From: a virus
Strand: one strand, 5' to 3'
Length of the DNA stretch: 64,000 nucleotides
IMG/VR virus record: IMGVR_UViG_3300032323_001417
Span: 1 to 64,000 of that record
Shown here: one piece after another, positions 1 through 64,000 of the stretch
How the letters are laid out: every line of letters begins with the position of its first letter
How positions within the stretch are numbered: position 1 is the stretch's first letter
The notes under the pieces: generated by a model
What the model saw: only the letters and a program-made list of their open reading frames with translations
Told to the model about the DNA's origin: nothing
The model's database searches: none
Program-made: the position numbers and the translations under genes

Positions 1-77
1 ACATAAAACTCTGGCATCTGCTTACTTGTAGGGATAGTCTGTGTGTATTCTACTGTAACGCCTTCTAATGTTTTCAT
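1..77 (-). CDS. Hypothetical protein, N-terminal part (runs off window), leaderless
   Basis: ATG at 77, MKTLEGVTVEYTQ..., open to window edge; 7 nt downstream of the -10 element. Confidence 0.55.
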   Translation of the reverse strand, partial: MKTLEGVTVEYTQTIPTSKQMPEFY

Positions 78-84
78 AGTTCGT

Positions 85-113
85 ATCCTACTACACTTTC
101 TTTGGAATGTCAA
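85..113 (-). promoter_or_regulatory. Canonical sigma-A promoter TTGACA-N17-TAGGAT
   Basis: Perfect -35 at 113-108, 17-nt spacer, -10 at 90-85. Confidence 0.7.
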
Positions 114-324
114 GTCTTGTTAGGTTATAAGCCAGGATTTCTTCTAGCCTCTGATATTCAGCTAATTCTTCTGAACCCTCTTCTGCAAACTCCCAATGTC
201 CAGTAGTTTTATTATAAATAGTTCCGTCACCCTCTTCTAGCATTACGTTGGTGGTTTCAGCATCTACCATGAAAGCTCCCCAGTCCTCGTCATAAACTAC
301 AACCCAATGATGTTGATAACTCAT
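91..324 (-). CDS. Hypothetical acidic protein
   Basis: ORF track; overlaps upstream stop (ATGA). Confidence 0.7.
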   Translation of the reverse strand: MSYQHHWVVVYDEDWGAFMVDAETTNVMLEEGDGTIYNKTTGHWEFAEEGSEELAEYQRLEEILAYNLTRLDIPKKV

Positions 325-488
325 ACTTCAAACTCCTTAAATGTATCTACTACTACTTGACATACATGATCAAGGTTAATAAGTGTTTTGCAAAAATCCA
401 GGTGGGTCAAAAGATTTTCCTGCAACTGTTCTCTAAGTAATTCTAGTGGTAGCACATCAAAGTGTACCTCATCTTGCCAAGTGTTCAT
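321..488 (-). CDS. Hypothetical protein (start revised to MNTWQDE)
   Basis: ATG at 488 coupled to the stop of 485-616; GGAG upstream. Confidence 0.6.
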   Translation of the reverse strand: MNTWQDEVHFDVLPLELLREQLQENLLTHLDFCKTLINLDHVCQVVVDTFKEFEV

Positions 489-616
489 ACTTCTACTTCT
501 CCTAAGTCCATTAGATATTCTTCTTTGCCACATTCTATGCAACTAAATACCATTTCATCTTCATACTCTAGAAAGGTAGCGTCACACATACAGCACTTAA
601 CCTTGTTCATCAACAT
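485..616 (-). CDS. Small Zn-ribbon protein (CCMC...CIEC), 43 aa, not in track
   Basis: Manual translation MLMNKVKCCMCDATF...CIECGKEEYL; fills the gap between neighbours. Confidence 0.65.
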   Translation of the reverse strand: MLMNKVKCCMCDATFLEYEDEMVFSCIECGKEEYLMDLGEVEV

Positions 617-617
617 A

Positions 618-800
618 CTATACCTCGTGTACGATTACGTCTTGTAGGTGCATAACTTCGGGGTCAATCTTGTAATAACTCAAAATGTTCTGTCTTGCTT
701 GTTCAATAATAAACTCATCAGATAAGTCTGGCTCATCAAAAGAAACACTTGTAATCATTACCATAGCCTCTAATACAAACTCTACATTATAGTTATACAT
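618..800 (-). CDS. Hypothetical protein
   Basis: ORF track; tight operon packing. Confidence 0.7.
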   Translation of the reverse strand: MYNYNVEFVLEAMVMITSVSFDEPDLSDEFIIEQARQNILSYYKIDPEVMHLQDVIVHEV

Positions 801-1027
801 TAGTTAATCTCCACTTCTAATCCGTGATACTCTAAAGAAATCATTGTCTGTTCTAAGTCAGCAGAGTCGTCACACTCATCATAGTAGCCAAGGTTCTTAA
901 AATGATTCCAAGCATCATCATTGTCAAATTCTGGGTTCTCTGCTACATACGCTTCCCAGTCTTTTTGATCTATCTTCATTGACCATTGTGATTCAAAAGT
1001 TCCTTGAAAGGTTCCTGTCAAATACAT
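800..1027 (-). CDS. Hypothetical acidic protein
   Basis: ORF track; TAATG coupling. Confidence 0.7.
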   Translation of the reverse strand: MYLTGTFQGTFESQWSMKIDQKDWEAYVAENPEFDNDDAWNHFKNLGYYDECDDSADLEQTMISLEYHGLEVEIN

Positions 1028-1284
1028 TACACTATCTCCAGTCTGTTCTTGGCAAAGAATAGGTCTGTGCCGTCTTCATCTTTAATTGAAATCTGTGCGG
1101 GTACATCAAATTTGTCAAGGAATAAATTATGTTCTATCTGCCATTCTTGATCTTTAACAAATTCAATCATTGCTTCGTGACTAATAGGATAACCATGAAT
1201 ACCATACTCACCTGTTGCCAACATCATTTTAATTAATGCCTCTTCTGAATAAATAATTTCTGTTGTTGCTACTAGATAGGTCAT
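1027..1284 (-). CDS. Hypothetical protein
   Basis: ORF track; coupled stop/start. Confidence 0.7.
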   Translation of the reverse strand: MTYLVATTEIIYSEEALIKMMLATGEYGIHGYPISHEAMIEFVKDQEWQIEHNLFLDKFDVPAQISIKDEDGTDLFFAKNRLEIV

Positions 1285-1451
1285 ACCTTTTTCTCCCTAA
1301 TTACTATTTGAACCATTTCTTCTGTGTTATAAAACTTCTTTACAAAATTATAAGCAGTTTCCCATTGTTCTAATTCAATGCCACCAACATTGTGTAATTC
1401 AACAAAGTGGTCTGCTAACTCACTTAGTAGTGGGTCTGTTACGTCAATCAT
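1281..1451 (-). CDS. Hypothetical protein (start revised to MIDVTDP)
   Basis: AAAGGA RBS before ATG 1451; the track start lies inside the promoter. Confidence 0.65.
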   Translation of the reverse strand: MIDVTDPLLSELADHFVELHNVGGIELEQWETAYNFVKKFYNTEEMVQIVIREKKV

Positions 1452-1592
1452 TTTTGTCCTTTTGTAGGTTGATACTTTGTATCCTATCACAGGGGTCTGA
1501 CATTTTTGCCCAGGCTATTCCAGAGGAGTTCTTAATTGTTCATAAATGACTAATAAGATAAACAGGGGGCGCGGCTCTCAGCTCGTGAGAGT

Positions 1593-1627
1593 GAGCAGTT
1601 TATAGTCTGGTTATGGTGCTCAGGACT
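1593..1627 (-). ncRNA. Putative H-type pseudoknot in 3' UTR (copy A)
   Basis: AGUC CU GAGCA N9 GACU AUAAAC UGCUC; paralog at 2821-2848 with a compensatory pair. Confidence 0.5.
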
Positions 1628-1684
1628 GTCCCCTTTATTTATTCTCCGTGGCTGTGGGAGTTTCTTCCGTTCGGTTGTGTCCTA

Positions 1685-2674
1685 CTAGGCGAAAGCAACT
1701 TCTTTCACAATGGAAAGTAGTTTGTTCTTTTCTGCTGTGATAACTGGGTCAAAGCCTGATGCACTTGCAAGGATTCCCTCGTTGTTGCCATTACGGGCAG
1801 AACGATACCAGTCAAGTCTTTCAGTCAATGTGTTAAAAGCACCCCAAGCAGTATTGTTAATCATTGAATTAGTATCTGATGCAAAAATCTCATCTAACAA
1901 TTCAATCTTGGTTTCCCACTTGGTCATTGCACCCTTTGCATCTTTCTTTGGCATTGGATAAGCCTTTTCAACAATCTTATTGAAAGTATCTTTTGTGATT
2001 TCCTTTTCAATAAGTTCTTGAGCCATTTTGTCAAAAGCATCCATGTAAGTATTAGCAAGACCCAATGCTTCACGAGCAACTAAGATACGACCCTCAAGTG
2101 TTGATGTGTGTCGCATCTTGAAAGACTGCTTAACACCACGAAGAGCCATGTCAAGAGTGTTAGCACACACAACACGAACAGGTGTTACTGATGCACGAAC
2201 AGCAAGTGAACCGTCATGTGATGTGTTTACAAGTAAGTAAGACTTAACAACATCTGCAACGCCACTTGGGTCAAGTACGGTCTCACGCTCAAGAGCAAGA
2301 GAACCAAATACAACACGACCATTCTTTAGTGAACCAGCGGTTTCCCAACGAGCACCGTCAAGAAGATTATCTGCAAAAGCAAATAGTTCTTCATTCTGTA
2401 AAGTCTGGTAACGCTCACCAACAACTGCTAGAACATCTGGGTGTCCGTCTTCTGGGTGGTCACGAACAACAAGAAAGTTAGATTTGCTTGATGTGTAATC
2501 TTCAGGTAGTTGAACATCTTCAAGACGTACATTCCAGTTTGATAAGTTTGCTATGTCCATAACTTCACTTGTGGTGTGCTCTTCTGTAACAACAGTTCCT
2601 AGACCATGCCAAGCAGGTTCACGAAATGAATACATAGAACCAACACCGTTTATAACTTCGACTGCATCAGCCAT
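1685..2674 (-). CDS. DUF932 (phage/plasmid TIGR03299-like) protein
   Basis: REPAWHGLG, ETAGSL, NTSHDGS, TPVRVVCANTL motifs typical of DUF932. Confidence 0.85.
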   Translation of the reverse strand: MADAVEVINGVGSMYSFREPAWHGLGTVVTEEHTTSEVMDIANLSNWNVRLEDVQLPEDYTSSKSNFLVVRDHPEDGHPDVLAVVGERYQTLQNEELFAFADNLLDGARWETAGSLKNGRVVFGSLALERETVLDPSGVADVVKSYLLVNTSHDGSLAVRASVTPVRVVCANTLDMALRGVKQSFKMRHTSTLEGRILVAREALGLANTYMDAFDKMAQELIEKEITKDTFNKIVEKAYPMPKKDAKGAMTKWETKIELLDEIFASDTNSMINNTAWGAFNTLTERLDWYRSARNGNNEGILASASGFDPVITAEKNKLLSIVKEVAFA

Positions 2675-2820
2675 TTTTTCTCCTATTAGGTAGTTTGTTT
2701 AATAGTCTTACTATAACACAAAGGTCTGACATTTCCTAATCTCATCAGACATTTCAGGGGCATTTTTTAATCTTCTTAAATAACGATTTGATAACGGGGC
2801 GCGGATCAAGCTTTGAGAGG

Positions 2821-2848
2821 GGGCAGTTTATTGTCAATGCCCAGGACT
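2821..2848 (-). ncRNA. Putative H-type pseudoknot in 3' UTR (copy B)
   Basis: AGUC CU GGGCA UU GACA AUAAAC UGCCC. Confidence 0.5.
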
Positions 2849-2867
2849 TTCCTACCTACTAGGAAAC

Positions 2868-3377
2868 CTAGTACCTTTCGTCTATTGAATCAATGTCTGC
2901 ATCAGATTCTAAAATCTCATACTTAGATTCATTAGAAGAGATTTCAATGTCAAAGTCATAGATGCTTAGGTCAGACACATCTTCATTAACTGGAATGGAA
3001 ACAGTTGCTTTGATTGTTACATTGAATTCAACTTCAACTTCTTTAGATAAATCAATACCAAAGATGTTTGCAATTTCAGTTGCGTGTTCTTCACCAATCT
3101 CATCAAAGTTCTCAACAAGGTATTCTTTTAACTTGTCTTGTGCTCGTGAGTTACGGTTGTTGGTTTCTTGCACTGCATCTAGTCTCCAGTAAGTTCTGGA
3201 AATGTCGTCTGCATTTTCTACTTCAAACTTTGAATCTGAAGGTGTGCCATAGTAGTAGCCCTTGCGTACTAAGATAGTTGCCTTTGGGTCATACGCTGGT
3301 GTTACTGCCACTTGGTCTGTCATTGGTGTTATAGTTGCTGGTATTCCGAATGTTGGCTCACTTGTTGTGAATTCCAC
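2868..3377 (-). CDS. Hypothetical protein
   Basis: GTG start with AAGGAG RBS; own promoter at 3411-3432. Confidence 0.75.
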   Translation of the reverse strand: MEFTTSEPTFGIPATITPMTDQVAVTPAYDPKATILVRKGYYYGTPSDSKFEVENADDISRTYWRLDAVQETNNRNSRAQDKLKEYLVENFDEIGEEHATEIANIFGIDLSKEVEVEFNVTIKATVSIPVNEDVSDLSIYDFDIEISSNESKYEILESDADIDSIDERY

Positions 3378-3379
3378 GT

Positions 3380-4174
3380 TTATTCTCCTTGTAGGTTGGT
3401 TGTTGAAACTAGTGTATCAGAGAGGTCTGACAATTCTTGCCATTCCTCTAATTCCGTGTCCCACTTGTATTTAGTGGTATCTATTGGGCAATCTTCAAAA
3501 GCATACTCAATGTCTTCATACTGACATTGACACTCTCTTTCTAATGCCTCGTAGTCTGCGTGGCTTGATGGAATGTCGTACTCATTACAGGCAATGTCTT
3601 CTCCACCTAAGAATGTGCAACTGCCACCCCAACCTTGCTCTTCCTCATACTCATAGTCAAACTCAAGAGTTGGATACTGTTCTGATAGTTTCATTAGAAC
3701 CTCACCAACAGGACTCCAAGCGGTTTGGAAATGGTACATAACAGAACCATCATCATTAACTGTTTTAATAGTGTTAGGATAATCATTATTATTATCTACT
3801 GCTACGTCCCACTTAGTTCCCCAGTTACGGCAGTTCCAATGATACCAGTCTTGGTCTTCTTTCATAGAGCGAACAAACTCTTGCATAAAAGATTCGCCAT
3901 CCATTTTGCCATCTTCATTTACTTTGATGTTCTTGTTACCCTTGAAAGTATCTGTTTCATAGTATGCTTCAAGGTCTGTTGGTTTTACAATGTTCCAAAA
4001 AGCAAATACAGGATTGTCATAGTGCTGTTCGTCAGCAACCCAAACAATTTCATTGTTTTCAAATTTGTGTTCAGGAAAATGTTTTACGAATGGCTGGTTA
4101 AGTTGTGCAACCATCTTATCTAATTCTGACTGTTCGCCAGATACAACTAATGTGTTAAATACCCAGTTTGGCAT
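3380..4174 (-). CDS. DUF1281/YubB-like ferredoxin-fold protein
   Basis: MPNWVFN, WYHWNCRNWGTKWD, FQTAWSP motifs. Confidence 0.75.
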   Translation of the reverse strand: MPNWVFNTLVVSGEQSELDKMVAQLNQPFVKHFPEHKFENNEIVWVADEQHYDNPVFAFWNIVKPTDLEAYYETDTFKGNKNIKVNEDGKMDGESFMQEFVRSMKEDQDWYHWNCRNWGTKWDVAVDNNNDYPNTIKTVNDDGSVMYHFQTAWSPVGEVLMKLSEQYPTLEFDYEYEEEQGWGGSCTFLGGEDIACNEYDIPSSHADYEALERECQCQYEDIEYAFEDCPIDTTKYKWDTELEEWQELSDLSDTLVSTTNLQGE

Positions 4175-4289
4175 TGTTACTTCTTTCTAGTAGGTTATGA
4201 TGAAATCATACCACAAGGGTCTGACATTTTCAGGGGCTCTTCTTAAACTTCTTAAATAAGTTATCCACAGGGGGCGCGGCTTAGCTCTG

Positions 4290-4363
4290 CGATCTGGATG
4301 GGACTTGAACCCACGACCTCCGCCGTGACAGGGCGGTGCTCTAACCAACTGAGCCACCAGACC
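4290..4363 (-). tRNA. tRNA-Asp(GTC), CCA not encoded
   Basis: Acceptor stem GGTCTGG/CCAGATC, D-arm, anticodon arm CCGCC-CTGTCAC-GGCGG, GGTTCAAGTC T-loop. Confidence 0.93.
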
Positions 4364-4447
4364 AAAGGTGTGCCAGGATTTAGATCTCTATCATTCAATC
4401 ACCAACAACCTGGCGGTATTGGCTACCTTTTAATTAATTGAGTTACC

Positions 4448-4924
4448 TTACCAAGAGGCTTGGTACTCAAAATAGTCGAACTTACTATTGAGGCATCTGT
4501 CAATAATACCAATAGTGTCATTCAAATCTCCAAAGTAATACTCATCATAGTTAGTAGAACCAAAGAAGAATCCACTACCTGTTGGCAATTCTTCTTCTGC
4601 TACTTCTGGATTAGCAATTACATTTATGCAAGTTTCTTTTAGAGTTTCTAAATCTTCTCTACGAACTGTAATTGGCTGACATTCATCAACACCATCTGCT
4701 AAGTTATTTACAAACCAATGATGAATCATGTTTGACTTACGCCAGTAACCCATTGGTACATCAACGGTAATTCCAGCAAAGCCAGTAGTGTCAATTACAT
4801 CTTCTAATTCAAGACTGCTGACAATTTCATTGAATAGAGGATTTATTGTGTCCTCATCAGTTTGACGATTAAAGTTGTGACGGTATACATACTCACTTGC
4901 ACGAAGGTACATGTCTAGTCCCAT
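4448..4924 (-). CDS. Conserved phage protein (MGLDMYL...YWRK...YQASW family)
   Basis: GGAG RBS before ATG 4924; motifs common in phage early regions. Confidence 0.75.
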   Translation of the reverse strand: MGLDMYLRASEYVYRHNFNRQTDEDTINPLFNEIVSSLELEDVIDTTGFAGITVDVPMGYWRKSNMIHHWFVNNLADGVDECQPITVRREDLETLKETCINVIANPEVAEEELPTGSGFFFGSTNYDEYYFGDLNDTIGIIDRCLNSKFDYFEYQASW

Positions 4925-4981
4925 TGTGGACTCCATTCTTTTGTAGGTAAGTTTATCTTAGCAGAGAGGTCTGACAGTTTT

Positions 4982-5016
4982 AAGGTGGGGTGCAAGGGTA
5001 AGAAACACCCCACCTA
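4982..5016 (-). terminator. Hairpin terminator
   Basis: AGGTGGGGTG/CACCCCACCT stem right after the stop at 5029. Confidence 0.55.
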
Positions 5017-5028
5017 AACTTGTCTTAA

Positions 5029-5184
5029 CTACTTAGCAGTAGTCCAACGGTCTTGACCATTTACATCAAGACGGATACGCATTGAGCCGTTAGCGTTCTT
5101 TACGACTTCCTGAACGATACCAGTTACTTTGCTCTTTGCTGTTACGAACTGTGAGCCAACAGTTGGGGCGATTGTCTTTGCCAT
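5029..5184 (-). CDS. Small basic beta-rich protein, 51 aa, not in track
   Basis: MAKTIAPTVGSQFVTAKSKVTGIVQEVV...; own promoter and terminator. Confidence 0.7.
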   Translation of the reverse strand: MAKTIAPTVGSQFVTAKSKVTGIVQEVVKNANGSMRIRLDVNGQDRWTTAK

Positions 5185-5283
5185 TTGCTTCTCTTTTCTT
5201 TGGGGGAATTGTTTCCCGTTGTTGTTATAGTAATACTATACCAGAAAGGTCTGACAAAATCAAATCCATTCAGGTAATTCCAG

Positions 5284-5299
5284 GGTGATAAAGATCACT
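5284..5299. promoter_or_regulatory. CRP/GlxR-like site
   Basis: GGTGA-TAAAGA-TCACT. Confidence 0.45.
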
Positions 5300-5348
5300 T
5301 CTTAAATGCTTGACAAATATGGGATCTTGGGGCGCGGCTTCGCAGCTC

Positions 5349-5477
5349 CTACACCCTTTCCCTTTCTCGCAGGTATTCAATGTAAATTTCAGTAGATGCC
5401 ATTTCACTCATTAGTCTATCTAACTTAGTAAATGTATCTTCTTCAATTACTTCTGGTTTCTTATTAAATAATTTCAT
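5349..5477 (-). CDS. Hypothetical protein (start revised to MKLFNKK)
   Basis: ATGA coupling with 5474-5623. Confidence 0.55.
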   Translation of the reverse strand: MKLFNKKPEVIEEDTFTKLDRLMSEMASTEIYIEYLRERERV

Positions 5478-5623
5478 AGCCATTCTGCTAAATCTCCATC
5501 TGCTATTTCTGAATAGTCCATACCTTGTGATTCTGCAATTGCTTCCCACAATTGTTCTTCTGTGTAGTTTCCATCTGGATACCACTCTGTTAAAATACCG
5601 TATAAATCTTTCATCTTACTCAT
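5474..5623 (-). CDS. Small acidic protein, 49 aa, not in track
   Basis: MSKMKDLYGILTEWYPDG...; TAATG coupling. Confidence 0.6.
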   Translation of the reverse strand: MSKMKDLYGILTEWYPDGNYTEEQLWEAIAESQGMDYSEIADGDLAEWL

Positions 5624-5961
5624 TATGCAAATACCTTTCCATACAATTCAACTGTGCTACCGTCATCTAAATCGGTAAGTAGATTGTTTACTAAATCTAA
5701 TACAACTGTCTTATCAAAATTGTTACCAATTTCTGAACGGTTAATTGCATAGATACCAAAACCAGTTTCATCTAAAACATAGTCTTTAATCAGGTGTGAG
5801 ATAACCATACGGGTAAAGTATGAATAGTCACCCTTGCGTGGCTGTGCGTGTACCAATGCATCAATTAAATCATTTTCCCAATTTGATTCACCCCAATGTG
5901 AATACAAGACGGTTAATGATTCTGTTCCATCATCAAATACGAAATTAATTCTTGCACCCAT
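5623..5961 (-). CDS. Conserved phage hypothetical protein (MGARINF...LYSHWG)
   Basis: ORF track; operon context. Confidence 0.75.
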   Translation of the reverse strand: MGARINFVFDDGTESLTVLYSHWGESNWENDLIDALVHAQPRKGDYSYFTRMVISHLIKDYVLDETGFGIYAINRSEIGNNFDKTVVLDLVNNLLTDLDDGSTVELYGKVFA

Positions 5962-5962
5962 T

Positions 5963-6079
5963 TTAGTAACCTGCTTCCTTTAACATTTTTTCAATTGCTT
6001 GCAATTCTTCGGTAGACAATTTCTCAATTGCCTTTTCATCTATAACACCCTCAAATAAGTTTATTAGTAGTTCACTCAT
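5963..6079 (-). CDS. Small helical protein, 38 aa, not in track
   Basis: MSELLINLFEGVIDEKAIEKL...; GAGGA RBS. Confidence 0.6.
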   Translation of the reverse strand: MSELLINLFEGVIDEKAIEKLSTEELQAIEKMLKEAGY

Positions 6080-6080
6080 T

Positions 6081-6332
6081 TTATTCCTCTTCCCAACTAG
6101 CAAAATTATTCATAGTGCAAAAACAATCGTTACACATACCAGAAATAAATCTTTCACGAATACCTGCATCATAGTCTTTCAATACATCTTGACAATAAGC
6201 ACCTTGATTGTATGCAAATAATTGTTCTGATGAAATAGAAACGGTTTTGGTTGTGCCACAATCAGGGCAAGGTAATGATGTAACGACATAACGGTCATTC
6301 ATCACTTTCATTGGATTAGTCAAAGTGAACAT
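6081..6332 (-). CDS. Zn-binding hypothetical protein (CPDC...CNDC)
   Basis: ORF track; GAAAGGA RBS; promoter at 6363-6384. Confidence 0.75.
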   Translation of the reverse strand: MFTLTNPMKVMNDRYVVTSLPCPDCGTTKTVSISSEQLFAYNQGAYCQDVLKDYDAGIRERFISGMCNDCFCTMNNFASWEEE

Positions 6333-6463
6333 AGTGTTCCTTTCGTTTGTAGGTATGATTTCATCATAGCATAAGGGTCTGACATTTTCTCAGGGGGTCC
6401 AGGCTATTTTCTTAAAAGTCTTAAAAAAGTTATCCACAGGGGGGCGCGGCTCCCCAGCTGCCC

Positions 6464-6601
6464 CTACTTGCCGTCAGTCCACCTAGAACTATTTACAAAA
6501 TCGGAATTAGAATTCTTTTTCCATTTTATTGCATCAAGAAATGCTAAGGCTGGTAGAAATAATAAACTTGCTAGAAATAATAGAAACAGAAATTTTATCA
6601 T
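6464..6601 (-). CDS. Small membrane/secreted protein, 45 aa, not in track
   Basis: MIKFLFLLFLASLLFLPALAFL hydrophobic N-terminus; TAATG coupling. Confidence 0.55.
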   Translation of the reverse strand: MIKFLFLLFLASLLFLPALAFLDAIKWKKNSNSDFVNSSRWTDGK

Positions 6602-6732
6602 TAGTCAAACAATTCCTTTTTGTGTTTTGGTTTACGCTTGTATGCTTTTTTATTTTTGTGTGGAACGGCTGCATTACTCCTACGCAACTCAAGCCTAGCC
6701 CTAAGTTGTTCAGGTGTTGCTATAAATTTCAT
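6601..6732 (-). CDS. Small basic protein with ArfA-like C-terminal motif, 43 aa, not in track
   Basis: MKFIATPEQLRARLELRRSNAAVPHKNKKAYKRKPKHKKELFD; ATGA coupling. Confidence 0.65.
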   Translation of the reverse strand: MKFIATPEQLRARLELRRSNAAVPHKNKKAYKRKPKHKKELFD

Positions 6733-7013
6733 TCTTCCTCCCATTCAGGTTCAGATACCCAAGCATCTAAACGATGACCCTCAACAATTGCAGAGGCAGG
6801 TGCATAGTTACTACCACGCCACGAAATTCCTTGAGGCAATTCAATTTCTGCAAAGTAGTCCTCATTCCAAATTGCGTTAATAGCATCTATGCAAGGCTGT
6901 ACCATTGAGGACGGTACTGGAGGATAGCAATTGTATTGCAAGTGTAGGTTAATCTGTGCCTCAAGTGGCATTGTATCCATAGTGGATAATTCAGTTGCAA
7001 AGTTTAGTCCCAT
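6729..7013 (-). CDS. Hypothetical protein (start MGLNFAT)
   Basis: ORF track; promoter at 7046-7067. Confidence 0.75.
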   Translation of the reverse strand: MGLNFATELSTMDTMPLEAQINLHLQYNCYPPVPSSMVQPCIDAINAIWNEDYFAEIELPQGISWRGSNYAPASAIVEGHRLDAWVSEPEWEEE

Positions 7014-7069
7014 TTTATTTCTCATTTCTTGTAGGTAGGGTATTTATTCTATCAGATAGGTCTGACATT

Positions 7070-7261
7070 TTAGAATGGTGGGAATGACCAACAAGGCACA
7101 AATTCCTCATAGGTCTTGTTTATTCTTTTGATAACTATTTCAGCAAACATTGGTTCAACGCCTGACGATGCAGACTTGACGGGCTGACCAATGTATTCTA
7201 AATACATCTTGACATCTTTTGAAGGAATGTCTAACTGCTTAGCAATTTCATAGACTCTCAT
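7070..7261 (-). CDS. Stand-alone translation initiation factor IF-2 N-terminal domain protein
   Basis: MRVYEIAKQLDIPSKDV...VKSASSGVE matches the IF2_N pattern RVYELAKELG..SK...V.SASS; GGAGG RBS. Confidence 0.75.
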   Translation of the reverse strand: MRVYEIAKQLDIPSKDVKMYLEYIGQPVKSASSGVEPMFAEIVIKRINKTYEEFVPCWSFPPF

Positions 7262-7410
7262 AGTGCCTCCTCAAAGTCAGGGGATTCAAAGGTGTATCCA
7301 TACACTCTTTCAAATTCATCAACAGTCATCTTACCCTTGTAGGTATCACAGCACACAACCTGTTCAGCAAACATTTCTTGCTCACAGAAACAACAAATAA
7401 ATTCTGTCAT
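7258..7410 (-). CDS. Small Cys-rich protein, 50 aa, not in track
   Basis: MTEFICCFCEQEMFAEQVVCCDTYKG...; GAGGA RBS; promoter at 7435-7456. Confidence 0.65.
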   Translation of the reverse strand: MTEFICCFCEQEMFAEQVVCCDTYKGKMTVDEFERVYGYTFESPDFEEAL

Positions 7411-7538
7411 TTTATTTCCTCTCTTTATAAGAACACTCTAGCATAGGGGTCTGACAATTTTTTCAGGGCGATTATCCACAACTTCTTAACAGCCTGTGGA
7501 TAACGGGGGCGCGGCTCTTTTTAGCTGAGCCTGGTGTG

Positions 7539-8075
7539 CTAGGCTGCACTCCCCCTATACACAACCCAGATTAGTGCTTGAATAGTGCGAGGTGTCATTG
7601 CAGTTTCTTGAGCAATTTTTTCAATAGCCTCAGACAGTTGGCTGTAGTCTGTTTTGTTAGGGCTGTCTTTTGTTAGACCTGCTGATCGCATCATCCAAAT
7701 GTCAATCGTGATTGCATTTTCATCACCTGCAATGTTGCGAGCAAATGAATTTGTTTTCTTTCCATTAAGTGCATCGAAACCAATTTCTAAAGCACGTTGA
7801 GCCATTTTAAGATTGTTAGGTAGGCAACGCATGGTGTCATCGCCATGAGCGAATCTAAGTGCCTGACGAACGTTAGTTGACCAACGCTGACGAGGTGAGA
7901 ACGCTGACACAATACTAGCCGCTTGTTCAAGCGATACATCCATGCCTCGTGTCTTGTAAATGTCTACAATCTCATGGGCAACGGCTTCAGCATCTGCATA
8001 CCATTGGGTTGCTTGTTCGATCTGTGATGCCTTAGCACTCTTAACAATTTGGCGGTAGGTATTTTCGTAGTTCAT
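7539..8075 (-). CDS. Phage protein with possible HhH-GPD/glycosylase-like fold
   Basis: WY...SAFSPRQRW..N, GKKTNSF..NI.G....TIDIWM motifs; start revised to MNYENTY. Confidence 0.6.
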   Translation of the reverse strand: MNYENTYRQIVKSAKASQIEQATQWYADAEAVAHEIVDIYKTRGMDVSLEQAASIVSAFSPRQRWSTNVRQALRFAHGDDTMRCLPNNLKMAQRALEIGFDALNGKKTNSFARNIAGDENAITIDIWMMRSAGLTKDSPNKTDYSQLSEAIEKIAQETAMTPRTIQALIWVVYRGSAA

Positions 8076-8326
8076 GTCTATCTCATTTCTAGTAGGTATC
8101 TCTGATACTAGCACACACCCCTGACAAAAACAAGACTATTAGACATTATTTTTATAAAATTTTCAGGGCAATTTCAGGGGATTTCTTAACTATCGTAACA
8201 AGGGTTATCCACAGAGCCGCGCCCCCTCGGGCGTGTCGCAGCTGTCTAGTCTGTGTATTTATCCACTAGCAAATAAATAAAAGTGGCAAGGGATAAAATT
8301 AAAACCCAAGAATAAAAACTATTCAT

Positions 8327-8479
8327 TTAGTATTCACCTCTCAACACAAATGCAAACGAGTGTTTTCCTAAATCAAAAATCAGGGAAGTATTTTTGGTTT
8401 CTGTTTTTTTATTGTAGTAAGTTGAGAAACTAATTCCAAGAATAAAAGTTCCGTCAATTTTATTATGTACAAATCTCAT
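8327..8479 (-). CDS. Hypothetical protein, 50 aa, not in track
   Basis: MRFVHNKIDGTFILGISF...; TAATG coupling. Confidence 0.55.
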   Translation of the reverse strand: MRFVHNKIDGTFILGISFSTYYNKKTETKNTSLIFDLGKHSFAFVLRGEY

Positions 8480-8661
8480 TACACACCTACCGCATCTAAA
8501 AACTTTTGTTCATCAAAGTTTGGATTATCGCTTGCAAATAAATCTGCAAAATCTTCTGCAATACTTTTTACAAGTGAAGAAATTAAAATGTTGTCTTGTC
8601 CTGCTTCTGCATAAGAATTAAAAATCTTTGCGGTTGCTATGTAGTCTTTGCGTGTCATCAT
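8479..8661 (-). CDS. Conserved phage hypothetical protein (MTRKDY...DNPNFD..KF)
   Basis: ORF track, start revised. Confidence 0.7.
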   Translation of the reverse strand: MMTRKDYIATAKIFNSYAEAGQDNILISSLVKSIAEDFADLFASDNPNFDEQKFLDAVGV

Positions 8662-8662
8662 T

Positions 8663-8830
8663 TTATTTTCCTGCCTTAGATAGTTCAAATTCGATTGCTA
8701 ACTTTGTGTAGGCTTGTTCCCACATTCTTTTATTAGCCTTTAGTTGTGTAACGCTTACGACTAAGTAAGCCAAAGCCCCAGCCAATAGGCTAGGTAGTAA
8801 GATGATTAGTGCTATTTGTATTAGTGACAT
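8663..8830 (-). CDS. Small membrane protein, 55 aa, not in track
   Basis: MSLIQIALIILLPSLLAGALAYLVV transmembrane helix; GAAAGG RBS; own promoter. Confidence 0.65.
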   Translation of the reverse strand: MSLIQIALIILLPSLLAGALAYLVVSVTQLKANKRMWEQAYTKLAIEFELSKAGK

Positions 8831-8885
8831 TGTATGCCCTTTCTTGTTGTTGTTAGTTTGATTCTAGCATAGGGGTCTGACAGTT

Positions 8886-9035
8886 TTACCTGTAGACACG
8901 CCTAGTCAAAAGTTGGATTTGTAGATTGTAGTAGTCAATCATTCGTTGATTAGTTGGGTCGTGCTTAAGGATTAACTCTAAGCCGTTTACTGCATCTACT
9001 AGCAGTCTTGCATTCTTGATTTTAGTGTAAGCCAT
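8886..9035 (-). CDS. Hypothetical protein, 49 aa, not in track
   Basis: MAYTKIKNARLLVDAVNG...; GAAAGG RBS; promoter at 9069-9090. Confidence 0.65.
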   Translation of the reverse strand: MAYTKIKNARLLVDAVNGLELILKHDPTNQRMIDYYNLQIQLLTRRVYR

Positions 9036-9215
9036 TTTGGTCTACCTTTCGTTTTATCTTATGCTTTCAGCATACACTAGGGGTCTGACATTTTTGGTAT
9101 TTCAGGGCGTGTCTAAGATGAACAGTAGGTAAACAATAATTAACAAGTTATCCACAGGATTCCAGGGCATTTCTTAACAATCGTAACAAAAGTTATCCAC
9201 AGGGGCGCGGCTCGT

Positions 9216-9231
9216 TCGAACATTTGTTCTA
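9216..9231. promoter_or_regulatory. LexA (SOS) box, Gram-positive/actinobacterial type
   Basis: TCGAAC-ATTT-GTTCTA versus consensus TCGAAC-N4-GTTCGA. Confidence 0.6.
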
Positions 9232-9245
9232 TGATGTACATCACA
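9230..9245. promoter_or_regulatory. CRP/GlxR-like site
   Basis: TATGA-TGTACA-TCACA versus TGTGA-N6-TCACA. Confidence 0.5.
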
Positions 9246-9310
9246 AAAATAGTGTCTCAAATAGTGAGATTCAGGTAGAATTTGTCAGTCAGGTGTGGTA
9301 AGTTATTACT

Positions 9311-9546
9311 ATAAAGAAAATTAAATAGTGGTTAAAAGGGATTAGGGCTTAGAAAAAAGTTTAGACCGCAAGTCTAAATGTGATTGAAAGTCCAAGTCAA
9401 ACGGAGTCTACGCTGACAGAGGTCAGTATTCACCGTCTCAGTTTCACGCTAGTGTCCTAGTCCCCTTTAACCATTATTAAATCGCTTAGTGTGAGCCTAG
9501 CAAATAAGCAACGAAAGTTGATGAGCCTAGCAAATAAAACTAAGCA
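9311..9546 (+). ncRNA. Putative structured non-coding RNA or long 5' leader
   Basis: Promoter at 9283-9304; 25-bp helix 9324-9348/9454-9478 with 3 G-U pairs; inner hairpins; second symmetric domain 9484-9545; no ORF. Confidence 0.65.
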
Positions 9547-9563
9547 TAACGAAAGGATTCATT

Positions 9564-9686
9564 ATGAATGAATTACTAATTGAAGACATCACAGATGAAG
9601 AATGTTTTGACTGTGGAGATAAGCTAACATCATGGGAATTTATTTTTTGTGTTATGTGTGATGGAATGGAACAATACGAAATCTAA
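9564..9686 (+). CDS. Zn-finger microprotein (CxxC-x11-CxxC), 40 aa, not in track
   Basis: MNELLIEDITDEECFDCGDKLTSWEFIFCVMCD; GAAAGGA RBS; paralog of 10335-10481. Confidence 0.7.
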   Translation: MNELLIEDITDEECFDCGDKLTSWEFIFCVMCDGMEQYEI

Positions 9687-9879
9687 AAAAGTCCAGGGGA
9701 TTTTAAAATTATCGTAACAAAGATAATAAAAAAATTCCGCGCCTCGTTTTCCACAGGTTGTACACATCTGTGGATAAAAGAGTTCATCTACTGTTAACCT
9801 ACGACACGCCCTATTTGGCAGAAATTGTCAGGGATGTATGCAATACTAAAGGTATTAGATAAACGAAAGAGAGAACAAA

Positions 9880-10086
9880 ATGAACTACTGTTTCTTTTGC
9901 GGTTGGGATACCGAAACCCAATTCAATGTCTGCTATACCTGCAAGGCTATAACAGATGTTGAATACACCTACACCCCTGACGTGTGCGGTGATGATGCTT
10001 GCTATGTAGTAGGCAACGAACTAAATCTTGACGGAGATTGCAATCACCTAACAGAATTCTACCAACTAGCAGACCTGACAGCCTAA
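9880..10086 (+). CDS. Cys-rich Zn-binding protein
   Basis: CFFC...CYTC; promoter at 9826-9847. Confidence 0.7.
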   Translation: MNYCFFCGWDTETQFNVCYTCKAITDVEYTYTPDVCGDDACYVVGNELNLDGDCNHLTEFYQLADLTA

Positions 10087-10140
10087 AAACTGTCAGACCT
10101 ACCTGCTAGATTAAAACTACCTACTAAGAAAGAGAACAAA

Positions 10141-10329
10141 ATGTTTTTATTCAATCTACAAGCCCCACTAGTATTCATTGCAGTATTCTCATTACCTGCA
10201 CTACTACTAGAACTACAACTACTAGTGATTGGCTTTAACTTTATGTCTGCCAATGTGATGATAGCAACCGTTGCTATTGGTCTACTATCTGCAATAGGTG
10301 CAGTAGTTATCGAAATGATTGAGGGGTAA
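10141..10329 (+). CDS. Small membrane protein (2 TM)
   Basis: Hydrophobic ORF; promoter at 10091-10112. Confidence 0.7.
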   Translation: MFLFNLQAPLVFIAVFSLPALLLELQLLVIGFNFMSANVMIATVAIGLLSAIGAVVIEMIEG

Positions 10330-10334
10330 TAACA

Positions 10335-10481
10335 ATGAATGAATTAGCATTTGAAAACATTACAAAAAATAAGTGCATCACCTGTGATGATAAACTAACG
10401 GCTTGGGAAATCAATTTCTGCATTATGTGTGAGTCAGACCAAGAAATCGAAAACTTTTTTGATGATGATGATGACTTGTAG
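10335..10481 (+). CDS. Zn-finger microprotein, 48 aa, not in track
   Basis: MNELAFENITKNKCITCDDKLTAWEINFCIMCE; GAGG RBS. Confidence 0.7.
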   Translation: MNELAFENITKNKCITCDDKLTAWEINFCIMCESDQEIENFFDDDDDL

Positions 10482-10764
10482 AATCTAAAATTTTATTGCT
10501 TGCAGAATCTAAAATATTTTTGTCTATTAAATAAAACTATTAACAATTAGTTATGGGCTCACTAATAAAAAGGTGAGTCTATTCTAAAATCATGCATCAT
10601 ACACATTAACAAAATATTCAGATTTTCTTCAAAATGGGATCTAGCTGCAAATATAAAAATATTCAGATTTTGCGGGAAAGTGAATATATATCTCATTATG
10701 TGAGATGATATGTTACAATTGTGTTACAAATAATTTAATAGTTCAATGTTTCTGGCGAGCTGAT

Positions 10765-10793
10765 TTGACAAGCATTAAAAATGCAATTACACT
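10765..10793 (+). promoter_or_regulatory. Canonical sigma-A promoter TTGACA-N17-TACACT
   Basis: Perfect -35, 17-nt spacer. Confidence 0.6.
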
Positions 10794-10874
10794 ATGAGTG
10801 CAGCGAATCAAAAAAAGTCTCAGAAAAGTTGGGGGCAGGGGAATGAAATTATTAAAAAACAAAGAGAGAAACAA

Positions 10875-10955
10875 ATGAGTAATCAAGACTATGCTAGATA
10901 CATCTTCTGGATTGTATTAACAGCAATTTTATTGTCTACACTATCTGGTAGCTAA
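10875..10955 (+). CDS. Putative 26-aa membrane peptide
   Basis: MSNQDYARYIFWIVLTAILLSTLSGS; purine-rich leader; downstream of promoter. Confidence 0.4.
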   Translation: MSNQDYARYIFWIVLTAILLSTLSGS

Positions 10956-11230
10956 TATATATCTTTGTATAATTTCGGGGTTAATTAAATTCATTTCTGG
11001 TCATATGCGTTAGCATCCATTATTATTCTTTATTAACATATTGACAATATAGACATATCTGACATATCTTCATATAGGGGATAATTCTGCATATTTATAA
11101 ATCCCCCCAAAAATCCTACATATATAACGGAGTTATAAGGTGTTGATGGGTATACTATTTTGCCGAATTTTTGCGTTTTTAATTTGCGGATTTTTTGCGA
11201 GTTTTTTAAAAATGGTATAATTAAATCATT

Positions 11231-12247
11231 ATGGCAACAACAAGAGTATTTAGAACAAGTTCAACTCCAACAACTCAAACAGGTTTTAGAAATAGAATTA
11301 TTAATGGTGATTTTAGAATTGATCAAAGAAATAATGGAGCACTTAAAAATAACAGCTCACCAAATACAGCACTTGCGACAACATTTGGTGCAGATAGATG
11401 GTTGGTGTCTGAACAGGTTACTGGAACTGGATTTAGCCAGAGAGCCTCTGATGGAACTGGTGCTGACAAGTATTATTTATCTATTTCTCGCCCATCAAGT
11501 TTAAATGCATTAATAATTGCACAAAGAATTGAGGCTATAAACAGCTATGATTTGGCTGGAAAAACGGTAACTCTTTCTTTTAGAGCAGCAATTTTGGGAG
11601 GGTACACTTCACTATCTTGGAAAGCTTCCTATGCAAATACCACAGATTCTTTTGGATCGTTTTCTTCTCCAACAAAAACACAGATTGCTACTGGAAACGT
11701 AACTGTTGGTTCTAGCTTTAATTCATATTCAGCAACCTTTACTGTGCCTTCTGCAGCCACAACTGGAATAGAAATATCTTTTTATAATACAAACATCTCT
11801 ATTGATGCGACTACTCTTAGAATAAGCAACGTTCAATTAGAGCTAGGATCAGTCGCCACTCCATTTGAACAGCGTCCTATCGGTACAGAACTAGCGTTGT
11901 GTCAAAGGTATTATCAAAATATTGTAACTCCTAATGCAACAACAGACTTTAATGGTTTAATGGTTAGAGAAAGTACTACTCAGGCTCAAGCTTCTGTATA
12001 TCTTCCAGTAAGTATGAGAATTACTCCAGCACTAGTTGGTTCTTATTTAGGAAGATCTGTTTTTAGAGACACTTCTTTCAATGTTGCAGCAGGAGCTAAC
12101 TCTGCAGTATCTGTTAGCTCATCTGGACCTAGTGTTAGCTGGATAACTCTTATAATAACTCATGCAGCAGTTGCTGGAACTTATATATATGCAGAATGGG
12201 ATTTATTAAATACAACTACAAATCTTGGCTTGAACGCAGAATTATAA
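11231..12247 (+). CDS. Tail fibre/minor virion protein with carbohydrate-binding-like module
   Basis: FRNRIINGDFRIDQR and VQLELGSVATPFEQRPIGTELALCQRYY motifs. Confidence 0.75.
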   Translation: MATTRVFRTSSTPTTQTGFRNRIINGDFRIDQRNNGALKNNSSPNTALATTFGADRWLVSEQVTGTGFSQRASDGTGADKYYLSISRPSSLNALIIAQRIEAINSYDLAGKTVTLSFRAAILGGYTSLSWKASYANTTDSFGSFSSPTKTQIATGNVTVGSSFNSYSATFTVPSAATTGIEISFYNTNISIDATTLRISNVQLELGSVATPFEQRPIGTELALCQRYYQNIVTPNATTDFNGLMVRESTTQAQASVYLPVSMRITPALVGSYLGRSVFRDTSFNVAAGANSAVSVSSSGPSVSWITLIITHAAVAGTYIYAEWDLLNTTTNLGLNAEL

Positions 12248-12275
12248 TTAACCTTTAATGATATAATTAATTATT

Positions 12276-13043
12276 ATGGCAACTAAAATTCAAGTAAGAA
12301 GAGATAGTTCAGCAGATTGGACTACTATTAATCCCGTCCTTTCTGAAGGTGAAATTGGATTTGAAACAAATACTGGAAAATTTAAAATTGGCAATGGATC
12401 AAGTGCTTGGTCTGCTTTAGATTATTTTGAAGCTAACATTGATCTTTCAGGATATCTGACCGCTTCTTCTGCCTCAACAACTTATTTAACTCAAGCTTCA
12501 GCTTCATCTACATATCTTACACAGACTTCTGCTTCAAGCACATATCCAACAATTGGAACCTTAAATTCTGGACTTGTATCAGCATCTGCAGCAGCAGTAG
12601 CATACCTTGTTGATTCAGCCCCTGGAGCACTAGATACTTTAAATGAATTAGCAGCAGCAATAAATGATGATTCAAGTTATGCAGCTACGGTTACTAATGC
12701 TTTAGCATTAAAATCACCACTATATACATCAACAAATGCTCAAACTGGGTCTACATATACACTTGTTCTTGCAGATGCAGGAAAATATGTTGAAATGAAT
12801 AATGCCTCTTCTAATACTTTAACTGTTCCGCTTAATGCAAGTGTTGCTTTTCCAATTGGTAGTGAAATTACTATTATTCAAACTGGTAGTGGTACAACAA
12901 CTATTTCTCCTGCTGGTGGAGTAACCGTTAACTACTATTCTCTTACTGGATCTGCTACAAGAACAATTAAAGCACAATGGGCAGCAGCTACATTAATTAA
13001 ACGTGCTGAAAATACTTGGGTATTAATAGGAAATCTAGGCTAA
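12276..13043 (+). CDS. Tail fibre protein with Mtd-N-like N-terminus
   Basis: IQVRRD..ADW...NPVL.EGEIGFE.NTGKFKIGNG; TYLTQASASS repeats. Confidence 0.75.
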   Translation: MATKIQVRRDSSADWTTINPVLSEGEIGFETNTGKFKIGNGSSAWSALDYFEANIDLSGYLTASSASTTYLTQASASSTYLTQTSASSTYPTIGTLNSGLVSASAAAVAYLVDSAPGALDTLNELAAAINDDSSYAATVTNALALKSPLYTSTNAQTGSTYTLVLADAGKYVEMNNASSNTLTVPLNASVAFPIGSEITIIQTGSGTTTISPAGGVTVNYYSLTGSATRTIKAQWAAATLIKRAENTWVLIGNLG

Positions 13044-13834
13044 TGATTCCTGTTGGTGTTGTAGCTGGCAGTGGTCAAGGTACGTTTCCATCTGCAGTAA
13101 CTAGTTCTGCTACTCAAGCAAGTTTTAGTTCTATTACCTTGTCTTGGACTGCACCATTTAATGGTGGTGCACCTATAACTTCATACAGCTATCAAGTATC
13201 TACAGACAATTCTAGTTGGGGTACAGCAGTTAATGCTGGACTTGTTACTAGCGTTTTAGTTGGAAGTCTGTCTCCAGGGACAACTTATTACTTTAGAGTT
13301 CTTGCAACTAACAGCATTGGCTCTGGTCCTTATGGTGCTTCATCTAACGCTGCTACCGCTAAAGCAAATACCAGCATTGCTAACAGTGCAATGACTGCCA
13401 ACTTTAGCATTAGATACGGCAGTGGTTATGCTGTGCAGACTTTCTACGGTAGTGATTCATATCCGTTCTCTGATGGTGGATCAATTTACGCTGGCAGTCC
13501 TCCTGGTGCAACAGTTTATAACTACATTGTTTATTGCCTTGGTTTAACTAGCACATCTTTTGGTGGAGCAGCGTTATCAGGTAAAACTGTAAATCTTTAC
13601 ATGAGGGCAGCTGGATATAGTGACCAGTATCTTGGAAGCGCAACTACAGATGCAAGCGGTAACGCTTCGCTCACATTACCTGCTGGTTACAACATTGCAA
13701 ACTACGTTATTTCTGATCTATATTCCAAGCCTGACGCTTTATATTTTTGGACATTTAACGGAGATTCTCAATTTCATGGAACAACTCAAACGACAAACAT
13801 TGTTGATGTTGGTTGGTTTGACTGGAACTCTTAA
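13043..13834 (+). CDS. Fibronectin type III domain virion protein
   Basis: LSWTAP.NGGAPITSY...LSPGTTYYFRVLATN; start revised to the TAATG overlap. Confidence 0.75.
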   Translation: MIPVGVVAGSGQGTFPSAVTSSATQASFSSITLSWTAPFNGGAPITSYSYQVSTDNSSWGTAVNAGLVTSVLVGSLSPGTTYYFRVLATNSIGSGPYGASSNAATAKANTSIANSAMTANFSIRYGSGYAVQTFYGSDSYPFSDGGSIYAGSPPGATVYNYIVYCLGLTSTSFGGAALSGKTVNLYMRAAGYSDQYLGSATTDASGNASLTLPAGYNIANYVISDLYSKPDALYFWTFNGDSQFHGTTQTTNIVDVGWFDWNS

Positions 13835-13863
13835 TAATTATCTAATGATATAATTATATTACT

Positions 13864-15306
13864 ATGTCTACAATATTTCCATTATCCGCTTCTGTAAATC
13901 AGGAATTTGATGGATACCGCTTTAATGGCACATCTTGGGATATTATTGGAATTGATTTAACTGCTGATTATTTAGAAGAATCCGCTGCAAGTGCTACATA
14001 TTTAACTAAAGTAAATGCATCAACTACATATGCAACAAAGACAGAATTAAATAATATTGATTTAAGTTCTGCTTCTGCAGCAGCAGTTGCAGCAATTGTA
14101 GACTCTGCACCCTCAACTCTAAATACTCTAAATGAACTTGCAGCAGCTCTTGGAGATGATGCAAACTATGCATCTACAATAACAACTGCACTTGGAAATA
14201 AATTAAATATTTCTACAGCATCTTCTACATATTTAACACAAGCTTCTGCTTCAAGCACATATGCATTAAAAAATAATCCAGAATTTTTAACTACCCTGGC
14301 TGAACCGAATTTTGATCTTCCAAGCACAGCGGTTGGATCAGGATCTGCTGGATTTACATCAGCTTCTGGATACGCTACTGGAGTTATGATTTTTGACGCT
14401 TTACCCTCAGCTTCAGCAGCATTCTCCCCTGGAGATATATTTTACTTAGTTAGTTCAGATGGAATTGATAATATAGATTTTACTGTATTAAGTGTTGGTA
14501 CTAGTCTAGTTAGTGGAAATGCAAGGCTTTCAACACAAGTAACTGCAAATATTTCTAACTTGGCAGCTTTACAATCTTGGGCATTTGGATATAATGTTGG
14601 AACAAATGGTGAAATGTGGTACAACACCGTAGGTGAAATATTTATGAAAATAGCTAAAACTATATCTTCATATGAAATTACAAGTCTTGATGGAATTTCT
14701 TCAAATATTCAATCACAAATAGATAGCAAGGCATATCTTTATGGTGCAGCATTCACTGGAGAGGTTTCTATTACACAGTCAGGAAATTCTTCAAACTATC
14801 CATTAACAATTTCTTCTGCAAATGAGCAGGGTGGAGGATCTGGATTTTCAGACATACTAAAAATTATAAACTCAAAATCTGGTGCTACTAATATAAATAA
14901 GCATTTTAGAATGAACTCATCTGGAACTTTAGAAATAATTAATAGTGCTTATACTGCAAGTATTTTTTCAGTTTCCGATGATGGAACTGTTACCTCATCA
15001 AATCTTGGAGAAACTGGATGGTCAACTGTTGGATCTTTTAGTAATAGTTTTGTATCTGGCGGAAATGCTCCAGGATACAGAAGATTGAATAATGTTGTAT
15101 ATTTACGAGGAAATATAAATAGTGGAACAGCGGGTCAAACAGCTTTTACACTTCCTTCTGGATATAGACCAGCAACAGACTTTGTTATTCCAGTTCAAAA
15201 GTTTGGAACACCAGACATTAGCTATATTACAGTATATACTGATGGAAGAGTTGTTCCTAATTCAACAGCAGGATGGCTAACTGGAATTCATTTTCCAGTT
15301 GGATAA
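13864..15306 (+). CDS. Tail fibre protein
   Basis: DSAPSTLNTLNELAAALGDD repeat; C-terminal FTLPSGYRP module. Confidence 0.75.
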   Translation: MSTIFPLSASVNQEFDGYRFNGTSWDIIGIDLTADYLEESAASATYLTKVNASTTYATKTELNNIDLSSASAAAVAAIVDSAPSTLNTLNELAAALGDDANYASTITTALGNKLNISTASSTYLTQASASSTYALKNNPEFLTTLAEPNFDLPSTAVGSGSAGFTSASGYATGVMIFDALPSASAAFSPGDIFYLVSSDGIDNIDFTVLSVGTSLVSGNARLSTQVTANISNLAALQSWAFGYNVGTNGEMWYNTVGEIFMKIAKTISSYEITSLDGISSNIQSQIDSKAYLYGAAFTGEVSITQSGNSSNYPLTISSANEQGGGSGFSDILKIINSKSGATNINKHFRMNSSGTLEIINSAYTASIFSVSDDGTVTSSNLGETGWSTVGSFSNSFVSGGNAPGYRRLNNVVYLRGNINSGTAGQTAFTLPSGYRPATDFVIPVQKFGTPDISYITVYTDGRVVPNSTAGWLTGIHFPVG

Positions 15307-15525
15307 TTAAATATTACTACTTGCAGACTTTTCATTAATAGTATCTAATTCATTAACAATCTTATAAGCCCATTGAGTAATTGCATATTCATATTTATGA
15401 TAATGATGACCACAAAACATTAATTCCCCTGAAACTCCAGTAGCAAGTACAAATGCTTGAGCACCACATCTATCACAACGATCTGCAATTTTTAATACTT
15501 TTTCTTTTACTTTAGTTTCAGGCAT
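15307..15525 (-). CDS. Actinobacterial-type Zn-finger protein (DRCDRCGAQA...LMFCGHH)
   Basis: Motif typical of a small actinobacterial family; AGGAG RBS. Confidence 0.75.
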   Translation of the reverse strand: MPETKVKEKVLKIADRCDRCGAQAFVLATGVSGELMFCGHHYHKYEYAITQWAYKIVNELDTINEKSASSNI

Positions 15526-15579
15526 TTATTACTCCTATGTTATTTATATGTTATAATTGTCATTAAGTCTTATAGGAGA

Positions 15580-15909
15580 TTGTACCATAAAATCGTGAAT
15601 AATTCAATATCTATGTTTGTCGAAAACTGGCAAATGTTTTTATCACTTACCGCCATTCTAGGCGTTGGATATGCAACCCTAAGAAAATTTGAAAGAATTC
15701 TTGGTAAAGATGAAAAAGGTAGAACTATAGCAGATCGCCTTGATCGTGTAGAGCATCAAATATTTCCAAATGGCGGATCAAGCCTGGCAGACAAGGTAAA
15801 TTGTCTAGGAGATAATCAAGGCGAAATTAAAGCAGATGTTAAACAATTAACTGGAGAAGTAAAAGTAATTCACGATGTTCTAGTGGCATATATTGCAGAT
15901 AAAAAATAA
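15580..15909 (+). CDS. Membrane protein with coiled coil (start uncertain)
   Basis: TM helix followed by ..PNGGSSLAD.. motif seen in actinophage membrane proteins. Confidence 0.6.
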   Translation: MYHKIVNNSISMFVENWQMFLSLTAILGVGYATLRKFERILGKDEKGRTIADRLDRVEHQIFPNGGSSLADKVNCLGDNQGEIKADVKQLTGEVKVIHDVLVAYIADKK

Positions 15910-15948
15910 AATAGTTTGGTATAATAAGAAAGTAAGAAATAAATAGGA

Positions 15949-16302
15949 GTGCCCAACATGACCCCAGGGCTTGTAAACTTTGTTTGTCCTCAAGGTAGTA
16001 CCTTTAGAAGGACTTTAACATACACCCTGGATAATCTTCCTGTTAATTTATCTGGATATTCTTCAAGATTACAAGTAAGACAAGCATATTATTCTGACAA
16101 TCCAATTGTTTCCCTAGTTTCTGGAAGTGGAATTACTATTGGAGGATCTGCAGGAACTATTGACATATTCATTGCAGCAAGTGCTACATCTAATTTTCCC
16201 CCAGGAAATCACGTTTATGATTTAGAAATAATCAGTCCATCCAACATTGTTGATAGATTAATCGAAGGTACATTTAATGTAACCCCAGAGGTAACAAGGT
16301 AA
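15949..16302 (+). CDS. Virion adaptor-like beta-sandwich protein
   Basis: QGSTF..., VYDLEI...RLIEGTFNVTPEVTR; paralog of 30132-30494. Confidence 0.65.
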   Translation: MPNMTPGLVNFVCPQGSTFRRTLTYTLDNLPVNLSGYSSRLQVRQAYYSDNPIVSLVSGSGITIGGSAGTIDIFIAASATSNFPPGNHVYDLEIISPSNIVDRLIEGTFNVTPEVTR

Positions 16303-16748
16303 TGGCAGAATTAAAAGTAGAAATTGATCAAGTTGTAAATAATATAACAATTGATGAAGAAAATGTAGTTATTGAATTAGGAACTTCTGGTCCACAAGGT
16401 GGAAGAGGAACTGGAATTCTTAATGGCATAACGGCTCCAAATAATACTATTGGTATTGTTGGAGATTTTTTCTTAAATACAACAAATATGAATTTGTATG
16501 GTCCAAAAACAGATTCAGGTTGGGGAAGTCCAACAGACTTAGTAGGAAGTCAAGAGCTTGGTTATGTTCACATTCAATCAGTACCCTCTGCGGTATGGAA
16601 TATAACACACGGATTAGGGTTTACCCCTAATATTACAGTAGTTGATACAGCAGGAACAGTTGTTGAGGGGTCATATAACTATCCAAATTCAAGTACTGTA
16701 GTTTTGTCCTTTATCGGAGCATTTTCGGGAAGGGCGTATTTATCGTAA
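16302..16748 (+). CDS. Minor virion protein
   Basis: GPQGGRG motif, WNITHGLGF.P module. Confidence 0.65.
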   Translation: MAELKVEIDQVVNNITIDEENVVIELGTSGPQGGRGTGILNGITAPNNTIGIVGDFFLNTTNMNLYGPKTDSGWGSPTDLVGSQELGYVHIQSVPSAVWNITHGLGFTPNITVVDTAGTVVEGSYNYPNSSTVVLSFIGAFSGRAYLS

Positions 16749-16766
16749 TGAAGGAGGTGAAAATAT

Positions 16767-18212
16767 ATGTCTAGAAAATTTTTAACAAGTATTGATCTAA
16801 ATCGTAATGAATTGCAAAACGGTGTTATCCATAATTTGGCTACAGATCCAGGTACTGGAGTTGCTGGTCAACTTTATTTTAATACCGTTGACAACACCCT
16901 AAAAATCTATAACGGAATGGGATGGGAAGCTGTTGGCTCTACTGAATTTATTGGAGACGCAGTAAATGATCTACTTGATAGTGGAACTGGAATTTCGTTA
17001 AACTATAACGATGCTGGTAACTCTCTTACAATTGCAAACACTGGCGTAACTAGCATTGCTGGTACAGCTAACGAAGTATCTGTAAGCGGATCTGCTGGTG
17101 CAGTAACAGTAAGTCTTCCAAACTCTATTACAGTAGATGTGACTGGTGCTTTAACTGGTAATGCAAGTACTGCTAGCACTTTGCAGACACCTAGATCTAT
17201 TGGTCTTGGTGGATCTTTAAGTGGTAGTGTTAGTTTTGATGGAAGTCAGAACGTAACAATTACAGCAGATATCGTAGCAGATTCAGTTGCTCTTGGTGCA
17301 GATACAACTGGTGATTATGTAGCAGGTGCAAGTGCATCTGGTGCAGGTATCAGTGTAACTGGTTCAGGTGGTGAAGGTTCAACTCTAACTATTTCTAACA
17401 CTGGTGTTACATCTCTTTCAGGAACAGCTAATGAAGTAACTGTTTCAGCATCTGCTGGAGCAATTACAATTGGTCTTCCAGATGATGTAACAATCGGAGG
17501 AAATCTTGGTGTAACTGGAAATCTAACTGTAAGCGGAAGCGTAACAACTCTAAATACAGAAACTTTGCTAGTTGAGGATAATCAAATTACCCTTAATAGC
17601 AATGTAACTGGAGTTCCTGCAGCAAATGCAGGTCTTGAAGTTGAGCGTGGTGATTCAACCAATGCTTCTTTAATTTGGAATGAATCATCTGATAAATGGT
17701 CAGCTGGACTTCTTGGTAGCGAAACTGCTATCTCTCTTGAAGGTCACGTCCATGCAACATCTGATATAACTGGATTACAGGAGTATGTTGAAGATACAGT
17801 TGGCACAATGCTAACAGACTCTTCAACAGTTGATTTCACATATTCAGATAATTCTGGAAGTGCTGGAACATTCACTGCTGGTATCATTACAGCTTCAACA
17901 AGCTATTTGACAACTGGTAGTGGTCTTGCTGTTGATATTTCTTCTGTAGAGTCAAAGTTAATAACTGATGGATTCCCAAAGAAATATGCAGCTAATAACA
18001 CATCGCTAACATCAACTAGTGGAGTATGTACCTGGACTGTAACACACAACCTTGCAACTAAGGATGTAACAGTTCAAGTATATGAAGTTGCTGCTGATTA
18101 TAATCAGGTAGAAGTAGATGTACAACATACATCAACATCTGCTATAACTATTAAAATTAATAGTGCAACAACAATTGCTGCTGACACATATCGTGTTGTA
18201 GTAATTGGATAA
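16767..18212 (+). CDS. Tail fibre/structural protein
   Basis: G/S/T-rich repeats GVTS..GTANEV.VS.SAGA; AGGAGG RBS. Confidence 0.7.
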   Translation: MSRKFLTSIDLNRNELQNGVIHNLATDPGTGVAGQLYFNTVDNTLKIYNGMGWEAVGSTEFIGDAVNDLLDSGTGISLNYNDAGNSLTIANTGVTSIAGTANEVSVSGSAGAVTVSLPNSITVDVTGALTGNASTASTLQTPRSIGLGGSLSGSVSFDGSQNVTITADIVADSVALGADTTGDYVAGASASGAGISVTGSGGEGSTLTISNTGVTSLSGTANEVTVSASAGAITIGLPDDVTIGGNLGVTGNLTVSGSVTTLNTETLLVEDNQITLNSNVTGVPAANAGLEVERGDSTNASLIWNESSDKWSAGLLGSETAISLEGHVHATSDITGLQEYVEDTVGTMLTDSSTVDFTYSDNSGSAGTFTAGIITASTSYLTTGSGLAVDISSVESKLITDGFPKKYAANNTSLTSTSGVCTWTVTHNLATKDVTVQVYEVAADYNQVEVDVQHTSTSAITIKINSATTIAADTYRVVVIG

Positions 18213-18227
18213 AGTATAATATAATGT

Positions 18228-18253
18228 GGGGGGCTAGATTAAACCCTAGCCCC
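18228..18253 (+). terminator. Intergenic hairpin
   Basis: GGGGCTAG/CTAGCCCC stem. Confidence 0.45.
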
Positions 18254-18271
18254 TCATATTAGAAGGAAAAA

Positions 18272-21200
18272 ATGGCAAAGAAATTTTTAACAGGATTAAA
18301 TTTAGTAGTATTGAACTCAGATCCAGCTACTGGCTCTGAAGGTGAGCTATATTTTAATTCTTCAGCATCTGTTGCAAAGATTTACCAAGCAGGAGCTTGG
18401 TCAGTCCTTGGTGCAGGTGGTGGAGGTACAACCGTTAGCACAACAGAACCACCATCCCCAGAAATCGGGGATTCTTGGTATAAAAATGATACTGGTGAAT
18501 TTTATGTATATGATGGAACTTATTGGGTAGAAGTAAATGGAGTTATAGCATCTGAATCCTTTAAAACAATTTCAGTATCTGGTCAATCAGATGTGGTAGC
18601 CGATTCAAATACGGATACATTAACTTTGGTTGCAGGTACAAATGTATCTATTACAACAAATTCTACCAATGATTCTATTACTATCAATGCTGATTCTAAG
18701 TCAACTAGTTCTGTTTATTTAGTTAGAAACAATACTGGTTCAACAATATTAAAAGGAACCTTGGTTTCTGCTTCAGGGGCAGAACCTAGCGGAAGAATAG
18801 ACGTAGAGCCTTTTGCAGCAGTTGGTGGAATTAACTCAGAACTAACTGTTATGGGAATGGCTACTGCAAATATTTCTAACGGTGTTAATGGAGAAGTAAT
18901 AAGTTTTGGAACTTTGACTGGATTAGATACTAGAGGTGATGTTGCTAGTGGTATAGCTGTTGGCGATGAAACATGGGCTGCAGGAGATATTCTTTTTGCT
19001 CATCCAACCGTTGCTGGAAAACTTACTAAGGTAAGACCACAGCATGACCTTGCCGTTGCTTTTATTACAGTTCGTCACGCATCCACTGGACAAATTGCAG
19101 TAAGAATTGTTCCAGGAAACAATCATTTAGAATGGATGCATGATGTTTTAATTTCTGGATCTGTTCAAAATAATGAAATATTGTCATATGATTTATCAAA
19201 TGGTTTATGGATAAATAAAACAGCAAATGAATCTGGAATTGCAACAACTGAAGATTTATCAGAATATTTAACAACTAGTTCAGCAGCTGTTTTATATCAG
19301 CCTTTTAGTGTAAGACTTTTTAATCTAACAGCTTTAGAGGGTGCTCCTGGAGTATTACGTTCAGATGGGGGTCTTGGATGGAGTTTAGATCCAACAGAAT
19401 TCCTTTCAACTTTTAATGCATCTTCAACCTATTTAACTCAAGTAGATGCATCTGATATTTATTTAACCCAGGTGGATGCAGGAAATACCTATTTAACATC
19501 AGGTTCTGCAAATTCTTTATATCAACCATTAGATGCAGACTTGACTACAATTGCAGCACTATCAGGATCTTCAGGGTTTTTAAAGAAAAATATTTTTGAT
19601 AATTGGGTAATAGATAGTAACACATATTTAACAACTTATGATGCTTCAACTCTTTATCAAACAACTGGAGATTATGCAACAATTAGTGGAGTTGAAACTT
19701 TATCAAATAAAACAATGAGTGTTGCTTTTATTAGTGGTAATATGACTTTTAATGATATTGATTACCAACATACTATTTCTTCAGGATCAAATAATCTTAC
19801 AATTACTGGATATAATGATCTAAATCTAGTTTCTGCTAATGGAAGCATTGTTTTACAACCAGATGAATTTGTAAAAATATATGATGAACATGTTGCTACA
19901 CAAGAATGGGTAGATTTTCAAGACTACTTAACACAGGTTAGTGCCTCTACAATATATCAGCCAATTGGATCATATTCTACAACTTCTCATAATCACACTT
20001 TAGATAGTCTTTCAAATGTTGTAATTACTGGAACTCCATCAGATGGACAGGCAATTGTTTGGGATACTTCTACTTCAAAGTGGGTAAATGAAACAGTTTC
20101 TGGTGGAGCATCTTATCCAGATCAAACTGGTAACGATGGAAAATTCTTGCAAACAAATAGTGGAAGTGTGTCTTGGCAAAATGTTAACCTTACTGGATAT
20201 CTAACAGAAACTTCAGCTTCTACTACTTACCTAACTAAAGCATCTGCTTCAACTACATATCAACCTGCTGGAAGTTACTTAACATCAGAGTCAGATACTT
20301 TTGAAACTGTTACTGATAGAGGTGCGTCTTCTACAAATGCTATTACAATTAGCAATACAACAGAGGCTACTAATGCTACTACAGGTGCTTTAATTGTGTC
20401 TGGTGGTGTTGGCGTAGCAAAAGATCTTTGGATTGATGGAAATTTACATGTTGCTGGAACTACAACAACTGAAAATACCAAGACAGTAGCAACTCATGAT
20501 AATTTAATTTATTTAAATGCTGCACTTGATTCAACTATTACAAATGCAGTTTTTTCAAGTGGGTCTATAACTTATACTGCAGAAAATTTATATACTGCTG
20601 GAATGGATATTAGAATTACTGGAGTAAGTCCATCAGCGTTTAATATATCTTCTGGAGATTTATTAACAGTTGCTTCTGCAACCCCTACACAGTTTGTTGT
20701 TATAAAATCAGATCCAGGAGCATCTTATATTTCTGGTGGAACTGCACACGCAAAAGAAGAGGCTAATTCAGATTTAGGATTTGCAGGTGGATACTACTCA
20801 GGTGGGTATGCTCACGCAGGTTTATTTAGAGACGCATCTGATGGAGTATTTAAATTCTTCCAAGGATATACCCCAGAGCCAGATGAAGCAGTAAATATTG
20901 ACACTACTCACGCATCATTTGCTTTAGCAGATATTTCTATAAATAGAATTATTCCAGGATCTAGTGGATATAATCCTAACAATTTTGGAATCGGACAGTA
21001 TGCTCTTGATAGTTTTGATGTATATGGTTACGAAAATTTTGCCATTGGTACATCTGCCCTTGGCTCTGGTGTTGGATTTAAAAACTATGCATTTGGAGAT
21101 ACTGCAGGACTATCCCTTAATGGATATTATAACTATGCAATTGGAAATAGTGCCCTGATCCTTGCTACTGGAGAGCATAACTATGCTTTTGGCTTAAGTG

Positions 21201-22123
21201 CACTAGCTAGTAATGTTGATGGTATACGAAACTATGCTGTTGGACAATCTGCATTAACAAGTAATTCTGGAAACTATAACTACGCTTTTGGAAGTTCTGC
21301 TGGATCATCTAATACTGGAGACAACAACCTATTCTTAGGAAAGGATGCTGGATATAAAAATAGTATAGAAAACTCTGGAGACTACAATGTTTATATTGGT
21401 AAATCAGAAGGTCTTTCAACAAGTAATAATATAGTTATTGCAGATAATGAAGGCAATATAAGAGCACAATATTTATCTGCAAGTTCTGGATGGACTTTAG
21501 GTAACATAGTTTCTGGAACTTGGAATGGATCAACAATTGGATATCAGTACGGTGGAACTGGTCTTACAACTCTTGGAACTGCTGGTCAAGTTCTTACTGT
21601 AAATGCAGGAGCTACAGCCTTAGAATGGGCAGATGCTTCTGGAGGCTCTTCATTTACAAATTCTTCAGAATTAGCAGCACTGTTATCAGATGAAACTGGA
21701 AGTGGATCTGTAGTATTTTCTAATTCACCAACTCTTACTACTCCAAATATTGGAGCAGCAACTGGAACCTCTTTGACCACAACTGGAAATGTTATTTCAC
21801 ATGTTGATATTTCAACACCTACATTTGTTACAAACTCATATACCATCACATCTACTGATGATGGAAAACTTTTAATGCTAAATAATTCTACAACAGCTGG
21901 AAATCTTTTGATTCCAACAGATGCCACTTTTAATTTTCCAATTGGAACACAGATAAACGTTGTTCAGCAAGGCACTGGATTAATTACAGTAGGTGCAGTA
22001 ACTCCAGCAACAACAACAATAAATGCCACACCTGGTAAAAAGCTTAGAGCACAATGGTCTTCAGCAGCAATTGTTAAAACTGCAGCAAATACTTGGTTGT
22101 TAATGGGAGACCTTACGGTATAA
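18272..22123 (+). CDS. Long tail fibre protein
   Basis: Mosaic fibre modules, NYAxG beta-roll repeats, C-terminal domain shared with 12276-13043. Confidence 0.75.
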   Translation: MAKKFLTGLNLVVLNSDPATGSEGELYFNSSASVAKIYQAGAWSVLGAGGGGTTVSTTEPPSPEIGDSWYKNDTGEFYVYDGTYWVEVNGVIASESFKTISVSGQSDVVADSNTDTLTLVAGTNVSITTNSTNDSITINADSKSTSSVYLVRNNTGSTILKGTLVSASGAEPSGRIDVEPFAAVGGINSELTVMGMATANISNGVNGEVISFGTLTGLDTRGDVASGIAVGDETWAAGDILFAHPTVAGKLTKVRPQHDLAVAFITVRHASTGQIAVRIVPGNNHLEWMHDVLISGSVQNNEILSYDLSNGLWINKTANESGIATTEDLSEYLTTSSAAVLYQPFSVRLFNLTALEGAPGVLRSDGGLGWSLDPTEFLSTFNASSTYLTQVDASDIYLTQVDAGNTYLTSGSANSLYQPLDADLTTIAALSGSSGFLKKNIFDNWVIDSNTYLTTYDASTLYQTTGDYATISGVETLSNKTMSVAFISGNMTFNDIDYQHTISSGSNNLTITGYNDLNLVSANGSIVLQPDEFVKIYDEHVATQEWVDFQDYLTQVSASTIYQPIGSYSTTSHNHTLDSLSNVVITGTPSDGQAIVWDTSTSKWVNETVSGGASYPDQTGNDGKFLQTNSGSVSWQNVNLTGYLTETSASTTYLTKASASTTYQPAGSYLTSESDTFETVTDRGASSTNAITISNTTEATNATTGALIVSGGVGVAKDLWIDGNLHVAGTTTTENTKTVATHDNLIYLNAALDSTITNAVFSSGSITYTAENLYTAGMDIRITGVSPSAFNISSGDLLTVASATPTQFVVIKSDPGASYISGGTAHAKEEANSDLGFAGGYYSGGYAHAGLFRDASDGVFKFFQGYTPEPDEAVNIDTTHASFALADISINRIIPGSSGYNPNNFGIGQYALDSFDVYGYENFAIGTSALGSGVGFKNYAFGDTAGLSLNGYYNYAIGNSALILATGEHNYAFGLSALASNVDGIRNYAVGQSALTSNSGNYNYAFGSSAGSSNTGDNNLFLGKDAGYKNSIENSGDYNVYIGKSEGLSTSNNIVIADNEGNIRAQYLSASSGWTLGNIVSGTWNGSTIGYQYGGTGLTTLGTAGQVLTVNAGATALEWADASGGSSFTNSSELAALLSDETGSGSVVFSNSPTLTTPNIGAATGTSLTTTGNVISHVDISTPTFVTNSYTITSTDDGKLLMLNNSTTAGNLLIPTDATFNFPIGTQINVVQQGTGLITVGAVTPATTTINATPGKKLRAQWSSAAIVKTAANTWLLMGDLTV

Positions 22124-22130
22124 TAAAATT

Positions 22131-23174
22131 ATGAGACTAAGACTTATAGGATCTGTTGCACAGTCAACAAGAAAAATATTTAGAGATACCTTTAATAGAG
22201 CTAACCAAACTGGTATTGGAACATCCTCTGATGGATCAACATGGAATATAATTAGAGGTTCTTTTAACATTACCTCTGATAAAGCAGATGGTCAAACTCC
22301 AGCAAATTATCCATTAGCTTCAGTTGATATGCCAAAAGAAGAAGTCACCATTAGCTTAAGTGGTGTTACGCAAGGTTCAACTGCAGCACTATGGGTTACA
22401 GATGGTGGAAACTGGTTCGGAGTTGGAATTGACCAAGAAACTATAACTTGCAACTGTCAAACTTGCTCAACTCCAGGAAACTGTGCCAATACTAATTATG
22501 TTTGTAATGCAGCTTCTTATCCTTGTAATGCAGCTTCTTATCCTTGTAATGCAGCTTCTTATCCTTGTAATGGTGGAAGCTATTTCTGTGATGTTGTTGG
22601 AAATAGATTTTGTAGATCTTACAGTAGTCCTTGCAATATGATGAGTACACCATTTAGTCCATGCACTGCTTGGTCTAGATCATGTACTGGTGGATATAAT
22701 ACTGGAAACTGTAATGGTTCAAACTCTATGTTTTCATGTAACGCTTATGGAACTGTATGTAATGCGTATGGTTCTGTATGTAACGCATATTCTACTGTCT
22801 GTAATTCAGCATCATATCCATGTGCAGCCTGGAATGCAACAACATTTTTCACTTGTAATTGTCAAACATGCTATCCTCAATATATTAGATTTATACAATC
22901 TGTTGCAAACACAATTACACAGTTAACCAGCTGGACAGTTGCAAGTGTTATTCAATCTTTTAAGGTAATTATATCTTCTATAAATCCAGCAAAAACTTCT
23001 GGAACTGCTACAATTAAACCTTATTCAGATACTAATCTTTCTACACAAATTGGATCAGATTTAACTTATACCCCAACTGGAGTTGCAATTAATGCAAAAT
23101 ATGGTATAATGATTAAACCTTCAAGTTATTCTCAAGGAACAACCATTGATGAAATAACTATAGAGACTAATTAG
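22131..23174 (+). CDS. Virion protein with Cys-heptad insert
   Basis: DTFNRAN N-terminal module; CNAASYP/CNAYGTV repeats. Confidence 0.7.
   Translation: MRLRLIGSVAQSTRKIFRDTFNRANQTGIGTSSDGSTWNIIRGSFNITSDKADGQTPANYPLASVDMPKEEVTISLSGVTQGSTAALWVTDGGNWFGVGIDQETITCNCQTCSTPGNCANTNYVCNAASYPCNAASYPCNAASYPCNGGSYFCDVVGNRFCRSYSSPCNMMSTPFSPCTAWSRSCTGGYNTGNCNGSNSMFSCNAYGTVCNAYGSVCNAYSTVCNSASYPCAAWNATTFFTCNCQTCYPQYIRFIQSVANTITQLTSWTVASVIQSFKVIISSINPAKTSGTATIKPYSDTNLSTQIGSDLTYTPTGVAINAKYGIMIKPSSYSQGTTIDEITIETN
22504..22572 (+). repeat. 21-bp tandem repeat (TGTAATGCAGCTTCTTATCCT x3+)
   Basis: Directly visible; encodes CNAASYP. Confidence 0.9.
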
Positions 23175-23186
23175 GAGAATGTTGTT

Positions 23187-23447
23187 ATGACAGAACAAAA
23201 TGATTTACCAGAGGTTCCAAACCTAGTTGCTCCAAAATACGATGTCACTGCATTCCCATATGATATTGCTTTAATTATTGACGACACTATTTTTCAGATA
23301 ATGAATGTAGATGGTCAACAGGCTGCACAATTTTTATCGCAGCCAAAATTTGTAAGAGTACTTCCTGGAGATTTTGCTAAAATTGGTTGGAAGTATGTTG
23401 ATGGAAAATTTGTTTATCCAGGTGAATCAGAAATAGAAGGATTCTAG
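23187..23447 (+). CDS. Small fibre-associated protein; paralog of 24164-24487
   Basis: Shared A.I.D...I M....AA..LSQP..V...IGW.Y pattern. Confidence 0.7.
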   Translation: MTEQNDLPEVPNLVAPKYDVTAFPYDIALIIDDTIFQIMNVDGQQAAQFLSQPKFVRVLPGDFAKIGWKYVDGKFVYPGESEIEGF

Positions 23448-23459
23448 TAGGAGCATGTT

Positions 23460-24164
23460 TTGAAATTAATACATTTTGTATGCTCAGAGTCCATGGAAAT
23501 TGGAAAACCAGAATTAATTAAAAAATTTATTCCAGAATGGTATAAAAAAGCAGAAACACATTTTTCTTCAGAAGAAGATCTTGCAATTGAGGAAGGTACT
23601 CAAAAAATGAGTGCTGGATTAAAAACATGTGTACCATTCTTAGACGCTATGTTGTCTGGATATGCATTAGTAACACCATTTGACATATATGTTGGAAGAA
23701 AAGAAGAAGATCTAGATTTAAGATGGAATGCCCCACAGGGTTGGGAAAACTTTGTTTCTGAAAGACCAAAAGAATCTGGATCAACTATGCCAAGACCAGC
23801 AGGTCATGCACCAAATCACCTAGTTTGGTCAGGTAGATGGGGAATAAAGCTTCCAAGAGGATACAGTGCACTTGTAACACATCCTTTAAATAGACAAGAC
23901 TTGCCTTTTACAACATCTTCTGCAATAATGGATAGCGATAAGTTTTTTGGAAATGGAAATATACCATTTTTTATAAAAGAAGATTTTATAGGGGTTATAG
24001 AAAAAGGAACACCTTTTGCTCAAATCATTCCTATTAAAAGAAAAAAGTGGAAAATGATTCATAACTCTGCCCTAAAAGATACTATTCAAAAACATGGACA
24101 CGATGTTAGGAAAAAAGAGGGAACTTATAAAAAGAAATATTGGAGTAGGAAGGAATATTTTTAA
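23460..24164 (+). CDS. DUF6065-like hypothetical protein
   Basis: PEWYK, KTCVPFLDA..GY, HPLNR, GTPFAQIIP; paralog of 24477-25139. Confidence 0.65.
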   Translation: MKLIHFVCSESMEIGKPELIKKFIPEWYKKAETHFSSEEDLAIEEGTQKMSAGLKTCVPFLDAMLSGYALVTPFDIYVGRKEEDLDLRWNAPQGWENFVSERPKESGSTMPRPAGHAPNHLVWSGRWGIKLPRGYSALVTHPLNRQDLPFTTSSAIMDSDKFFGNGNIPFFIKEDFIGVIEKGTPFAQIIPIKRKKWKMIHNSALKDTIQKHGHDVRKKEGTYKKKYWSRKEYF

Positions 24165-24487
24165 TGTCAGGTACTCATGATCATAATGATGGTATAAGAG
24201 TTTTAACTACTAGAGAAATTGTTAGAGACTTTTTTACTAGAAGAAGAAAATATCGTAGTAAAATTTCTTTAGATTCAAATGCTATTCCACCAGCCCCACC
24301 AGAGTCTAAGATAAATCATTTAGCAATTATTTTAGATGGAGAAGTTCAGGAAATTATGAGAGCACAAAATAGATTAGCTGCCTTACTCTTAAGTCAGCCA
24401 CTAATTGTAGAATTTGATCCTGAACAGGTTAAGCCAAATATTGGATGGTCCTATAAAGAAGAAGAATTTTCTCAATATGGGGAATAA
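24164..24487 (+). CDS. Hypothetical protein; paralog of 23187-23447
   Basis: ORF track; shared motif. Confidence 0.7.
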   Translation: MSGTHDHNDGIRVLTTREIVRDFFTRRRKYRSKISLDSNAIPPAPPESKINHLAIILDGEVQEIMRAQNRLAALLLSQPLIVEFDPEQVKPNIGWSYKEEEFSQYGE

Positions 24488-25139
24488 AAGTATTAGATTT
24501 ACTTCATGTCTTCCACACATAGAAGTTCCTTCACCAGTTCCATCAAGTAGACTTGTTCCAGAATGGTACAGGAAGCTGCCAGGTGCTGCAGATAAAATTG
24601 AGACAGTAAAAAAGTGTGTACCAGTTCTAGATGCCCTAACTTCTGGTTATATGATTACTCTGCCAGTAGATGTTCATTTTAATAAAGATGAAAATTCTTT
24701 TTGGTATGATTGTCCATTTGAAATAAATTCAGATCATTATTTGTCACAAACTCAAGGCGTAGATATTGGAGATGAGTTTGAAGAGCAACCTCATAAATGG
24801 ATAAATCAGTGGCTTATTGAAACTCCAAAAGGATATAGTTGCTTATTTATTCATCCATTAAATAGGATGGATCTTCCCTTTAGGTCGTTTACTGGAATAG
24901 TTGATACAGATAAGCATCCAATTATAATCAATTTTCCATTCGTTATGAAAAAAGATTTTTCTGGAGTAATTCCAGCAGGTACTCCAATCATTCAAATTAT
25001 TCCATTTAAAAGAGATAATTGGTCAATGAATGTAGTTGACGACAAGCCATTTAAAGAACATCCAGAAGCTCATGAGGTAGAGAATCCTCCATTTAACTGG
25101 TATAAAAGAAAATGGTGGACTAGAAAGACATATTCTTAA
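24477..25139 (+). CDS. DUF6065-like hypothetical protein
   Basis: PEWYR, KKCVPVLDA..GY, HPLNR, GTPIIQIIP; start revised. Confidence 0.65.
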   Translation: MGNKSIRFTSCLPHIEVPSPVPSSRLVPEWYRKLPGAADKIETVKKCVPVLDALTSGYMITLPVDVHFNKDENSFWYDCPFEINSDHYLSQTQGVDIGDEFEEQPHKWINQWLIETPKGYSCLFIHPLNRMDLPFRSFTGIVDTDKHPIIINFPFVMKKDFSGVIPAGTPIIQIIPFKRDNWSMNVVDDKPFKEHPEAHEVENPPFNWYKRKWWTRKTYS

Positions 25140-26104
25140 TGGAAAGTATTTACATAGCTATACCATCAATGGCTGACACTGAAACAAGTGCTACTGTAAG
25201 AAATGCCATAGAGTCTGCAGAGTACCCAGAAAGAGTTTTTGTTGGAGTGTCCTTTAAAGATCTGAATAAAAAAGAATACAAGAGAGTGCTTTCTCTAAAA
25301 GAAGAATATCCAAATATTTCTGTAGAGTTTATCAAACTTAAAAAAAGAAAAGTTTCAGAGTACGGTACTGGAGATGGTAGATTTAGAGCACAGCAAATGT
25401 ACTCTGATCAAGATTATATGCTTCAGGTAGACTCCCACACCTATTTTGATAAAAACTGGGATTCTTATTTAATAAAACTATTTAAAGAATTTAAAGATCA
25501 AAGCAATATAGAAAAGTTTGTTTTAACTTCATACATTCCATATTATTCATATCAGCCAGAAAGATCCAGACACCCTGGAGAGCTTTCTTTACCAAGATAC
25601 CCTCATTTAATTGTTGATGATTTTTTCTTAAGGTATTTGCCAAAATGGGATGATAACCCAATTCCAGAAAATTCTAAATTAGACAAGTTTGTTCCATGTG
25701 TAAAGTTTAACGGAGCCTTCGCTTTTGGAGATAAAAACTTTGCCAACAATACTGGTGTATTTAAAGATGCAATATTTTATGATGAAGAGTTAATTCAAAG
25801 TATTAATTTAGTTGGAAATGATTTTGCTTTAGTATTTTTGAATATAAAAGATTTTCCAATAGCACACCTATACTCTGAAGATATAAATGAATTTGGTGGA
25901 GAAAGAACGTATTTTGGAGATCTTTTGAGTGCAAGAAAACAAGAAGAGGTTGCAGACAAAGCAATATCTAACTACTTAAACTTTATAGCAAATCCAGAAA
26001 ACAAAGAGCTAGTTGCAAAATATGAAAAATATGCTAAAATGGATTGTAGACGTGGACCGCTTTTAAGCAACTATATCCCAAAAGATTTTATTGTTAAGGA
26101 ATGA
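25139..26104 (+). CDS. GT-A glycosyltransferase, similar to protein GlcNAc-transferase family
   Basis: IYIAIPS..D, A.YPERVFVGV, LQVDSH..F..NWD motifs. Confidence 0.65.
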   Translation: MESIYIAIPSMADTETSATVRNAIESAEYPERVFVGVSFKDLNKKEYKRVLSLKEEYPNISVEFIKLKKRKVSEYGTGDGRFRAQQMYSDQDYMLQVDSHTYFDKNWDSYLIKLFKEFKDQSNIEKFVLTSYIPYYSYQPERSRHPGELSLPRYPHLIVDDFFLRYLPKWDDNPIPENSKLDKFVPCVKFNGAFAFGDKNFANNTGVFKDAIFYDEELIQSINLVGNDFALVFLNIKDFPIAHLYSEDINEFGGERTYFGDLLSARKQEEVADKAISNYLNFIANPENKELVAKYEKYAKMDCRRGPLLSNYIPKDFIVKE

Positions 26105-26105
26105 T

Positions 26106-26417
26106 ATGAACGATTTGCCAGAAGTGCCAGATTTAGTATATCCAAAACCAACTGAGGATGTTTCAAAAAAAACAAAGAGACCAGTAAGACCTTGGGACAT
26201 ATTTAATAAAAACATTGAAAAAGTAGTTGATAATGTTCAGCAAGAAAGAATGTCTATATGCCTACAGTGTCCTAGATTAATAAAAGCAACCAGGCAATGC
26301 AAAGAGTGTGGATGTTTTATGGACGCAAAAACCAAACTTTTTGATGCAGAATGTCCATTAGGAAAATGGAATAACGTAGTGGTCAGTATAGACCAGTTTG
26401 ATTATAAAAAGGATTAA
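26106..26417 (+). CDS. Cys-rich protein (DUF6171-like)
   Basis: R..IC..CP.....QC.ECGCFM.AKT......CPLGKW. Confidence 0.7.
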   Translation: MNDLPEVPDLVYPKPTEDVSKKTKRPVRPWDIFNKNIEKVVDNVQQERMSICLQCPRLIKATRQCKECGCFMDAKTKLFDAECPLGKWNNVVVSIDQFDYKKD

Positions 26418-26420
26418 GAC

Positions 26421-27167
26421 ATGGTTGATGTAAAGCTAATAACTGGAGATGCAACAAACCTGTCTTTTATTGAAAGTAACTCAATAGATTTAATTATTGC
26501 AGCACCCCCATTCATTAATAGAGATTCTACTGGATATGGTGGAGATCCAAAGAAACAAATAAACTTTAATTCTAAAAAAATGTTAAAGCTTCTTTTAAAA
26601 AGTACAAAAGAAATGGAAAGAGTTTTAAAGCCAACTGGAAGTATTTGGATTGAAATTTCTCCAGAAGATGCTTTAATGCATAGATATATCGTTGAGGTTT
26701 TGGATAAAACAAATTTAAAGAATCCTGACACAATTGTTCATAAAGTTTTAGATGATGAAAGTAAGTCTAATATAGATGAGGTAATTTATAAAGATTGGTT
26801 TTTATGGTTTCATCTTGTAAAAGATGTTAATAACTTTTATTCTAATCCGTTTAAAGTAAAAAAATTTAGAGATCCTGTCTGGTATTTAAACAATACAAAT
26901 AGAGAAGATTTAGTTGATAAAACATTAAAGCTTACTTATCCTAAAATTATTAATTATACTGTTGTAAAAGATATTCCAGAAAGGTTTATAGAAATGTACA
27001 CCAAGGAAAAGGCTGTAGTTCTAGATCCGTTTGGTGGAAGTGGAACTGTTGCTGCTGTAGCATATAGTATGAATAGAAATGGAATAAGCGTTGACGTTTC
27101 TGAAGAACAAACAGACGTGGCTAGAAAAAGAATAGATTTAGTAAAGGCTATGGAAAAAGATGTTTAA
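26421..27167 (+). CDS. N4/N6-type (beta class) methyltransferase-like protein
   Basis: SIDLIIAAPPF motif IV variant; VLDPFGGSGT motif I. Confidence 0.75.
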   Translation: MVDVKLITGDATNLSFIESNSIDLIIAAPPFINRDSTGYGGDPKKQINFNSKKMLKLLLKSTKEMERVLKPTGSIWIEISPEDALMHRYIVEVLDKTNLKNPDTIVHKVLDDESKSNIDEVIYKDWFLWFHLVKDVNNFYSNPFKVKKFRDPVWYLNNTNREDLVDKTLKLTYPKIINYTVVKDIPERFIEMYTKEKAVVLDPFGGSGTVAAVAYSMNRNGISVDVSEEQTDVARKRIDLVKAMEKDV

Positions 27168-27885
27168 TAAAAAATATATAGAGATAAGTAGAATTTCAGA
27201 TTCTTCTGTTTTTGAAATAATTCCAAATAAGGTTAAAAGAAAGTGGATGGATAAAACGGATGGAAATGCTTATCAGTGTGTTCCAATGAATGTTGCAAAT
27301 TCTTACGGATGGACAGTTCTTTCTCCAGCAAGTTTTTCTGCAACTTGGGATGGTGGAGAAACTAAGCAGTCTTTAAGAGTTGACCTTGACAAGGATAGTC
27401 CATTTAGATTTGCAGCATCTGAGTTTGGACATGGCATACTTTCTATAGTTCCAGACTTTATTGTGAGAACTTCAAAAAATGTTTCATTATATGTTAGAGG
27501 TATTCCAAATCAGATAGCAATAGGTTTACAGCCTTTTGATGGAATAGTTGAAACAGACTGGCTTCCTTTTACCTTTACCTTTAACTATAAATTTGTTAAA
27601 CCTGGTAAGTTAACAATTGAAAAAGATCAGCCTCTATTTACTTTTTTTCCAATTGAAAGAGGGTACATAGAAAGCTTTGAAACAAGAGAGTCTTTTCTTT
27701 ACAAAGATAAAGAATTTTATGAAGACTATTTAAAGTATTCAGATCTTAGAGAATTGCAACAGTCTGGAAAGCCAGTAAAAGATTCTGGAGCATATTTAAA
27801 GGGTAGGCTTGAAGACAAAGAGTTTGATATACTTAATCACACTAAAAAGGTAAGCCTTAAAGGATTTAAGAAAGAAGAAGAATGA
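27160..27885 (+). CDS. DUF6065 family protein
   Basis: R.WMD....AYQCVPM..AN..GW, GIVETDWLPFTFT.N motifs. Confidence 0.7.
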   Translation: MFNKKYIEISRISDSSVFEIIPNKVKRKWMDKTDGNAYQCVPMNVANSYGWTVLSPASFSATWDGGETKQSLRVDLDKDSPFRFAASEFGHGILSIVPDFIVRTSKNVSLYVRGIPNQIAIGLQPFDGIVETDWLPFTFTFNYKFVKPGKLTIEKDQPLFTFFPIERGYIESFETRESFLYKDKEFYEDYLKYSDLRELQQSGKPVKDSGAYLKGRLEDKEFDILNHTKKVSLKGFKKEEE

Positions 27886-28793
27886 TGTCAAGATATCTTA
27901 TAACAGGTGGTCCAGGTTCGCTAGGAAAAGAAATTTGCAAGAGCCTTTTGAACCTTTGTGACACTAAGGAGATTATTATGTTTTCTAGAAATGAAACTAA
28001 GCAGTTTGAATCTTCTATGTCTGTCAATGATCATAGAGTTAAGTATATAGTTGGAGACATAAAAAACTATGATTCCCTATTCACTATAATGAAAGGTGTT
28101 GACTATGTTTTTCATGCTGCAGCTTTAAAGCACATAGATTTGGCAGAAAAGTCTCCAGATGAAACTATTAAAATAAATGTTTTAGGAACAAGCAATGTTG
28201 TAAATGCAGCAATTCAAAATGGAGTAAAAAAAGTATTGCTCGTGTCAACAGACAAGGCTTGTATTCCAACAAGTATATATGGGGTTAGTAAACTTTTGTC
28301 TGAAAGAAATGTAATACTTTCTAATGGACTTTCTGATACAAAATTTTCTGTAGTAAGGTTTGGTAACTTAATTGGGAGCAATGGATCAATTTTTCAAAAA
28401 TGGAAAATTATAAAAGATAGTGATCAAAGAATTTCTGTAACTCATAAAGATATGACAAGATTTTTTATTAGAAGTTCTGAAGCTGCTATGTGGTCTGTTA
28501 AATTTATTAAGGAAATGGTTGGTGGAGAACTCTTTGTTCCTAAAATGAAGAGTGCCAATATTTATGATATTGCTAAGTCTTTTGTGTCTGAGTCACAAAT
28601 AGATATAACTGGAACCAGGGCTGGAGAAAAGCTTGATGAAGATATTTTATCTAGCTTGGAACTTGGCACGGTAGAAGATGTTGGAGAATTCTTTATTTTA
28701 CACAATGATAATAAAATTAACAATTTTTCATATAATAGTAAAAATAATGAAGACTGGTATTCTGGAAAAGAAATAGAAAGCTTTTTTGATTAG
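27882..28793 (+). CDS. UDP-GlcNAc 4,6-dehydratase-like SDR (PseB/CapD family)
   Basis: ITGGPGSLG, HAAALKH, STDKA..P...YG.SK, RFGN..GS.GS, MTRF, GEKL. Confidence 0.85.
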   Translation: MMSRYLITGGPGSLGKEICKSLLNLCDTKEIIMFSRNETKQFESSMSVNDHRVKYIVGDIKNYDSLFTIMKGVDYVFHAAALKHIDLAEKSPDETIKINVLGTSNVVNAAIQNGVKKVLLVSTDKACIPTSIYGVSKLLSERNVILSNGLSDTKFSVVRFGNLIGSNGSIFQKWKIIKDSDQRISVTHKDMTRFFIRSSEAAMWSVKFIKEMVGGELFVPKMKSANIYDIAKSFVSESQIDITGTRAGEKLDEDILSSLELGTVEDVGEFFILHNDNKINNFSYNSKNNEDWYSGKEIESFFD

Positions 28794-28801
28794 GAGGAAC
28801 T

Positions 28802-28939
28802 ATGATTAGCAAAAGATTTTCAGTTGTAAGTGCATGTAACTTATGTTTAGAAACAATTTCAAAGTTTATCAATAAGCCAAAAGAGGCTAGTAAAAAGAAT
28901 CCAAACTGCAAGTGCAAACAATGCAAATGTTCTAGATAG
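28802..28939 (+). CDS. Small Cys-rich protein, 45 aa, not in track
   Basis: AGGAGG RBS; ...CNLC...CKCKQCKCSR. Confidence 0.55.
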   Translation: MISKRFSVVSACNLCLETISKFINKPKEASKKNPNCKCKQCKCSR

Positions 28940-28944
28940 AAAGA

Positions 28945-29361
28945 ATGTCTATGAATGAAGTGGTTTTGATAGACATTGATGGAACAGTAGCTCATAGATG
29001 TGATAGGGGCATCTATGATTTTAGCAAGGTTGGATCAGATATACCAGATAAAAACATTGTAGAAATAGCTGAGTCACTTTGGAAAAATAGTAAGACAATA
29101 ATATTTATAACTGGTCGTGAAGATTCCTGCTATGAAGAAACTTACAAGTGGTTGGTAGAAAACTGTCCTCCATTTTCTAAGCTATATATGCGTAAAACTG
29201 GCGATGCTAGAAAAGATCATGAGGTTAAAAAAGAAATTTATGAAAATTATATTAAAAATAAGTTTAACGTTCTTTGCGTCTTAGACGATAGACAGTCAGT
29301 TGTTGATATGTGGAGAAGTCTTGGACTAACATGTCTACAAGTTAATTATGGAGACTTTTAG
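28945..29361 (+). CDS. HAD-family phosphatase (PNK phosphatase-like domain)
   Basis: DIDGT, ITGR, LYMR..GD.RKD..VK, DDR. Confidence 0.85.
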   Translation: MSMNEVVLIDIDGTVAHRCDRGIYDFSKVGSDIPDKNIVEIAESLWKNSKTIIFITGREDSCYEETYKWLVENCPPFSKLYMRKTGDARKDHEVKKEIYENYIKNKFNVLCVLDDRQSVVDMWRSLGLTCLQVNYGDF

Positions 29362-30071
29362 TGTATAAAGGAAAAAAGCTACATCATTTTTATCACATAG
29401 GCTCCTCTGGAAAATGGCTTCAGCCTTTATCTGAACACATCCACGCTTTAAGAAGGTACGGTCTTTTAGAAAATTTAGATAGCATAAATTTTGGAATCAT
29501 TGGACCAAAAGACAATAGAAAAGATGTAAAAGATTATCTACACAAGGAGCTTAATGATTTTAACATTGTTGCAGAAGCTGATAGTGGGTGGGAGCAAGTA
29601 ACAATTAATCCAATGCATGAATTCTCTTTAAAAAATGATGGATATATTTTTTATGCTCACACAAAGTCTTCCAATAATCATAATATTTTTGGGGCAAAGC
29701 ATAGAAGATCTATGACATATTTTAATGTTGTAAATTGGAAAGATTGTGTAGAAAAATTAAATGAAGGATATGCCTTGGCTGGTACTCATTATTGTCAGAT
29801 GCATTTAGTTAAAGATGCGTATGGAAATGAAATGGATATTCCAGGGGAAACAAGGTGGGAAAATATTAAAAAGTATGACGGATTCTTTTTAGGAAACTTT
29901 TGGTGGACAACCACTGAAGCAATAAAAACTTTAAAGCCTTGTGAAAACAACTATAGACAAGATGCCGAGTTTTGGATAGCACAAATAAAGTTGGAAAATA
30001 AGATGGCTTATGATTTTTATCCACATCAAGTTTTTACAGAGCATGAAGACAAGTTTGTAACTAGATGGTAA
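29361..30071 (+). CDS. Putative glycosyltransferase-like protein
   Basis: YAHTKS, GNFWW, R..AEFWI motifs. Confidence 0.5.
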   Translation: MYKGKKLHHFYHIGSSGKWLQPLSEHIHALRRYGLLENLDSINFGIIGPKDNRKDVKDYLHKELNDFNIVAEADSGWEQVTINPMHEFSLKNDGYIFYAHTKSSNNHNIFGAKHRRSMTYFNVVNWKDCVEKLNEGYALAGTHYCQMHLVKDAYGNEMDIPGETRWENIKKYDGFFLGNFWWTTTEAIKTLKPCENNYRQDAEFWIAQIKLENKMAYDFYPHQVFTEHEDKFVTRW

Positions 30072-30131
30072 AAAGTCTATATTCTATACAAAATATACTA
30101 AACATGGTATAATATTGAAAGGTGATTAACT

Positions 30132-30494
30132 ATGGCATTTCCAGGTACATACAATTTTAACTATTACAATGGAGACTCTTTTGAGTTCTTTGTTTACCCT
30201 AAAACTTCTAATGGTCAGGTTTTTGACAATTTAGGAAATTACTCTGCAAAATTTACAATTGCTACCGCCAGAGGTTCTGAAGAAGCTATAGTTTTATCGT
30301 CAACTGCAAGTACACAGATGTTGGCAACAATTGAAGATGATGACCACGTTGTTTGTGAAATATTACCTGCAGGTGGAGCAACTTTGCAAAGTTCATCTTA
30401 TGTTTATGACGTTCAAATACAGAACGCAGGTACTGGAAAAGTTTATACTTTGTTAACTGGAACAATATCTGTTACTCAGGATATAGCAGGATAA
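30132..30494 (+). CDS. Virion adaptor-like protein
   Basis: YVYDVQI...TLLTGTISVTQD; paralog of 15949-16302. Confidence 0.65.
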   Translation: MAFPGTYNFNYYNGDSFEFFVYPKTSNGQVFDNLGNYSAKFTIATARGSEEAIVLSSTASTQMLATIEDDDHVVCEILPAGGATLQSSSYVYDVQIQNAGTGKVYTLLTGTISVTQDIAG

Positions 30495-30497
30495 AAA

Positions 30498-31085
30498 ATG
30501 GCTTTAACAACAGTCGTGTCAAATGAAGACTTAGTGGTTTTAGGACCACCCTCTTCTGTTTCAGTTTCTGTTGACATTGGTCCAAAAGGTGAACGTGGTG
30601 CTAGTTTTTACACTGGTTTTGGAGATCCTAATACTAATTCTTTATTTTATAGCACTTCAGATATTCCAAAAGTTGGAGATCTTTATTTAAGAAGAGATCT
30701 TGGTGCAAACTATGGAGTTATTTACAGACTGGTTACAGTTACTGGCGGTACTTCCTGGCAATCAATTTTAAAATTTCAGCCAATAACTCACAATGTATCT
30801 ACCAGACCATCTTTTAATTCTGGAGTTGCATCTGTAACTTTTCCTTTAGAAGATTTTTATTTCAATGCTCCAATAGATTTAGATGTGCAAGATATTATAA
30901 TCCAGGCTACAGTAGAATTAGATAATCCTGTAATGCTTTCAATATCAAATAAAGAAATTAAGACTGTTTCTTCAGTAAAAAGCTTGGTAACAGAAATAAC
31001 TGCTGCACAACTCAGCTCTGGATCTATTTCAATGCTAAGTGGATCTGCAACGGTATTAAATCTAGGATATTCGTTAGGAGTTTAA
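30498..31085 (+). CDS. Minor virion protein
   Basis: GPKGERG...G.GDP motif resembling 16302-16748. Confidence 0.6.
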   Translation: MALTTVVSNEDLVVLGPPSSVSVSVDIGPKGERGASFYTGFGDPNTNSLFYSTSDIPKVGDLYLRRDLGANYGVIYRLVTVTGGTSWQSILKFQPITHNVSTRPSFNSGVASVTFPLEDFYFNAPIDLDVQDIIIQATVELDNPVMLSISNKEIKTVSSVKSLVTEITAAQLSSGSISMLSGSATVLNLGYSLGV

Positions 31086-31086
31086 A

Positions 31087-31770
31087 ATGGCAGAAGATAT
31101 TAGTTTAAGTAAAAAAGGTTCCCCATGGACAATTGATTTTGATACAAAAATTCCAACACTTGGAGAAAATGCAAACATTCAAGATGCATTGAAAATATTT
31201 TATTTTGGTAATGCTCAGGCAAATGAAGTTTATGAAAATAAAAGTATTTATCAACATTTTTTAACACTTGAATCAATTACTGAATCTTTAAGTACTGATA
31301 TTCTTACTCATGATAATACTGATACCAATACGCATGGTATTGGACAGTTTAATGACGTAGTTGGAACTGGAACTGAACAAACTCTTACAAATAAAAGATT
31401 AGATTCTCCAAAAATAAATGAAAATGTTATTCTTACTGCTACAGCTACAGAATTAAATATCCTAGATGGTGCAACACTTTCTGTTGCAGAGTTAAACAAG
31501 CTTGATGGAGTAAATTCTAGCACTGCTGATTTAAATGTTTTATCTGGAGTTTCAGCAAGCATCTCTTCAACACAGCTAAACTATCTGTCTAGTGCTAGTG
31601 CAAATATTCAAACACAGCTTAACGCAAAATCTCCACTAGCATCTCCAACTTTTACAGGATCTGTAAATCTTCCAGATGATACAAAGTTTGGCGGAAAAAG
31701 ATTATTTATACAAGCAACACAGCCTTTATCTGCAAATAATGGAGATGTCTGGATCAAGATAGGTAGTTAA
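31087..31770 (+). CDS. Tail fibre-like protein
   Basis: QTLTNK, ATELNILDG repeats, SPTFTG. Confidence 0.65.
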   Translation: MAEDISLSKKGSPWTIDFDTKIPTLGENANIQDALKIFYFGNAQANEVYENKSIYQHFLTLESITESLSTDILTHDNTDTNTHGIGQFNDVVGTGTEQTLTNKRLDSPKINENVILTATATELNILDGATLSVAELNKLDGVNSSTADLNVLSGVSASISSTQLNYLSSASANIQTQLNAKSPLASPTFTGSVNLPDDTKFGGKRLFIQATQPLSANNGDVWIKIGS

Positions 31771-31771
31771 A

Positions 31772-33169
31772 ATGCCAACATACAATATTGGTGACGATAG
31801 CGGTGGATATTACAATTGGCGTGGAACAAACGTTGATCCAAATGTTGTAGGATCTTCGGTTGTAACTGGCAACTGGCTAGTGTCAAGTTTTAGCATACAA
31901 ATGGCAACAGGCACATCTGGCGGAACAGCAAAGGGTACTATTTGGAATTCTAGTGGTACTGCAATATGGAGGTCTCCAGCAACTGCAAATACTCCAACAG
32001 ATACAAGTGCACCATTTTCTTCAAAGACATTCTCTCCAGACATATACCTACCTGCTGGAACCTACTATTTTGGTTTTTCTAAACCAGATGCCTCTAGTAT
32101 TTATTGGGACTGCATAAATGGAGACAATACCAGTAGGGTTGGAAATGCTGTTGATGGTAACTTAACTACTGGTGGAACTGGTACTATCTATCGTAGACTT
32201 TGTGGAAAAATAACCTATACAACTGTAACTGCCCCAACTATGTCATCTTGTACTGCAACTGCAAACATAGGATCTATATCAGTTTCGTGGGCAGCATCTG
32301 CTACTGGAGGAATGCCAATTACCTCCTATTCAGTTTATAGAAATAATGATCCTAATCAACTAGTTTATAGTGGAACTGCTACATCTTTAACTGATAGTGT
32401 TGGCAATGGTGTTGGAGCATATTATGTGGTTTATGCTTTTAATGCAGTTGGAACATCTAATGCAGCCGTTTCTGGAACAGCCACAACCCCAACCGTTCCA
32501 ACTATGTCGTCTTGTACTGCAACTGCGAACGTAGGATCTATATCAGTTTCGTGGGCAGCATCTTCTAACGGAGGAAATGCAATTGACTACTATCACGTTT
32601 ATAGAAATGGAGGTTATCTTGGTCAATATACAGGAACCTCTTTAACAGATAATGTTGGAAATGGTTTTACAGCTTATTATCAAGCGTATGCTCATAACGG
32701 TGTAGGATGGTCTGGTGCTGCAACTTCATCAACAGTTACTACTCCAGTAGAAGCCACTGCCCCAGCAACTTTGGTTGCAGTTCCAGATGTAACACAAGTT
32801 GTATTAACTTGGACAGCACCTGCAAGTGATGGTGGATCTCCAATAACTTCTTATAAACTAGAATTTTCTACAGATAACATAAATTGGACTCAAATATACA
32901 ACGCCCTTTCTCCTTTAACATATACACATACTGGACTTACTCCAGCAACTTTATATTATTATAGAGTATCTGCAATAAATGCTGTTCAACAAAGTCCATT
33001 TAATAACGCTCAAGCTGAAACTATTGGCGGATATCTAAGATATTGGAATGGATCACAATTTATATATATATTACCAGAATATTACAGTTCTTCTACAAGT
33101 TCTTGGAAAAAGGCATCTGCTTTTTCATACCAAAATGGTATATGGGTTGCTGGAGAATCTCCTCCATGA
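31772..33169 (+). CDS. Multi-FN3 virion protein
   Basis: Three FN3-like repeats, two sharing PTMSSCTATAN.GSISVSWAAS. Confidence 0.75.
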   Translation: MPTYNIGDDSGGYYNWRGTNVDPNVVGSSVVTGNWLVSSFSIQMATGTSGGTAKGTIWNSSGTAIWRSPATANTPTDTSAPFSSKTFSPDIYLPAGTYYFGFSKPDASSIYWDCINGDNTSRVGNAVDGNLTTGGTGTIYRRLCGKITYTTVTAPTMSSCTATANIGSISVSWAASATGGMPITSYSVYRNNDPNQLVYSGTATSLTDSVGNGVGAYYVVYAFNAVGTSNAAVSGTATTPTVPTMSSCTATANVGSISVSWAASSNGGNAIDYYHVYRNGGYLGQYTGTSLTDNVGNGFTAYYQAYAHNGVGWSGAATSSTVTTPVEATAPATLVAVPDVTQVVLTWTAPASDGGSPITSYKLEFSTDNINWTQIYNALSPLTYTHTGLTPATLYYYRVSAINAVQQSPFNNAQAETIGGYLRYWNGSQFIYILPEYYSSSTSSWKKASAFSYQNGIWVAGESPP

Positions 33170-33231
33170 CCTTGACAGATTTATACAAATAATGTATAAT
33201 TCATTTAAGTACTATAGACAGGAGAAATAAA

Positions 33232-33495
33232 ATGGTACTCAAACTAACAAAGTCACAAAAAGAAATGTTGCAATCTTATGCTCGCTCATTTCTAGGTGCA
33301 GCACTTGCACTATATATGGCAGGTAATACAGATGCATACACATATGTCTATGCTTTTGTAGCAGCATTTGCTCCAGTTGCAATTCGTTTCTTTAATAAGA
33401 ATGACATCGCATTTGGAAAAATTTCAGGAAGTTCAACTTCTGAAGAGGTTGCAGCGGAAGCTGTAAAAGCAATTAAAAAAGTTACAAAGAAGTAA
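33232..33495 (+). CDS. Putative holin
   Basis: Two hydrophobic segments, SYARSFL...N.ND.AFG, basic tail; AGGAG RBS. Confidence 0.6.
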   Translation: MVLKLTKSQKEMLQSYARSFLGAALALYMAGNTDAYTYVYAFVAAFAPVAIRFFNKNDIAFGKISGSSTSEEVAAEAVKAIKKVTKK

Positions 33496-33505
33496 ATAAC
33501 TTAGT

Positions 33506-34594
33506 ATGTCTAAACCAACAGTATCATTTTTAACTTATGATTGGACCTTTGGGGTCAAGCCACTACAACCTAACGGTTGTGGATGGTATAGATGCTATCT
33601 TCCAATGAAAGAGTTATCCAATCATGGATGGGAAGCAGGTCTAGGAATTCCAGGATTTAATCCAGAACATGGATTTGGAATTTTAATACCTGATGAAAAA
33701 GCTATCCATGGTTGGGATATTGTTGTTTTAAAACTTATTATGTTAGAAAGATGTGTTGATCAAGTAAGACAGGCAAGAGAATTTGGTCAAAAGATAGTTG
33801 TTGATATTGATGATTTTATGGAAGGTTTAGAAGAAACTAATCTTGCATATAAAACTACATCTGCAGAATCTAATCCAAATAATAATCGTGATCATTATAT
33901 AAAAATTATTGCACAGGCAGATGCCTTAATTGTTTCTACACCATTCCTAAAAGACTACTATGAAAAAACATATCCAGGAAAACCCGTGTTTGTGGTTAGA
34001 AATGGAATTGATATTCATAGGTGGAAAATGAGAAACGATCATAGAAGATATCTTCCACATTTTGGTTGGGTTGGTGCTACACCGTGGAGAAGTGGAGATC
34101 TTGAAACACTTCAGCCATTCTTTGGTGAATTTATCAAACAAAAACATTTAAAATTTCATCATGCTGGAAATGTAATTAATGCTCCAAGAGCATCTGATCA
34201 ACTTGGTATTGATAGAAAACTTTCTACATTTGAACCAATGAAAACAATGTTGGGTGTTCCAGAACTGTACAGAAAAATTGATATTGGAATTGTTCCTTTA
34301 AGAGACGTTCCATTTAACCATGCAAAATCTTATTTAAAGGGTCTTGAGTACGCAGCATCTGGTGTTCCTTTTATTGCACAAGCGTTGCCAGAATATCAGT
34401 TACTTGCTGATGGTGGAGTTGGAAGAGTTGCAACTACTGCAGATGAATGGCTAGGGCACATGGAAGAATTGTTAGATCCAAATGTTAGAAAGCTTGAAAG
34501 AGAAAAGAATTTTGAATTAGTTAGAGATAACTTCTCTATGGATCAGCGTGGACATGATTGGGCAGAAGTCTTAAATCAAATTAATGATATATAA
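33506..34594 (+). CDS. GT-B glycosyltransferase
   Basis: WYRC..P, DIDD, DIGIVPL...FN.AKS.LK.LEY.A.G.P. Confidence 0.8.
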   Translation: MSKPTVSFLTYDWTFGVKPLQPNGCGWYRCYLPMKELSNHGWEAGLGIPGFNPEHGFGILIPDEKAIHGWDIVVLKLIMLERCVDQVRQAREFGQKIVVDIDDFMEGLEETNLAYKTTSAESNPNNNRDHYIKIIAQADALIVSTPFLKDYYEKTYPGKPVFVVRNGIDIHRWKMRNDHRRYLPHFGWVGATPWRSGDLETLQPFFGEFIKQKHLKFHHAGNVINAPRASDQLGIDRKLSTFEPMKTMLGVPELYRKIDIGIVPLRDVPFNHAKSYLKGLEYAASGVPFIAQALPEYQLLADGGVGRVATTADEWLGHMEELLDPNVRKLEREKNFELVRDNFSMDQRGHDWAEVLNQINDI

Positions 34595-34601
34595 TAGTCT
34601 T

Positions 34602-35132
34602 ATGGCTAAGATATATATAAAAAGTGATGAATATTCGGAACCAGTTAAAACTTTTTTAAAAAGATATATTAGACAAGAAACTCCTTACAACTTAGCAGTC
34701 CACGAACAAAATGCTGACATATGCATTAGTCTTTTTACCCCAGAATATCCAGCAGAACAAAGATTTTTTGCATATCTTTATAACAATGACGAGAGCATGG
34801 AAGAGCTTGCAAATAAAATTTATTATCAATGCTCTAAAGCAGAAATTATGACTAATAAAATTTCTAAAAGATCTATTCCAAGAAATGAATATGAAATAGA
34901 TTTTAAATGTCCTACACTTTGTATAAACCTAACGAATGATTCTATAGAAATAGATGAAGAAGTTTACGCTTTGGTAATTGGTCAAGGCATAGTTTCTTAC
35001 CTTAATCCTGGAACTGTATTTGATACTTTTTCAGTAAAAGATAAAATTAAAAAACCAGGGGATAAAAGTTTTGTTAATAGAAAGTATGTTCAACAACCAA
35101 CAAACAATTCAAAACTTTTATTTAAGAAGTAG
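34602..35132 (+). CDS. Hypothetical protein (leaderless start MAKIYIK)
   Basis: TATAAT at 34590-34595, 6 nt before ATG. Confidence 0.6.
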   Translation: MAKIYIKSDEYSEPVKTFLKRYIRQETPYNLAVHEQNADICISLFTPEYPAEQRFFAYLYNNDESMEELANKIYYQCSKAEIMTNKISKRSIPRNEYEIDFKCPTLCINLTNDSIEIDEEVYALVIGQGIVSYLNPGTVFDTFSVKDKIKKPGDKSFVNRKYVQQPTNNSKLLFKK

Positions 35133-35343
35133 ATAAAGAAATATATCCTTTAATTCTTTCTATTAAATTAATTCCTGGATAAAAAGATGATCTGCATCCA
35201 AGACAATAAAAGAAAACTCTATCACTGCTGTCAACTCTAGAAATAATTGTATCTTCAGAATCAAATTGACATTCTATTTTTAATGCTTTATTATTTTTTA
35301 CAAGATCGTTATAGTAGTTAACCTCTTGAATTGTTAGATCCAT
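35122..35343 (-). CDS. Hypothetical protein
   Basis: ORF track; AGGAG RBS. Confidence 0.6.
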   Translation of the reverse strand: MDLTIQEVNYYNDLVKNNKALKIECQFDSEDTIISRVDSSDRVFFYCLGCRSSFYPGINLIERIKGYISLSTS

Positions 35344-35409
35344 TTGCTTCTCCTTGAATACTCGTGTAGAATGTATCTATTACATTTTATCAGAAGGACG
35401 TGTTACAAA

Positions 35410-37353
35410 ATGTCATTTATTGACTCCAACGGATCTATAACAGATCCATACCGCAACTTTATTCATATTTCAAGGTACGCTCGATGGATTGAAAGCGAAA
35501 ATCGCAGAGAAACCTGGCAGGAGACTGTTGATAGGTATTGTAACTTTATGAGAGATCATCTGGTATTAAATCACGGATATAGTCCAAATGCAAAAATATT
35601 TGGTGAAGTTAGAGAAGCAATCCTAAACCATCACATAATGCCTTCTATGAGGGCTCTGATGACCGCTGGACCTGCTTTAGAAAGAGATCATATCGCAGCA
35701 TACAATTGTTCTTTCATTGCTGTAGATAGCCCTAGAGCCTTTGATGAGGCTATGTACATTCTTATGAATGGTACTGGAGTTGGATTTAGTGTTGAGCAAA
35801 AGTATATCAATCAACTTCCAGTTATTTCAGAATCATTTTTTCAAACAAATACAACTATTGTTGTTGATGATTCAAAACTTGGTTGGGCTAAAGCTTACAA
35901 AGAATTGATCGCCCTTCTTTATCAAGGTCAAATTCCAAACTGGGACACCTCAAAGGTAAGACCATCTGGTGCAAGACTAAAAACCTTTGGTGGTCGTGCT
36001 TCTGGTCCTGAGCCGTTAGTTGACTTATTTAACTTCACAATTGAAACCTTTAAGATGGCTTCAGGAAGAAGACTTAAGTCAATTGAAGCACACGACATTA
36101 TGTGTAAGGTTGGAGAAGTTGTTGTTGTTGGTGGAGTTCGCAGAAGTGCCTTGATCTCTCTTTCTAACTTAGATGACTTTGAAATGGCAAAGGCAAAGAG
36201 TGGACAATGGTGGGAAGGAAATTCTCAAAGAGCCCTAGCAAATAACTCTGCTGTTTATAATTCAAAGCCAAATACTGCACAGTTCCTTCGTGAATGGCGT
36301 AACCTTTACGAATCAAAGTCAGGAGAGCGTGGAATCTATAACATGGATTCTGTTCGTAAGCATATTGACAAGTTTGGTCGTAGAGACTCAAGCCTTGTTG
36401 GTGGAACAAATCCTTGTGGAGAAATTCTTCTTCGTCCAAATGAATTTTGTAATTTAACCGAGGTTGTAATTGATGCAACTGATACAAAAGAAACCCTGCT
36501 TGAAAAAATTAGACTTGCTACTATTTTAGGAACATGGCAATCTACTTTGACTAACTTTAAGTACATTAGAAAAACTTGGAGAGACAACTGTGAAGAAGAA
36601 AGACTTCTTGGGGTTTCTTTGACAGGCATTTATGGAAATAAGATTACTGCTACAAATGGAAAAGCTCTTGAGGCACTTCTTGATGAAATGAGAGATCTAT
36701 CTGTTTCAGTAAATGAAAAAGAGGCTAAGTCTTTAAATATTAATCCATCAGTATCAATTACTTGTGTAAAGCCTTCAGGAACTGTCTCACAGCTTACAGG
36801 AGTATCCTCTGGCATCCACCCATGGTATTCAGAATACTATGTAAGAAGTGTTAGAGCAGATAACAAAGATCCTTTAACACAGTTCTTGAAAGATTCTGGA
36901 ATTCCATTTGAGCCAGACGTTATGAAGCCAGAAGTTACAACAGTATTCTACTTCCCAATCAAGGCTCCAAAAAATGCAGTTCTAACAAAAGACTTGACTG
37001 CAATTGATCATCTTGAAATGTGGAAGACTTATCGTACACACTGGACAGAACATAATCCTAGCGTTACTGTAAATGTTGAAGAAGATGAATGGATGCGTGT
37101 TGGTGCTTGGGTATTTGACAACTTTGATTCAATTGGTGGAGTTTCATTCCTTCCTTCAGTTGAGCACTCTTACAAGCAAGCCCCGTACCAGGAGATTTCA
37201 AAAGAAGATTATGAGTCTTGGTTAAGCAAGATGCCTGACTCAATCCGATGGGAAATGCTTTCACTATACGAAACAACAGATGGAACAACTGGAAGCCAAG
37301 AGCTATCCTGTGTTGCTGGAGCATGTGAGATTGTAGACATTTCAAGTAATTAA
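35410..37353 (+). CDS. nrdJ: Class II (adenosylcobalamin-dependent) ribonucleotide reductase
   Basis: YNCSF, GTGVGFSV, GGVRRSA, TNPCGEI, CNLTEV, TCVKPSGTVS, C-terminal C..GACE; start revised to MSFIDS. Confidence 0.92.
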   Translation: MSFIDSNGSITDPYRNFIHISRYARWIESENRRETWQETVDRYCNFMRDHLVLNHGYSPNAKIFGEVREAILNHHIMPSMRALMTAGPALERDHIAAYNCSFIAVDSPRAFDEAMYILMNGTGVGFSVEQKYINQLPVISESFFQTNTTIVVDDSKLGWAKAYKELIALLYQGQIPNWDTSKVRPSGARLKTFGGRASGPEPLVDLFNFTIETFKMASGRRLKSIEAHDIMCKVGEVVVVGGVRRSALISLSNLDDFEMAKAKSGQWWEGNSQRALANNSAVYNSKPNTAQFLREWRNLYESKSGERGIYNMDSVRKHIDKFGRRDSSLVGGTNPCGEILLRPNEFCNLTEVVIDATDTKETLLEKIRLATILGTWQSTLTNFKYIRKTWRDNCEEERLLGVSLTGIYGNKITATNGKALEALLDEMRDLSVSVNEKEAKSLNINPSVSITCVKPSGTVSQLTGVSSGIHPWYSEYYVRSVRADNKDPLTQFLKDSGIPFEPDVMKPEVTTVFYFPIKAPKNAVLTKDLTAIDHLEMWKTYRTHWTEHNPSVTVNVEEDEWMRVGAWVFDNFDSIGGVSFLPSVEHSYKQAPYQEISKEDYESWLSKMPDSIRWEMLSLYETTDGTTGSQELSCVAGACEIVDISSN

Positions 37354-37389
37354 AACCCTATTTGTGATAAAATAGATTAGAGGTACTCA

Positions 37390-40300
37390 ATGTCTTACAA
37401 AAATGCAAATCTTTATGCTTCAAGAGTGTTTGCAGAGCACCCAATTGCTTTATGGTCCTTAGATGAAGATTACTTTTTTCTTTCATTAGTTCCTGAAAGT
37501 GATAAAAAGATTACTGATTCTACATGGTCAATTTCTGGGGGACAATACTCTTCATCAACAACTTTTCCAGAAAATGCACCAATTATAGGAGACTATACTA
37601 GTAAATTTTTTATTCCAACATCTTCTAGTTCCCAGTACATTGAAATAATTGGGGATCCTATAGTTTATCAAGATTCTATTGATGAGGCTAAAGGAAGTAT
37701 TTGTTTTAGCTTAAATGTCTTTGCTCCAGTTGGAAAAAATGTTGCAACCTACGATATAGGGTTTATTGTAGGAGGGCAAAGATACTATTTAAATCATACA
37801 GTTGAATCAGAAGGATCCTGGCAAAAAATTTCTTATACAAAACAAATTATTTCAACAGAAAATTTGACACCATTCATAAAAATAAACTATAGTGACAATT
37901 TAGAAACGGGAGAAGTAAATTCTCCTGTGTATATAAATGGGCTGTCTGTAGGACAATGGTCAGAACCGTATAATCATAAAAATACTGGAGTTTTTTCAGA
38001 AGAGTTGCCAGAGAGCCTAACCTCATTGCTACCGTATGCTGGATTTTTAAAGGGATTAAGGTTAGACGCTTATGGATTTAATGATTTAGACGATGCTTAT
38101 ATTATTCAAGAAAGAAAAAGACTTCTTGCAGAAAAAGCAAATGTTCCCATGGTGTATGGATCAAGAAACAATGTGTCAATATTTTCAAAAAATCCACTAG
38201 AAGTATTTGAAGACTTTACAAGTGGCGGATCTTCTTTTGAATCTGTATTTATAGATTTAATAGATGGAGGATCCTCTAGTGCTACTTTTACAAGTTCTGT
38301 TGACGGAGGAACTTCTTCTTATGTAAATGAAGATATTTTGCTTCCATCAATTATTTTTCCAGGAAAAGGATTTTTAAACAATTCTGGAAAGTACACAAAC
38401 CTAACTGCAGAATTCTGGTTAAGAATAAACAATGAAAGTGTTTCTCCAGTTAGAATATTTGGACCACTTACTTCAGATGATGGAATTTATGTAGAGTCAA
38501 GTTTTATTACAATAAAAGTTGGAAAGCACGTTAAGTCATACTTTATTGGAAGTTGGTATAGACCAATGCTTGTTCATTTTAACCAAAGCTCAAATGAAAT
38601 ATCTTTAATGATTAATGGAGAAAAAGTTATTTCTATGCCAGTTGATTTAGAGTTTATAGAAAGCCTAACACCAGAGTCTGAAGATTTCTTAGGATTTTTT
38701 GGAGATGATAAGATTTCCATTTTTGAAATAGACTGTTTTTCAATATTCCCATACATAGTATCAGAACAAGTTGCAAAAAGAAGATATGTCTATGGTCAAG
38801 GAGTAGAAGAGCAGGACAGTTTATTAGAAAATATTAATGGAGATCTTCATCAAATTGATTTTGCTTTTTCTGGTTATGGTTCAACAATTAGCTATCCAGA
38901 TAGAACCCAATGGGACAGCGGCTACTTTAATAATTTAAAGGTGGACTCATCAGGACTATCTTTAATAGACTACAATCTCCCAGAAGTTTTATTTAATTAT
39001 GTTTCTGCATCATCAACAGTAACACAAATACAAAGTGAAAACTTTTTATCATCATTTGAATCAGATAACTTTTTAATTCAAGATGAGACCTATCCATTTT
39101 TATCAATGTCTCCAAGTGCAAGCTATTCAAACTACTACGGAACCCTGTATTTTTCTAAATTAAATCAATTAAACCATCCAACCTCTTCCGTGTATGGAAT
39201 TTTTAAAGCACCACAAGGAGTTAGTCAAGAACAGACTATTTTATATTTTGAAAATTCTAGAAACAACGATTACTTTAAAGTAGCACTAAGCTCTGGTAGT
39301 TTACAGTATATCTATAATGGATCAGTTTTAACTAAGACCCCTGTAGCTAGTGGAGAGTTCTTTGCAGCTGGATTTGATATAGATAAAATTTCAACAACCT
39401 ATGCTTCGCAAATAAAAAACTTCTTTTCAAATACTGAGACCATATCTTTCAATGTGGCTGGATACGGTGAAAGCAAGTTCTATGGAAAAATGTTTTCTTT
39501 AACAATTAATAATAAATTCTATACAGAAAAAGATTCTTTATTTAATGAATTTGGAATTGCAGAAAAAACTTTTACTGGAGATAAGTTTTCCTATGTTGGA
39601 TCGTACACGCTGGTTCCAAAAATGTCTAACTCTACAGTTTATTTAGATATAGCATCTTCAGGGTATTGGGAAAGCTCTATTCCACTTTCTTATTTTGGAA
39701 AATATATAATTGATTCAAAAGGAAATAGGGTATACGATTTAGATTTAATTCAATTTAATATTGATGCTCCAACCAGTCCATTTTTTACAGGGGATCAAAT
39801 TTCTACAGATTTTCAAAATTCTAGTCCAGTAAAGCCTTACATAACCTTGCAAGAAAAAACGAATGTTGGAATGATTCCCTATACAGATTATGTTTTAACT
39901 AGACCAATATCTCAAGAAAATAAAATTTTAAATTTTGATGAAGAAAGCGATTTAGAAACAACAAAGTTTCTTGTTTCAGATGGAACAATAGTATTCCCCC
40001 CAGACTTTGTGGGAAATTTTGCAGACCACTATATAGGAGTTCATGTTGAACTAAAGTCAAATGGAATAAAGACTAATAATCTAAAGGTTAAAAGAATGTC
40101 TTTCGCATCCCTATCATTTGATGAATCAGAATTCTTTGGAATAAATACTACTGGAGGAAGAAAGGTGTATCCAATTGTTAAGACGCAAGATCAGTATGTC
40201 TATGATCAAAAAAACCCAGTAATTATAGACATCGAATCTAGCCCTTATTTGTACTTAACTAAAAATTCTGGAATACACGTTGCACCATACTTAGTTGAAA

Positions 40301-41049
40301 GCGGTCTTGAAAGAGGGCTATCTTTTCCAATTAATCCAGAGTTAAGATCTAGTTTTACAGCAGCTGGAATTCAAATGTTTATGATGTTTGACAAAGAAAG
40401 ACTTTTTTCTTCAAGACAGCTGTTAGGAAGAATTATTTCGTCAGACAGATCTGTAGACATTGTTTTAATTCCAGAAGAGGATCAAAAAAGAGCCTCTTTA
40501 AAGTTTTTTGACACATTTACACAGAACGAAGAATCTGGATTTAAAGCGTTTTTAAATGGAAGATTTAGTGACAATATCTTAATTAGACCACTTGAATGGA
40601 ATGTTCTAACCGTTTCTTTTGAGTCTGATGCTTTTGAATTAAATTCAAGAATTGGGCAGTTAGAAATTTATTCAGGAATAGTTGTTAACAACGTTGCTAT
40701 CTTTAAAAAGTCTACTGAAATTTCTAGCATATCAGAATCTTCAAATGAGTGGATAAATATTCTTAGAGATCTAGATGTTTATGGAGCAGCTCAGCCAGAA
40801 TTTGATTGGGAATATTGGCAGGACGATACTGAGCAGGGTGGGATTGGTTTTGCTACATGGACCAACGTTTTAAACTTCCAAAGAAATACTGCAGTAAAAA
40901 TTACTATTAATGGAGAAGGAATCTTTAACTCATATACTGGTCTTTCTTCTGTAGTATCTGACGATAATAGCATTCTAAATGTCAATTTTGACAGCATAAG
41001 GCTGTTTAATGACGTAACTTGGGACACTTTTGTGACAAAACCTGTATAG
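37390..41049 (+). CDS. Large virion structural protein (LamG/ConA-like domains)
   Basis: EHPIALWSLD, TAEFWLRI..., beta-rich composition. Confidence 0.6.
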   Translation: MSYKNANLYASRVFAEHPIALWSLDEDYFFLSLVPESDKKITDSTWSISGGQYSSSTTFPENAPIIGDYTSKFFIPTSSSSQYIEIIGDPIVYQDSIDEAKGSICFSLNVFAPVGKNVATYDIGFIVGGQRYYLNHTVESEGSWQKISYTKQIISTENLTPFIKINYSDNLETGEVNSPVYINGLSVGQWSEPYNHKNTGVFSEELPESLTSLLPYAGFLKGLRLDAYGFNDLDDAYIIQERKRLLAEKANVPMVYGSRNNVSIFSKNPLEVFEDFTSGGSSFESVFIDLIDGGSSSATFTSSVDGGTSSYVNEDILLPSIIFPGKGFLNNSGKYTNLTAEFWLRINNESVSPVRIFGPLTSDDGIYVESSFITIKVGKHVKSYFIGSWYRPMLVHFNQSSNEISLMINGEKVISMPVDLEFIESLTPESEDFLGFFGDDKISIFEIDCFSIFPYIVSEQVAKRRYVYGQGVEEQDSLLENINGDLHQIDFAFSGYGSTISYPDRTQWDSGYFNNLKVDSSGLSLIDYNLPEVLFNYVSASSTVTQIQSENFLSSFESDNFLIQDETYPFLSMSPSASYSNYYGTLYFSKLNQLNHPTSSVYGIFKAPQGVSQEQTILYFENSRNNDYFKVALSSGSLQYIYNGSVLTKTPVASGEFFAAGFDIDKISTTYASQIKNFFSNTETISFNVAGYGESKFYGKMFSLTINNKFYTEKDSLFNEFGIAEKTFTGDKFSYVGSYTLVPKMSNSTVYLDIASSGYWESSIPLSYFGKYIIDSKGNRVYDLDLIQFNIDAPTSPFFTGDQISTDFQNSSPVKPYITLQEKTNVGMIPYTDYVLTRPISQENKILNFDEESDLETTKFLVSDGTIVFPPDFVGNFADHYIGVHVELKSNGIKTNNLKVKRMSFASLSFDESEFFGINTTGGRKVYPIVKTQDQYVYDQKNPVIIDIESSPYLYLTKNSGIHVAPYLVESGLERGLSFPINPELRSSFTAAGIQMFMMFDKERLFSSRQLLGRIISSDRSVDIVLIPEEDQKRASLKFFDTFTQNEESGFKAFLNGRFSDNILIRPLEWNVLTVSFESDAFELNSRIGQLEIYSGIVVNNVAIFKKSTEISSISESSNEWINILRDLDVYGAAQPEFDWEYWQDDTEQGGIGFATWTNVLNFQRNTAVKITINGEGIFNSYTGLSSVVSDDNSILNVNFDSIRLFNDVTWDTFVTKPV

Positions 41050-41067
41050 TCATGGTACAATATTGTC

Positions 41068-41439
41068 ATGGATTATCTAGAAGGATTACAAAAACTGCCA
41101 AACAAGCCAAAAGTAAGCTACGTTGAAAACGATGCTGAATATGGTCTATACGTTTGGAAAACAGAAACAGGCAGAATATTTGGAGATGGAGATGGAAGTT
41201 TTATGAATATTCCAGCCAGAAAATATGATTTGACTGCTATTAATAGAATTACACAAGCTGCAGCACATTACGGAGCTGGTCCAGGCAAGGCAGTATTTAT
41301 GCCAGGAGTTACAAGAATTACAGAAGAAGAGCACTCTGTTCAAATTGATAGAATGAAGCAAGGATACATTCCAAGTGAATTTGACACTGGTGCTTTTGCT
41401 GATGCTGCAAGGGGGCTAAAAGAGCATGGAAATGACTAA
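41068..41439 (+). CDS. Hypothetical protein upstream of portal, leaderless
   Basis: TGGTACAAT 6 nt before ATG. Confidence 0.7.
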   Translation: MDYLEGLQKLPNKPKVSYVENDAEYGLYVWKTETGRIFGDGDGSFMNIPARKYDLTAINRITQAAAHYGAGPGKAVFMPGVTRITEEEHSVQIDRMKQGYIPSEFDTGAFADAARGLKEHGND

Positions 41440-42985
41440 TGAAGTAATTGCTAGAATTGATAATCTAGACAGGAATAAGCCATCTGCAAATAAAACAGAT
41501 GACTTTATGACAGAATCAGATCTTGTAAAAAGTTTTGATGGAATTGACGCAAACTTTAAGAGAAGAATTTCAAGAATGAGCAAAGCCTACACTGGTCAAG
41601 ATGGTGCAAAGTCTAAGCAGCTATTTCCAGAACAAGATGTAACTACAGCTTACGGTCTTTTCGATGTTGTCTTGCCACCATACAATCTTGATGAACTGGC
41701 ATTCTTTTTTGATAACTCTTTTGCAAACCATGCTGCAATTAATGCAAAGGTTGCAAATACCGTTGGTCTTGGATACGGCTTCATAATGTCTGACATTGTT
41801 AAAGCAAGAATAGAAGAGATTGAAGATACGAATCAAAGAGTTAGAGCCCAAAGAAAAGTTGAAAGGGCAAAGTCTGAACTTGCAAATTGGCTTGAAGAAC
41901 TAAATGATGAAGACACCTTTACCCACGTCCTTGAAAAAGCAATGACGGATTATGAGGCAACTGGTAACGGATATATTGAAATTGGAAGAAAGAATACTGG
42001 AGAAATTGGATACATTGGTCATATTCCTGCTACAACAGTTCGTGTAAGACGTATGCGTGATGGCTATGTACAGATTGTAAATCAAAGAGTAGTTTACTTT
42101 AAAAACTTTCAAGACAAAAAGACAGTAAATCCTGTAACAGCAGATCAGAGACCAAATGAACTTATTCATATTAAAAAGTACAGCCCTAAGAACACATACT
42201 ACGGAGTTCCAGATGTTGTTTCTGCTGCAACATCAGTAGTTGGAGATCAACTTGCTGCAAGATACAACATTGATTATTTTGAGAATAAAGCAGTGCCAAG
42301 ATATATTGTTACATTAAAGGGTGCAAAGCTAAGTTCAGAAGCAGAAGACAAGTTGTTTAGATTCCTACAGTCTGGTCTTCGTGGACAAAACCATAGAACA
42401 CTTTATATCCCACTTCCTGGAGATGGTCCAGACAACAAGGTTGAATTTAAAATGGAGCCAGTTGAAAATGGAATTCAAGAAGGCTCGTTTGATAAATACA
42501 GAACTTCAAATGTTCACGACATTCTTATGGCACATCAGGTTCCAATTTCAAAAGTTGGATCAGACCCTGGCAGTTCAATTGCATCTGCACTTGTTTCAGA
42601 TAGAACTTTCAAAGAGCAGGTTGCAAGACCGTCTCAAAAGAATTTAGAAAAAACAATCAATAAACTTATTAAAGAAAAAACAGACATTCTTTTGCTAAAG
42701 TTTAACGAACTAACTTTGACTGATGAAAATACTCAAAGTCAAATTGATGAAAGATATCTAAGAGCACAGGTTGTTGTTCCAAATGATATCAGACCTAGAC
42801 TTGGACTCCCAGTAGTTCCACAAGGAGATACTCCAGTAGTTATGACCCCTCAACAACGTGCAGAACAGAATGCTCAAATGTCTGGAACAAGACAAAGAGA
42901 TCAGCAAAGAACTGATCAGACATCCGATTCTACCTCAACCACTACAGGAAGAAATCCTGGTGGCGAAGGAAGATCTGTAGTATAA
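41426..42985 (+). CDS. Portal protein
   Basis: DYEATGNGYIE, NELIHIK.YSP...YYGVP, YFENKAVP, AHQVP; position before protease and capsid. Confidence 0.88.
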   Translation: MEMTNEVIARIDNLDRNKPSANKTDDFMTESDLVKSFDGIDANFKRRISRMSKAYTGQDGAKSKQLFPEQDVTTAYGLFDVVLPPYNLDELAFFFDNSFANHAAINAKVANTVGLGYGFIMSDIVKARIEEIEDTNQRVRAQRKVERAKSELANWLEELNDEDTFTHVLEKAMTDYEATGNGYIEIGRKNTGEIGYIGHIPATTVRVRRMRDGYVQIVNQRVVYFKNFQDKKTVNPVTADQRPNELIHIKKYSPKNTYYGVPDVVSAATSVVGDQLAARYNIDYFENKAVPRYIVTLKGAKLSSEAEDKLFRFLQSGLRGQNHRTLYIPLPGDGPDNKVEFKMEPVENGIQEGSFDKYRTSNVHDILMAHQVPISKVGSDPGSSIASALVSDRTFKEQVARPSQKNLEKTINKLIKEKTDILLLKFNELTLTDENTQSQIDERYLRAQVVVPNDIRPRLGLPVVPQGDTPVVMTPQQRAEQNAQMSGTRQRDQQRTDQTSDSTSTTTGRNPGGEGRSVV

Positions 42986-43034
42986 TATAACAATATTATA
43001 AAATATAAAAAAATACATATATAATAGGAATAAC

Positions 43035-44432
43035 ATGACTAATTTAAGCAAGGCTTATTGGACATCAGATAACGATGATATCAAGTTATCAATGCCAATC
43101 GCTAAAGTAGATGTAGAGCGTAGAATCGTTTCTGGATTTGCTACGCTTGATAACATTGACAAGCAAGCAGACATTGTTCCTACTGATGTTAGCATAAAAG
43201 CCTTTGAGATGTTCCGTGGTAATTTAAGAGAAATGCATCAGTCTATTGCAGTTGGCAAAGTTGTTAATTTTAGACAAGAAAAGTTTTTTGACAAGTCTAC
43301 AGACAAACTTTACAACGGTGTTTATGTAGACGCATATATTTCTAAAGGTGCTCAGGATACCTGGGAAAAAGTTCTTGATGGCACTCTTTCAGGTTTTTCA
43401 ATTGGCGGAGTAATCAAAGATTCAGAAAATAGCTGGGATGAGAATATTGATAAGACAATTAGAATTGTCAAAGACTATGAACTTCATGAACTATCTTTGG
43501 TAGACAATCCAGCAAATCAATTTGCAAATGTCGTGTCAATCCAGAAAGTTAACAAGGATGAACAAATTGATGGTATAATTGCAAAAGCAGATCTTGAAAA
43601 TGTCTACTGGTGTGAGAATGACGGTATAGTCAGACTTTCAGAAGTTGATGATTCAAGTTGCCCATCATGTGAAGTCAGTATGAAAAATATTGGTTTTGTA
43701 GAGACAAAGGATACAGAAAAAGCTATGACAGTTAAATCAATTTTAAATAAGTTTATTGGTTCTACAGACCTTGCTAAATCTGAAGATGTTTCCGAAACCC
43801 CAGAAACTTCAGGCGAAACGCTTGAAACAGCGATTGACAATAATGCGTCAATTGTAAAAAACAATATAGAGGAGGAGAACAACGTGTCAGAAGATAATAC
43901 AGTAGTAGAAGAGACCGTTGAAGAAGTTGCAGCTGAAGAAGCTGTTGCTGAAGCTCCTGCCGAAGAAACCGTAGAAAAGTCAGTTGACGCAGTTGACGCT
44001 GTTGAGGAAACAGTAGCTAAGTCTGCTGATCCAGAAGAAGCACCTGCAGAAGAAGTTGCAGAAGAAGTTGCTTCTGATGACGTTGAAGTTGAGAAGTCTG
44101 TTATTGCAGAAGATACAACCGATTCTGAGCTTGCAAAAGCTGTTGACGAAATTAAGGTTTCAGTAACAGAGGCAGTGAGTGAACTTATTTCAACAATGAA
44201 GTCACTAAATGAAGAGATTGCAGACCTTAAAAAAGGTCACGCCACAGTAGCAGAAGAAGTTGCTGGAGTAAGAGGCAGTCTTGAAGAGTTTGGAAAGCGT
44301 GTAGATGGTCTAGAAGACGAAACCGCTGTCCGCAAGTCTGGCGATCTTGGCGGGATCGTTCAGGGCAATACAATAAGAAAAGGGTCTATGTGGGGTGGAC
44401 GTTTCCTAAATTCCGCTGACCTATATCATTAA
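43035..44432 (+). CDS. Prohead protease fused to acidic scaffold
   Basis: LREMH, GFSIGG, ELSLVDNPAN; E/A-rich coiled-coil C-terminal half. Confidence 0.85.
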   Translation: MTNLSKAYWTSDNDDIKLSMPIAKVDVERRIVSGFATLDNIDKQADIVPTDVSIKAFEMFRGNLREMHQSIAVGKVVNFRQEKFFDKSTDKLYNGVYVDAYISKGAQDTWEKVLDGTLSGFSIGGVIKDSENSWDENIDKTIRIVKDYELHELSLVDNPANQFANVVSIQKVNKDEQIDGIIAKADLENVYWCENDGIVRLSEVDDSSCPSCEVSMKNIGFVETKDTEKAMTVKSILNKFIGSTDLAKSEDVSETPETSGETLETAIDNNASIVKNNIEEENNVSEDNTVVEETVEEVAAEEAVAEAPAEETVEKSVDAVDAVEETVAKSADPEEAPAEEVAEEVASDDVEVEKSVIAEDTTDSELAKAVDEIKVSVTEAVSELISTMKSLNEEIADLKKGHATVAEEVAGVRGSLEEFGKRVDGLEDETAVRKSGDLGGIVQGNTIRKGSMWGGRFLNSADLYH

Positions 44433-44456
44433 GAGAAACTGGAGGTGAAATAAAAA

Positions 44457-45452
44457 ATGACAGAAAATAATGAAATTTTAGAAAAAGCGGCTGCAGCTGG
44501 TACTATCGCATCTGGTGGTATTGGTGGAGTAAGTACTCCAGCAGCTGGAATTCTTGACAATACTAACCCAGTTGGTGATCTAGTGTCTGATGGCGGTATT
44601 TTGCAGCCTGAACAGTCACGTCAGTTTATTGAGTATATCTTTGAACAGCAGGTTCTAGCCCAAGATGGTCGTAGAGTCACAATGAGAGCTAACACAACTG
44701 AACTTGAGAAGATGAATGTTGGAGAGCGTGTAATCCGTGCAGCAGCACAGGCAGACGCAACCTACACTAACGCTGATGTACAGTTTACAAAGGTTACTCT
44801 TACAACCAAGAAGATTCGTCTTGATTGGGAAGTTTCGACTGAAGCTCTTGAAGATAATATCGAAGGTGCTGGTCTGGAGGATCACTTGGTCCGTACAATG
44901 ACCCGTGCGTTTGCTAACGATCTTGAAGATCTAGCCATCAATGGTACAGGAGCTGGTACAAACAACTTCCTGAACATCCTTGAAGGTTTCGTATCAATCG
45001 AAGCCGATGGTAATTCAGCAACTTATGGTACAACTATCGAAAGTTTGCAGGGACTTGTTCTTGCAATGCCTCGTAAGTACCGTGGTTCCCGTTCAAACAT
45101 GAAGTTCTATGCAGACACTGAAACCGTTGCTGCAATAATCAACGGTCTTGGTTCTTCTGGTAACTTGAATTCAGAGCGTATCATTGAACGTGTAGTTGAT
45201 GGAGTTGCTCCGTCAACTCTTGGTGCACCAATTCAATATCGTGTTCTAGGTCTTCCATTGGTTGAAGTTCCTTTGATGCCAGCTGGTTATGTATCACTTA
45301 CATTCCCAGAAAACCGCATCTGGGGCTTCCAGAGAGACGTAACAGTACACCGTGAGTTCAAGCCAAAGAAGGATACAGTAGAATATACCGTATTCCTACG
45401 CTTTGGTGTAGCAGTTGAAGAAACTGATGCAGTAGCATTCATGCAAGACTAA
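44457..45452 (+). CDS. Major capsid protein
   Basis: GGILQPEQSRQFI, LEDNIEG, NDLEDLAINGT; GGAGG RBS; biased codon use; followed by terminator. Confidence 0.9.
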   Translation: MTENNEILEKAAAAGTIASGGIGGVSTPAAGILDNTNPVGDLVSDGGILQPEQSRQFIEYIFEQQVLAQDGRRVTMRANTTELEKMNVGERVIRAAAQADATYTNADVQFTKVTLTTKKIRLDWEVSTEALEDNIEGAGLEDHLVRTMTRAFANDLEDLAINGTGAGTNNFLNILEGFVSIEADGNSATYGTTIESLQGLVLAMPRKYRGSRSNMKFYADTETVAAIINGLGSSGNLNSERIIERVVDGVAPSTLGAPIQYRVLGLPLVEVPLMPAGYVSLTFPENRIWGFQRDVTVHREFKPKKDTVEYTVFLRFGVAVEETDAVAFMQD

Positions 45453-45466
45453 TTATAGTCACACTT

Positions 45467-45497
45467 GGAGGGGAGGCATTAATTTGTCTCCCCTTCA
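45467..45497 (+). terminator. Terminator after capsid gene
   Basis: GGAGGGGAGGCA/TGTCTCCCCTTC stem. Confidence 0.65.
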
Positions 45498-45532
45498 TCT
45501 ATTTATAAATGATATAATAATATAGATGTATT

Positions 45533-45724
45533 ATGACAAAAGTTAAAGATAATCTTGTTTGTTTATTTGTAGAAAATGCAAGTATCTATGAAAAAACTCT
45601 TGGTAAACTTAACAGAGGATATAATGTTGTAAGTAAAGAAGATGCTGATATATGGGTTAGTAAATTCCCCAAAATTAGAGTCACATCTCCAGAGGAGGTA
45701 GCCGAAGCTTTCGGTGTTAAATAA
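45533..45724 (+). CDS. Small head-associated hypothetical protein
   Basis: ORF track; synteny. Confidence 0.65.
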   Translation: MTKVKDNLVCLFVENASIYEKTLGKLNRGYNVVSKEDADIWVSKFPKIRVTSPEEVAEAFGVK

Positions 45725-46596
45725 TGGAAGTTTTAAGAATTAATGGGAGTGTCCCAACAGCTTCGTTTTCAAGTCTTGTTCCAAATAGCTTGTATACCCT
45801 TGAGTATTCAGACATTTTAACAGATGTAGTAGTTTCAGCAAGTGCTACCGCAAATGCAAATGGAGAAGTATCCTTCCTGCTTGATGAAAAGTACGCATCA
45901 TATGATGCAGTTTTAGATGCAAATGTTTATGACTATTTAGATGAAGTAGTTGTTGCTACAAATATTGACGTTGTTAGACCATATACAAACATCTCTACCC
46001 TTGCCACAGATTTAAATAAAACGGTTGCACAAGTAAAAGAAATGGAAAGAATTGCAAGATACATTATTGATTCAGAAGTTTCTCAAGGATTTGGATATGT
46101 TAGAAAAGAAAAAGAAATTGTTGGCAATGGATCTGACTATCTAGTAGTTAATGAAAAGATTAATAAACTTTACAAGGTGTATGAAAATGGAACTCTTTTA
46201 TATGATTCAACATCAGATACTAATGAATTAAATTTTACAATTAGCAAGGACAGGACTTCTATAGTTCCACTACACGAAGAAAGCAATAAAACAGAATACC
46301 CACAAGTATGGAGAGATAGATATTTGTCTAGAGCCTTTTCTGATGGGTATGATTATGTAATTGATGCAGACTTTGGATACAAAGTAGTCCCCCAGGATAT
46401 TCAAGAAGCTACAAGACTTTTGTGCTCAGACATCTCAAGCGATAATATGAAGTATCTTAATAAGTATATTGAGTCATTTGATAATGATGACTTTAAAATT
46501 AAATTTGCAAAAAACTTCAATGCTTCTACTGGAAACCTTGTAGTTGACAGAATCTTAACAAAGTATAAGAATAATATTCGTATCGGGGTGTTATAA
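45724..46596 (+). CDS. Head-tail adaptor
   Basis: G...VPQDIQEATRLL, TGNLVVDRIL.KY; synteny. Confidence 0.65.
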   Translation: MEVLRINGSVPTASFSSLVPNSLYTLEYSDILTDVVVSASATANANGEVSFLLDEKYASYDAVLDANVYDYLDEVVVATNIDVVRPYTNISTLATDLNKTVAQVKEMERIARYIIDSEVSQGFGYVRKEKEIVGNGSDYLVVNEKINKLYKVYENGTLLYDSTSDTNELNFTISKDRTSIVPLHEESNKTEYPQVWRDRYLSRAFSDGYDYVIDADFGYKVVPQDIQEATRLLCSDISSDNMKYLNKYIESFDNDDFKIKFAKNFNASTGNLVVDRILTKYKNNIRIGVL

Positions 46597-47070
46597 ATGC
46601 TTTTTAACTCAGCCTTTGATGATATTTTTTATCCAATGACTGCAGATATCTATCATGCAGTAGAAACTCAATCAGAGTATGGAAATATGACAAGAACTTG
46701 GCAGTTTGATAGAACTGTTAATTGCTCAGCAATAACTGCAACTTCTGGAGAACTAAATGCTGAACTAAAGGTAAAAGATAAGTTCTTTGACTACAACTCT
46801 TCTTTGTTTTTTAGAACAAATGAGGACATTAGAAAAAGCTCTTCTGGAAAGTATTATCCAATAACTGCAACTGCAGTAACAAATATGAGAGATCCAAATG
46901 GGGATCCAGTTTGGATTAATACTGAAAATCTTAAAACAAAAGCTGAGACAGTAAAAACAAAGTATGAAATTAAAACAATTATTCCAAGCTTTGACATGTT
47001 TCACAACATTGGAATGTATAGAGTATTCTTAACCCGTTCAGCAAATCAAAAGTGGGATATACCAGAATGA
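46597..47070 (+). CDS. Head-tail stopper-like protein
   Basis: Synteny and size. Confidence 0.55.
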   Translation: MLFNSAFDDIFYPMTADIYHAVETQSEYGNMTRTWQFDRTVNCSAITATSGELNAELKVKDKFFDYNSSLFFRTNEDIRKSSSGKYYPITATAVTNMRDPNGDPVWINTENLKTKAETVKTKYEIKTIIPSFDMFHNIGMYRVFLTRSANQKWDIPE

Positions 47071-47756
47071 TAACAGCTAGAATTAAGGGTGATAATGTTA
47101 TAAGAATGCTTAGAAATTCTGTAGAGTACTCAAGTTCTTTTATGACAGAGTTAAAAGGAAATCAAGATATTCTAAATGCAAAAGTTGGTGAAGAATCAGT
47201 TGATGCTTTTTACGATTACCTTGATGGTCTTGCAAGGCTTCATCCAGGAATGCTACACCATGTGTATGAATGGGGGCAAGTTGGAGATCCAATGGGAAGA
47301 CTTTTTGATTTAACAATGTCTCCTAATAAAACGTCTGCAGTAATTACTGCTGAATTCTTAGAATCTGACGTACCATCTCCAACATCTTCAGAACCTTTTT
47401 ATGACAAGGCACAAATTATGGAAGATGGAAGAACTGTAACAATTAATCAAGTTGAGGCAAAAGCACTATTCTTTGAAATAGATGGTGAAGAATTTTTTAG
47501 AAGCGGTCCAATTGTAATTGCAAATCCTGGAGGAGAGGCAACCAGAGGATCTTTCTTACAAGCCTTTGATGAATTCTATGGATCTTACTTTACAGAAGTA
47601 CATTTAAAGGCAATAAGATTTTATAAATATTTTTCAAATCCAAAAGTATTTGAAGCTTACTTTGGTTCTGCTGCTAGGGGTGGGGCTAAATCAAAAGGTA
47701 AAAAAGCTGCACTATCATGGATTATGAACGCACCAGGAGGAAAAAATGGTTTATAG
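47067..47756 (+). CDS. Neck/tail completion protein
   Basis: LHHVYEWG motif; synteny; ATGA overlap. Confidence 0.5.
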   Translation: MITARIKGDNVIRMLRNSVEYSSSFMTELKGNQDILNAKVGEESVDAFYDYLDGLARLHPGMLHHVYEWGQVGDPMGRLFDLTMSPNKTSAVITAEFLESDVPSPTSSEPFYDKAQIMEDGRTVTINQVEAKALFFEIDGEEFFRSGPIVIANPGGEATRGSFLQAFDEFYGSYFTEVHLKAIRFYKYFSNPKVFEAYFGSAARGGAKSKGKKAALSWIMNAPGGKNGL

Positions 47757-48324
47757 ACCAGAAAACATTATTAATCTTTATGTTTGGGAACAGTTTAAAA
47801 CTCACGCCCCTGCATTCTATAACTTGTATGGTCCAACTTCTGGAGGGGCAGACATTATCCCCTTTTTCCCTGCACCAGCAAACAACCTGCCAACTGCTGT
47901 AATTGACAATGACCTACCTTACGTTATGTTTGATAAGTTTAGTAGAATCCGTGGGGGCTATAAATATTTCTACCCTATCAAGACTGACCAAATGAGATAT
48001 ACAATCGTTGGTGGCTCTCTGTACGACATTAACAGGAACCAGCAGGACAGGTATGCAACAACTATAAACCTTACAAGTCTTATTCAAAATATCCTGGATA
48101 GAGAAGATGATGCAGCTCAGGATATTAATGAATTTACCAAGACTTTGCCAGATTATAACAATCCTAATTATCCAGAATTAAACAAATATTACTTCCATTG
48201 TGTTAATGTTTACCAGTCAGGGTTTACAGATACACAACAAGATGTCTCTGATTTTATGGAATATAATCCAACTAGAGACCTTATTATCAAATATGACTAT
48301 CATTCCAAACAGTTTAATGAATGA
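47746..48324 (+). CDS. Tail terminator-like protein
   Basis: Synteny directly before major tail gene. Confidence 0.5.
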   Translation: MVYRPENIINLYVWEQFKTHAPAFYNLYGPTSGGADIIPFFPAPANNLPTAVIDNDLPYVMFDKFSRIRGGYKYFYPIKTDQMRYTIVGGSLYDINRNQQDRYATTINLTSLIQNILDREDDAAQDINEFTKTLPDYNNPNYPELNKYYFHCVNVYQSGFTDTQQDVSDFMEYNPTRDLIIKYDYHSKQFNE

Positions 48325-48402
48325 TAAAAACTAGATGTATACTTAACTTAGGAAACGCCAATCTCCCCATAAATTTTAAGACTAAAAAAGAGGTGAAAAA
48401 AT

Positions 48403-49110
48403 ATGGCAACTCGTGGAAATTCCAATCAAATTATCGTTGGTGCAGCCCAACTCTTCGTTTCGCAGCCAAGTCAGGGTTCACTAGAATACAATTCTACTGC
48501 AGATGTTTATGCATTTAACAGTGGTAGTGTTTCTGGATACCCTTCAATCAGTGCCTCTGGAGCTTATGCAGATAAGCTTGAAGCAGATAGCGCAAGATGG
48601 AGAAATGTAGGCTACACAATGAACGGTTTAGAAGTACAGTTCCAACCAGACTTCGGTGAAGTCCAGGTAGATCAGCTTCTTGACGTTGCAAAGCTTTACA
48701 AGCAAGGTATGCAGGTAAGCATGGTAACAGCATTTGCTGAAGGTACACTTGAAAATCTTCTTCTTTCTATTGCAGGAGCAGAAGGTGACTACGATGATAG
48801 CAATGCAACTTTCAACAGTGCAGGTAGACAACTTACTGGAGAAACAGAGCTTAACTTGTCAGCTGGCGAATTAGGTGCAGTTCCTGTGGAACGTGCTCTT
48901 ATCGCCGTTGGTCCAGGTTCTGGTGATCCAGCAGCAACTGGTAATGCAAAGGTAGAGCGTGTTTATGTAGGCAATCGTGTTCTCTCAATTGAGAACGTAA
49001 CTGTTTCTGCAAAGCGTGATACACCTTCTATGTATGAAGTTACATTCCGTTTGCTTCCAGCATCCAATGGTTCCTATGGCAAGATCGTTGATCGTGTCGT
49101 TGGCAACTAA
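48403..49110 (+). CDS. Major tail (tube) protein
   Basis: IIVGAAQLF, VGYT.NG, VDQLLD, AEGTLENL; followed by terminator. Confidence 0.8.
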   Translation: MATRGNSNQIIVGAAQLFVSQPSQGSLEYNSTADVYAFNSGSVSGYPSISASGAYADKLEADSARWRNVGYTMNGLEVQFQPDFGEVQVDQLLDVAKLYKQGMQVSMVTAFAEGTLENLLLSIAGAEGDYDDSNATFNSAGRQLTGETELNLSAGELGAVPVERALIAVGPGSGDPAATGNAKVERVYVGNRVLSIENVTVSAKRDTPSMYEVTFRLLPASNGSYGKIVDRVVGN

Positions 49111-49129
49111 AAATTAAATATAGAAACTT

Positions 49130-49161
49130 TGCCCACCCCCTAAAAAGGGTGGGCATTGTTT
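49130..49161 (+). terminator. Rho-independent terminator
   Basis: TGCCCACCC/GGGTGGGCA stem plus TTGTTT. Confidence 0.75.
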
Positions 49162-49211
49162 GCTTAATAAGCCCTTTATGATATAATTGAATATAATCTA
49201 TAGGAGGATTA

Positions 49212-49547
49212 ATGGCAACCAGTATTTACGAAGTTGTAGAAGTAGAACTATTAGATGGTTCACAAATTTCTATGAAACCGCTTAAGATTTCTTTATTGAG
49301 AGATTTTATGAAAGAGTTTCAGAAGATATCAGATCCAAAGATTTCAGAAGACAATATTAAGTCAATGGATCTTTTGCTAAACTGTGCTGTTATTGCAATG
49401 AAGCAATACAATGCAGAGTTGGCAACTAAGGAGCAGCTAGAAGACATCATGGATCTTCCAACTGTGTACAAGGTAATTGAAGTAGCTGCAGGGATTCAGT
49501 TAAATGACCCAAACGCACTGGCAGCGGCTCTAGTTGGGACGAACTAG
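49212..49547 (+). CDS. Tail assembly chaperone (G)
   Basis: Between major tail and tape measure genes; AGGAGG RBS. Confidence 0.8.
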   Translation: MATSIYEVVEVELLDGSQISMKPLKISLLRDFMKEFQKISDPKISEDNIKSMDLLLNCAVIAMKQYNAELATKEQLEDIMDLPTVYKVIEVAAGIQLNDPNALAAALVGTN

Positions 49548-49882
49548 ATCTAGCTGAGATAGAGTCTAGAGTATTTCTTCTGGGATTCTGGAAGAATTAT
49601 TCTGAAATGGAAGAAAGCATATCTATGCCTGAACTAGTAGCAATACTAGAAGCTAAAAATAAAGAAGATTACGAAAGTAAGAAATTTATGGCAGCACTTC
49701 AGGGAGTGAATCTTGATTCCGATTCGTCTGAAAACAAATGGGAAGAAATGAAGGCTAGAGTGTATAGCGGTGGCGCAACCTCTAACCCAAATGATATCCT
49801 GGCTCTACAAGGAAGTGCCGCACAACGTGCTGGTTTTGGAATTGGAAATGGGCTAGATTATGAGGTGATCTATAGTGGCTGA
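49508..49882 (+). CDS. Tail assembly chaperone extension (T) via -1 frameshift at CCCAAAC
   Basis: In-frame C CCA AAC at 49508-49514; -1 frame open from there to 49882. Confidence 0.75.
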   Translation, partial: PKRTGSGSSWDELDLAEIESRVFLLGFWKNYSEMEESISMPELVAILEAKNKEDYESKKFMAALQGVNLDSDSSENKWEEMKARVYSGGATSNPNDILALQGSAAQRAGFGIGNGLDYEVIYSG

Positions 49883-52800
49883 AGTAGCCAAGGGTATTAT
49901 TGATATTGAGATCAATACGGGCTCTGCTGCCTCTACACTGCAAGCATTACAATCACAAATTAATGCTTTTAATCTAGCCCTAAACAAAGCTAATGCTACA
50001 CAGGGAAAATTTTCTGCAGAGTATACAAAAAAACTTCAAGATGCAATAAATAAAACTGGTCTTTTTACAGCAGAAACAATAAGACTTCAGACTGCTGCTG
50101 CAACTTTAGATAAAACTTTGTCCAAAGGAAAAACTTCTTTAGGGCAATATTTTAGTGCAAGATTTAATAAAGATGGTGCGATTGCAGCAGAGACAATGGC
50201 TCTTGCATCAGAACGTGCAAGAAGACTTCAAACACAATTTATAGCCACCTCTAGTGCTGCAAATGGATTTCAAGATGCACTAGCAGTTAGACCACTTGCA
50301 GCATTTTCTTCACAAGTGGCGGTTGCAGGACAAAAAGCAGAAATTATGTCTGCAATGTTCAAGCAAGGAACTACTCAATTAATTAACTTTGGTAAGAATG
50401 TCCAATGGGCAGGTCGCCAGCTTATGGTTGGCTTTACAGTTCCACTTACAATTTTTGGTGCAGTAGCTGGAAAAACTTTTATGGAATTGGAAAAGCAAGC
50501 GGTTGCATTTAAAAAAGTATATGGAGATATTTTTACAACTCCAGCAGAATTAAATCAAAATTTAGAGGCAGTAAAAGGTCTTGCTTCTGAATATACTAAA
50601 TATGGTATTGCAGTAAAAGACACAATTGGTCTTGCTGCTCAAGCTGCTGCTGCTGGTAGAAAAAATGCAGATTTAACTGATGCAGTTTCTCAAGCAACAA
50701 GACTTGCAACACTTGGTCAAATGGATCAAAATGCAGCACTTGAAACAACAATATCTTTGCAATCTGCATTTAGATTATCAGGACAAGATCTTGCAGATAC
50801 TATTAACTTTTTAAATATGGTTGAAAACCAAACAGTTGTTTCCTTGCAAGATATTGCTGCTGCTATTCCTCGTGTAGCACCAGTTATCCAAGGTCTTGGT
50901 GGAGACGTAAAGGATCTTACAGTTTTCCTTGCAGCAATGCAAGAAGGTGGAGTTGATGCAGCAGAAGGTGCTAACGCATTAAAGTCTGGTCTTGCATCTT
51001 TGATTAATCCAACAAGACAAGCAACTGAAATGTTGAGTGGAATGGGGATAAATCTTCAGTCAATTATTGAAGCAAATAAGGGAGACCTTATGGCTACTGT
51101 TAGGTCTTTTGCAGAAGCTTTACAGGGTCTTGATCAATTTTCAAGACAACAAGCTCTTGAACAAGTATTTGGAAAATTCCAGTATGCAAAACTTGGAGCA
51201 TTGTTTGACAATATTTCTAGAAAAGGATCTCAGGCTCAACAGGTTATTGCAACAATGGGGTATACTACAGAACAACTTGGTGCAACCGCAGATAAAGAAT
51301 TAAAAACAATTGAAGAATCTTTTGGTGTTCAATTAACAGGTGCAATAGAAAGATTTAAACTAGCAATTGCCCCTATTGGAGAAATTTTTGTTAAAATAGC
51401 TATTCCACTTGTTAATTTTGCCACATCAATTGCAGAAGCTTTTAATGGATTGTCAGATGGTCAAAAGAAGTTTGCTGCTATTGGTGCAGTTATAATTGGT
51501 GTCGTTGTTCCAGCAGTCACAATGCTTACTGGTTTATTCTTAAACCTTGTTGGAACCCTTGCAAAAATGACACAAGGTATAACTTTATTTGGAATGGGAT
51601 TTATAAAGGGTGGTCCTCTAGGTGCAGTTAAAGCACTTACACAAAGTTCAAAATATTTAAGTCTTGCAGAGATGGATGCAGCGATGGCTGCTCAACAACT
51701 TGCTGGTGCTAACCAAGCATTAAATGCAACTTTGGTTGAGCAGGTTGGAAGCTCTAATGCTGCTGCTGCTGCAATTGGAAATTTAACAAAAGCATATTCT
51801 GCAATGATTGCTACTCAAGGTGCTGCAGCAGCAAGATTCCCAGAACACTTTGGTATAGCTGGAGCAGCTGGAACAAGAGCAAAAGTTAGCCAGGTAGCAA
51901 TGAGAGGAGTTCAAAGAAGAAATTCTGGTGGACCAATCTTTATGTCAAATGGCACAACTGTCCCAGGAACTGGAAATACTGATACAGTTCCAGCCATGCT
52001 TACTCCAGGGGAATTTGTAGTAAATAAAGAAGCTACTAAAAATAATCTTGGACTACTTCATAGTATTAATAATAGTAAAAATCCTCAAGGATTAAATGCT
52101 GGTGGAAAAGCAAGAGGTATGCAATACCTTATGGCTGGTCAACTTGTAAGAGGAATGTTTGATAATATACCAGGAGGATTTGCAAGTTTAGGGTCAAAAA
52201 TTTCTAGAAGACTTTCTCCACATGCAAATTTTAAAATAAGATCTTCAAAATCGGGAAGAGTTTCACAAGTAAAAACTTTAGCAGATTCTGTAAATAAAAT
52301 AGCACCAATGTCAAAAGCTCCAGAATTAGCTAGAGCTTTTAAAGGATCTAGATTTTTTGAAGAGCTTGGAATAGTAACTACTATTTTTCCAAGACAATTA
52401 AACAAAAATGCAAGCAGTGGTGGCGGTGGAGCAAAAGTAGAAGATATTGAAGCTTTTATTCGTATTGCAGGTCGTGACTTTCTTGAACCTTTTAGAAAAG
52501 CTTATGTAGATAGTGGTGGTCCAAGGGGTCTTGGTACTTCTGCAATTATAAAAAGAATGAAGTCACAGTTAGCAAAAGAACCAAGAGGAACACTATATAG
52601 CGATGATGATTTAAAAAATTTACTTAATAATTCTATAAAAGATAAAAAAGTATTAGAACATATTGAAAAAATGAGAACAGACCCATCTAATACTGGTCAA
52701 GCAAGAATTTTAGGAATTAAACAAAATGCAGAAGAAAAGGCTAGTAGATTTGGAATTAAGGTTCCACGAACAGAAAATGGAACTTCTTCTACAGATGCTC

Positions 52801-55800
52801 AAAATGCTTTGATTAAAGCCATGGAAGATGATTTATATAAGAGTCTAAAAGAAAAAGTTACAGTAGTTGATACGCTAGAAAGGTATCGTACAAAAGCTGT
52901 TTTTGAAGCTAGGAATTCTAAAGGAGAAACTCTTTTAAGATTCACACCTGGAGATACTTTTTCTACGGGAGCTGGTGCAAGAAGTTATAACAATCCAAAA
53001 TACAGAGGTAATGAACAAAGAAAATCTATATTAAAAAGATTAGAAGCAGCTTTTAATAATAATAGCATTTCTAAAGAACAGTATGATATGTTTAAAACAT
53101 TTGACATGGCTCACTTTAACAAGGGTGGACAAGTTCCAGGTATGCAATATTTTGCTGCTAACAATAAACAAAGAGTAGTTCAAGAAGCATACAAGGCAGC
53201 TTCAGGTATTAGAAGAAGAGTAAGACCTGGAAGAGATCAAAGATTTAGCCAACAGGCTGTATTAAAAGATTATGTTCATGATGCAAATTTTGTAAGACAT
53301 AGCAGAGACCCTGAAGATATGAATACTCTTTTGAGTATGATGAAGCCTCTTACTCAACAAACTAGGGCAACTAGAGGAACTGTTTTAGGATCAACAAATA
53401 ATCCAGAACTACCATATGCACAACAAAAAAGAATTGTTGCTGCAATTAAAGAAGGAAGATATGAAGACCTGTTTGGAATGAGATTAAACTTTAGAGGTCC
53501 AGGATCATATACCACTAGAAGAGAAACAGATTTTTCACCATTTATTGGAGATCTTAGCAATCCAACTTTAAGAGCGTTTTCAGATGGCTTTATGACATTA
53601 AAAGATCAAAAAGAAGAAATTGCTAAACTAAGAAAAATAATGAGATCAGGAAAGTTTAAAAAACTTACTCCTGGAACTGCAGAATATGCAAGAGCACTTG
53701 GAATGACTGGTTTATGGAGTCCTGCTCGTTCTTGGAGACCTGGACCCAATCCTACTATTGGTAGTGACTGGACTGTTGAACAAGTTCTTGCAAATAAATT
53801 AAGAGACTATAATAATCGTAAAAAAGGTTTAAATAAAGCTTTTCCAGATAAAAAAATTCAACAATTATTAATTGATGAAATGGTTGGATCTGGAGCACTA
53901 GCTATTGATGTACCAAAAGCTTTTTACAAGCATCCTAGATTACCTTATAGAGGAGATCATATAGAGAACCTTGTTAAAAAGGAAAATGAAATACTTCTTG
54001 GAGATAGAACATCTCAAATAACTGGGGTAGCAAGTGATTTAAGAACTAGGCTACCATCTTTAATTACTCAATCTTTTAATAGAGGAAATATTGTTCCTGG
54101 AGTAGGAAACACAGATACCGTTCCAGCCATGCTTACCCCTGGAGAATTTGTTGTAAATAAAGAAGCAACAAAAAAGAACTATGACTTGTTAACTGCTATT
54201 AATAATTCTCAAAGATTAAATAAGGGTGGAATGGCTTACAAAGGTTCCAACGAGGCTCCTCCAAGACTGTTGATGAACTCTGGAGGTTTTATTCAATATT
54301 TAAATAAGGGAGAAGAAGTTCAAGGGAGGGACAGGTTTAAAAAACCTTCTGATAGAGGAGCAACGGGTGGCAATTCTATAAATATTGGCAATGGTGGTGG
54401 CGTTGGAAAGGCTAGAGTTGCAGGACAGGCTGGAAGTATTGTTGGCGGTTTTGCAGGATTTGCATTAGCAGAAAAACTTGGTATTGAAGGAATGGCTGGT
54501 CAATTTATCACATCTTTGGCTGCTGGAACTATTGCACAAAAAGCACTTACAGGGTCAATACTTGCAATAACAAAGTCTACAAAATCTGCTAATGCAAAAG
54601 AAGCACTATTTCCAATGCTATCAAAACTTGGTCCAAAAGTATTAGCTCTGTCAGGTCCAGTAATGCTAGCAACTGGAGCTTTTGCAGCAGTTGGATTTAC
54701 TTTATATAGCTTGAACAAAAGTTTGACAAATGCAGAAAAATCTGGTGCAGCACTTTCTGATGCAATGTATGGATCTGCAAAAACAACAAAAGCAATGGCT
54801 GATGCGTTTGGAAGAGAAACTAATGCAGCTGCAGCAAGAAGAAAAGCAGCAGAAAAAGCTGGAGGTCAAGAAATAAGTCAAGAAGCAGTAGCTACTTCTG
54901 GAGAATTTATGAAGAGCGATGCAGCAAAGAAAATTTTAGAAGATATAAAACTTGTTGAAAAGTCTGGAGAAAGTGCGGTTTTAGCATTAAGAAATCAGCT
55001 AGCTTCTTCAATTATTGCAGGAGCCATTACTCCAGAAGAAGCAAAGGCGATTGCTTTAGATATTGGAAAAGAACTTGGAAGCGCAACTCTTGGTATTCAA
55101 GTTTCAGGAGAACTTACTTCTTTAATAGGTCCAAATGGGGAAAAGATATCAAACAACCTTATAGAAATTACAGCAGAAATTACTCCAAAAATTGATTCTG
55201 AAAAAATTAAAAAGGGTGCACAAAGCGCATTTGATTCTTTAAATCCTGGAGAAAAATTTGTTCAATTTTTTAAAGGTGGACAAGAATCTTTTGTTAAAGA
55301 ATTTTCAATAGACCAGATAAGTTCAGCAAATGCTTCAGCACTTGCAAAAGAAGCTGAGGCAAGAGCTTTACTAAATCTTGCATATCAAGAAGGAACTATA
55401 ACACTTAAAGAGTATATTGATCAAGAAGGTAAAATAACTTCTGGTGCAAGCAAAAGATCTTCATTTGTTGATAATGCAAATGCCAAAGCTTTAGGGTTTA
55501 CATCTACTGAAGCAATGCAATCTAAGCTACAAGAGCAATTAGCTAATTTAAATGTTGATACTACTGGAATGACAATAGGTGAAGCAAGTAGGGAAGTGGC
55601 ACTTGGAGCATCTAGGGCAAGAGAAGACGATCAAGGAAAGGCAGCCTACGAAGCAATTATAACAAGGTCTAAAGACACTCTTAAGCAAACATTTGTTGAT
55701 TCTGGAATGGACGCAGACATTGCTAAAACAATGACAGATAGCATGGAACAGGGTGTTGCTCAAATTGATCCAGGTATTTTTGACAAGTTTTTATCAGGAC

Positions 55801-57488
55801 AGATTCCTTTAGAAGGATATGACGTTGTAATGAATCTAGAATCTTCTGGAGATTTAACTTTAGAAGACATAGATAGGCTTGGAAAAGAATTGACAGCTCT
55901 AACTACTATTCCAAAAATTGATAAAGTTATTAATTTTGAAACTGCCAATGAAGAAATGATAACAGAGCTTTATGATGATTACATGGCGTTAGAAAAAGAA
56001 CCTGACATTTTTAAGGGAATAAGTATTAAAGATAATTTAGCTGAAAATGCCATGGAACGATTTGGAATAAATTATCAGTGGATAATGAGTTTGCCAAATC
56101 AGGAAAAGTTTATTGTATTAACTACTATAGAAAGACATATAGAGCTTAAAAAAGCTGCAAATTCAGGGGACAGGAGTGACAGAGAAGCTCTTGCAGCATC
56201 AAATGCTGAACTTTCTAAATTAGTAGAAAATACTGTTGCGCCACCAACTGGTCCAACTGGTCCAACTAAAGGACCTGGTGGCAATAGTGAAAAGAGTAAG
56301 CTTGATGACCTTAAAAAGATGCTTATGGAAAGATTTAGACTTCAAGAAATGCTTATTGATAAAGAAGCAGAAGGATTTAATAAAAGAATTAAACAAATTT
56401 CTAGAGAAATTCAATTGCAACAAAGACAGGTAGCTTTAGAAGAAAAGCAAATTGAAGTAAGACAAAAAGCTTTAGAAGAACTTTCTAAAAAAGAAAATGA
56501 AGTAAATACTGTATATGACAATAGAATATCTGCACTAGATAGAGTATCTGCATCAAATTCAAGATTGGCAAGTCAAGAACAATCTAGAATAAGCCTTGCA
56601 TCCGCACTTGCTTCTGGTGATATTGCTGCTGCTGCTTCTGCAATGTCTGACATAACTCAGCAATCTGCAGAAAGTCAGATAGAAGACACCAAGACTGCAC
56701 TAGAAACTCAAAGAGAAACTGCATTAAAGAATTTAACAGTTGATGTAAATGGCACTTTAATGACAAGAAAAGATATTGAAGCAAGCATAGAAACAATTCA
56801 GATAAATATAGATAAAATTCAAACTAGCATCTATGATAAAAATATTTTAATACAAACAGAAGAAGACAAGCTATTAAAAATTGAAGAAAAGAGACTAAAG
56901 GTTGCTGAGGATCGTGAAAAAATAGAAACAAGGCTATATCTTTTAGAACAAAACAGGGCTATTAAAGAATTAACAAAAAAGTCCAAAGAAAAAGGTGGTC
57001 TAACTAACTCAGAAAAAACAGAACTTGCAGACTACAAGAAAGCTTACAACGCTATGGCAGAATCTTTTAATAAACAATATCCTACCTCCACACCCATACA
57101 GCTATTGAATAGTGGTGGTCAGGTTTCTGGATTTGGAATGACAGACAGAGTTCCAGCCATGCTTACCCCTGGTGAATTTGTTATTAATAAAAATGCTACA
57201 AAAACTTTCTTGCCTATGCTAGAGTCTATTAATTCTGGAGTATTCCCATCAATTGGTGGAATGAATCTAGGATCTCCAAGATATGATGTTCCTGTTAGCA
57301 ATGTTACCAATGTTCCAGTTTCTCAGTCAATTACCAATTCATCAAATGCTTCTACCATGTATAATAATAGTTACAGTATAAATGTAAATGTATCTGGAAG
57401 TAGCTCTTCTGCAGATGAAATTGCAAACGTTGTTATGGGTAAGATTGCAAGATCTAACTCAGGAAGTATTAGAGGGAGTAGGTATTAA
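49875..57488 (+). CDS. Tape measure protein with inserted cargo modules
   Basis: 2537 aa; helical TMP core; three DxVPAMLTPGEFV repeats. Confidence 0.9.
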   Translation: MAEVAKGIIDIEINTGSAASTLQALQSQINAFNLALNKANATQGKFSAEYTKKLQDAINKTGLFTAETIRLQTAAATLDKTLSKGKTSLGQYFSARFNKDGAIAAETMALASERARRLQTQFIATSSAANGFQDALAVRPLAAFSSQVAVAGQKAEIMSAMFKQGTTQLINFGKNVQWAGRQLMVGFTVPLTIFGAVAGKTFMELEKQAVAFKKVYGDIFTTPAELNQNLEAVKGLASEYTKYGIAVKDTIGLAAQAAAAGRKNADLTDAVSQATRLATLGQMDQNAALETTISLQSAFRLSGQDLADTINFLNMVENQTVVSLQDIAAAIPRVAPVIQGLGGDVKDLTVFLAAMQEGGVDAAEGANALKSGLASLINPTRQATEMLSGMGINLQSIIEANKGDLMATVRSFAEALQGLDQFSRQQALEQVFGKFQYAKLGALFDNISRKGSQAQQVIATMGYTTEQLGATADKELKTIEESFGVQLTGAIERFKLAIAPIGEIFVKIAIPLVNFATSIAEAFNGLSDGQKKFAAIGAVIIGVVVPAVTMLTGLFLNLVGTLAKMTQGITLFGMGFIKGGPLGAVKALTQSSKYLSLAEMDAAMAAQQLAGANQALNATLVEQVGSSNAAAAAIGNLTKAYSAMIATQGAAAARFPEHFGIAGAAGTRAKVSQVAMRGVQRRNSGGPIFMSNGTTVPGTGNTDTVPAMLTPGEFVVNKEATKNNLGLLHSINNSKNPQGLNAGGKARGMQYLMAGQLVRGMFDNIPGGFASLGSKISRRLSPHANFKIRSSKSGRVSQVKTLADSVNKIAPMSKAPELARAFKGSRFFEELGIVTTIFPRQLNKNASSGGGGAKVEDIEAFIRIAGRDFLEPFRKAYVDSGGPRGLGTSAIIKRMKSQLAKEPRGTLYSDDDLKNLLNNSIKDKKVLEHIEKMRTDPSNTGQARILGIKQNAEEKASRFGIKVPRTENGTSSTDAQNALIKAMEDDLYKSLKEKVTVVDTLERYRTKAVFEARNSKGETLLRFTPGDTFSTGAGARSYNNPKYRGNEQRKSILKRLEAAFNNNSISKEQYDMFKTFDMAHFNKGGQVPGMQYFAANNKQRVVQEAYKAASGIRRRVRPGRDQRFSQQAVLKDYVHDANFVRHSRDPEDMNTLLSMMKPLTQQTRATRGTVLGSTNNPELPYAQQKRIVAAIKEGRYEDLFGMRLNFRGPGSYTTRRETDFSPFIGDLSNPTLRAFSDGFMTLKDQKEEIAKLRKIMRSGKFKKLTPGTAEYARALGMTGLWSPARSWRPGPNPTIGSDWTVEQVLANKLRDYNNRKKGLNKAFPDKKIQQLLIDEMVGSGALAIDVPKAFYKHPRLPYRGDHIENLVKKENEILLGDRTSQITGVASDLRTRLPSLITQSFNRGNIVPGVGNTDTVPAMLTPGEFVVNKEATKKNYDLLTAINNSQRLNKGGMAYKGSNEAPPRLLMNSGGFIQYLNKGEEVQGRDRFKKPSDRGATGGNSINIGNGGGVGKARVAGQAGSIVGGFAGFALAEKLGIEGMAGQFITSLAAGTIAQKALTGSILAITKSTKSANAKEALFPMLSKLGPKVLALSGPVMLATGAFAAVGFTLYSLNKSLTNAEKSGAALSDAMYGSAKTTKAMADAFGRETNAAAARRKAAEKAGGQEISQEAVATSGEFMKSDAAKKILEDIKLVEKSGESAVLALRNQLASSIIAGAITPEEAKAIALDIGKELGSATLGIQVSGELTSLIGPNGEKISNNLIEITAEITPKIDSEKIKKGAQSAFDSLNPGEKFVQFFKGGQESFVKEFSIDQISSANASALAKEAEARALLNLAYQEGTITLKEYIDQEGKITSGASKRSSFVDNANAKALGFTSTEAMQSKLQEQLANLNVDTTGMTIGEASREVALGASRAREDDQGKAAYEAIITRSKDTLKQTFVDSGMDADIAKTMTDSMEQGVAQIDPGIFDKFLSGQIPLEGYDVVMNLESSGDLTLEDIDRLGKELTALTTIPKIDKVINFETANEEMITELYDDYMALEKEPDIFKGISIKDNLAENAMERFGINYQWIMSLPNQEKFIVLTTIERHIELKKAANSGDRSDREALAASNAELSKLVENTVAPPTGPTGPTKGPGGNSEKSKLDDLKKMLMERFRLQEMLIDKEAEGFNKRIKQISREIQLQQRQVALEEKQIEVRQKALEELSKKENEVNTVYDNRISALDRVSASNSRLASQEQSRISLASALASGDIAAAASAMSDITQQSAESQIEDTKTALETQRETALKNLTVDVNGTLMTRKDIEASIETIQINIDKIQTSIYDKNILIQTEEDKLLKIEEKRLKVAEDREKIETRLYLLEQNRAIKELTKKSKEKGGLTNSEKTELADYKKAYNAMAESFNKQYPTSTPIQLLNSGGQVSGFGMTDRVPAMLTPGEFVINKNATKTFLPMLESINSGVFPSIGGMNLGSPRYDVPVSNVTNVPVSQSITNSSNASTMYNNSYSINVNVSGSSSSADEIANVVMGKIARSNSGSIRGSRY

Positions 57489-58090
57489 TGGTAAGTCCTG
57501 CATATTTAAATTCTAGAAAAAAATGGGATAGACCACAGGCAATAATTTGGTCAAATAACTCAGCTGGAATTATTAATGGAGTGCCTCAAATTACTGGGTC
57601 TGAAGGAGAAGATTTCTTAATTCTTTCTGATCACAATAGATCTCCTGTTGACTTTTCTGTAGATAGAATTGAAAATAGAAAAAGAATGGTAAATGGTCAC
57701 ATGCGTTCTTATCATATTGCAGATAAATTAAAAGTTTCAACTAACTGGAATCTTTTGCCATCTAGAGCATTTAATAAAGACCCAGATTTTTCAGAAAATG
57801 GAAATCCGACTGCTATAAATACTATAAACAATCCACTAACAGAATATACTGCTGATGGTGGTGCAGGTGGATCAGACTTGTTGAACTGGTACAACAACAA
57901 TCCTGGATCATTCTATATGTTTATATCATATGACAAGAATTCAAAATTGAACGATGTGCCTTATCAAAATTTAGCAACATATTCAGAAGTTATTGAAGTT
58001 TATTTTTCATCATTTACTTACAATGTTGTAAAAAGAGGCGCAACCAATCACGACCTTTGGGATATTTCTATCTCACTTGAGGAAGTATAA
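57488..58090 (+). CDS. Distal tail/minor tail protein
   Basis: Directly after TMP; ends ISLEEV. Confidence 0.6.
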   Translation: MVSPAYLNSRKKWDRPQAIIWSNNSAGIINGVPQITGSEGEDFLILSDHNRSPVDFSVDRIENRKRMVNGHMRSYHIADKLKVSTNWNLLPSRAFNKDPDFSENGNPTAINTINNPLTEYTADGGAGGSDLLNWYNNNPGSFYMFISYDKNSKLNDVPYQNLATYSEVIEVYFSSFTYNVVKRGATNHDLWDISISLEEV

Positions 58091-61000
58091 TGTTTTTTGA
58101 TAATGATTTAATTACTCATCTTAAGACCAATAACTCTCTTCAAGTTGATTCCCTGATTATTGCTGAATGGAATCAGAATGACTTGTCAAATATTGAAAAT
58201 TATGGAAACTATAGATGGAGACCGTCAAGTGCAAGTGTGGACGTTTTTAGAAACTTAGCACCATCATATGATCCAAATGATGATGGAAATTTTTATACTG
58301 GAGCCTTGGAGTCTAAGTATATTTCTGAATATAGAGTAGATAGTGGAAGTCCACTAACTTTTTTAACAGATCAAGAAGAGATGCAGCTATTCTATTCGCT
58401 TAAAGATTGTTTTAAGCCGTTTAGACCAAGGTCTGGAATTAATAAGATGTTGTTTTTTGGAGACCTAGATGAAGGAAAAATTAAATTTGTTGATAGTGTT
58501 AGGTCTGGAAGAAGACCAAGATATTACTTTTGTTCAAAAAATGATCAATTTAAATATTGGACATCATTTAGAAAAGATAATGGTGTTGAAGTTGGAATTT
58601 CTTCTCTAACTGCAAGAGGTCTTGATTCAAATTTTGGATATGAGATAACCGACTCAGCACCATTTGTTGTTTATAAAGAAGAGGTTGCTGCAAATAGAAT
58701 TGTTGTAAAGATGCAGACCAACTTAGCAGACGATTTAGTTTTTGGAGTTGATGGAGAGCCAGTTGTTTCTTCAACAATTAGAAGAGAAAATTCTGTAATT
58801 GCAGACCCACTTTCCGATAGGTCAAAGTCTAGTATTCCTAAAAAATGGAAGATTCAATATCTTGATTCAGGAAATAATTGGTTAGACGCTGTATCTTTTG
58901 ATGAAAATTCTTTTAGATCAGATGGTTCTGATATTGTTCCTTGGGATGGATATGTTGAAATATCTTATGGAGTAAAGATTCCACAAGTATATAGAGAAAA
59001 CTTTCACTTTATAGACTACATAAGCTCTTCTGTACAATTACCAGCAGACACAATTAATGGAGAGGCATACATCCTATTAGAAAATGATTTAGATCCTGGA
59101 GTTTTATGGGTTTGGAATACAAGATTAAATGATTGGGAAACTTCAAATGTGGAGTATGGTTTTTCATTGTTAGAAAATGACGATACAAAAAGAACTGGAA
59201 TAGTAACAAGTCTGGTTGATCCTAAATATTTTCTTAGAAATGAAATTCCAACTTATCGAGATATTGTATTTCTAAAGGGTCTAAGGGTTGTCGTTGAAAC
59301 AATGGCATCTCCAAATAGAACATTTGATTTAATAGAAATGTCACCAAGGTTAAAAGCTGATGTATCTAAATATGTAATAGATTTTGAAATAAACAAAGAT
59401 ATTGCTGCAACAGACTACGGGCTTCCAGTAGGAGCACTGGTAGCATCAACTGGTCAAATAAACTTATCAAATCATGATGGTGCTTTTACTAGATTAAACG
59501 TTTTTAACCAAGATGAAAAAACTGGAAGTATTATTTCTGGAAATTTAAGACCACAAACAAAGTTTGACTTTTATGAAACAGTTTTAAATGTACAAGGATA
59601 TGACAAGTTTATTCCTTTGAAAACTTTTTATTCAGAAAATTCTGCAGAAAGTTATGGTGGTTTTTCAGATGTATCTTTAACACTAAGAGATGCCTTTTTT
59701 AGATTTGAGTCAGAAATGGCAACGCCAATATTTTTACAAAACTGCACACTTACAATGGCTGTTGCGGTACTTCTAGACAACATTGGTTTTGGAAACTATG
59801 TATTTAAAAATATAACTACTGCAAACGATCCAGTAATTCCATTTTTCTTTGTAGAGCCAGACATATCAGTTGCAGAAGTTTTGCAAAGACTTGCCCAGTC
59901 TACACAAACAGCAATGTTTTTTGATGAATATAACAACTTCTGCATGATGCCAAAAGAATATCTAATACCTGACTATTCTATTAGTGATAGTAATTCTTCA
60001 ATATCAGAAAGACTAGTCAATCTTTATGGGCAGAAAGAGATTGGATCAGTTCCAAATATTGAATTTATTTCAGGGGTAGATTCAAAAATTATTAACGATG
60101 GTCAGATTAACTATACAACAAGATATATTCAAAGAGATGTTCCAAACCTAGAACAGGCACAAATAAACCCTAATGATAGAACCTACTCATACAAGTCTTC
60201 GATACTCTGGGAGCTAGGAGATCAAGATGAGGCAAGAACTATCAATCAGCCTATGGGAAAAAATGGTTATAGCCTAGGAGCCGTTACCTTAAATACAGAA
60301 CTTTCTTCTACAGTTCCATATGTAGAAAACAATCAAATACAAGCAAACATAATTGACGTTGGAGAAAGTGGATATCTTCTTCCAAGATTCCAAGGTTATT
60401 TATATGCTAACGGTGAAATTATAAGATATGATGCTCAAGAATATGAAGTTACTGGTGTTGGAACTGTTTGGATAACAAATAATAATGAATACCAAAAATA
60501 TTTTTCAAAACTTGCTTTTAACGGAAAAATGATTGTTACTGGAAATCTAAGAATTTATACTGAGCCATTTTATCAAGAATCTCCAGGAGCCAACCAAGAT
60601 GGATTAGAGTCTGGAGTTGTTTACAAAAATGGACCAGTTAGTTCTCACGGTAGAGGTCAGTTTGGAACTTCTGTAACTAGCCATTCTTCAGAATTAAACC
60701 CCTATTGGGAAAGTTCTAAGCAAGCCTTTAGAATGAATTCAAGTTTATTGTTTAGCACAACTCCTACAGAATCAATCAAGTATCCCCCACTTTTAACGAC
60801 AACTGCAGGACTTAGAAGTGATGACAATGCAAGAGATAACGCTGTGGTTTCTGGAAAAATTGCAAGCTTGCTTAGAAGAACTGTTAGAGCCGAAAATAAC
60901 TATTCTACAGCAAATCAACTAGAAGCAGGAACAGTACAGTCTTCAGCACTTATTCTTTCGGGTTCAAGAACTTCTTCTCAGGCATCTAGCCCACGAGACT

Positions 61001-62580
61001 TGATAACCTATGTGTACAAAAATTTTCCAAATAGTGACTTTAAGCATGTTGGAACTAGAATGAGAATAATTGGAAAAAAGGTTGATGAAACAAATCAAAT
61101 TCCAGATAACTCTACAACATATTTTACAACTGACATAAATGGAGAAGCTTCTTCAATCTCTGGTGGATCTGGAGGTCTTGGTTTTATGGTTGACAATGTA
61201 ACAAAATCTGGGTACTATTTTGAAATTATGTCATTGTCTAAAGATGTAATTTCTTCTTTTTCTACAGAAAAAAATAAGGACAGTGTTCTAGAAAATATTA
61301 TATTTTACAAGATTCCGCCACAAAATGTAAGATATCCACATGCTGGAATTGATGCAAATGGAAATGAAAGTCAGTCTATTGTTGTAAATGCAGATGGAAA
61401 AGAAAATTTTGCACAGCCCATAAAACTATGGGGAACTTTGGCAAAAGTTTTAGTTGACGAAGGCATGTTCTTTGGTATGGATAGAATGGCTTCTCAAGAC
61501 AATCCAACAGTCCACGATCTTGGAATTGAGTTTGAAAGACTTGGATCATCTGTTAAATTTTATTTATATCTAAACAACGTTTTAATTGCTACTGTTATTG
61601 ATAACAATCCACTGCCATCAGTAACTACTGACACAGTGTTTAGCACATGCTTATTTGTTAGAGGTGGATCAAAGTGCATGTTTGAAAATATTTATGCATT
61701 AAGAAATAGAGCAATTCAGTCAGAAAATGTAACGGCAATATCCTTAGATAATTTAGGAACTTCTTCAAGAAATAGCCTGGCAGCCTTTGGAGATAACAAT
61801 ATATCAATTTCAGAGTCATTAAGAAAGTATGCCCTTTCTGGAATTGTTCAGTCAACATATCTTTCTTCAATTGGAACAGAAAGACCTAGAGGATTTGACA
61901 TGTATTTTGAAGAATTCGGAACAATTTTAAGAGAATGTGCCTATTTTAATATTAAGTATGATCAGGCATACCCAGCAATAATTGCAAGAATGCTTCCACC
62001 ACTAAATAATGAAAAAGTCTATACAGTTTCAGGATTTTTACCAGGATCCTACGGTGCAGAGTTTTTGTTGTTCAACAGCTCTGATAGAATAATATCACTT
62101 GCTGATAGTTCTGCAAATAAGATAGTTATAACTGGAATTACATTTACACAAAATATATCAAATGTTCTTACAGTTGATGACTATCTTGGAGATAGGGCAA
62201 ACTTGTCAGATCCAATAATTATTGATAACGTTATAAGGTCTCCACAGTTAGCACAGAAATTTTATGATAATATTAGAAATAGTAGATCTATTTATGGAAA
62301 AAAATCATTTTCTCTTAACTCTTTATATGTTCAAAATGAAGATTCTGCAAAAGATTTAATGGGGTGGATGATTGATAAAACAATGAAAAGTAGAAAAGTA
62401 ATTACTGTAAATACATTTGGAACTCCTCATATTCAGCTTGGAGATATTGTTAAAATAGATTATGATTTGCCAGAGGGTGTAAAATTTGTAGAAACAGATA
62501 AAAGATTTATTGTTACTTCTATGAAGTATTCAAGATCCTCATCTGACATAAAAACTTCATTAAACTTGGTAGAGGTGTAA
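58090..62580 (+). CDS. Large minor tail/baseplate hub protein
   Basis: Synteny; C-terminal GTPHIQLGDIVKI hub-like motif. Confidence 0.65.
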   Translation: MFFDNDLITHLKTNNSLQVDSLIIAEWNQNDLSNIENYGNYRWRPSSASVDVFRNLAPSYDPNDDGNFYTGALESKYISEYRVDSGSPLTFLTDQEEMQLFYSLKDCFKPFRPRSGINKMLFFGDLDEGKIKFVDSVRSGRRPRYYFCSKNDQFKYWTSFRKDNGVEVGISSLTARGLDSNFGYEITDSAPFVVYKEEVAANRIVVKMQTNLADDLVFGVDGEPVVSSTIRRENSVIADPLSDRSKSSIPKKWKIQYLDSGNNWLDAVSFDENSFRSDGSDIVPWDGYVEISYGVKIPQVYRENFHFIDYISSSVQLPADTINGEAYILLENDLDPGVLWVWNTRLNDWETSNVEYGFSLLENDDTKRTGIVTSLVDPKYFLRNEIPTYRDIVFLKGLRVVVETMASPNRTFDLIEMSPRLKADVSKYVIDFEINKDIAATDYGLPVGALVASTGQINLSNHDGAFTRLNVFNQDEKTGSIISGNLRPQTKFDFYETVLNVQGYDKFIPLKTFYSENSAESYGGFSDVSLTLRDAFFRFESEMATPIFLQNCTLTMAVAVLLDNIGFGNYVFKNITTANDPVIPFFFVEPDISVAEVLQRLAQSTQTAMFFDEYNNFCMMPKEYLIPDYSISDSNSSISERLVNLYGQKEIGSVPNIEFISGVDSKIINDGQINYTTRYIQRDVPNLEQAQINPNDRTYSYKSSILWELGDQDEARTINQPMGKNGYSLGAVTLNTELSSTVPYVENNQIQANIIDVGESGYLLPRFQGYLYANGEIIRYDAQEYEVTGVGTVWITNNNEYQKYFSKLAFNGKMIVTGNLRIYTEPFYQESPGANQDGLESGVVYKNGPVSSHGRGQFGTSVTSHSSELNPYWESSKQAFRMNSSLLFSTTPTESIKYPPLLTTTAGLRSDDNARDNAVVSGKIASLLRRTVRAENNYSTANQLEAGTVQSSALILSGSRTSSQASSPRDLITYVYKNFPNSDFKHVGTRMRIIGKKVDETNQIPDNSTTYFTTDINGEASSISGGSGGLGFMVDNVTKSGYYFEIMSLSKDVISSFSTEKNKDSVLENIIFYKIPPQNVRYPHAGIDANGNESQSIVVNADGKENFAQPIKLWGTLAKVLVDEGMFFGMDRMASQDNPTVHDLGIEFERLGSSVKFYLYLNNVLIATVIDNNPLPSVTTDTVFSTCLFVRGGSKCMFENIYALRNRAIQSENVTAISLDNLGTSSRNSLAAFGDNNISISESLRKYALSGIVQSTYLSSIGTERPRGFDMYFEEFGTILRECAYFNIKYDQAYPAIIARMLPPLNNEKVYTVSGFLPGSYGAEFLLFNSSDRIISLADSSANKIVITGITFTQNISNVLTVDDYLGDRANLSDPIIIDNVIRSPQLAQKFYDNIRNSRSIYGKKSFSLNSLYVQNEDSAKDLMGWMIDKTMKSRKVITVNTFGTPHIQLGDIVKIDYDLPEGVKFVETDKRFIVTSMKYSRSSSDIKTSLNLVEV

Positions 62581-62581
62581 G

Positions 62582-63514
62582 ATGAGTGAAAATTCAGGTC
62601 CAGCAGGTGCAGGACATTCTCCAAACAAACCAAAGGTTAATACTTCAGATGCAGCAGATGTAGCAAGGGCTAAAGCAGCAGCAGCAGCTAAAGCAAAAGC
62701 TGACAAGATAGCTGCAGATGCAGCAGCGGCAGCAGAAAGAAAGCGTCAAGCAGATGCAGCAGCAGCAGCGGCAGCAGCAAGGGCTTCAGCAGCAGCGGCA
62801 GCAGCAGCAGCAGAAGCAGAAAGAAAAAGAAGAGAAGCAGAGGAAAAGAGGAGAAGAGAAGAAGAAGAAAGAAAAAGAAAAGAAGAAGAAGAAAGAAGAA
62901 GAAGGGAAGAAGAAGAAAGAAGAAGAAGGGAAGAAGAAGAGGCAGAAAGACAAAGACAGATAGCAGAAAAAGCAAGACTTGCAGAAATTGCAGCAAGAGC
63001 ATTAAGGGGTTCTTCAGAATTTGGTGTTGTTAAAAATCCAACTAGGGATGTTTTAGACATTGGTTCTTTAAACCCATCTGCAAATGCAGCAAGACTTCAA
63101 AGAATTCTTTGGGAAAATATGTCTGCAATCGAACTTTCTACTGTTTTAAGACATGACACAGTAGATGGAATTAGACAAAGGTATGAAATAATTAGCAACC
63201 TATCTGAATTAAGAAAAAGATATGATGCTACAAAAGAACTTTCTGTATTGGATAAATCATCTTTGCCATATTCAGAATTTACCATTGACCTATCTTCAAA
63301 AATACCAGATTCTGCATATATTTCTAACAATGGGTTAGATTCAACTTATCAGTATGTTGATACAGATGGGGTATCGATTGTTGAAGTAGAAAAAGGATAT
63401 ATATACGTTGCAAGTAATGGTGATATTGTCATAGAATTAGATAATTTATTATCATCAGAAATAGCCCAGGTCCAAATAGACTCTGGTGGTACAATGTATG
63501 AGGTGAATAATTAA
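62582..63514 (+). CDS. Virion protein with Ala-rich and E/R/K-rich helical tract
   Basis: ORF track; low-complexity 62660-63000. Confidence 0.65.
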   Translation: MSENSGPAGAGHSPNKPKVNTSDAADVARAKAAAAAKAKADKIAADAAAAAERKRQADAAAAAAAARASAAAAAAAAEAERKRREAEEKRRREEEERKRKEEEERRRREEEERRRREEEEAERQRQIAEKARLAEIAARALRGSSEFGVVKNPTRDVLDIGSLNPSANAARLQRILWENMSAIELSTVLRHDTVDGIRQRYEIISNLSELRKRYDATKELSVLDKSSLPYSEFTIDLSSKIPDSAYISNNGLDSTYQYVDTDGVSIVEVEKGYIYVASNGDIVIELDNLLSSEIAQVQIDSGGTMYEVNN

Positions 63515-64000
63515 TGATAACTAATGACGGAAAAAACATTATTGCAAAATATTTGCTAAACCAAGCCCCAGAGTTTGCTAGCCATATTGCAATTGGTGTT
63601 GGTGGACATGCCTTACCTGTTGCCTCAGCAAGTTATTCTGCATCTGTTTCTCCAGTATTTTCTAGCACATCCAAATCTCTTGACTTTGAAGCACTTAGAG
63701 TTCCAATTTTATCTAAAGGTCTTATTAAAGAATTAAATGAAGAAACAGATGAGTATGTTGAAAAAATTGTCTTTAAGGCAGAACTTCCAACTGATCAAAG
63801 ATTGCAAATTACAGAAATTGGACTATTTCCCTCAGACTCAAATAGTCTAGCAGAAAGGTTTGGAAGCAAAACTCTTTCATCTTTTACTAATTCTGAGCCG
63901 TGGACATATTCAAGGTTTGGATCTGGATCTGTTGTCCCATACATTAATGAAGCACTAGACTCTTATGACGGAGAAATTTCTCCAGGAGATATAATTAGAC
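63514..64000 (+). CDS. Structural protein, N-terminal part (runs off window)
   Basis: MITNDGKNIIAKYLLNQAPEFASHIAIGVG...; TAATG coupling; open to window end. Confidence 0.7.
   Translation, partial: MITNDGKNIIAKYLLNQAPEFASHIAIGVGGHALPVASASYSASVSPVFSSTSKSLDFEALRVPILSKGLIKELNEETDEYVEKIVFKAELPTDQRLQITEIGLFPSDSNSLAERFGSKTLSSFTNSEPWTYSRFGSGSVVPYINEALDSYDGEISPGDIIR

Follow-up and report, generated by a model that had tools for sequence, protein, structure and literature searches.

Candidate promoters with a PafBC-like −26 box precede a block of small genes in an uncultured lake actinophage

The window analysed here, a stretch of 64,000 nucleotides, comes from an uncultured lake phage whose 101.6-kb record has a GC content of 35.5%. 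In it, some 25 small genes form a leftward block, which includes a tRNA-Asp gene and runs on over the record's ends to about genome position 99326 (Table 1). Judged by gene content alone, the genes of this arm are probably early. Rfam returned nothing besides the tRNA in positions 1-11500. Most arm proteins belong to no known family, and no DNA-binding domain was found in 30 of them, small and large. Contigs from one metatranscriptome overlap several arm genes (e.g. 2040-2684 and 4511-4925); contigs of this kind reveal neither transcript starts nor strand, and DNA may be present in the library.

Throughout the arm, the hexamer TGTCAG recurs exactly 10 nt ahead of TAnnnT. The window holds 14 exact matches to TGTCAG-N10-TAnnnT, whereas shuffled sequences have 0.80 on average and never more than 4; of the 14, 12 are on the minus strand (1481-9090) and two on the plus strand (9283 and 10091). 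A fifteenth site, at 9826-9847 (+), has an imperfect −10 (TGTCAG-N10-AATACT). This count reproduces the original prediction of 15 sites, 12 minus and 3 plus, with an exact −10 in 14, and the two examples quoted there (8882-8861 and 4226-4205) read as given. A 16th site, at genome 100545-100566 (−) (L002:16545-16566), is on the far side of the record's ends, indicating that the promoter arm is contiguous across them. All 16 sites fall within one arm of ~11.6 kb, with none in the other ~90 kb of the genome. The sites are co-oriented with ORFs whose start codons follow 8-50 nt on, except at 9283, which has no ORF behind it. At 12 sites the called ORF start lies 18-50 nt past the −10; at 1502, 8126 and 100566, where the ORF caller chose other starts, the ATG was read by eye (~30, 22 and 8 nt, respectively).

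Table 1 Candidate promoters and associated features of the arm.
Feature	Position	Strand	Context
Leftward block, ~25 small genes	91..9035	−	Runs on over the record's ends to ~genome 99326
tRNA-Asp (GTC)	4289..4363	−	Within leftward block; Rfam
Promoter TGTCAG ACCCCTGTGA TAGGAT	1481..1502	−	Small ORF, ATG near 1450
Promoter TGTCAG ACCTTTGTGT TATAGT	2710..2731	−	35 nt 5′ of DUF932 gene (1685-2674)
Promoter TGTCAG ACCTCTCTGA TACACT	3411..3432	−	Precedes 169-aa ORF 2868-3377
Promoter TGTCAG ACCCTTGTGG TATGAT	4205..4226	−	Precedes Api92-like/DUF1281_C gene 3380-4174
Promoter TGTCAG ACCTCTCTGC TAAGAT	4955..4976	−	Precedes 162-aa ORF 4448-4936
Promoter TGTCAG ACCTTTCTGG TATAGT	5235..5256	−	Precedes ORF 5029-5184
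Promoter TGTCAG ACCCTTATGC TATGAT	6363..6384	−	Precedes ORF 6081-6332 and subsequent genes
Promoter TGTCAG ACCTATCTGA TAGAAT	7046..7067	−	Precedes ORF 6729-7025
Promoter TGTCAG ACCCCTATGC TAGAGT	7435..7456	−	Precedes ORFs 7258-7410 and 7070-7261 (IF2_N domain)
Promoter TGTCAG GGGTGTGTGC TAGTAT	8105..8126	−	Precedes DUF7178 gene (to 7539; ATG near 8075)
Promoter TGTCAG ACCCCTATGC TAGAAT	8861..8882	−	Precedes ORFs 8663-8830, 8479-8688, 8327-8479
Promoter TGTCAG ACCCCTAGTG TATGCT	9069..9090	−	First unit of leftward arm (ORF 8886-9035)
Promoter TGTCAG TCAGGTGTGG TAAGTT	9283..9304	+	~570 nt without ORF downstream
Promoter TGTCAG GGATGTATGC AATACT (imperfect −10)	9826..9847	+	Precedes ORF 9880-10086
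Promoter TGTCAG ACCTACCTGC TAGATT	10091..10112	+	Precedes ORFs 10141-10329, 10335-10481

The TGTCAG hexamer is present in 16/16 sites, and 12 of the 15 window sites read on as TGTCAGACC. An extended −10, with TGn immediately 5′ of the −10 element, was observed at 14/15 window sites, as had been predicted for most of them. Assuming that +1 sits 7 nt past the −10, the hexamer occupies −28 to −23, in agreement with the proposed position near −26, too close for a −35. The −35 position itself matches TTGACA at 0-4 of 6 bases (mean ~2.7), and in this genome the sites thus appear to have no real −35. A scan for canonical sigma-70-type promoters (TTGACA-like −35, 16-18 nt from the −10) passed 2 of the 16 sites at 9 of 12 consensus positions. 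A search for LexA/SOS boxes (GAAC-N4-GTTC) over the promoters gave one match in 64 kb (9218-9229) for 0.54 expected, which is chance level.

The phage carries a WhiB gene, and its portal, capsid and WhiB proteins match those of actinophages only; together, these features identify the host as an actinobacterium on sequence grounds, in line with the host group originally proposed. This host is probably a low-GC lake actinobacterium rather than a Mycobacterium such as M. smegmatis. The closest cultured relatives are the Streptomyces cluster BE phages (Stanwilliamsviridae) and Rhodococcus phage Dorin, with identities of 52% for the portal, 33-40% for the capsid and 38-45% for WhiB; these relatives have genomes of 126-137 kb, compared with 101.6 kb here, and soil-actinobacterial hosts. 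As a bait for host DNA, the phage GMP reductase matched only a Clostridia MAG (40% identity) in one genome-contig search. An FtsZ search returned phage homologues only, and RecA representatives were for the most part of the phage type, none of them suitable as an actinobacterial bait. A search through all 101.6 kb of the record in six frames, bearing on whether the phage encodes a regulator of its own, yielded no WYL domain match at E ≤ 1 and no sigma-70 family gene (best Sigma70_r4 match 11.9 bits, under the cut-off). Furthermore, neither an integrase nor a repressor was seen among the phage proteins scanned.

Among 50 IMG/VR relatives, the spacing between box and −10 was N10 in 252 unique contexts versus 6 at N9 and 6 at N11, and across these 252 contexts the box stays identical at every base while its flanks diverge. 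The −10 is extended in about 90% of phage sites. Of the sites that deviate by one mismatch and keep the extended −10, 37 in all, TGTCAC (10), TGTCTG (10) and TGTCGG (4) were commonest, and the mismatch fell at hexamer position 5 or 6 in 27/37. The extension beyond the hexamer also varies, with TGG, TCC or CCC instead of ACC in some relatives. At many sites of more distant relatives, a TTGACA stands 1-3 nt ahead of the box and 17-19 bp from the −10, and some orthologous promoters show TTGACA/TTGACT-N17-TAnnnT with the box lost. Promoters of this last kind indicate that the box is not essential for expression, so that PafBC may only boost it. A separate hybrid promoter, TTGACA-tt-TGTCAG-N9-TATAAT, belongs to the WhiB operon, and the cassettes share extra words (TTATCCACA pairs and ACCTACWA). 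Two relatives (L053 and L054; 48-49% GC, DUF932 48% identical) had neither the box nor a clear replacement motif. Moreover, the motif is not enriched in the cultured cousins (0, 3 and 1 sites versus 1, 5 and 1 for the reversed pattern), whose host genera, Streptomyces and Rhodococcus, have PafBC.

On the host side, recA contigs were collected from metagenomes by a recA DNA pattern that also picks up phyla besides Actinobacteria; of the 120 loci, the majority came from Bacteroidota or other phyla and served as negative controls. The scan of recA-type promoters that the original prediction called for showed that five actinobacterial contigs have the box at recA P1; in two lineages among them, both low in GC, it is TGTCAY-ACC. 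Counted from the FGKG codon, the box lies at −126 to −136, and it reads TGTCGG (69% GC), CGTCGG (66%), TGTCAT-ACCCC (44%) and TGTCAC-ACC (45%); each box has an A run just upstream and a LexA box farther upstream. The low-GC contigs have an actinobacterial gene order, and for one contig, L141, a protein atlas hints weakly at Actinomycetota. The TGTCAY-ACC of the two low-GC (44-45%) P1 sites resembles the phage TGTCAGACC, although these sites lack the extended −10 of the phage sites. With a matrix trained solely on phage sites, recA P1 was the top match in four contigs; the two low-GC sites score 10.7 and 11.1 bits, not above the top chance matches elsewhere, and it is their position that tells. 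In contig L180, one of the low-GC contigs, the promoter of a LysM gene divergent from lexA ranked first and recA P1 second. The equivalent LysM gene position in M. tuberculosis is Rv2719c, which is induced mainly via RecA-NDp (PMC3381160), and the low-GC LysM gene beside lexA is the predicted counterpart of Rv2719c. Contig L063 (53% GC), whose RecA is closest to actinobacterial ones, has a LexA box and no P1 box. These matches suggest that the RecA-NDp/PafBC promoter type reaches low-GC (44-45%) actinobacteria.

The published PafBC site is tGTCgg(N10)tA(N3)T at −28 to −23 without a −35, and PafB R46/R50 read its invariant GTC (PMC8635444). The phage motif equals this site in sequence and geometry, as originally claimed, and its rigid N10 and tolerated changes at positions 5 and 6 agree with it. 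We therefore favour, with reasonable though far from complete confidence, the reading that these promoters combine host sigma A, a −10 and a −26 element that PafBC reads, through which PafBC would switch on or boost phage takeover genes. Under this mechanism, the sigma A housekeeping RNA polymerase would recognise the −10 TAnnnT, mostly extended by TGn, plus the −26 element TGTCAG(ACC), putatively the one that this actinobacterial activator reads at host DNA-damage promoters. PafBC is activated by ssDNA (PMC11804915); its ssDNA-bound form would insert itself between the DNA and sigma region 4, a mode of action called 'sigma adaptation', and then activate or boost the block of small takeover genes. 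A phage that depends on an activator that is off in healthy cells would have to have a trigger; our guess is processed phage DNA ends, replication intermediates or host damage, such as that caused by UV in surface water. PafBC binding, early timing, the trigger and the degree of PafBC dependence are the parts of this reading that we infer. The predicted role of PafBC as early activator is consistent with the site match, the host group and the boxes at recA and Rv2719c-like promoters; counting against it are the added extended −10, which can work without an upstream element, the absence of the box from some orthologues, and the absence of the motif from cousins on PafBC-bearing hosts.

A phage-encoded or virion-delivered factor, for which WhiB or an unannotated small protein would be a candidate, might instead read TGTCAG(ACC) at −26 and adapt sigma A, with a PafBC-like geometry by chance. 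WhiB binds sigma region 4 in actinobacteria, and the hybrid promoter of the WhiB operon, the mostly family-less arm proteins, the confinement of the motif to this phage family to the exclusion of cultured cousins, and an ACC extension more uniform than at host sites would all fit such a factor. We consider it quite unlikely: searches for WYL, sigma and helix-turn-helix families came up empty, the box, ACC and A run at low-GC actinobacterial recA/Rv2719c-like promoters would be left unexplained, and, if the arm genes are expressed first, host factors must read them. We also think it unlikely that the sites are plain sigma A promoters of the extended −10 type whose box has little effect on initiation, being a repressor operator (for phage shut-off or bound by a host protein) or a passenger of duplicated cassettes. 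The invariance of the box at a fixed 10 nt among diverged flanks argues against this, as do its asymmetry, which most operators do not share, and its identity by sequence and position with a known activator site present at host damage promoters. TGn-TAnnnT can nevertheless be sufficient for transcription by itself, the relatives with TTGACA 17-19 bp from the −10 and the orthologues without the box point the same way, and the shared cassette words suggest that whole units were copied.

The boxes could also act mainly as decoys, 16 per genome multiplied by replication soaking up activated PafBC and blunting the host damage response. Damage does not raise PafBC levels (PMC6789036), and many sites on a replicating genome would suit this role; yet every site is placed like a working promoter before a gene, which would make a decoy role secondary, and we hold it very improbable as the main function. 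An extension of the PafBC reading, in which a very abundant lake actinophage family uses PafBC as its takeover ignition key and reads infection or sunlight damage as the signal, the boxes also drain PafBC from the host regulon, and the box variant tracks host PafB specificity, seems doubtful as a whole. If true, the box variant (ACC versus TGG, TCC or CCC) could mark the host lineage.

Phages are known to sense the SOS repressor LexA; our literature search found no paper describing phage use of PafBC or this phage motif. If the PafBC reading is true, it would give a lytic phage a novel means of timing its programme and supply naturally occurring strong PafBC-type promoters to study, and the box sequence may hint at which hosts abundant uncultured lake phages infect. 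With the PafBC (RecA-NDp, recA P1-type) promoters of Mycobacterium and other Actinobacteria (PMC8635444, PMC11804915), the phage sites share the GTC −26 element, the 10 nt to TAnnnT, the asymmetry and, in this genome, the apparent lack of a −35; the upstream A run is common to them and the recA P1 sites found here. Unlike PafBC promoters, they precede small genes of no known function rather than repair genes, fix positions 5-9 as AG-ACC and add an extended −10, with PafBC binding putative. LexA-wired promoters, as in Bacillus phage GIL01 (PMC4551915), likewise couple phage transcription to host damage sensing, but do so by repressor release at a lysogeny switch, whereas here a putative activator site stands on ~16 promoters. 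The T4 middle promoters, through MotA/AsiA 'sigma appropriation', likewise place a factor between sigma region 4 and an upstream box that replaces the −35; T4, however, supplies its own factors and remodels sigma, whereas no phage factor was found here and the box matches that of the host activator.

Consistent with the original prediction that TGTCAG-N10-TAnnnT precedes nearly every early transcription unit, we counted 14 such sites in the window against 0.8 expected. The claimed fifteenth site, at 9826, proved real but carries AATACT as its -10. A sixteenth lies on the far side of the record's ends, which places every site in one contiguous arm of ~11.6 kb; no site was found in the remaining 90 kb of the genome. 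At 12 sites, a called start codon lies 18-50 nt downstream of the -10; at 1502, 8126 and 100566, where the ORF caller took other starts, an ATG was read by eye ~30, ~22 and ~8 nt downstream, and site 9283 has no ORF downstream. Assuming that +1 lies 7 nt past the -10, the hexamer covers -28 to -23, in line with its proposed placement near -26 without a -35; indeed, the -35 position scores ~2.7/6 against TTGACA, and a standard sigma-70 scan accepts just two of the sites. Approximately 90% of the phage sites have an extended -10, an element that can function without an upstream element. Outside the arm, genes are served by another promoter type, TGnTATAAT, whose -10 is perfect and which lacks the box; it is often near the start codon. 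The arm genes are presumed early from gene content.

Subsequently, we examined 50 relatives (L003-L052), found with the DUF932 gene as bait and reaching down to ~60% protein identity, in which the motif reaches up to 1.35 sites per kb. The profile of 271 unique sites comprises an A run (-4 to -2), TGTCAG, A/C/C (0.73, 0.83, 0.79), an extended -10 TG (0.88, 0.90) and TAnnnT, whereas more distant relatives extend the box with TGG, TCC, CCC or TGC and also contain TGTCGG. Box-to--10 spacing is rigid (N10 in 252 unique contexts versus six each for N9 and N11). Among 37 one-mismatch sites retaining the extended -10, TGTCAC (10), TGTCTG (10) and TGTCGG (4) were commonest, and the mismatch fell at position 5 or 6 in 27, indicating that TGTC is the fixed core.

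The phage record, whose first 64 kb form the window, comprises 101,664 bp (35.5% GC, 124-bp end repeat, CheckV completeness 100). By tblastn, its portal (52% identity), capsid (33-40%) and WhiB (38-45%) match Streptomyces cluster BE phages (Stanwilliamsviridae) and Rhodococcus phages, with WhiB matching actinophages only. The WhiB gene and these matches identify the host as an actinobacterium. The sequencing runs containing phage DNA are lake-water and freshwater metagenomes, IMG/VR holds 52 related contigs, and the low GC of the phage points to a low-GC lake actinobacterium rather than Mycobacterium. The phage FtsZ is short compared with the usual 380-450 aa of bacterial FtsZ; at least 120 matches were listed, every one at ≥85% identity. 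Since all 120 listed are lake or freshwater metagenome sequences of near-equal length, the phage family is very abundant.

Metagenome contigs retrieved with a recA pattern provided the host side, most loci being non-actinobacterial and serving as controls. Checking the actinobacterial recA promoters revealed the box at recA P1 in L122, L149, L141, L069 and L180, 126-136 nt 5′ of the FGKG codon, and 5′ of recA in L079, each with an A run immediately 5′ and a GAAC-N4-GTTC LexA box farther 5′. The low-GC P1 sites, from two lineages, have no extended -10. L141 and L180 share the order rnj-ftsK-rimO-pgsA-cinA-msrB-recA-miaB-miaA-dapF-hflX-dapC-dapE-lexA, the gene order of M. tuberculosis. When both strands of each contig were scanned with a matrix trained on 215 phage sites only, recA P1 was the top match in L141, L069, L122 and L149 and the second in L180, and the top match in control contigs was never near recA. 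The top match in L180, TGTCAC ACCCGTTTGG GAGAAT, lies 6 nt 5′ of the ATG of a LysM-domain gene divergent from lexA; this TGTCAC-ACC box is placed for a leaderless transcript. The arrangement matches M. tuberculosis lexA/Rv2719c, here in a low-GC lineage; Rv2719c is induced chiefly via RecA-NDp (PMC3381160). Together, the boxes at recA P1 and the LysM gene argue that, at the two classic PafBC-type promoters, the box of low-GC actinobacteria closely resembles that of the phage, ACC included.

Features of the phage record and of recA-bearing contigs (L002, a later stretch of the phage record)
Feature	Location	Description
Structural genes	phage record	portal, maturation protease, HK97-type capsid protein, probable tape measure (2,537 aa)
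Replication/metabolism genes	phage record	class II ribonucleotide reductase, DnaB, primase, Pol III alpha, RecA, RuvC
Further genes	phage record	FtsZ, glycan enzymes
WhiB gene	genome 85252-85533	
WhiB operon promoter	genome ~84370-84436 (L002)	TTGACA-tt-TGTCAG-N9-TATAAT
FtsZ gene	genome 88429-89364 (L002:4429-5364)	311 aa
Arm gene	genome 99326-99889 (L002:15326-15889, -)	PF00227, E=1.2e-4, below cut-off
Sixteenth site	genome 100545-100566	across record's ends
IF2_N gene	window 7070-7261 (-)	63 aa; Pfam IF2_N, E=2.3e-7
TTATCCACA, early-arm copies	window 4261-9777	8 copies
ACCTAC(A/T)A	window 642-10126	12 copies in the window
GAACATTTGTTC	window 9218-9229	single copy
recA box	L122 (69% GC)	TGTCGG-N10-TAGGTT
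recA box	L149 (66% GC)	CGTCGG-N10-TACCGT
recA box	L079 (68% GC)	TGTCGG-N10-TAGCGT, 5′ of recA
recA box	L141, L069 (44% GC)	TGTCAT ACCCCCAACT TATGGT
recA box	L180 (45% GC)	TGTCAC ACCAATGATT TATGGT
lexA/LysM gene	L180:11480-11650 (45% GC)	divergent, four LexA boxes between

Other elements were also observed. The DnaA-box-like word TTATCCACA occurs nine times in the window (0.85 expected), with some copies in facing pairs (7472/7495), just 5′ of promoters and adjoining the GC-rich word GAGCCGCGCCCC; the two words appear to form repeated control cassettes. ACCTAC(A/T)A (4 copies expected) has 10 early-arm copies, 8 of them in 5′ leaders between predicted transcription start and start codon; in leaders 4976 and 7067 (possibly 8126) it ends 3-4 nt before the ATG, with no Shine-Dalgarno, and it is a candidate signal for the leader or for translation. 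LexA-box-like GAACATTTGTTC, at chance level by count (0.54 expected), sits where the 9090(-) and 9283(+) promoters diverge, a placement like that of the LexA box 5′ of host recA P1. The hybrid WhiB operon promoter has a canonical -35 and -10, its box one base nearer than in the early class. One arm protein consists of the IF2 N-terminal domain alone. Another weakly matches the proteasome subunit family; given the link between PafBC and the Pup-proteasome locus this is notable, but the match is too weak for reliance.

We consider it probable that the arm promoters are PafBC-type promoters on a phage, likely dual-mode: the extended -10 would supply basal transcription, and ssDNA-activated PafBC would boost it above that level. 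The proposed PafBC wiring stands in part, since motif and position match, but the box is swapped for a -35 at one promoter in four lineages and is not enriched in cultured cousins. At many sites in relatives, TTGACA lies 1-3 nt 5′ of the box, 17-19 bp from the -10, and the orthologous DUF932 promoter of L017, L039, L047 and L051 retains TTGACA/TTGACT-N17-TAnnnT with no box; a -35 can therefore take the place of the box, which may enhance transcription yet be dispensable. That the box is instead an operator or an inherited spacer word seems doubtful. An adaptor made by the phage itself is an unlikely reader, as the suggested search for such a gene detected no WYL domain in the phage (E≤1), no sigma factor there passed the cut-off, and 30 arm proteins, small and large, showed no DNA-binding family. 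That the sites serve as a decoy is very improbable.

A literature search found no paper on such PafBC-type phage promoters; one paper (PubMed id 41134923) reportedly ties pafBC to mycobacteriophage resistance. PafBC is activated by ssDNA bound at its WYL domains (PMC11804915) and is placed between DNA and sigma A region 4 at promoters with no -35 consensus (PMC8635444). The in vivo consensus is tGTCgg(N10)tA(N3)T, its 5′ part at -23 to -28, and the GTC triplet contacted by PafB R46/R50 is strictly conserved among actinobacterial recA promoters (PMC8635444). As anticipated, the phage motif agrees with this site in sequence, position, spacing and asymmetry.

Follow-up and report, generated by a model that had tools for sequence, protein, structure and literature searches.

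T4-type phages contain PeSL (promoter-early stem-loop) cassettes, in which a hairpin and an early promoter are repeated between small early ORFs and the content of which differs between related phages. The titrating locus datA is defined by an IHF site and by the stimulated ATP hydrolysis of DnaA. In E. coli, perfect DnaA boxes bind DnaA-ATP and DnaA-ADP alike, and DnaA-box complexes can stop a transcribing RNA polymerase (asnC). Consensus boxes are also present near DnaA-regulated promoters, as in the autoregulation of dnaA and at lambda pR and pO, on which DnaA acts and where a phage uses the host initiator as a transcription factor (PMC3985674). Eight DnaA boxes are conserved among T5-like phages, in a non-coding portion of the DNA that is injected first, and the role suggested for them in the injection stop, a tethering of the entering DNA to membrane-bound DnaA, is itself only a proposal (bioRxiv 10.1101/866236).

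The locus described here belongs to an uncultured phage, the record of which is 101,664 bp long; the window examined is its first 64,000 bp. Its cassettes vary in content between relatives as the PeSLs do, the host phylum and promoter type are different, and to our knowledge DnaA boxes are not known in PeSLs. Like datA and other titrating clusters, the phage has several high-affinity boxes apparently away from an origin, and many of them when set against small Actinomycetes chromosomes that may resemble that of the host, but they extend over 5.5 kb and keep register with promoters, unlike datA. The T5 first-step-transfer region is similar in having about eight boxes family-wide in the non-coding DNA of a large lytic phage, beside small early genes and likewise away from the replication genes, whereas its boxes are arranged as pairs 3 bp apart inside long inverted repeats, half of the boxes being off-consensus, and those found here stand in promoter cassettes and 11-bp arrays (bioRxiv 10.1101/866236). 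In comparison with lambda pR and pO, the use of the host initiator as a transcription factor is proposed here from sequence, and it would concern many PafBC-type promoters of a lytic-looking actinophage, with perfect boxes 24–135 bp upstream and in arrays (PMC3985674). The literature searched did not yield any account of arrays of DnaA boxes within promoter cassettes of actinophages.

Results

The phage and its predicted host

The phage encodes WhiB, which is known as an actinophage marker (PMC10202952), and an actinobacterial-type FtsZ, and from these two proteins we infer that it infects actinobacteria. When FtsZ was used as a pointer to the host lineage, it confirmed the phylum but not the lineage, as its identity to nearly all FtsZ proteins of the 301 Actinomycetes genomes compared was near-uniform at ~60%. 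The phage has its own genes for a DnaB-like helicase, primase, DnaE and RecA, and no recognisable replication initiator was found in it. Pfam DnaA domains were also not found in the phage, which argues against a phage-encoded DnaA.

Perfect DnaA boxes are clustered and intergenic

The initial annotation had reported eight perfect DnaA boxes between 4261 and 9777, all of them intergenic, together with near-matches at 9747 and 9758 and one further box in a CDS at 30017, and all of these were reproduced. Exact matches to TTATCCACA were present in the whole window at 4261, 6430, 7472, 8205, 9148, 9193 and 30017 on the plus strand and at 7495 and 9769 on the minus strand, the 30017 box being inside ORF 29361–30071. 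The enrichment over a shuffled background that had been proposed as a check was also seen, because these 9 matches compare with 0.85 expected and none of the 100 dinucleotide shuffles of the window reached 9, the maximum being 4. The region 4001–10000 alone contains 8 against 0.08 expected from a first-order Markov model (Poisson P = 4e-14). The whole record has 10, of which only that at 99080 (minus strand) lies beyond the window, and thus the remaining ~95 kb outside the 4261–9777 cluster holds just two (30017 and 99080). The eight clustered boxes are all outside the accepted ORFs and the tRNA, the chance of which is 5e-5 given that 29% of 4001–10000 is intergenic. The near-match at 9747 is TTTTCCACA, a variant allowed by the DnaA consensus, and with the eight exact boxes it makes nine TTWTNCACA-consensus boxes in 4–10 kb; the one at 9758 is TTGTACACA, and both form a triple with the 9769 box at 11-bp spacing.

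The boxes are part of promoter cassettes

The cassettes follow a common order on the transcribed strand, namely a GC hairpin/tag, a slot with one or two DnaA boxes, TTAAGAA and CCCTGAAA words, and a TGTCAG-N10-TAnnnT promoter. The genome contains 13 exact TGTCAGACC cores, each with an extended -10 after it; 11 of these cores map to 1494–9082 and are on the minus strand. The phage promoters show the TGTC(g/a)g-N10-TAnnnT geometry without a -35 element, which is that of the PafBC-dependent promoters of mycobacteria with the motif tGTCgg-N10-tA-N3-T (PMC8635444); the phage core is TGTCAGACC.

Each of the eight clustered boxes lies 24–111 bp upstream of a TGTCAG element. The perfect box at 4261–4269 (plus strand; TGTGGATAA on the transcribed minus strand) is 43 bp upstream of the TGTCAG at 4218–4226, which belongs to a PafBC-type promoter (4195–4226, minus strand; TGTCAGACC followed by a TG-extended -10) that drives ORF 3380–4174. 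This box is abutted by a GC tag (4270–4280; a G-run and GGCGCGGC), which can contribute to a hairpin on both strands and separates the box from the 3' end of tRNA-Asp (4289–4363, minus strand). The box at 6430–6438 (plus strand) is 54 bp upstream of the TGTCAG at 6376–6384 and abuts the GC tag at 6439–6450. An inverted perfect pair (7472–7503; 7472 plus, 7495 minus) flanks TTAAGAA at 24 and 47 bp upstream of the TGTCAG at 7448–7456, and a GC tag (7505–7515) is next to its 7495 member. The box at 8205–8213 (plus strand), 87 bp upstream of the minus-strand TGTCAG (8121–8126) that drives the DUF7178 gene (7539–8114), stands beside a GC tag (8215–8227) that is inverted here and forms part of a hairpin.

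At the divergence hub, the left side contains two perfect boxes 45 bp apart (9148 and 9193; 9148–9201, plus strand), which are 66 and 111 bp upstream of the leftward promoter element (TGTCAGACC; 9082–9090, minus strand); a GC tag (9202–9211) abuts the 9193 box, and three TGTT-initiated units with 10–11-bp spacing are present between the proximal box and the promoter. The triple array at 9747–9777 (TTTTCCACA, TTGTACACA and a perfect minus-strand box), with a GC word at 9737–9743 beside it, has its members 79, 68 and 57 bp upstream of the plus-strand TGTCAG (9826–9831) of the rightward promoter (9826–9850, plus strand), in which an extended -10-like element follows. The two sides are split by ~550 bp comprising a promoter, a non-coding stretch and a small ORF. 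The earlier observation that the boxes mostly abut the GC motif applied to 5/8 (4261, 6430, 7495, 8205 and 9193), with a gap of 0–2 nt, but not to the other 3/8.

Spacing and conservation of the boxes in related phages

Across lineages, the box-to-TGTCAG distances range from 24 to 135 bp and cluster near 43, 54, 66, 78, 90, 101 and 112 bp, and the proximal boxes are oriented toward the promoter. When only the nearest box was taken from six lineages, the distances were phased at an 11-bp period (n = 15, R = 0.66, P < 0.001; the lineages are related and the samples non-independent), whereas phasing in the window alone was not significant (P = 0.07–0.15). Seven of the 13 exact TGTCAGACC promoters have no box, and in the orthologous cassettes of the contigs L029 and L035 the box is gone and the promoter is kept.

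Conservation in related phages, on which the initial annotation had made its claim depend, was observed, as the boxes are kept in about 20 related metagenomic contigs. About 17 contigs of 76–90% nucleotide identity have the same cassettes and boxes. Five contigs at ~60% protein identity are without the GCCGCGCC tag and contain 6–12 consensus boxes with 2-bp spacers (11-bp register) between back-to-back promoters, and a further 2–4 boxes before the next early promoters. In the more distant L017, L023 and L032, the interval between TGTCAG promoters contains a GC tag with a single box or a pair next to it. The number of hub boxes thus varies from 1 (L023) to 12 (L045), and a box touches the GC tag in every clade although the tag sequence differs by clade. 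At the level of single sites, the 4261 box is kept in 12/14 unique orthologous cassettes, being replaced in L029 and L035, the 6430 box is invariant in 13/13 unique orthologous sequences while the adjoining spacer columns are variable, and the 7472/7495 pair changes only to TTTTCCACA, TTATGCACA or ATATCCACA. Of the 27 possible one-mismatch variants, those that predominate in the early regions of these relatives, which are related and hence non-independent sequences, are the four that TTWTNCACA allows; elsewhere in the phage they do not predominate.

The dnaA-dnaN spacers of four small Actinomycetes genomes, the kinship of which to the host is inferred only via WhiB, FtsZ and low GC, contain the same 9-mer in a 10–11-bp register. 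Three complete Actinomycetes chromosomes of 1.3–1.4 Mb, taken for comparison, have 6, 17 and 8 perfect boxes against 10 in the phage.

Discussion

Predicted role of DnaA at the early promoters

We propose, with a probability of roughly 45% for the reading as a whole, that the 9-mers are genuine sites to which host DnaA would bind, and that the bound DnaA forms anchors modulating the early transcription units of this actinobacterial phage. The most likely role predicted for the boxes is to tie early gene expression to the host replication state. Host DnaA would sit on high-affinity anchors within modular early-gene control cassettes, in each of which the GC hairpin/tag would lie at the end of the preceding unit. 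From these anchors DnaA would probably oligomerise toward the promoter, or over the divergence hub, in steps of 11 bp, and would raise or lower the firing of the adjacent early units. Early expression would then depend on the host DnaA pool. Because the promoters presumably work without a box, DnaA would be a modulator and not a required factor. The earlier suggestion that DnaA acts on early promoters as a cell-cycle sensor fared unevenly: box position, orientation and ~11-bp phasing fit the action on promoters, although the window by itself does not give significant phasing, and the sensor part is weaker, since perfect boxes that in E. coli bind both nucleotide states look more like permanent anchors and would be poor sensors alone. 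The boxes are far upstream (about -50 to -140), and their position does not by itself suggest a simple occlusion or contact model. The contact with the GC tag (0–2 nt) is more constant than the promoter distance, and the coupling could be to the upstream hairpin instead. The phage DNA would, as it replicates, probably also titrate DnaA, as the perfect boxes of the phage are as numerous as those of a whole 1.3-Mb chromosome. If DnaA binds, a widespread freshwater actinobacterial phage family would read or drain the host initiator at its first transcription units, the same units that carry DNA-damage (PafBC)-type promoters of the host kind, and this would clearly exemplify a lytic phage that couples its early expression to the host replication status. 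Since the streamlined hosts have only a handful of such sites per chromosome, the DnaA balance could in that case be shifted by even a single phage genome.

Alternative explanations

The divergence hub (9.1–9.8 kb) may instead be the phage origin, where host DnaA on the array would load the phage DnaB-like helicase, the two divergent promoters would aid unwinding and the boxes of the other cassettes would be spread copies or helpers; we consider this possible but unlikely. Such an origin would suit a phage that has replication genes yet no recognisable initiator, and no repeats or iterons that would make a convincing rival origin were found next to the helicase and primase genes. The cumulative GC-skew minimum is near 8 kb, but the skew switches at the point where gene orientation also changes. 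Clustering of the oriC type is seen in the triple at 9747–9777 and the 9148/9193 pair, and the 6–12 boxes of the relatives' hubs are in the 11-bp register as in chromosomal origins. Chromosomal oriC (PMC8287927) shares with the phage the clustered boxes, the 2-bp spacers and the 9-mer and register of the small-actinobacterial dnaA-dnaN spacers, whereas the phage boxes are without an adjoining DnaA-trio run or AT-rich unwinding element. By the DnaA-trio criterion of the basal unwinding system (a run of >= 3; PMC8287927), the largest run within 16 bp of any of the nine consensus boxes in 4–10 kb was 2, as against a run of four trios at a distance of 14 nt from a box in the control oriC regions, and runs of 3 occurred in the relatives at about chance level. 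The hub is 61–66% AT compared with the genome mean of 64.5% and no top AT-rich window falls within it; it is interrupted in the window, and its box number is inconstant between lineages. The earlier view that the locus is not a simple origin is supported for the window by the lack of a trio run of >= 3, the lack of AT excess and the spread of boxes over cassettes. The dense hub arrays of the relatives look origin-like as much as operator-like, and because they are oriC-like, with 6–12 boxes, an origin there stays a live rival.

A combined reading, which we regard as improbable, is that the hub is an origin without trios or DUE, opened by divergent PafBC-type transcription and DnaA, while the dispersed perfect boxes drain the DnaA of a streamlined host; the same short sequence would then serve both to initiate replication of the phage and to shut off that of the host.

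That the boxes act mainly as a DnaA sink, multiplying with the phage genome and draining DnaA until new chromosome rounds halt, appears quite improbable. The "sponge" of the initial annotation is quantitatively plausible (10 boxes against 6–17, and up to 12 consensus boxes in the arrays of relatives); the register with promoters is left unexplained by it. A sink needs neither promoter orientation and register nor confinement to hub-proximal cassettes, and some relatives have lost single boxes and show no others gained in exchange.

It is very doubtful that the box and the abutting GC hairpin insulate consecutive early units, with DnaA blocking read-through RNA polymerase. The close contact of tag and box in every clade, despite the differing tags, would agree with such a block, and the tag regions do fold into hairpins; however, these form on both strands and are often more stable on the non-transcribed one, three of the eight boxes have no adjoining tag, and the ~11-bp register with the downstream promoter is unexpected under insulation.

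A T5-like tethering of the entering DNA to membrane-bound DnaA, or the reading of the boxes by a phage-encoded protein, is highly unlikely in spite of the eight boxes kept by T5-like phages (bioRxiv 10.1101/866236) and the place of the boxes at the inner border of a small-gene block. Other contigs continue straight across the ends of the record, which are thus no guide to the physical ends. The T5 layout is absent, as the boxes are separated by 2 bp or by tens of bp and are not surrounded by long inverted repeats. A DnaA-like DNA-binding domain was not found in any phage protein, and both the range of variants and the spacing within arrays are as expected for DnaA itself.

Other features of the region

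Megablast of 4000–10200 gave no match among deposited phages, and Rfam on the same region returned only tRNA. The tag-plus-box composite had 11 scattered matches in bacterial genomes, all of high GC and at about chance level, and these pointed neither to a host nor to a source of the GC tag. An AT-rich non-coding gap at 98.6–99.3 kb with a box pair (99080/99102), at first sight a better origin, was rejected because L016 and L019 have no such boxes in the orthologous gap. The block of small, presumably early genes extends over ~12 kb, and the boxes are located at its inner border.

Exact DnaA boxes are enriched between the early genes

The initial annotation had reported eight perfect DnaA boxes between 4261 and 9777, and an exact-match scan agreed with it in every detail. 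The high-affinity 9-mer TTATCCACA, which fits the DnaA-box consensus TTWTNCACA, occurs in the window at 4261, 6430, 7472, 8205, 9148, 9193 and 30017 on the plus strand and at 7495 and 9769 on the minus strand. These nine copies compare with 0.85 expected from dinucleotide shuffles, in which the maximum was 4, and the excess over a shuffled background was thus confirmed. Over the full record the count is 10, with the one copy beyond the window at 99080 on the minus strand. The region spanning 4001–10000 contains eight copies against 0.08 expected under a first-order Markov model (P = 4e-14), and all eight are intergenic as had been described, the intergenic share of this region being 29% (P = 5e-5). 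The near-matches noticed earlier at 9747 (TTTTCCACA) and 9758 (TTGTACACA) are real and form a triple of 11-bp spacing with the box at 9769.

The boxes are probably read by the DnaA of an actinobacterial host

The IMG/VR virus record is 101,664 bp long with terminal repeats of 123 bp, and the window is its first 64 kb. Small ORFs run leftward on the minus strand from ~9.2 kb, and this block extends to ~99.3 kb because other contigs cross the ends of the record uninterrupted. Rightward from 9.5 kb lie structural genes and those for ribonucleotide reductase, DnaB-like helicase, primase, DnaE-type polymerase, RecA, WhiB and FtsZ. WhiB was taken as a marker for actinobacteria and their phages (PMC10202952), and the phage FtsZ is ~60% identical to that of 291 of the 301 sampled Actinomycetes genomes. 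Members of this sample flagged as unpublished underlie none of the conclusions. The host is therefore an actinobacterium, and we infer a low-GC freshwater one. A domain search of the phage-encoded proteins found no DnaA domain; the phage supplies a replisome without a recognisable initiator.

When the 27 one-mismatch variants of the box were counted, the four allowed by TTWTNCACA dominated the early regions of the relatives and not the rest of the phage (9, 15, 1 and 4 copies in the distant clade). The dnaA–dnaN spacers of four small (1.3–1.4 Mb) Actinomycetes genomes contain this 9-mer as well, with a triple in 10–11-bp register among the copies. The variant spectrum, these spacers and the lack of a DnaA-like domain in the phage together argue that the boxes are very probably read by host DnaA.

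The box is an optional module of a PafBC-type promoter cassette

The repeated control unit of the early genes, read on the transcribed strand, consists of a GC-rich tag GCCGCGCCCC that often closes a hairpin, a slot for one or two boxes, TTAAGAA words with a CCCTGAAA word, and lastly TGTCAGACC, separated by 7 bases from a TG-extended -10, after which come a conserved leader and the start codon. Its promoter geometry, TGTCAG-N10-TAnnnT, is that of PafBC-dependent promoters, for which the motif tGTCgg(N10)tA(N3)T is known (PMC8635444). Exact promoter cores number 13 genome-wide, with a consensus box upstream of six and none at the other seven, and two variant-core promoters are served by the boxes at 8205 and 9747–9777. 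As seven promoters do without a box, and two related contigs (L029 and L035) have other sequence in place of the 4261 box while retaining the promoter, the box is an optional module of the cassette.

The box-to-TGTCAG distances cluster near 43, 54, 66, 78, 90, 101 and 112 bp, and the proximal boxes are oriented as TGTGGATAA toward the promoter. Using the nearest box only in six separate lineages (n = 15, some promoters being orthologous), 11-bp phasing was found with R = 0.66 (P < 0.001 against uniform distances); it was not significant in the window alone. We favour, tentatively and with a probability of about 0.45, the boxes as candidate DnaA anchors that may modulate early PafBC-type transcription units. 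Lambda pR/pO (PMC3985674) and the T5 injection-stop region with its conserved box set (10.1101/866236) are among the closest precedents.

Nearly all early ORFs in 1–10200 share a conserved leader in which ACCTAC(A/T)A precedes a run rich in purines, the latter lying a few bases ahead of the start codon. The early block also contains a tRNA-Asp (GTC) at 4289–4363, the 3' end of which leads straight to the 4261 cassette at its GC tag and box, and a protein of 63 aa that is a free-standing IF2 N-terminal domain, at 7070–7261 (Pfam IF2_N, E = 2e-7). PafBC is part of the actinobacterial proteasome gene neighbourhood, which makes noteworthy a weak proteasome-subunit match (E = 1e-4) of a 187-aa protein encoded on the minus strand at 99326–99889 of the record (17326–17889 of the related contig L037).

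The divergence hub is the conserved core

Scanning viral contigs for tag plus box yielded 27, 19 of them related to the window: 16 that share its cassettes at 76–90% nucleotide identity, and three more distant. Single or paired boxes next to a GC tag between TGTCAG promoters also occur in the more distant contigs L017, L023 and L032. The boxes proved to be conserved in related phages, orthologous alignments showing no change in the 6430 box across 13 unique sequences while nearby spacer columns vary, and retention of the 4261 box in 12 of 14. In a 96.7-kb relative, five of the eight exact boxes lie within the hub/early-promoter region. A distant clade of five contigs, located through a DUF7178 protein (~60% identity), has other tags in place of the GCCGCGCC tag, 6–12 consensus boxes between back-to-back promoters, mostly with 2-bp spacers, and 2–4 further boxes ahead of the next early promoters. 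The box arrays of the window and its relatives thus identify the divergence hub, at ~9.1–9.8 kb between the back-to-back leftward and rightward promoters, as the conserved core, and in both the box number in further cassettes falls with distance from it. At the sequence level, the cassette grammar is conserved and its words are lineage-specific. The GCCGCGCC tag and TTAAGAA words are replaced in the distant clade (L043–L047) by GGTCGGCAC or GGCTCGGGG as tag, together with a GTCAAnTTACGACAC word, the order of the parts being the same.

Alternative roles of the boxes

The concentration of boxes at the hub could mark a phage replication origin, which we consider unlikely. By the published criterion, an unwinding module requires at least three DnaA-trios no more than 16 bp from a box (PMC8287927); the control dnaA–dnaN spacers have a four-trio run 14 nt after the box and then a TA-rich stretch. 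At the nine consensus boxes in 4–10 kb no trio run exceeds 2, and the AT content of the hub (61–66%) is near the genome mean (64.5%); the chromosomal-origin signature is therefore missing. The earlier view that this is not a simple origin stands to that extent, but phage origins need not follow that signature. Iterons beside the replication genes were looked for and none was found. A 750-bp non-coding, TA-repeat-rich gap where plus- and minus-strand blocks converge (98580–99330; L037 16580–17330) contains a box pair at 99080/99102, and was rejected as an origin site since the pair is not conserved in the related contigs L016 or L019. A 12-base TA-rich word of this gap recurs, possibly by chance, in the control oriC regions, within their putative unwinding stretch.

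The DnaA sponge proposed earlier survives in part. The phage has 10 exact boxes against 6, 17 and 8 in three complete small chromosomes, so that replicating phage DNA could plausibly titrate DnaA irrespective of the main function of the boxes; a DnaA sink as that main function is quite improbable. A box acting as a roadblock coupled to the tag hairpin is very unlikely. The boxes, said to mostly abut the GC motif, do so in five of eight cases. The least probable reading is a T5-like tether, despite the T5 precedent, or a phage-encoded reader, given the DnaA-free domain search.

Other features of the hub

Between the box at 9148 and the leftward hub promoter, 9112–9147 contains three TGTT-initiated 9-mers that repeat every 10–11 bp in phase with the box, with a GACACGCCC word after them; the layout (box, near-box, two TGTT units) is the same in the relatives. 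These units may represent weak DnaA sites in a graded array, or else the site of another factor. A 12-bp perfect palindrome TGATGTACATCA in a CRP-like TGTGA-N6-TCAnA context (9228–9246) lies upstream of the rightward TGTCAG promoter at ~9283 and is kept in the relatives. Downstream of this promoter is an ORF-free stretch (9311–9560) that matched no Rfam family; it divides the hub of this phage, the hub being compact in the distant relatives.

Follow-up and report, generated by a model that had tools for sequence, protein, structure and literature searches.

A divergent early control region of an actinophage pairs PafBC-type promoters with overlapping LexA-type and CRP-type sites

Why should a phage crowd sequences that resemble the binding sites of several bacterial regulators into the ~240 bp between two diverging blocks of its genes? 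The question is raised by positions 9069 to 9310 (here called the hub) of a viral record of 101,664 bp that is rated complete; the window analyzed here is bases 1 to 64,000 of that record. With a terminal repeat of just 123 bp, the record does not have to begin at a physical end. Gene direction switches at ~9.0 kb, with leftward genes to the left and rightward genes to the right, and the hub therefore sits at the divergence point. It contains no open reading frame (ORF) longer than 34 amino acids (aa) and no Rfam match. The early region around it is rich in small proteins of no assigned function. An earlier note, made from the letters of the window, had listed a series of motifs in the hub, and all of them are where it had placed them, as are the two further copies of one dyad elsewhere in the window (Table 1). 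Throughout, the numbers of motifs expected by chance come from first-order Markov simulations of the whole 101.7-kb genome.

The GC content is ~35%. The phage genome encodes a WhiB protein, which points to an actinobacterial host, and its portal protein shares 52% identity with the portals of Comrade-type Streptomyces phages; both agree with the earlier note, which had assumed such a host. The phage FtsZ is ~60% identical to those of many Actinomycetota and favors no single lineage. At the DNA level, searches at two sensitivities gave no match to sequenced phages, and the first 13 kb of Streptomyces phage Comrade contain no promoters of the TGTC type, LexA boxes, or CRP sites, so that Comrade is no ready model. 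There were no domain matches in the genome to tyrosine recombinase, serine recombinase, or ParB. No lysogeny genes were thus found, and the phage looks, and probably is, virulent. The genome also gave no matches to the WYL, Peptidase_S24, DnaA C-terminal, HTH_Crp_2, Trans_reg_C, or HTH_3 domains, and no phage-encoded copy of a LexA, CRP, OmpR-type, DnaA, or WYL protein was found. Scans of 17 early proteins against Pfam and PHROG revealed no DNA-binding domain.

The earlier note had described back-to-back promoters with TGTCAG elements, and both are present, ~240 bp apart. The leftward promoter, P_L, has a predicted start at ~9062, with a 49-aa ORF downstream (9035..8886); the predicted start of the rightward promoter, P_R, is at ~9311. 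The −26 element of P_L, TGTCAGACC, has 13 copies in the genome, all of them in the early region and each followed, after 7 nucleotides (nt), by a TAnnnT hexamer. The more general pattern TGTCRG-N10-TAnnnT was observed 15 times in the whole genome versus 1.7 times expected. At promoters of the P_L and P_R type the −35 position is A-rich. Among relatives of the hub, the −26 element is either TGTCAG or TGTCGGTG (that is, TGTCAG/TGTCGG variation), the −10 hexamer is kept, and the 10-nt spacer is variable.

Table 1 Predicted promoters and sequence elements of the hub (positions are those of the window; promoter-relative positions refer to predicted starts)
Feature	Positions	Strand	Details
P_L, leftward early promoter	9069..9090	−	−26 element TGTCAGACC at 9090..9082, N7, −10 hexamer TATGCT at 9074..9069
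GACACGCCC, i.e., GACACGCC(C), promoter-proximal element	9105..9113	−	~−51 to −44 (about −47) of P_L
Direct-repeat pair GTTTACC-TACT-GTTCATC	9117..9134	−	11-nt period; ~−72 to −55 of P_L
DnaA-box 9-mer TTATCCACA, copy 1	9148..9156	+	missing in about half of hub relatives
CCCTGGAA plus TTAAGAA/TAACAA repeat stretch	9160..9192	−	common body of early-promoter cassettes
DnaA box TTATCCACA, copy 2, and GC motif GGGGCGCGGC	9193..9211	+	box at 9193 to 9201 abuts GC motif at 9202 to 9211
LexA-type SOS box TCGAAC-ATTT-GTTCTA	9216..9231		only match in the genome with ≤1 mismatch
CRP/GlxR-type palindrome TATGA-TGTACA-TCACA	9230..9245		centre ~−73.5 of P_R
Inverted repeat TCTCA-AATAG-TGAGA	9255..9269		centre ~−49 of P_R; also at 1576 and 10691
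P_R, rightward promoter	9283..9304	+	TGTCAG at 9283 to 9288, N10, −10 hexamer TAAGTT at 9299 to 9304

The promoter motif of the actinobacterial damage activator PafBC is tGTCgg-N10-tAnnnT, without a −35 element (PMC8635444). P_L and P_R both fit this consensus, including its spacing and its lack of a −35 element. With the mycobacterial PafBC-dependent (RecA-NDp) promoters, described in terms of sigma adaptation, they share TGTCRG, the 10-nt spacer, TAnnnT, and the missing −35 element, and the relatives in the phage family alternate between A and G at the fifth −26 base, as the host PafBC motif does (PMC8635444). Unlike the mycobacterial promoters, those described here are phage early promoters, 15 of them in one genome, and they add conserved upstream slots of the CRP-type, PHO-like, LexA, and other kinds. 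Because there is no −35 element, host RNA polymerase carrying the housekeeping sigma factor would need PafBC at these promoters. Host PafBC is activated by single-stranded DNA (PMC11804915). Our literature search on PafBC and phage promoters returned no description of PafBC-type promoters in phage.

Relatives of the hub, in all more than 100 phage contigs from metagenomes, were collected by motif scans of a viral contig collection. The GC motif beside a DnaA box gave 15 contigs, the TCTCA dyad 21, the LexA box with TATGA 81, and the CRP core upstream of TGTCAGACC more than 120, the last number being a lower bound. Many of these relatives are close kin, and the counts of contexts given below are not counts of independent events. 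When the hubs are aligned, the genes on either side differ or are nonhomologous, and a core at ~9160 to 9290 persists. Footprinting across related phages, which the earlier note had proposed as a check, thus yields a conserved core, and within it the arms of the LexA and CRP-type sites are kept while their spacers vary.

The site that had been likened to actinobacterial LexA boxes fits 15 of the 16 positions of TCGAAC-N4-GTTCGA, and with at most one mismatch allowed, 1 such box was observed in 101.7 kb versus 0.02 expected. The actinobacterial consensus, determined by ChIP-seq in Streptomyces venezuelae, is tCGAAC-N4-GNNCGa (PMC9380542). When hubs were fetched without the box as an anchor, it was intact in 18 of 22, and the other 4 carry other sequence at that place. 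Across 14 distinct variants of the composite that the box forms with the CRP-type palindrome, the LexA arms are invariant and two central bases vary (TT, TA, TC, or GA); the variable positions are those that are free in the actinobacterial consensus. This is the conservation expected of a protein-binding site, and the assignment as a LexA site is strongly supported by the comparison. With no S24 peptidase domain encoded by the phage, the LexA of the host is the obvious candidate ligand. Relative to the predicted starts, the box is centered at ~−87.5 of P_R and ~−161 of P_L and overlaps no core promoter; hence, classical occlusion would not apply. We also considered a third promoter, with TATGAT as its −10 hexamer, that LexA would occlude. 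It was rejected: the sixth base of the hexamer is T, C, or G in relatives, and the GC motif is found at the −35 position.

The neighboring palindrome, which the earlier note had compared to CRP sites, matches 9 of the 10 defined positions of TGTGA-N6-TCACA, the consensus of GlxR of Corynebacterium glutamicum (PMC7999487). CRP-like sites with at most one mismatch are not enriched in the single genome (3 observed versus 5.1 expected), and support for this one therefore comes only from the relatives. In these, the arms are invariant, the spacer is free, and the distances to the promoter are discrete. Within the close family, the gap between the CRP-type site and the −26 element is only 17, 27/28, or 37/38 nt, and 27 distinct sites fall in the upstream windows, which make up 7.4% of the sequence, versus 5 elsewhere. 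A wider scan, covering at least 130 distinct contexts, gave gaps of 18 nt (4 contexts), 27 to 29 nt (37), 33 to 34 nt (24), and 37 to 40 nt (65); among the matches listed, no gap fell at any of the other 19 allowed values. The gap of 33 to 34 nt, found at about one-fifth of the wider-family sites listed, is out of phase with the main series by half a helical turn. At positions that the search had left free, T1 occurs in 93 and A16 in 104 of 106 cases among the matches listed; T8 and A9 are each present in ~57%. The palindrome consensus derived from the relatives listed is TGTGAnnTAnnTCACA, in which a central TA is preferred. A central TA is also part of the fuller GlxR/CRP consensus.

With a start assumed 7 nt after the −10 hexamer, the family's palindromes are centered at about −53.5, −63.5, and −73.5, some 2 nt off the class I CRP positions in E. 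coli. Set beside class I CRP promoters, these centers form an activator-like series (PMC10187061). What the phage sites share with class I CRP promoters and GlxR sites is the 16-bp TGTGA-N6-TCACA palindrome upstream of the core promoter (PMC10187061, PMC7999487), and most of the phage-family gaps (18, 27 to 29, and 37 to 40 nt) are ~10 bp apart, as in the class I CRP series (PMC10187061). They differ in having as their partner a PafBC-type promoter that lacks a −35 element, in the gap class of 33 to 34 nt, and in the hub's left arm, TATGA. That arm is without G2, one of the bases that CRP contacts (PMC10187061). Taken across the family, the assignment as a CRP/GlxR-type site has strong support from the conserved arms and spacing.

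The LexA box and the CRP-type palindrome share 2 bp, the dinucleotide TA. Its T is the base called for by the CRP consensus and its A the one called for by the LexA consensus, which accounts for each site's one mismatch. The left CRP arm is TATGA in all 16 contexts that have a LexA box, and three hubs without the box carry TGTGA, the perfect consensus. In one relative (L262) the two sites are separate and both are perfect. Another (L286) keeps the TATGA arm although its two sites overlap by just 1 nt, and this weakens the argument that the arm is a compromise. Over the composite as a whole, 0 of 20 arm columns vary versus 5 of 10 spacer columns (Fisher P = 0.0018). A LexA and CRP-type composite is also carried by two other phage groups with different gene content, in one before an ordinary −35/−10 promoter and in the other as a LexA-CRP-LexA sandwich; its recurrence there supports an interplay of the two factors.

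Upstream of P_L the arrangement is a different one. The direct-repeat pair, which had been compared to PhoP/OmpR-family sites, occurs twice in the genome versus 0.03 times expected; the second pair, at 9782 to 9799, is mirrored before a second rightward promoter, P_R2, at 9826. In 12 of the 14 distinct contexts, a pair of GTTNAYC units precedes the −26 element by 26 to 27 nt, with unrelated DNA in between. This fixed gap speaks for the comparison; its weak side is that the repeats are not universal. Some relatives have exact GTTCACC units, and others have no repeats; in the L010-type relatives, the repeats are absent and a perfect CRP-type palindrome fills the same P_L slot, so that one module stands in for the other. 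The PHO-box units of Streptomyces are 11 nt long with the core GTTCACC (PMC2691820), and PhoP of Mycobacterium tuberculosis binds 7-bp direct repeats with a 4-bp spacer (PMC4832192). What the hub shares with PHO boxes is a pair of 11-nt units in direct orientation, each with a 7-mer core resembling GTTCACC (PMC2691820, PMC4832192). Unlike PHO boxes, its units read GTTTACC and GTTCATC, which match at 5 to 6 of 7 positions, and the 4-nt spacer is conserved as the core is. The reading of the repeats as sites resembling those of the OmpR/PhoB family is moderately supported, by their fixed placement and by the relatives in which a CRP-type site takes their place.

The element nearest to P_L had been read as a WhiA site because of the word GACAC. 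That reading is not supported: the conserved word is the 8-mer GACACGCC, in either orientation, and the GACAC 5-mer does not discriminate. The 8-mer has 4 copies in the whole genome versus 0.28 expected and lies 15 to 18 nt before TGTCRG in 12 distinct contexts of the family; at 8895 it is inverted, 12 nt before a −26 element. On the P_R side, TCTCA-N5-TGAGA has 3 copies in the whole genome versus 0.21 expected. This dyad is found 13 to 14 nt before TGTCRG in 15 contexts, and in the wider family its arms are kept and its spacer varies. A phage or host protein could bind it.

The DnaA boxes that the earlier note had counted among the hub's inputs are real and enriched, with 10 copies of the 9-mer versus 1.3 expected, 8 of them within 4261 to 9777, but they belong to a module of many early cassettes and give the hub no special input. 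The GC motif has 9 copies, most of them adjoining DnaA boxes, and the 15 contigs found with the pair are all other viral contigs. The orientation of box and motif relative to each other can flip. The stretch at 9160 to 9192 recurs upstream of the 8126 promoter and in further cassettes, and relatives conserve it. DnaA box and GC motif, with the TTAAGAA repeats and CCCTGRAA, are the standard body of an early cassette. At P_L, as at at least six other early cassettes, the pair forms the upstream edge, and the part specific to the hub is 9212 to 9282. Helical phasing of the DnaA boxes to the promoters was suggestive in the pooled family and unconvincing in the single genome. We rejected a terminator hairpin as the role of the GC motif: no partner sequence recurs consistently, and the adjoining DnaA box flips, which points to an element acting at the DNA level. 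A Chi-like reading of the motif was dropped as well.

The reading that we prefer, at a probability of roughly 0.55, is that 9069 to 9310 is a shared control region for two divergent early promoters, in which modular enhancer sites serve PafBC-type promoters and LexA competes with a CRP-type protein. P_L and P_R would be silent with plain RNA polymerase-SigA, and host PafBC would switch both on. Upstream of each core promoter, slots at fixed distances would receive other regulators: at P_R, the dyad at ~−49, the CRP/GlxR-type site at ~−73.5, and the LexA box at ~−87.5; at P_L, GACACGCC at ~−47 and the PHO-box-like repeat pair at −55 to −72. A dimer of the CRP family at ~−73.5 would help to recruit polymerase to P_R. 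LexA, bound at ~−87.5 and thus 14 bp from the CRP center, would keep CRP off until its RecA-driven cleavage; given the 2 shared bp, we infer that the two dimers exclude each other and that LexA would act as an anti-activator. At P_L, this phage would use an OmpR/PhoB-type regulator as the helper, and the L010-type relatives would use a CRP-type protein. The virus would then probably read host stress and nutrient signals at the start of early gene expression. The earlier note had suggested an integrator of host damage, cAMP, phosphate, and cell-cycle state, or else a decoy for several factors; for LexA and CRP the integrator is a reasonable inference from the sites, and the decoy is not supported.

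A more far-reaching version takes in the whole group of phages. In it, a large family of low-GC virulent actinophages would combine the PafBC −26 element with interchangeable upstream sockets for host global regulators, namely, interlocking LexA and CRP sites, PHO-type repeats, and DnaA boxes; the promoters would compute an AND over damage, cAMP, and phosphate, and related phages would rewire the inputs by swapping sockets that share a helical position. We hold this version, including its list of sockets, only tentatively.

A different explanation is that the sites are operators for phage-encoded regulators, perhaps small zinc-ribbon or other early proteins, and that their likeness to host sites is coincidence or mimicry. 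No matching host factor could be named for the TCTCA dyad, GACACGCC, or the GC motif, many small early proteins have no assigned function, and the set of motifs travels with the phage family. For these three elements phage-encoded binders are plausible. As an account of the hub as a whole, however, the explanation is doubtful. No relevant DNA-binding family was recognized in the genome; the LexA box agrees with the actinobacterial consensus at 15 of 16 positions, and its free positions coincide with those of the consensus; the family palindrome, among the matches listed, regains the CRP/GlxR motif at positions that were not part of the search; and phage groups with different gene content share the LexA and CRP-type composite.

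The decoy, in which the hub would titrate several host regulators as phage copy number rises and would regulate no promoter, is much less likely. Ten DnaA boxes on a replicating phage genome would suit such a sink, but each genome has a single LexA box and a single CRP-type site, and all sites keep strict distances from the −26 element, for which a sink has no need. Such fixed promoter-relative distances argue for regulation and against titration.

Barely behind it in probability comes a phage replication origin, marked by DnaA boxes, iteron-like repeats, and AT-rich DNA between diverging transcription units. Features that fit an origin are two or three perfect DnaA boxes, the direct repeats with their 11-bp period, and a cumulative GC skew minimum at ~9 kb. 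The skew minimum, however, coincides with the gene-strand switch, and the module of DnaA box and GC motif also precedes at least six other early promoters spread across 5.5 kb. Repeats and palindrome stand at fixed promoter distances, and relatives swap one for the other; DnaA box 1 and the repeats are absent in several relatives; and neither a repeated AT-rich unwinding element nor an adjacent initiator gene was seen. That the motifs are chance look-alikes conserved through recent common descent is the least probable explanation: many relatives are nearly identical in the core and many motif types had been tried in the earlier note, but the core persists between mosaic or nonhomologous flanks, the LexA and CRP sites vary in their spacer columns alone, distances stay the same where the DNA in between is unrelated, and the same architecture occurs in more than 120 contigs of 33 to 42% GC.

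Colicin E1 is controlled by LexA together with cAMP-CRP. More generally, LexA boxes in temperate phages and in colicin operons are well known: promoter P1 of the Bacillus phage GIL01 is LexA controlled (PMC4551915), and colicin operons are under LexA and a second global regulator (PMC4482635). Like these, the phage described here is a mobile element whose own control region includes an SOS box of the host type (PMC4551915, PMC4482635), and the hub can be likened to the colicins in joining damage control with a nutritional regulator (PMC4482635). It differs in two respects. In GIL01 and the colicins the SOS box overlaps the core promoter, whereas here it lies at ~−87.5 and overlaps an activator-type site; and their carriers are temperate or plasmids, whereas no lysogeny genes were found here. 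What is new is that an apparently virulent actinophage carries an SOS box at such a place, that this box interlocks with a CRP-type site ahead of a PafBC-type promoter, and that a grammar of slots runs through the family. In the literature searched we found no description of a competition switch based on LexA/CRP overlap in phages.

The common view is that lytic phages begin infection with strong constitutive promoters or bring a polymerase or sigma factor of their own. Judged from its DNA, the phage described here seems to have made its early promoters dependent on a host damage activator and to have gated them with LexA- and CRP-type sites. If this is true, the first minutes of infection are conditional on host physiology. 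The overlap of the LexA and CRP-type sites suggests a simple competition switch. The spacing rules that hold across the family amount to a compact grammar for PafBC-type promoters, which could guide work on host regulons. And since these sites are like those of regulators in model actinobacteria, proteins that already exist would allow tests of the 240-bp fragment although the host has not been cultured.

The rightward early promoter of the hub, P_R, opens onto a strongly structured RNA that contains no ORF. Its minimum free energy is -54.9 kcal/mol (z = -5.5 versus shuffles), and a search of Rfam gave no match. The window's own hub and two related loci (L018 and L019) have this structured RNA after P_R; it is missing from most relatives, in which P_R leads directly to the leader repeats. 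The 16-mer TGAGCCTAGCAAATAA, found twice in the leader, is kept immediately downstream of P_R in most relatives.

The right arm has a second rightward promoter, fed by a module that mirrors the one upstream of the leftward promoter, P_L. Because the related locus L016 has this second promoter abutting the hub core directly, positions 9284-9825 look like an insertion. Two of the zinc-ribbon proteins driven from the right arm share the start MNEL and have acidic tails; neither the zinc-ribbon proteins nor the membrane protein of this arm matched anything in Pfam or among the named PHROGs. Further downstream, positions 10475-11230 are AT-rich with few genes, and this stretch contains ordinary sigma-70-like promoters.

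Features of the early region and the host marker (window positions unless stated)
Feature	Position	Remarks
TTAAGAAG-like words	4239-4256, 6400-6425, 7482	inside early cassettes; ~9-bp period
CTAGCAAATAA words	near 8531, 8265, 10524	related to TGAGCCTAGCAAATAA
Structured RNA	9311-9490 (+)	first transcript of P_R; ~25-bp closing helix
16-mer TGAGCCTAGCAAATAA, two copies	9492-9507, 9522-9537	30 nt apart; 5' leader of 40-aa zinc-ribbon ORF
Tiny CxxC...CxxC zinc-ribbon proteins	9564-9686, 9880-10086, 10335-10481	right arm
Mirror copy of P_L upstream module	9681-9847	degenerate GC motif; inverted DnaA boxes (9747, 9769); direct-repeat pair (9782-9799); GACACGCCC
Second rightward promoter, TGTCAGGGA	9826	-10 AATACT
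62-aa membrane protein	10141-10329	right arm
Tandem 24-nt repeats	10475-10522	
Pair of 16-nt repeats	10611, 10656	45 nt apart
Third TCTCA-N5-TGAGA dyad	10691	covers -35 position of extended -10 promoter (TGTTACAAT)
Pair of 20-nt repeats	11156, 11180	upstream of tail-fibre-like gene
WhiB-family gene	85267-85434	genome coordinates, outside the window; 45 bits

The LexA box of the hub, again overlapped by a TGA-N6-TCACA palindrome, recurs in other phage groups of 43 to 49% GC (L042, L043, L047, L050, L053, L074, and L091, among others). In L074 and L091 the palindrome is sandwiched between two LexA boxes, with GACACGCC ahead of the sandwich, and in the 43% GC group the composite lies 10 nt upstream of a canonical TTGACT-17-TATAAT promoter. 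Among relatives L178 to L256, another recurrent word, AATGTCCG(A/T)(A/T)TT, lies in the gap that separates the CRP-type site from the -26 element (TGTCRG) of the PafBC-type promoter. The PafBC element's GTC core is part of this word, which marks the contexts in which that gap is 33 to 34 nt, plus part of those in which it is 39 to 40 nt. The word may represent either a second contact of the PafBC type or a site for another factor.

Within the early cassettes, the TTAAGAAG-like words are flanked by a DnaA box on one side and a CCCTGAAA word on the other. Elsewhere in the genome, the WhiB-family gene is the clearest marker of an actinobacterial host.

Follow-up and report, generated by a model that had tools for sequence, protein, structure and literature searches.

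The phage record IMGVR_UViG_3300032323_001417 (IMG/VR) is 101,664 bp long, with a G+C content of 35.5% and a terminal repeat of only 123 bp, so the element described below does not lie at a genome end. The window analysed here is the first 64 kb of this record. Genes run leftward from ~9035 and rightward from 9564, and the divergent region between them holds a structured stretch (9311–9480) that begins ~7 nt downstream of a promoter. The first coding sequence of the rightward transcript encodes a cysteine-rich protein of 40 aa with no match in PHROG. Among GenBank phages we found no DNA relatives of this region or of 11 kb of structural genes. The features of the locus are listed in Table 1.

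Table 1. Features between the early promoter and the first rightward ORF (window coordinates)
Feature	Position	Strand	Basis or remark
Promoter, TGTCAG-N10-TAnnnT family	9283..9304	+	pattern match
Left direct repeat ATTAAAT, putative target-site duplication	9320..9326	+	one copy in the empty sites of L031 and L006
5' arm of closing helix (28 pairs overall including 4 G-U; unpaired A at 9337)	9324..9352	+	
Inserted element, 149 bp, imperfect terminal inverted repeats of ~27 bp	9327..9475	+	filled versus empty sites
Hairpin 1, 8 bp, 5-nt loop	9359..9379	+	invariant in all copies
Hairpin 2, weak 5-bp stem, 9-nt loop	9381..9399	+	in MFE structure, partly in centroid
Hairpin 3, two-part	9401..9436	+	
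P3a, basal helix of hairpin 3	9401-9406 with 9431-9436	+	carries all compensatory changes
P3b, apical helix of hairpin 3, 4-nt loop	9412-9417 with 9422-9427	+	
Single-stranded junction, 12 nt	9437..9448	+	invariant
3' arm of closing helix	9449..9478	+	
Right direct repeat ATTAAAT	9476..9482	+	
Separate conserved leader element	9484..9545	+	present in many relatives that have no insertion
40-aa cysteine-rich ORF, first coding sequence of transcript	9564..9686	+	ORF list

The pattern TGTCAG-N10-TAnnnT occurs 14 times in the window (between 1481 and 10112), compared with 0.8 occurrences expected, and its copies nearly always stand upstream of an early gene; most of them read TGTCAGACC...TGnTAnnnT. 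The promoter named at 9283–9304 in a preliminary description of the locus is a true member of this family. From the usual distance to the -10 element, its transcript is predicted to start near 9311; the element lies ~16 nt behind this predicted start and would therefore be transcribed on the + strand. No terminator was found between the element and the ORF at 9564, so the element belongs to the leader of that ORF. PafBC-dependent promoters of Actinobacteria have a similar geometry, with an upstream hexamer centred near -26 (PMC11804915), and this likeness hints at an actinobacterial host. The same geometry raised the idea that the RNA might be a ligand of a PafBC-type activator, which is disfavoured, as single-stranded RNA failed to activate PafBC in vitro (PMC11804915). 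The early region is also rich in perfect DnaA boxes (TTATCCACA): 8 of the 10 in the 101.7-kb genome are located at 4261–9777, most of them adjoining promoter cassettes.

The structured stretch was first described as free of ORFs, and it indeed contains none of at least 30 aa. The sole ORF of at least 20 aa within it is a 26-aa GTG frame (9380–9460); a second frame, of 25 aa (9224–9301), ends in the promoter, upstream of the structured stretch. A small peptide encoded by the 26-aa frame was rejected, because four of its codons differ in the second allele of the element (see below) and all four changes are non-synonymous. The start codon of the 40-aa ORF is situated inside a small palindrome (9556–9575) that is predicted to form an 8-bp hairpin and is conserved in three relatives (L006, L025 and L031); judging from this predicted hairpin, the palindrome may occlude the start codon.

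The minimum free energy of the + strand RNA at 9311–9480 is -54.9 kcal/mol, compared with -30.5 ± 3.6 kcal/mol for shuffled sequences (z -6.7; none of 200 shuffles as good), whereas the minus strand folds more weakly (-46.6 kcal/mol, z -4.75). The closing helix (9324–9352 with 9449–9478) is interrupted twice, by an A/C mismatch (9337/9465) after the first 13 bp and by a one-base bulge between the next 11 bp and the last 4 bp. It is the best inverted repeat in the 64-kb window, and encloses three hairpins and the 12-nt single-stranded junction. The element folds independently inside the full leader, apart from the downstream part. The helix and inner hairpins had been read from the letters beforehand, correctly in every detail, and the folding test upholds the claim of a structured RNA: the helix at 9324–9348 with 9454–9478 has the 24 pairs, one mismatch and three G-U pairs ascribed to it, and the inner hairpins, given as 9360–9378 and 9401–9436, are also predicted, as 9359–9379 and as a two-part hairpin at 9401–9436. 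Pairing is likewise better on the + strand, as had been proposed, with seven G-U pairs and a single A/C; for the minus strand the ratio is reversed, that A/C being its sole G-U (one-sided binomial probability for the bias, ~0.035).

The inner 96 nt (9353–9448), folded alone, are no more stable than shuffles (z -1.27, with 22 of 200 as good; minus strand, z -0.52), and the whole thermodynamic signal is thus that of the closing inverted repeat. Hairpin 2 was folded differently in this separate calculation. Genome scans should take warning from this case: a very strong folding z-score may stem entirely from a terminal inverted repeat, and the inner domain of palindromic folds deserves separate testing.

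To learn how widely the element is distributed, we fetched 40 related loci via the neighbouring 191-aa protein and searched them with a covariance model, R1, built from the element. R1 matched the window and L003/L014, L004/L013, L005, L022 and L030, and it finds the element at one locus only; besides the window, just six distinct assemblies carry it. It detected no element in L002, L021 or L023–L026, which are 98–99% identical in the 191-aa protein, nor in any of the more distant relatives among the 40 loci. The carriers are a few uncultured phages, probably of freshwater origin. Since the element is missing from near-identical phages, it can be neither an origin nor a packaging site, and it cannot be a leader that the phage depends on; the candidate roles of essential origin and packaging site were rejected on this ground.

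BLAST maps, read together with the sequences themselves, reveal three architectures in the close group. The first comprises promoter, element, leader and ORF; the second comprises promoter, leader and ORF, with the element missing (L025 and L026); and in the third both leader and ORF are missing from this place (L002, L021, L023 and L024). L029 likewise lacks the element but has the promoter and leader. Clearly, the early region is a mosaic. A block containing the element, the leader, the 40-aa ORF and a DnaA-box module (9289–9816) is located between two copies of the promoter core, and is missing as a unit from the near-identical L002, L021, L023 and L024; in L002 a homologue of the ORF and a leader element are found elsewhere, the leader there preceding a leftward gene. 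On comparison of these sequences, the absence of the block is best described as cassette shuffling between promoter repeats.

Two relatives preserve what appear to be empty sites. In L031 the right flank is exactly that of the window, and in L006 the left flank is common with the window; both have a single ATTAAAT and no element. The 17 distinct versions of the leader in relatives all start 14–25 nt behind the -10 element, the extra 160 bases at this position being restricted to the clade of the window. No other insertions were found at the same leader position in relatives, the remaining leaders all being short. By these comparisons the element appears to be a discrete insertion, with the classic filled-site/empty-site picture of a small inverted-repeat element. 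None of the relatives offered an empty site that matches the window exactly on both flanks. ATTAAAT is also AT-rich and close to a palindrome, and what looks like a duplication could therefore be a joint left by recombination or deletion.

This distribution bears on a role at the DNA level, in which a cruciform or single-strand hairpin would serve replication, priming or protein binding among the dense DnaA boxes. Both strands fold significantly as DNA (z -4.7 and -4.5), the early region at 4261–9777 holds the 8 of 10 perfect DnaA boxes mentioned above, and the cumulative GC-skew minimum is at 8–9 kb. Nevertheless we regard such a role as very improbable. That near-identical phages do without the element excludes an essential origin or packaging signal, the DnaA boxes go with every early promoter cassette rather than with the element in particular, and the G-U asymmetry favours RNA. 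The skew follows the direction of transcription and is thus no independent evidence.

The carriers fall into two alleles, allele 1 in the window, L003 and L004, and allele 2 in L022, L005 and L030, on backgrounds that are ~3–12% diverged (~5% between L022 and L003). Within the element, the window differs from L022 by 8 substitutions. Seven of the 8 are in the 6-bp helix P3a, where they form three double compensatory pairs and repair an A/A mismatch; the eighth changes a G-U to an A-U pair in the closing helix. None of the eight breaks a pair, and when eight substitutions were placed at random the observed pairing was reached in only ~5e-4 of trials. Allele 2 has the same fold (-55.8 kcal/mol, z -7.65). 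Loops and junctions are identical between the alleles, a conservation that is statistically not meaningful with only two alleles. Covariation among homologues had been set beforehand as the test of the structured RNA, and it is found as compensatory change in one helix, P3a. Together with the G-U bias, this change supports selection for pairing on the transcribed strand, as far as one evolutionary event in one helix can support it.

Few other differences between carriers are present in the stretch from ~9300 to 9700 beyond the P3a cluster. It is possible that a single multi-base event lies behind the cluster, such as templated correction within a quasi-palindrome or conversion of the patch from another copy. 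On that basis the element might be a passive, functionless insertion or recombination scar, with the inverted repeats explaining the whole fold, an account that we consider unlikely, though it deserves serious weight. It would fit a thermodynamic signal that is entirely in the inverted repeat, the dispensability of the element, and seven changes within 12 nt that resemble one event in surroundings that show few. Against it, 4 changes within 5 nt would still have to arise in one of the arms before templating could act, no donor copy was found, the eighth change likewise preserves a pair, and the G-U pairs are biased towards the transcribed strand. Pairing in P3a would not be expected to persist in a passive insertion, and the substitution pattern therefore points to a function of the fold beyond mere tolerance.

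The RNA had been left unassigned in the preliminary description, and assignment to an Rfam family likewise failed here. Rfam 15 gave no match here at the gathering score, with which the whole window was searched, nor any at E<=10 within 9000–9900; covariance models of known families, including 6S RNA, Y RNA, ribozymes and riboswitches, did not match. The sole feature reported by the Rfam and tRNA searches was a tRNA-Asp at 4289–4363, outside the structured stretch. Several other candidates were rejected on gene content or architecture. A retron non-coding RNA was rejected because a reverse transcriptase (RVT_1) is found nowhere in the phage; a bacterial Y RNA (YrlA) because there is no TROVE domain, no tRNA-like call by ARAGORN at the site and no Rfam match; an element of the IS200 type because the phage has no Y1 transposase; and a riboswitch, typified by broad conservation and by a short, switchable closing helix tied to an expression platform, because the 28-pair closing helix folds independently of the downstream leader and the element occurs in one narrow clade only. 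The observation is of a real feature that belongs to no known family and is dispensable, with a function that is putative.

Searches for further copies gave the same single locus throughout. The 101.7-kb genome has one copy only, and scans of IMG/VR with three motifs (hairpin 1, the repeat core and hairpin 3) recovered this locus alone, apart from chance matches that were rejected by the model. Paired exact repeat cores were matched 18 times in 185,579 species genomes, a collection outside which the host may lie, and none of the matches was homologous inside; they are tandem-unit palindromes of the GGTTAAAG type, mostly from Bacteroidota, plus a Streptococcus sequence. No copy was found in plasmids. 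Long inverted repeats were also noted in L050, L052, L057, L058, L060, L062 and L066 (Bacteroidota MAGs) and in L055 and L065. These are built of ~8–9-nt tandem units of the GGTTAAAG type with their complement on the other arm, and enclose 60–100 nt; they seem to form a family of palindromes built from repeats, the inside of which is unrelated to the phage element.

The element shares much with MITEs, which are small (50–800 bp) and non-coding, have terminal inverted repeats of at least 10–15 bp and target-site duplications of 2–10 bp, and exist as several copies at different sites. At 149 bp it has no ORF of at least 30 aa; its imperfect arms are ~27 bp long, and ATTAAAT is present twice, with a single copy at the same position in L031 and L006. 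Its own genome, IMG/VR, the 185,579 species genomes and plasmids together yielded one locus, and this single known locus is the chief reason not to class it as a typical or strict MITE. MITEs are further paired with a cognate transposase that has matching ends; in the phage itself three transposase families were searched, Y1_Tnp, DDE_Tnp_1 and rve, and none was found. MITEs in viral genomes (vMITEs) are documented and rare, occurring in 0.2% of viruses, and have been recognised either by their multiple copies or because they match cellular MITEs (PMC11602168). The phage element resembles vMITEs as a small element with inverted and direct repeats inside a phage genome, but differs from them in that no cellular or second viral copy was found.

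An alternative is that the leader is processed to a stable RNA of ~150 nt which acts in trans as an accessory phage RNA, a decoy, sponge or anti-defence molecule that binds a protein or RNA of the host or phage, with P3a as a fast-changing helix in which pairing matters and sequence does not. The position of the RNA as the first product of a strong early promoter would suit such a role, as would the selection on P3a pairing with loops and junctions unchanged on backgrounds ~5% diverged. Its patchy, accessory occurrence in a mosaic early region is also like that of counter-defence cargo, in our interpretation. Nevertheless we consider a trans-acting RNA improbable: both a terminator and a defined 3' end are missing, the inner domain is thermodynamically unremarkable (z -1.27), the RNA has no relative in Rfam, and no partner gene was found to co-occur with the element, Ro/TROVE, reverse transcriptase and RNase III all being missing from the phage. 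The small-RNA sponge or anti-defence decoy offered in the preliminary description is unsupported. In a more specific form, which seems quite improbable, the element would be a horizontally acquired, self-contained RNA gene, and a stable ~150-nt RNA, excised by RNase III from the first early transcript, would act in trans, perhaps decoying a host defence or regulatory protein, with the fast-changing yet always paired P3a as the specificity determinant. If true, the element would represent a new class of accessory phage RNA, one that spreads as an inverted-repeat cassette.

The other early suggestion, a regulatory leader for the gene at 9564, comes nearer the truth; no terminator intervenes before the ORF, and the element folds alone as a domain inside the leader. 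We tentatively favour a composite explanation, to which we would give somewhat less than an even chance: a MITE-like palindromic insertion that forms a co-transcribed leader domain rich in double-stranded RNA and is probably an RNase III substrate acting in cis. On this composite reading, a 149-bp non-coding palindrome of the MITE type would have been inserted into a short 5' leader, between the early promoter and the conserved leader element upstream of the 40-aa ORF. In the transcript, its inverted repeats would pair as a helix of ~28 bp closing a three-hairpin junction. This long double-stranded stem would be a substrate for host RNase III, and its cleavage would cut the mRNA off from its 5' end and alter the stability or translation of the downstream message, with a hairpin RNA of ~150 nt as a by-product. 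An RNase III site needs at least about two helical turns of double-stranded RNA, and a 24-bp helix plus a 4-bp helix is predicted behind the promoter. No RNase III gene was found in the phage, and any cleavage would thus be by the host enzyme. Transcription, cleavage by RNase III and the effect on expression are what we infer from this arrangement.

One close parallel is found in bacteria. The Correia elements (CREE/nemis) of Neisseria are inverted-repeat insertions whose RNA, according to two reports, binds RNase III, is cleaved or protected by it, and so controls adjacent genes (PMC2649163, PMC2229807). Correia elements and similar bacterial MITEs (ERIC and RUP) are ~100–160 bp long and non-coding, have terminal inverted repeats of ~26 bp and a flanking duplication, and are inserted in intergenic or leader DNA, where they are co-transcribed with neighbouring genes as long RNA hairpins. 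The phage element is built alike and lies in a comparable position, its co-transcription being predicted. In contrast to them, it has no sequence similarity to these families, is flanked by a 7-bp repeat rather than TA, and is known from a single locus rather than hundreds of copies. It also resides in a lytic-type phage genome without a known transposase, and its cleavage by RNase III is a prediction.

A second comparison is with the lambda N leader and the T7 early processing sites, which are RNase III-sensitive leader hairpins in early transcripts. Processing at these sites alters translation or stability, and the sites are conserved, integral to their genomes, and simple hairpins of ~20 bp. 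In the phage, too, a long double-stranded stem separates the early promoter from the first gene, but here it belongs to a dispensable insertion that closes a branched domain of 96 nt.

If the composite explanation is true, the locus would be a clean natural case in which a palindromic insertion turns part of a phage early leader into long double-stranded RNA, and the close relatives with and without the element provide a ready-made comparison. It would also mean that selection on RNA pairing can retain and mould MITE-like elements, which are rare in phages, and it gives a way into the post-transcriptional control used by uncultured phages of fresh water.

Two further observations concern repeats in this group of phages. 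In L012, a more distant relative, clusters of palindromic repeats (26–44 nt, 75–92% complementary) are present at 1494–1608 and 3234–3604. The leader element at 9484–9545 has an outer helix and a central hairpin, the latter flanked by two identical 15-nt repeats (GAGCCTAGCAAATAA), and recurs in L002, L006 (two copies), L008–L010, L025, L029, L031, L033, L037, L038, L041, L046 and L047. Sequence changes in its central stem and outer helix preserve pairing across 17 distinct versions, and the repeats do not vary; the first gene that follows the leader element differs from case to case and can lie on either strand. In this pattern of variation, the leader element resembles a translational operator or a site bound by a dimeric factor.
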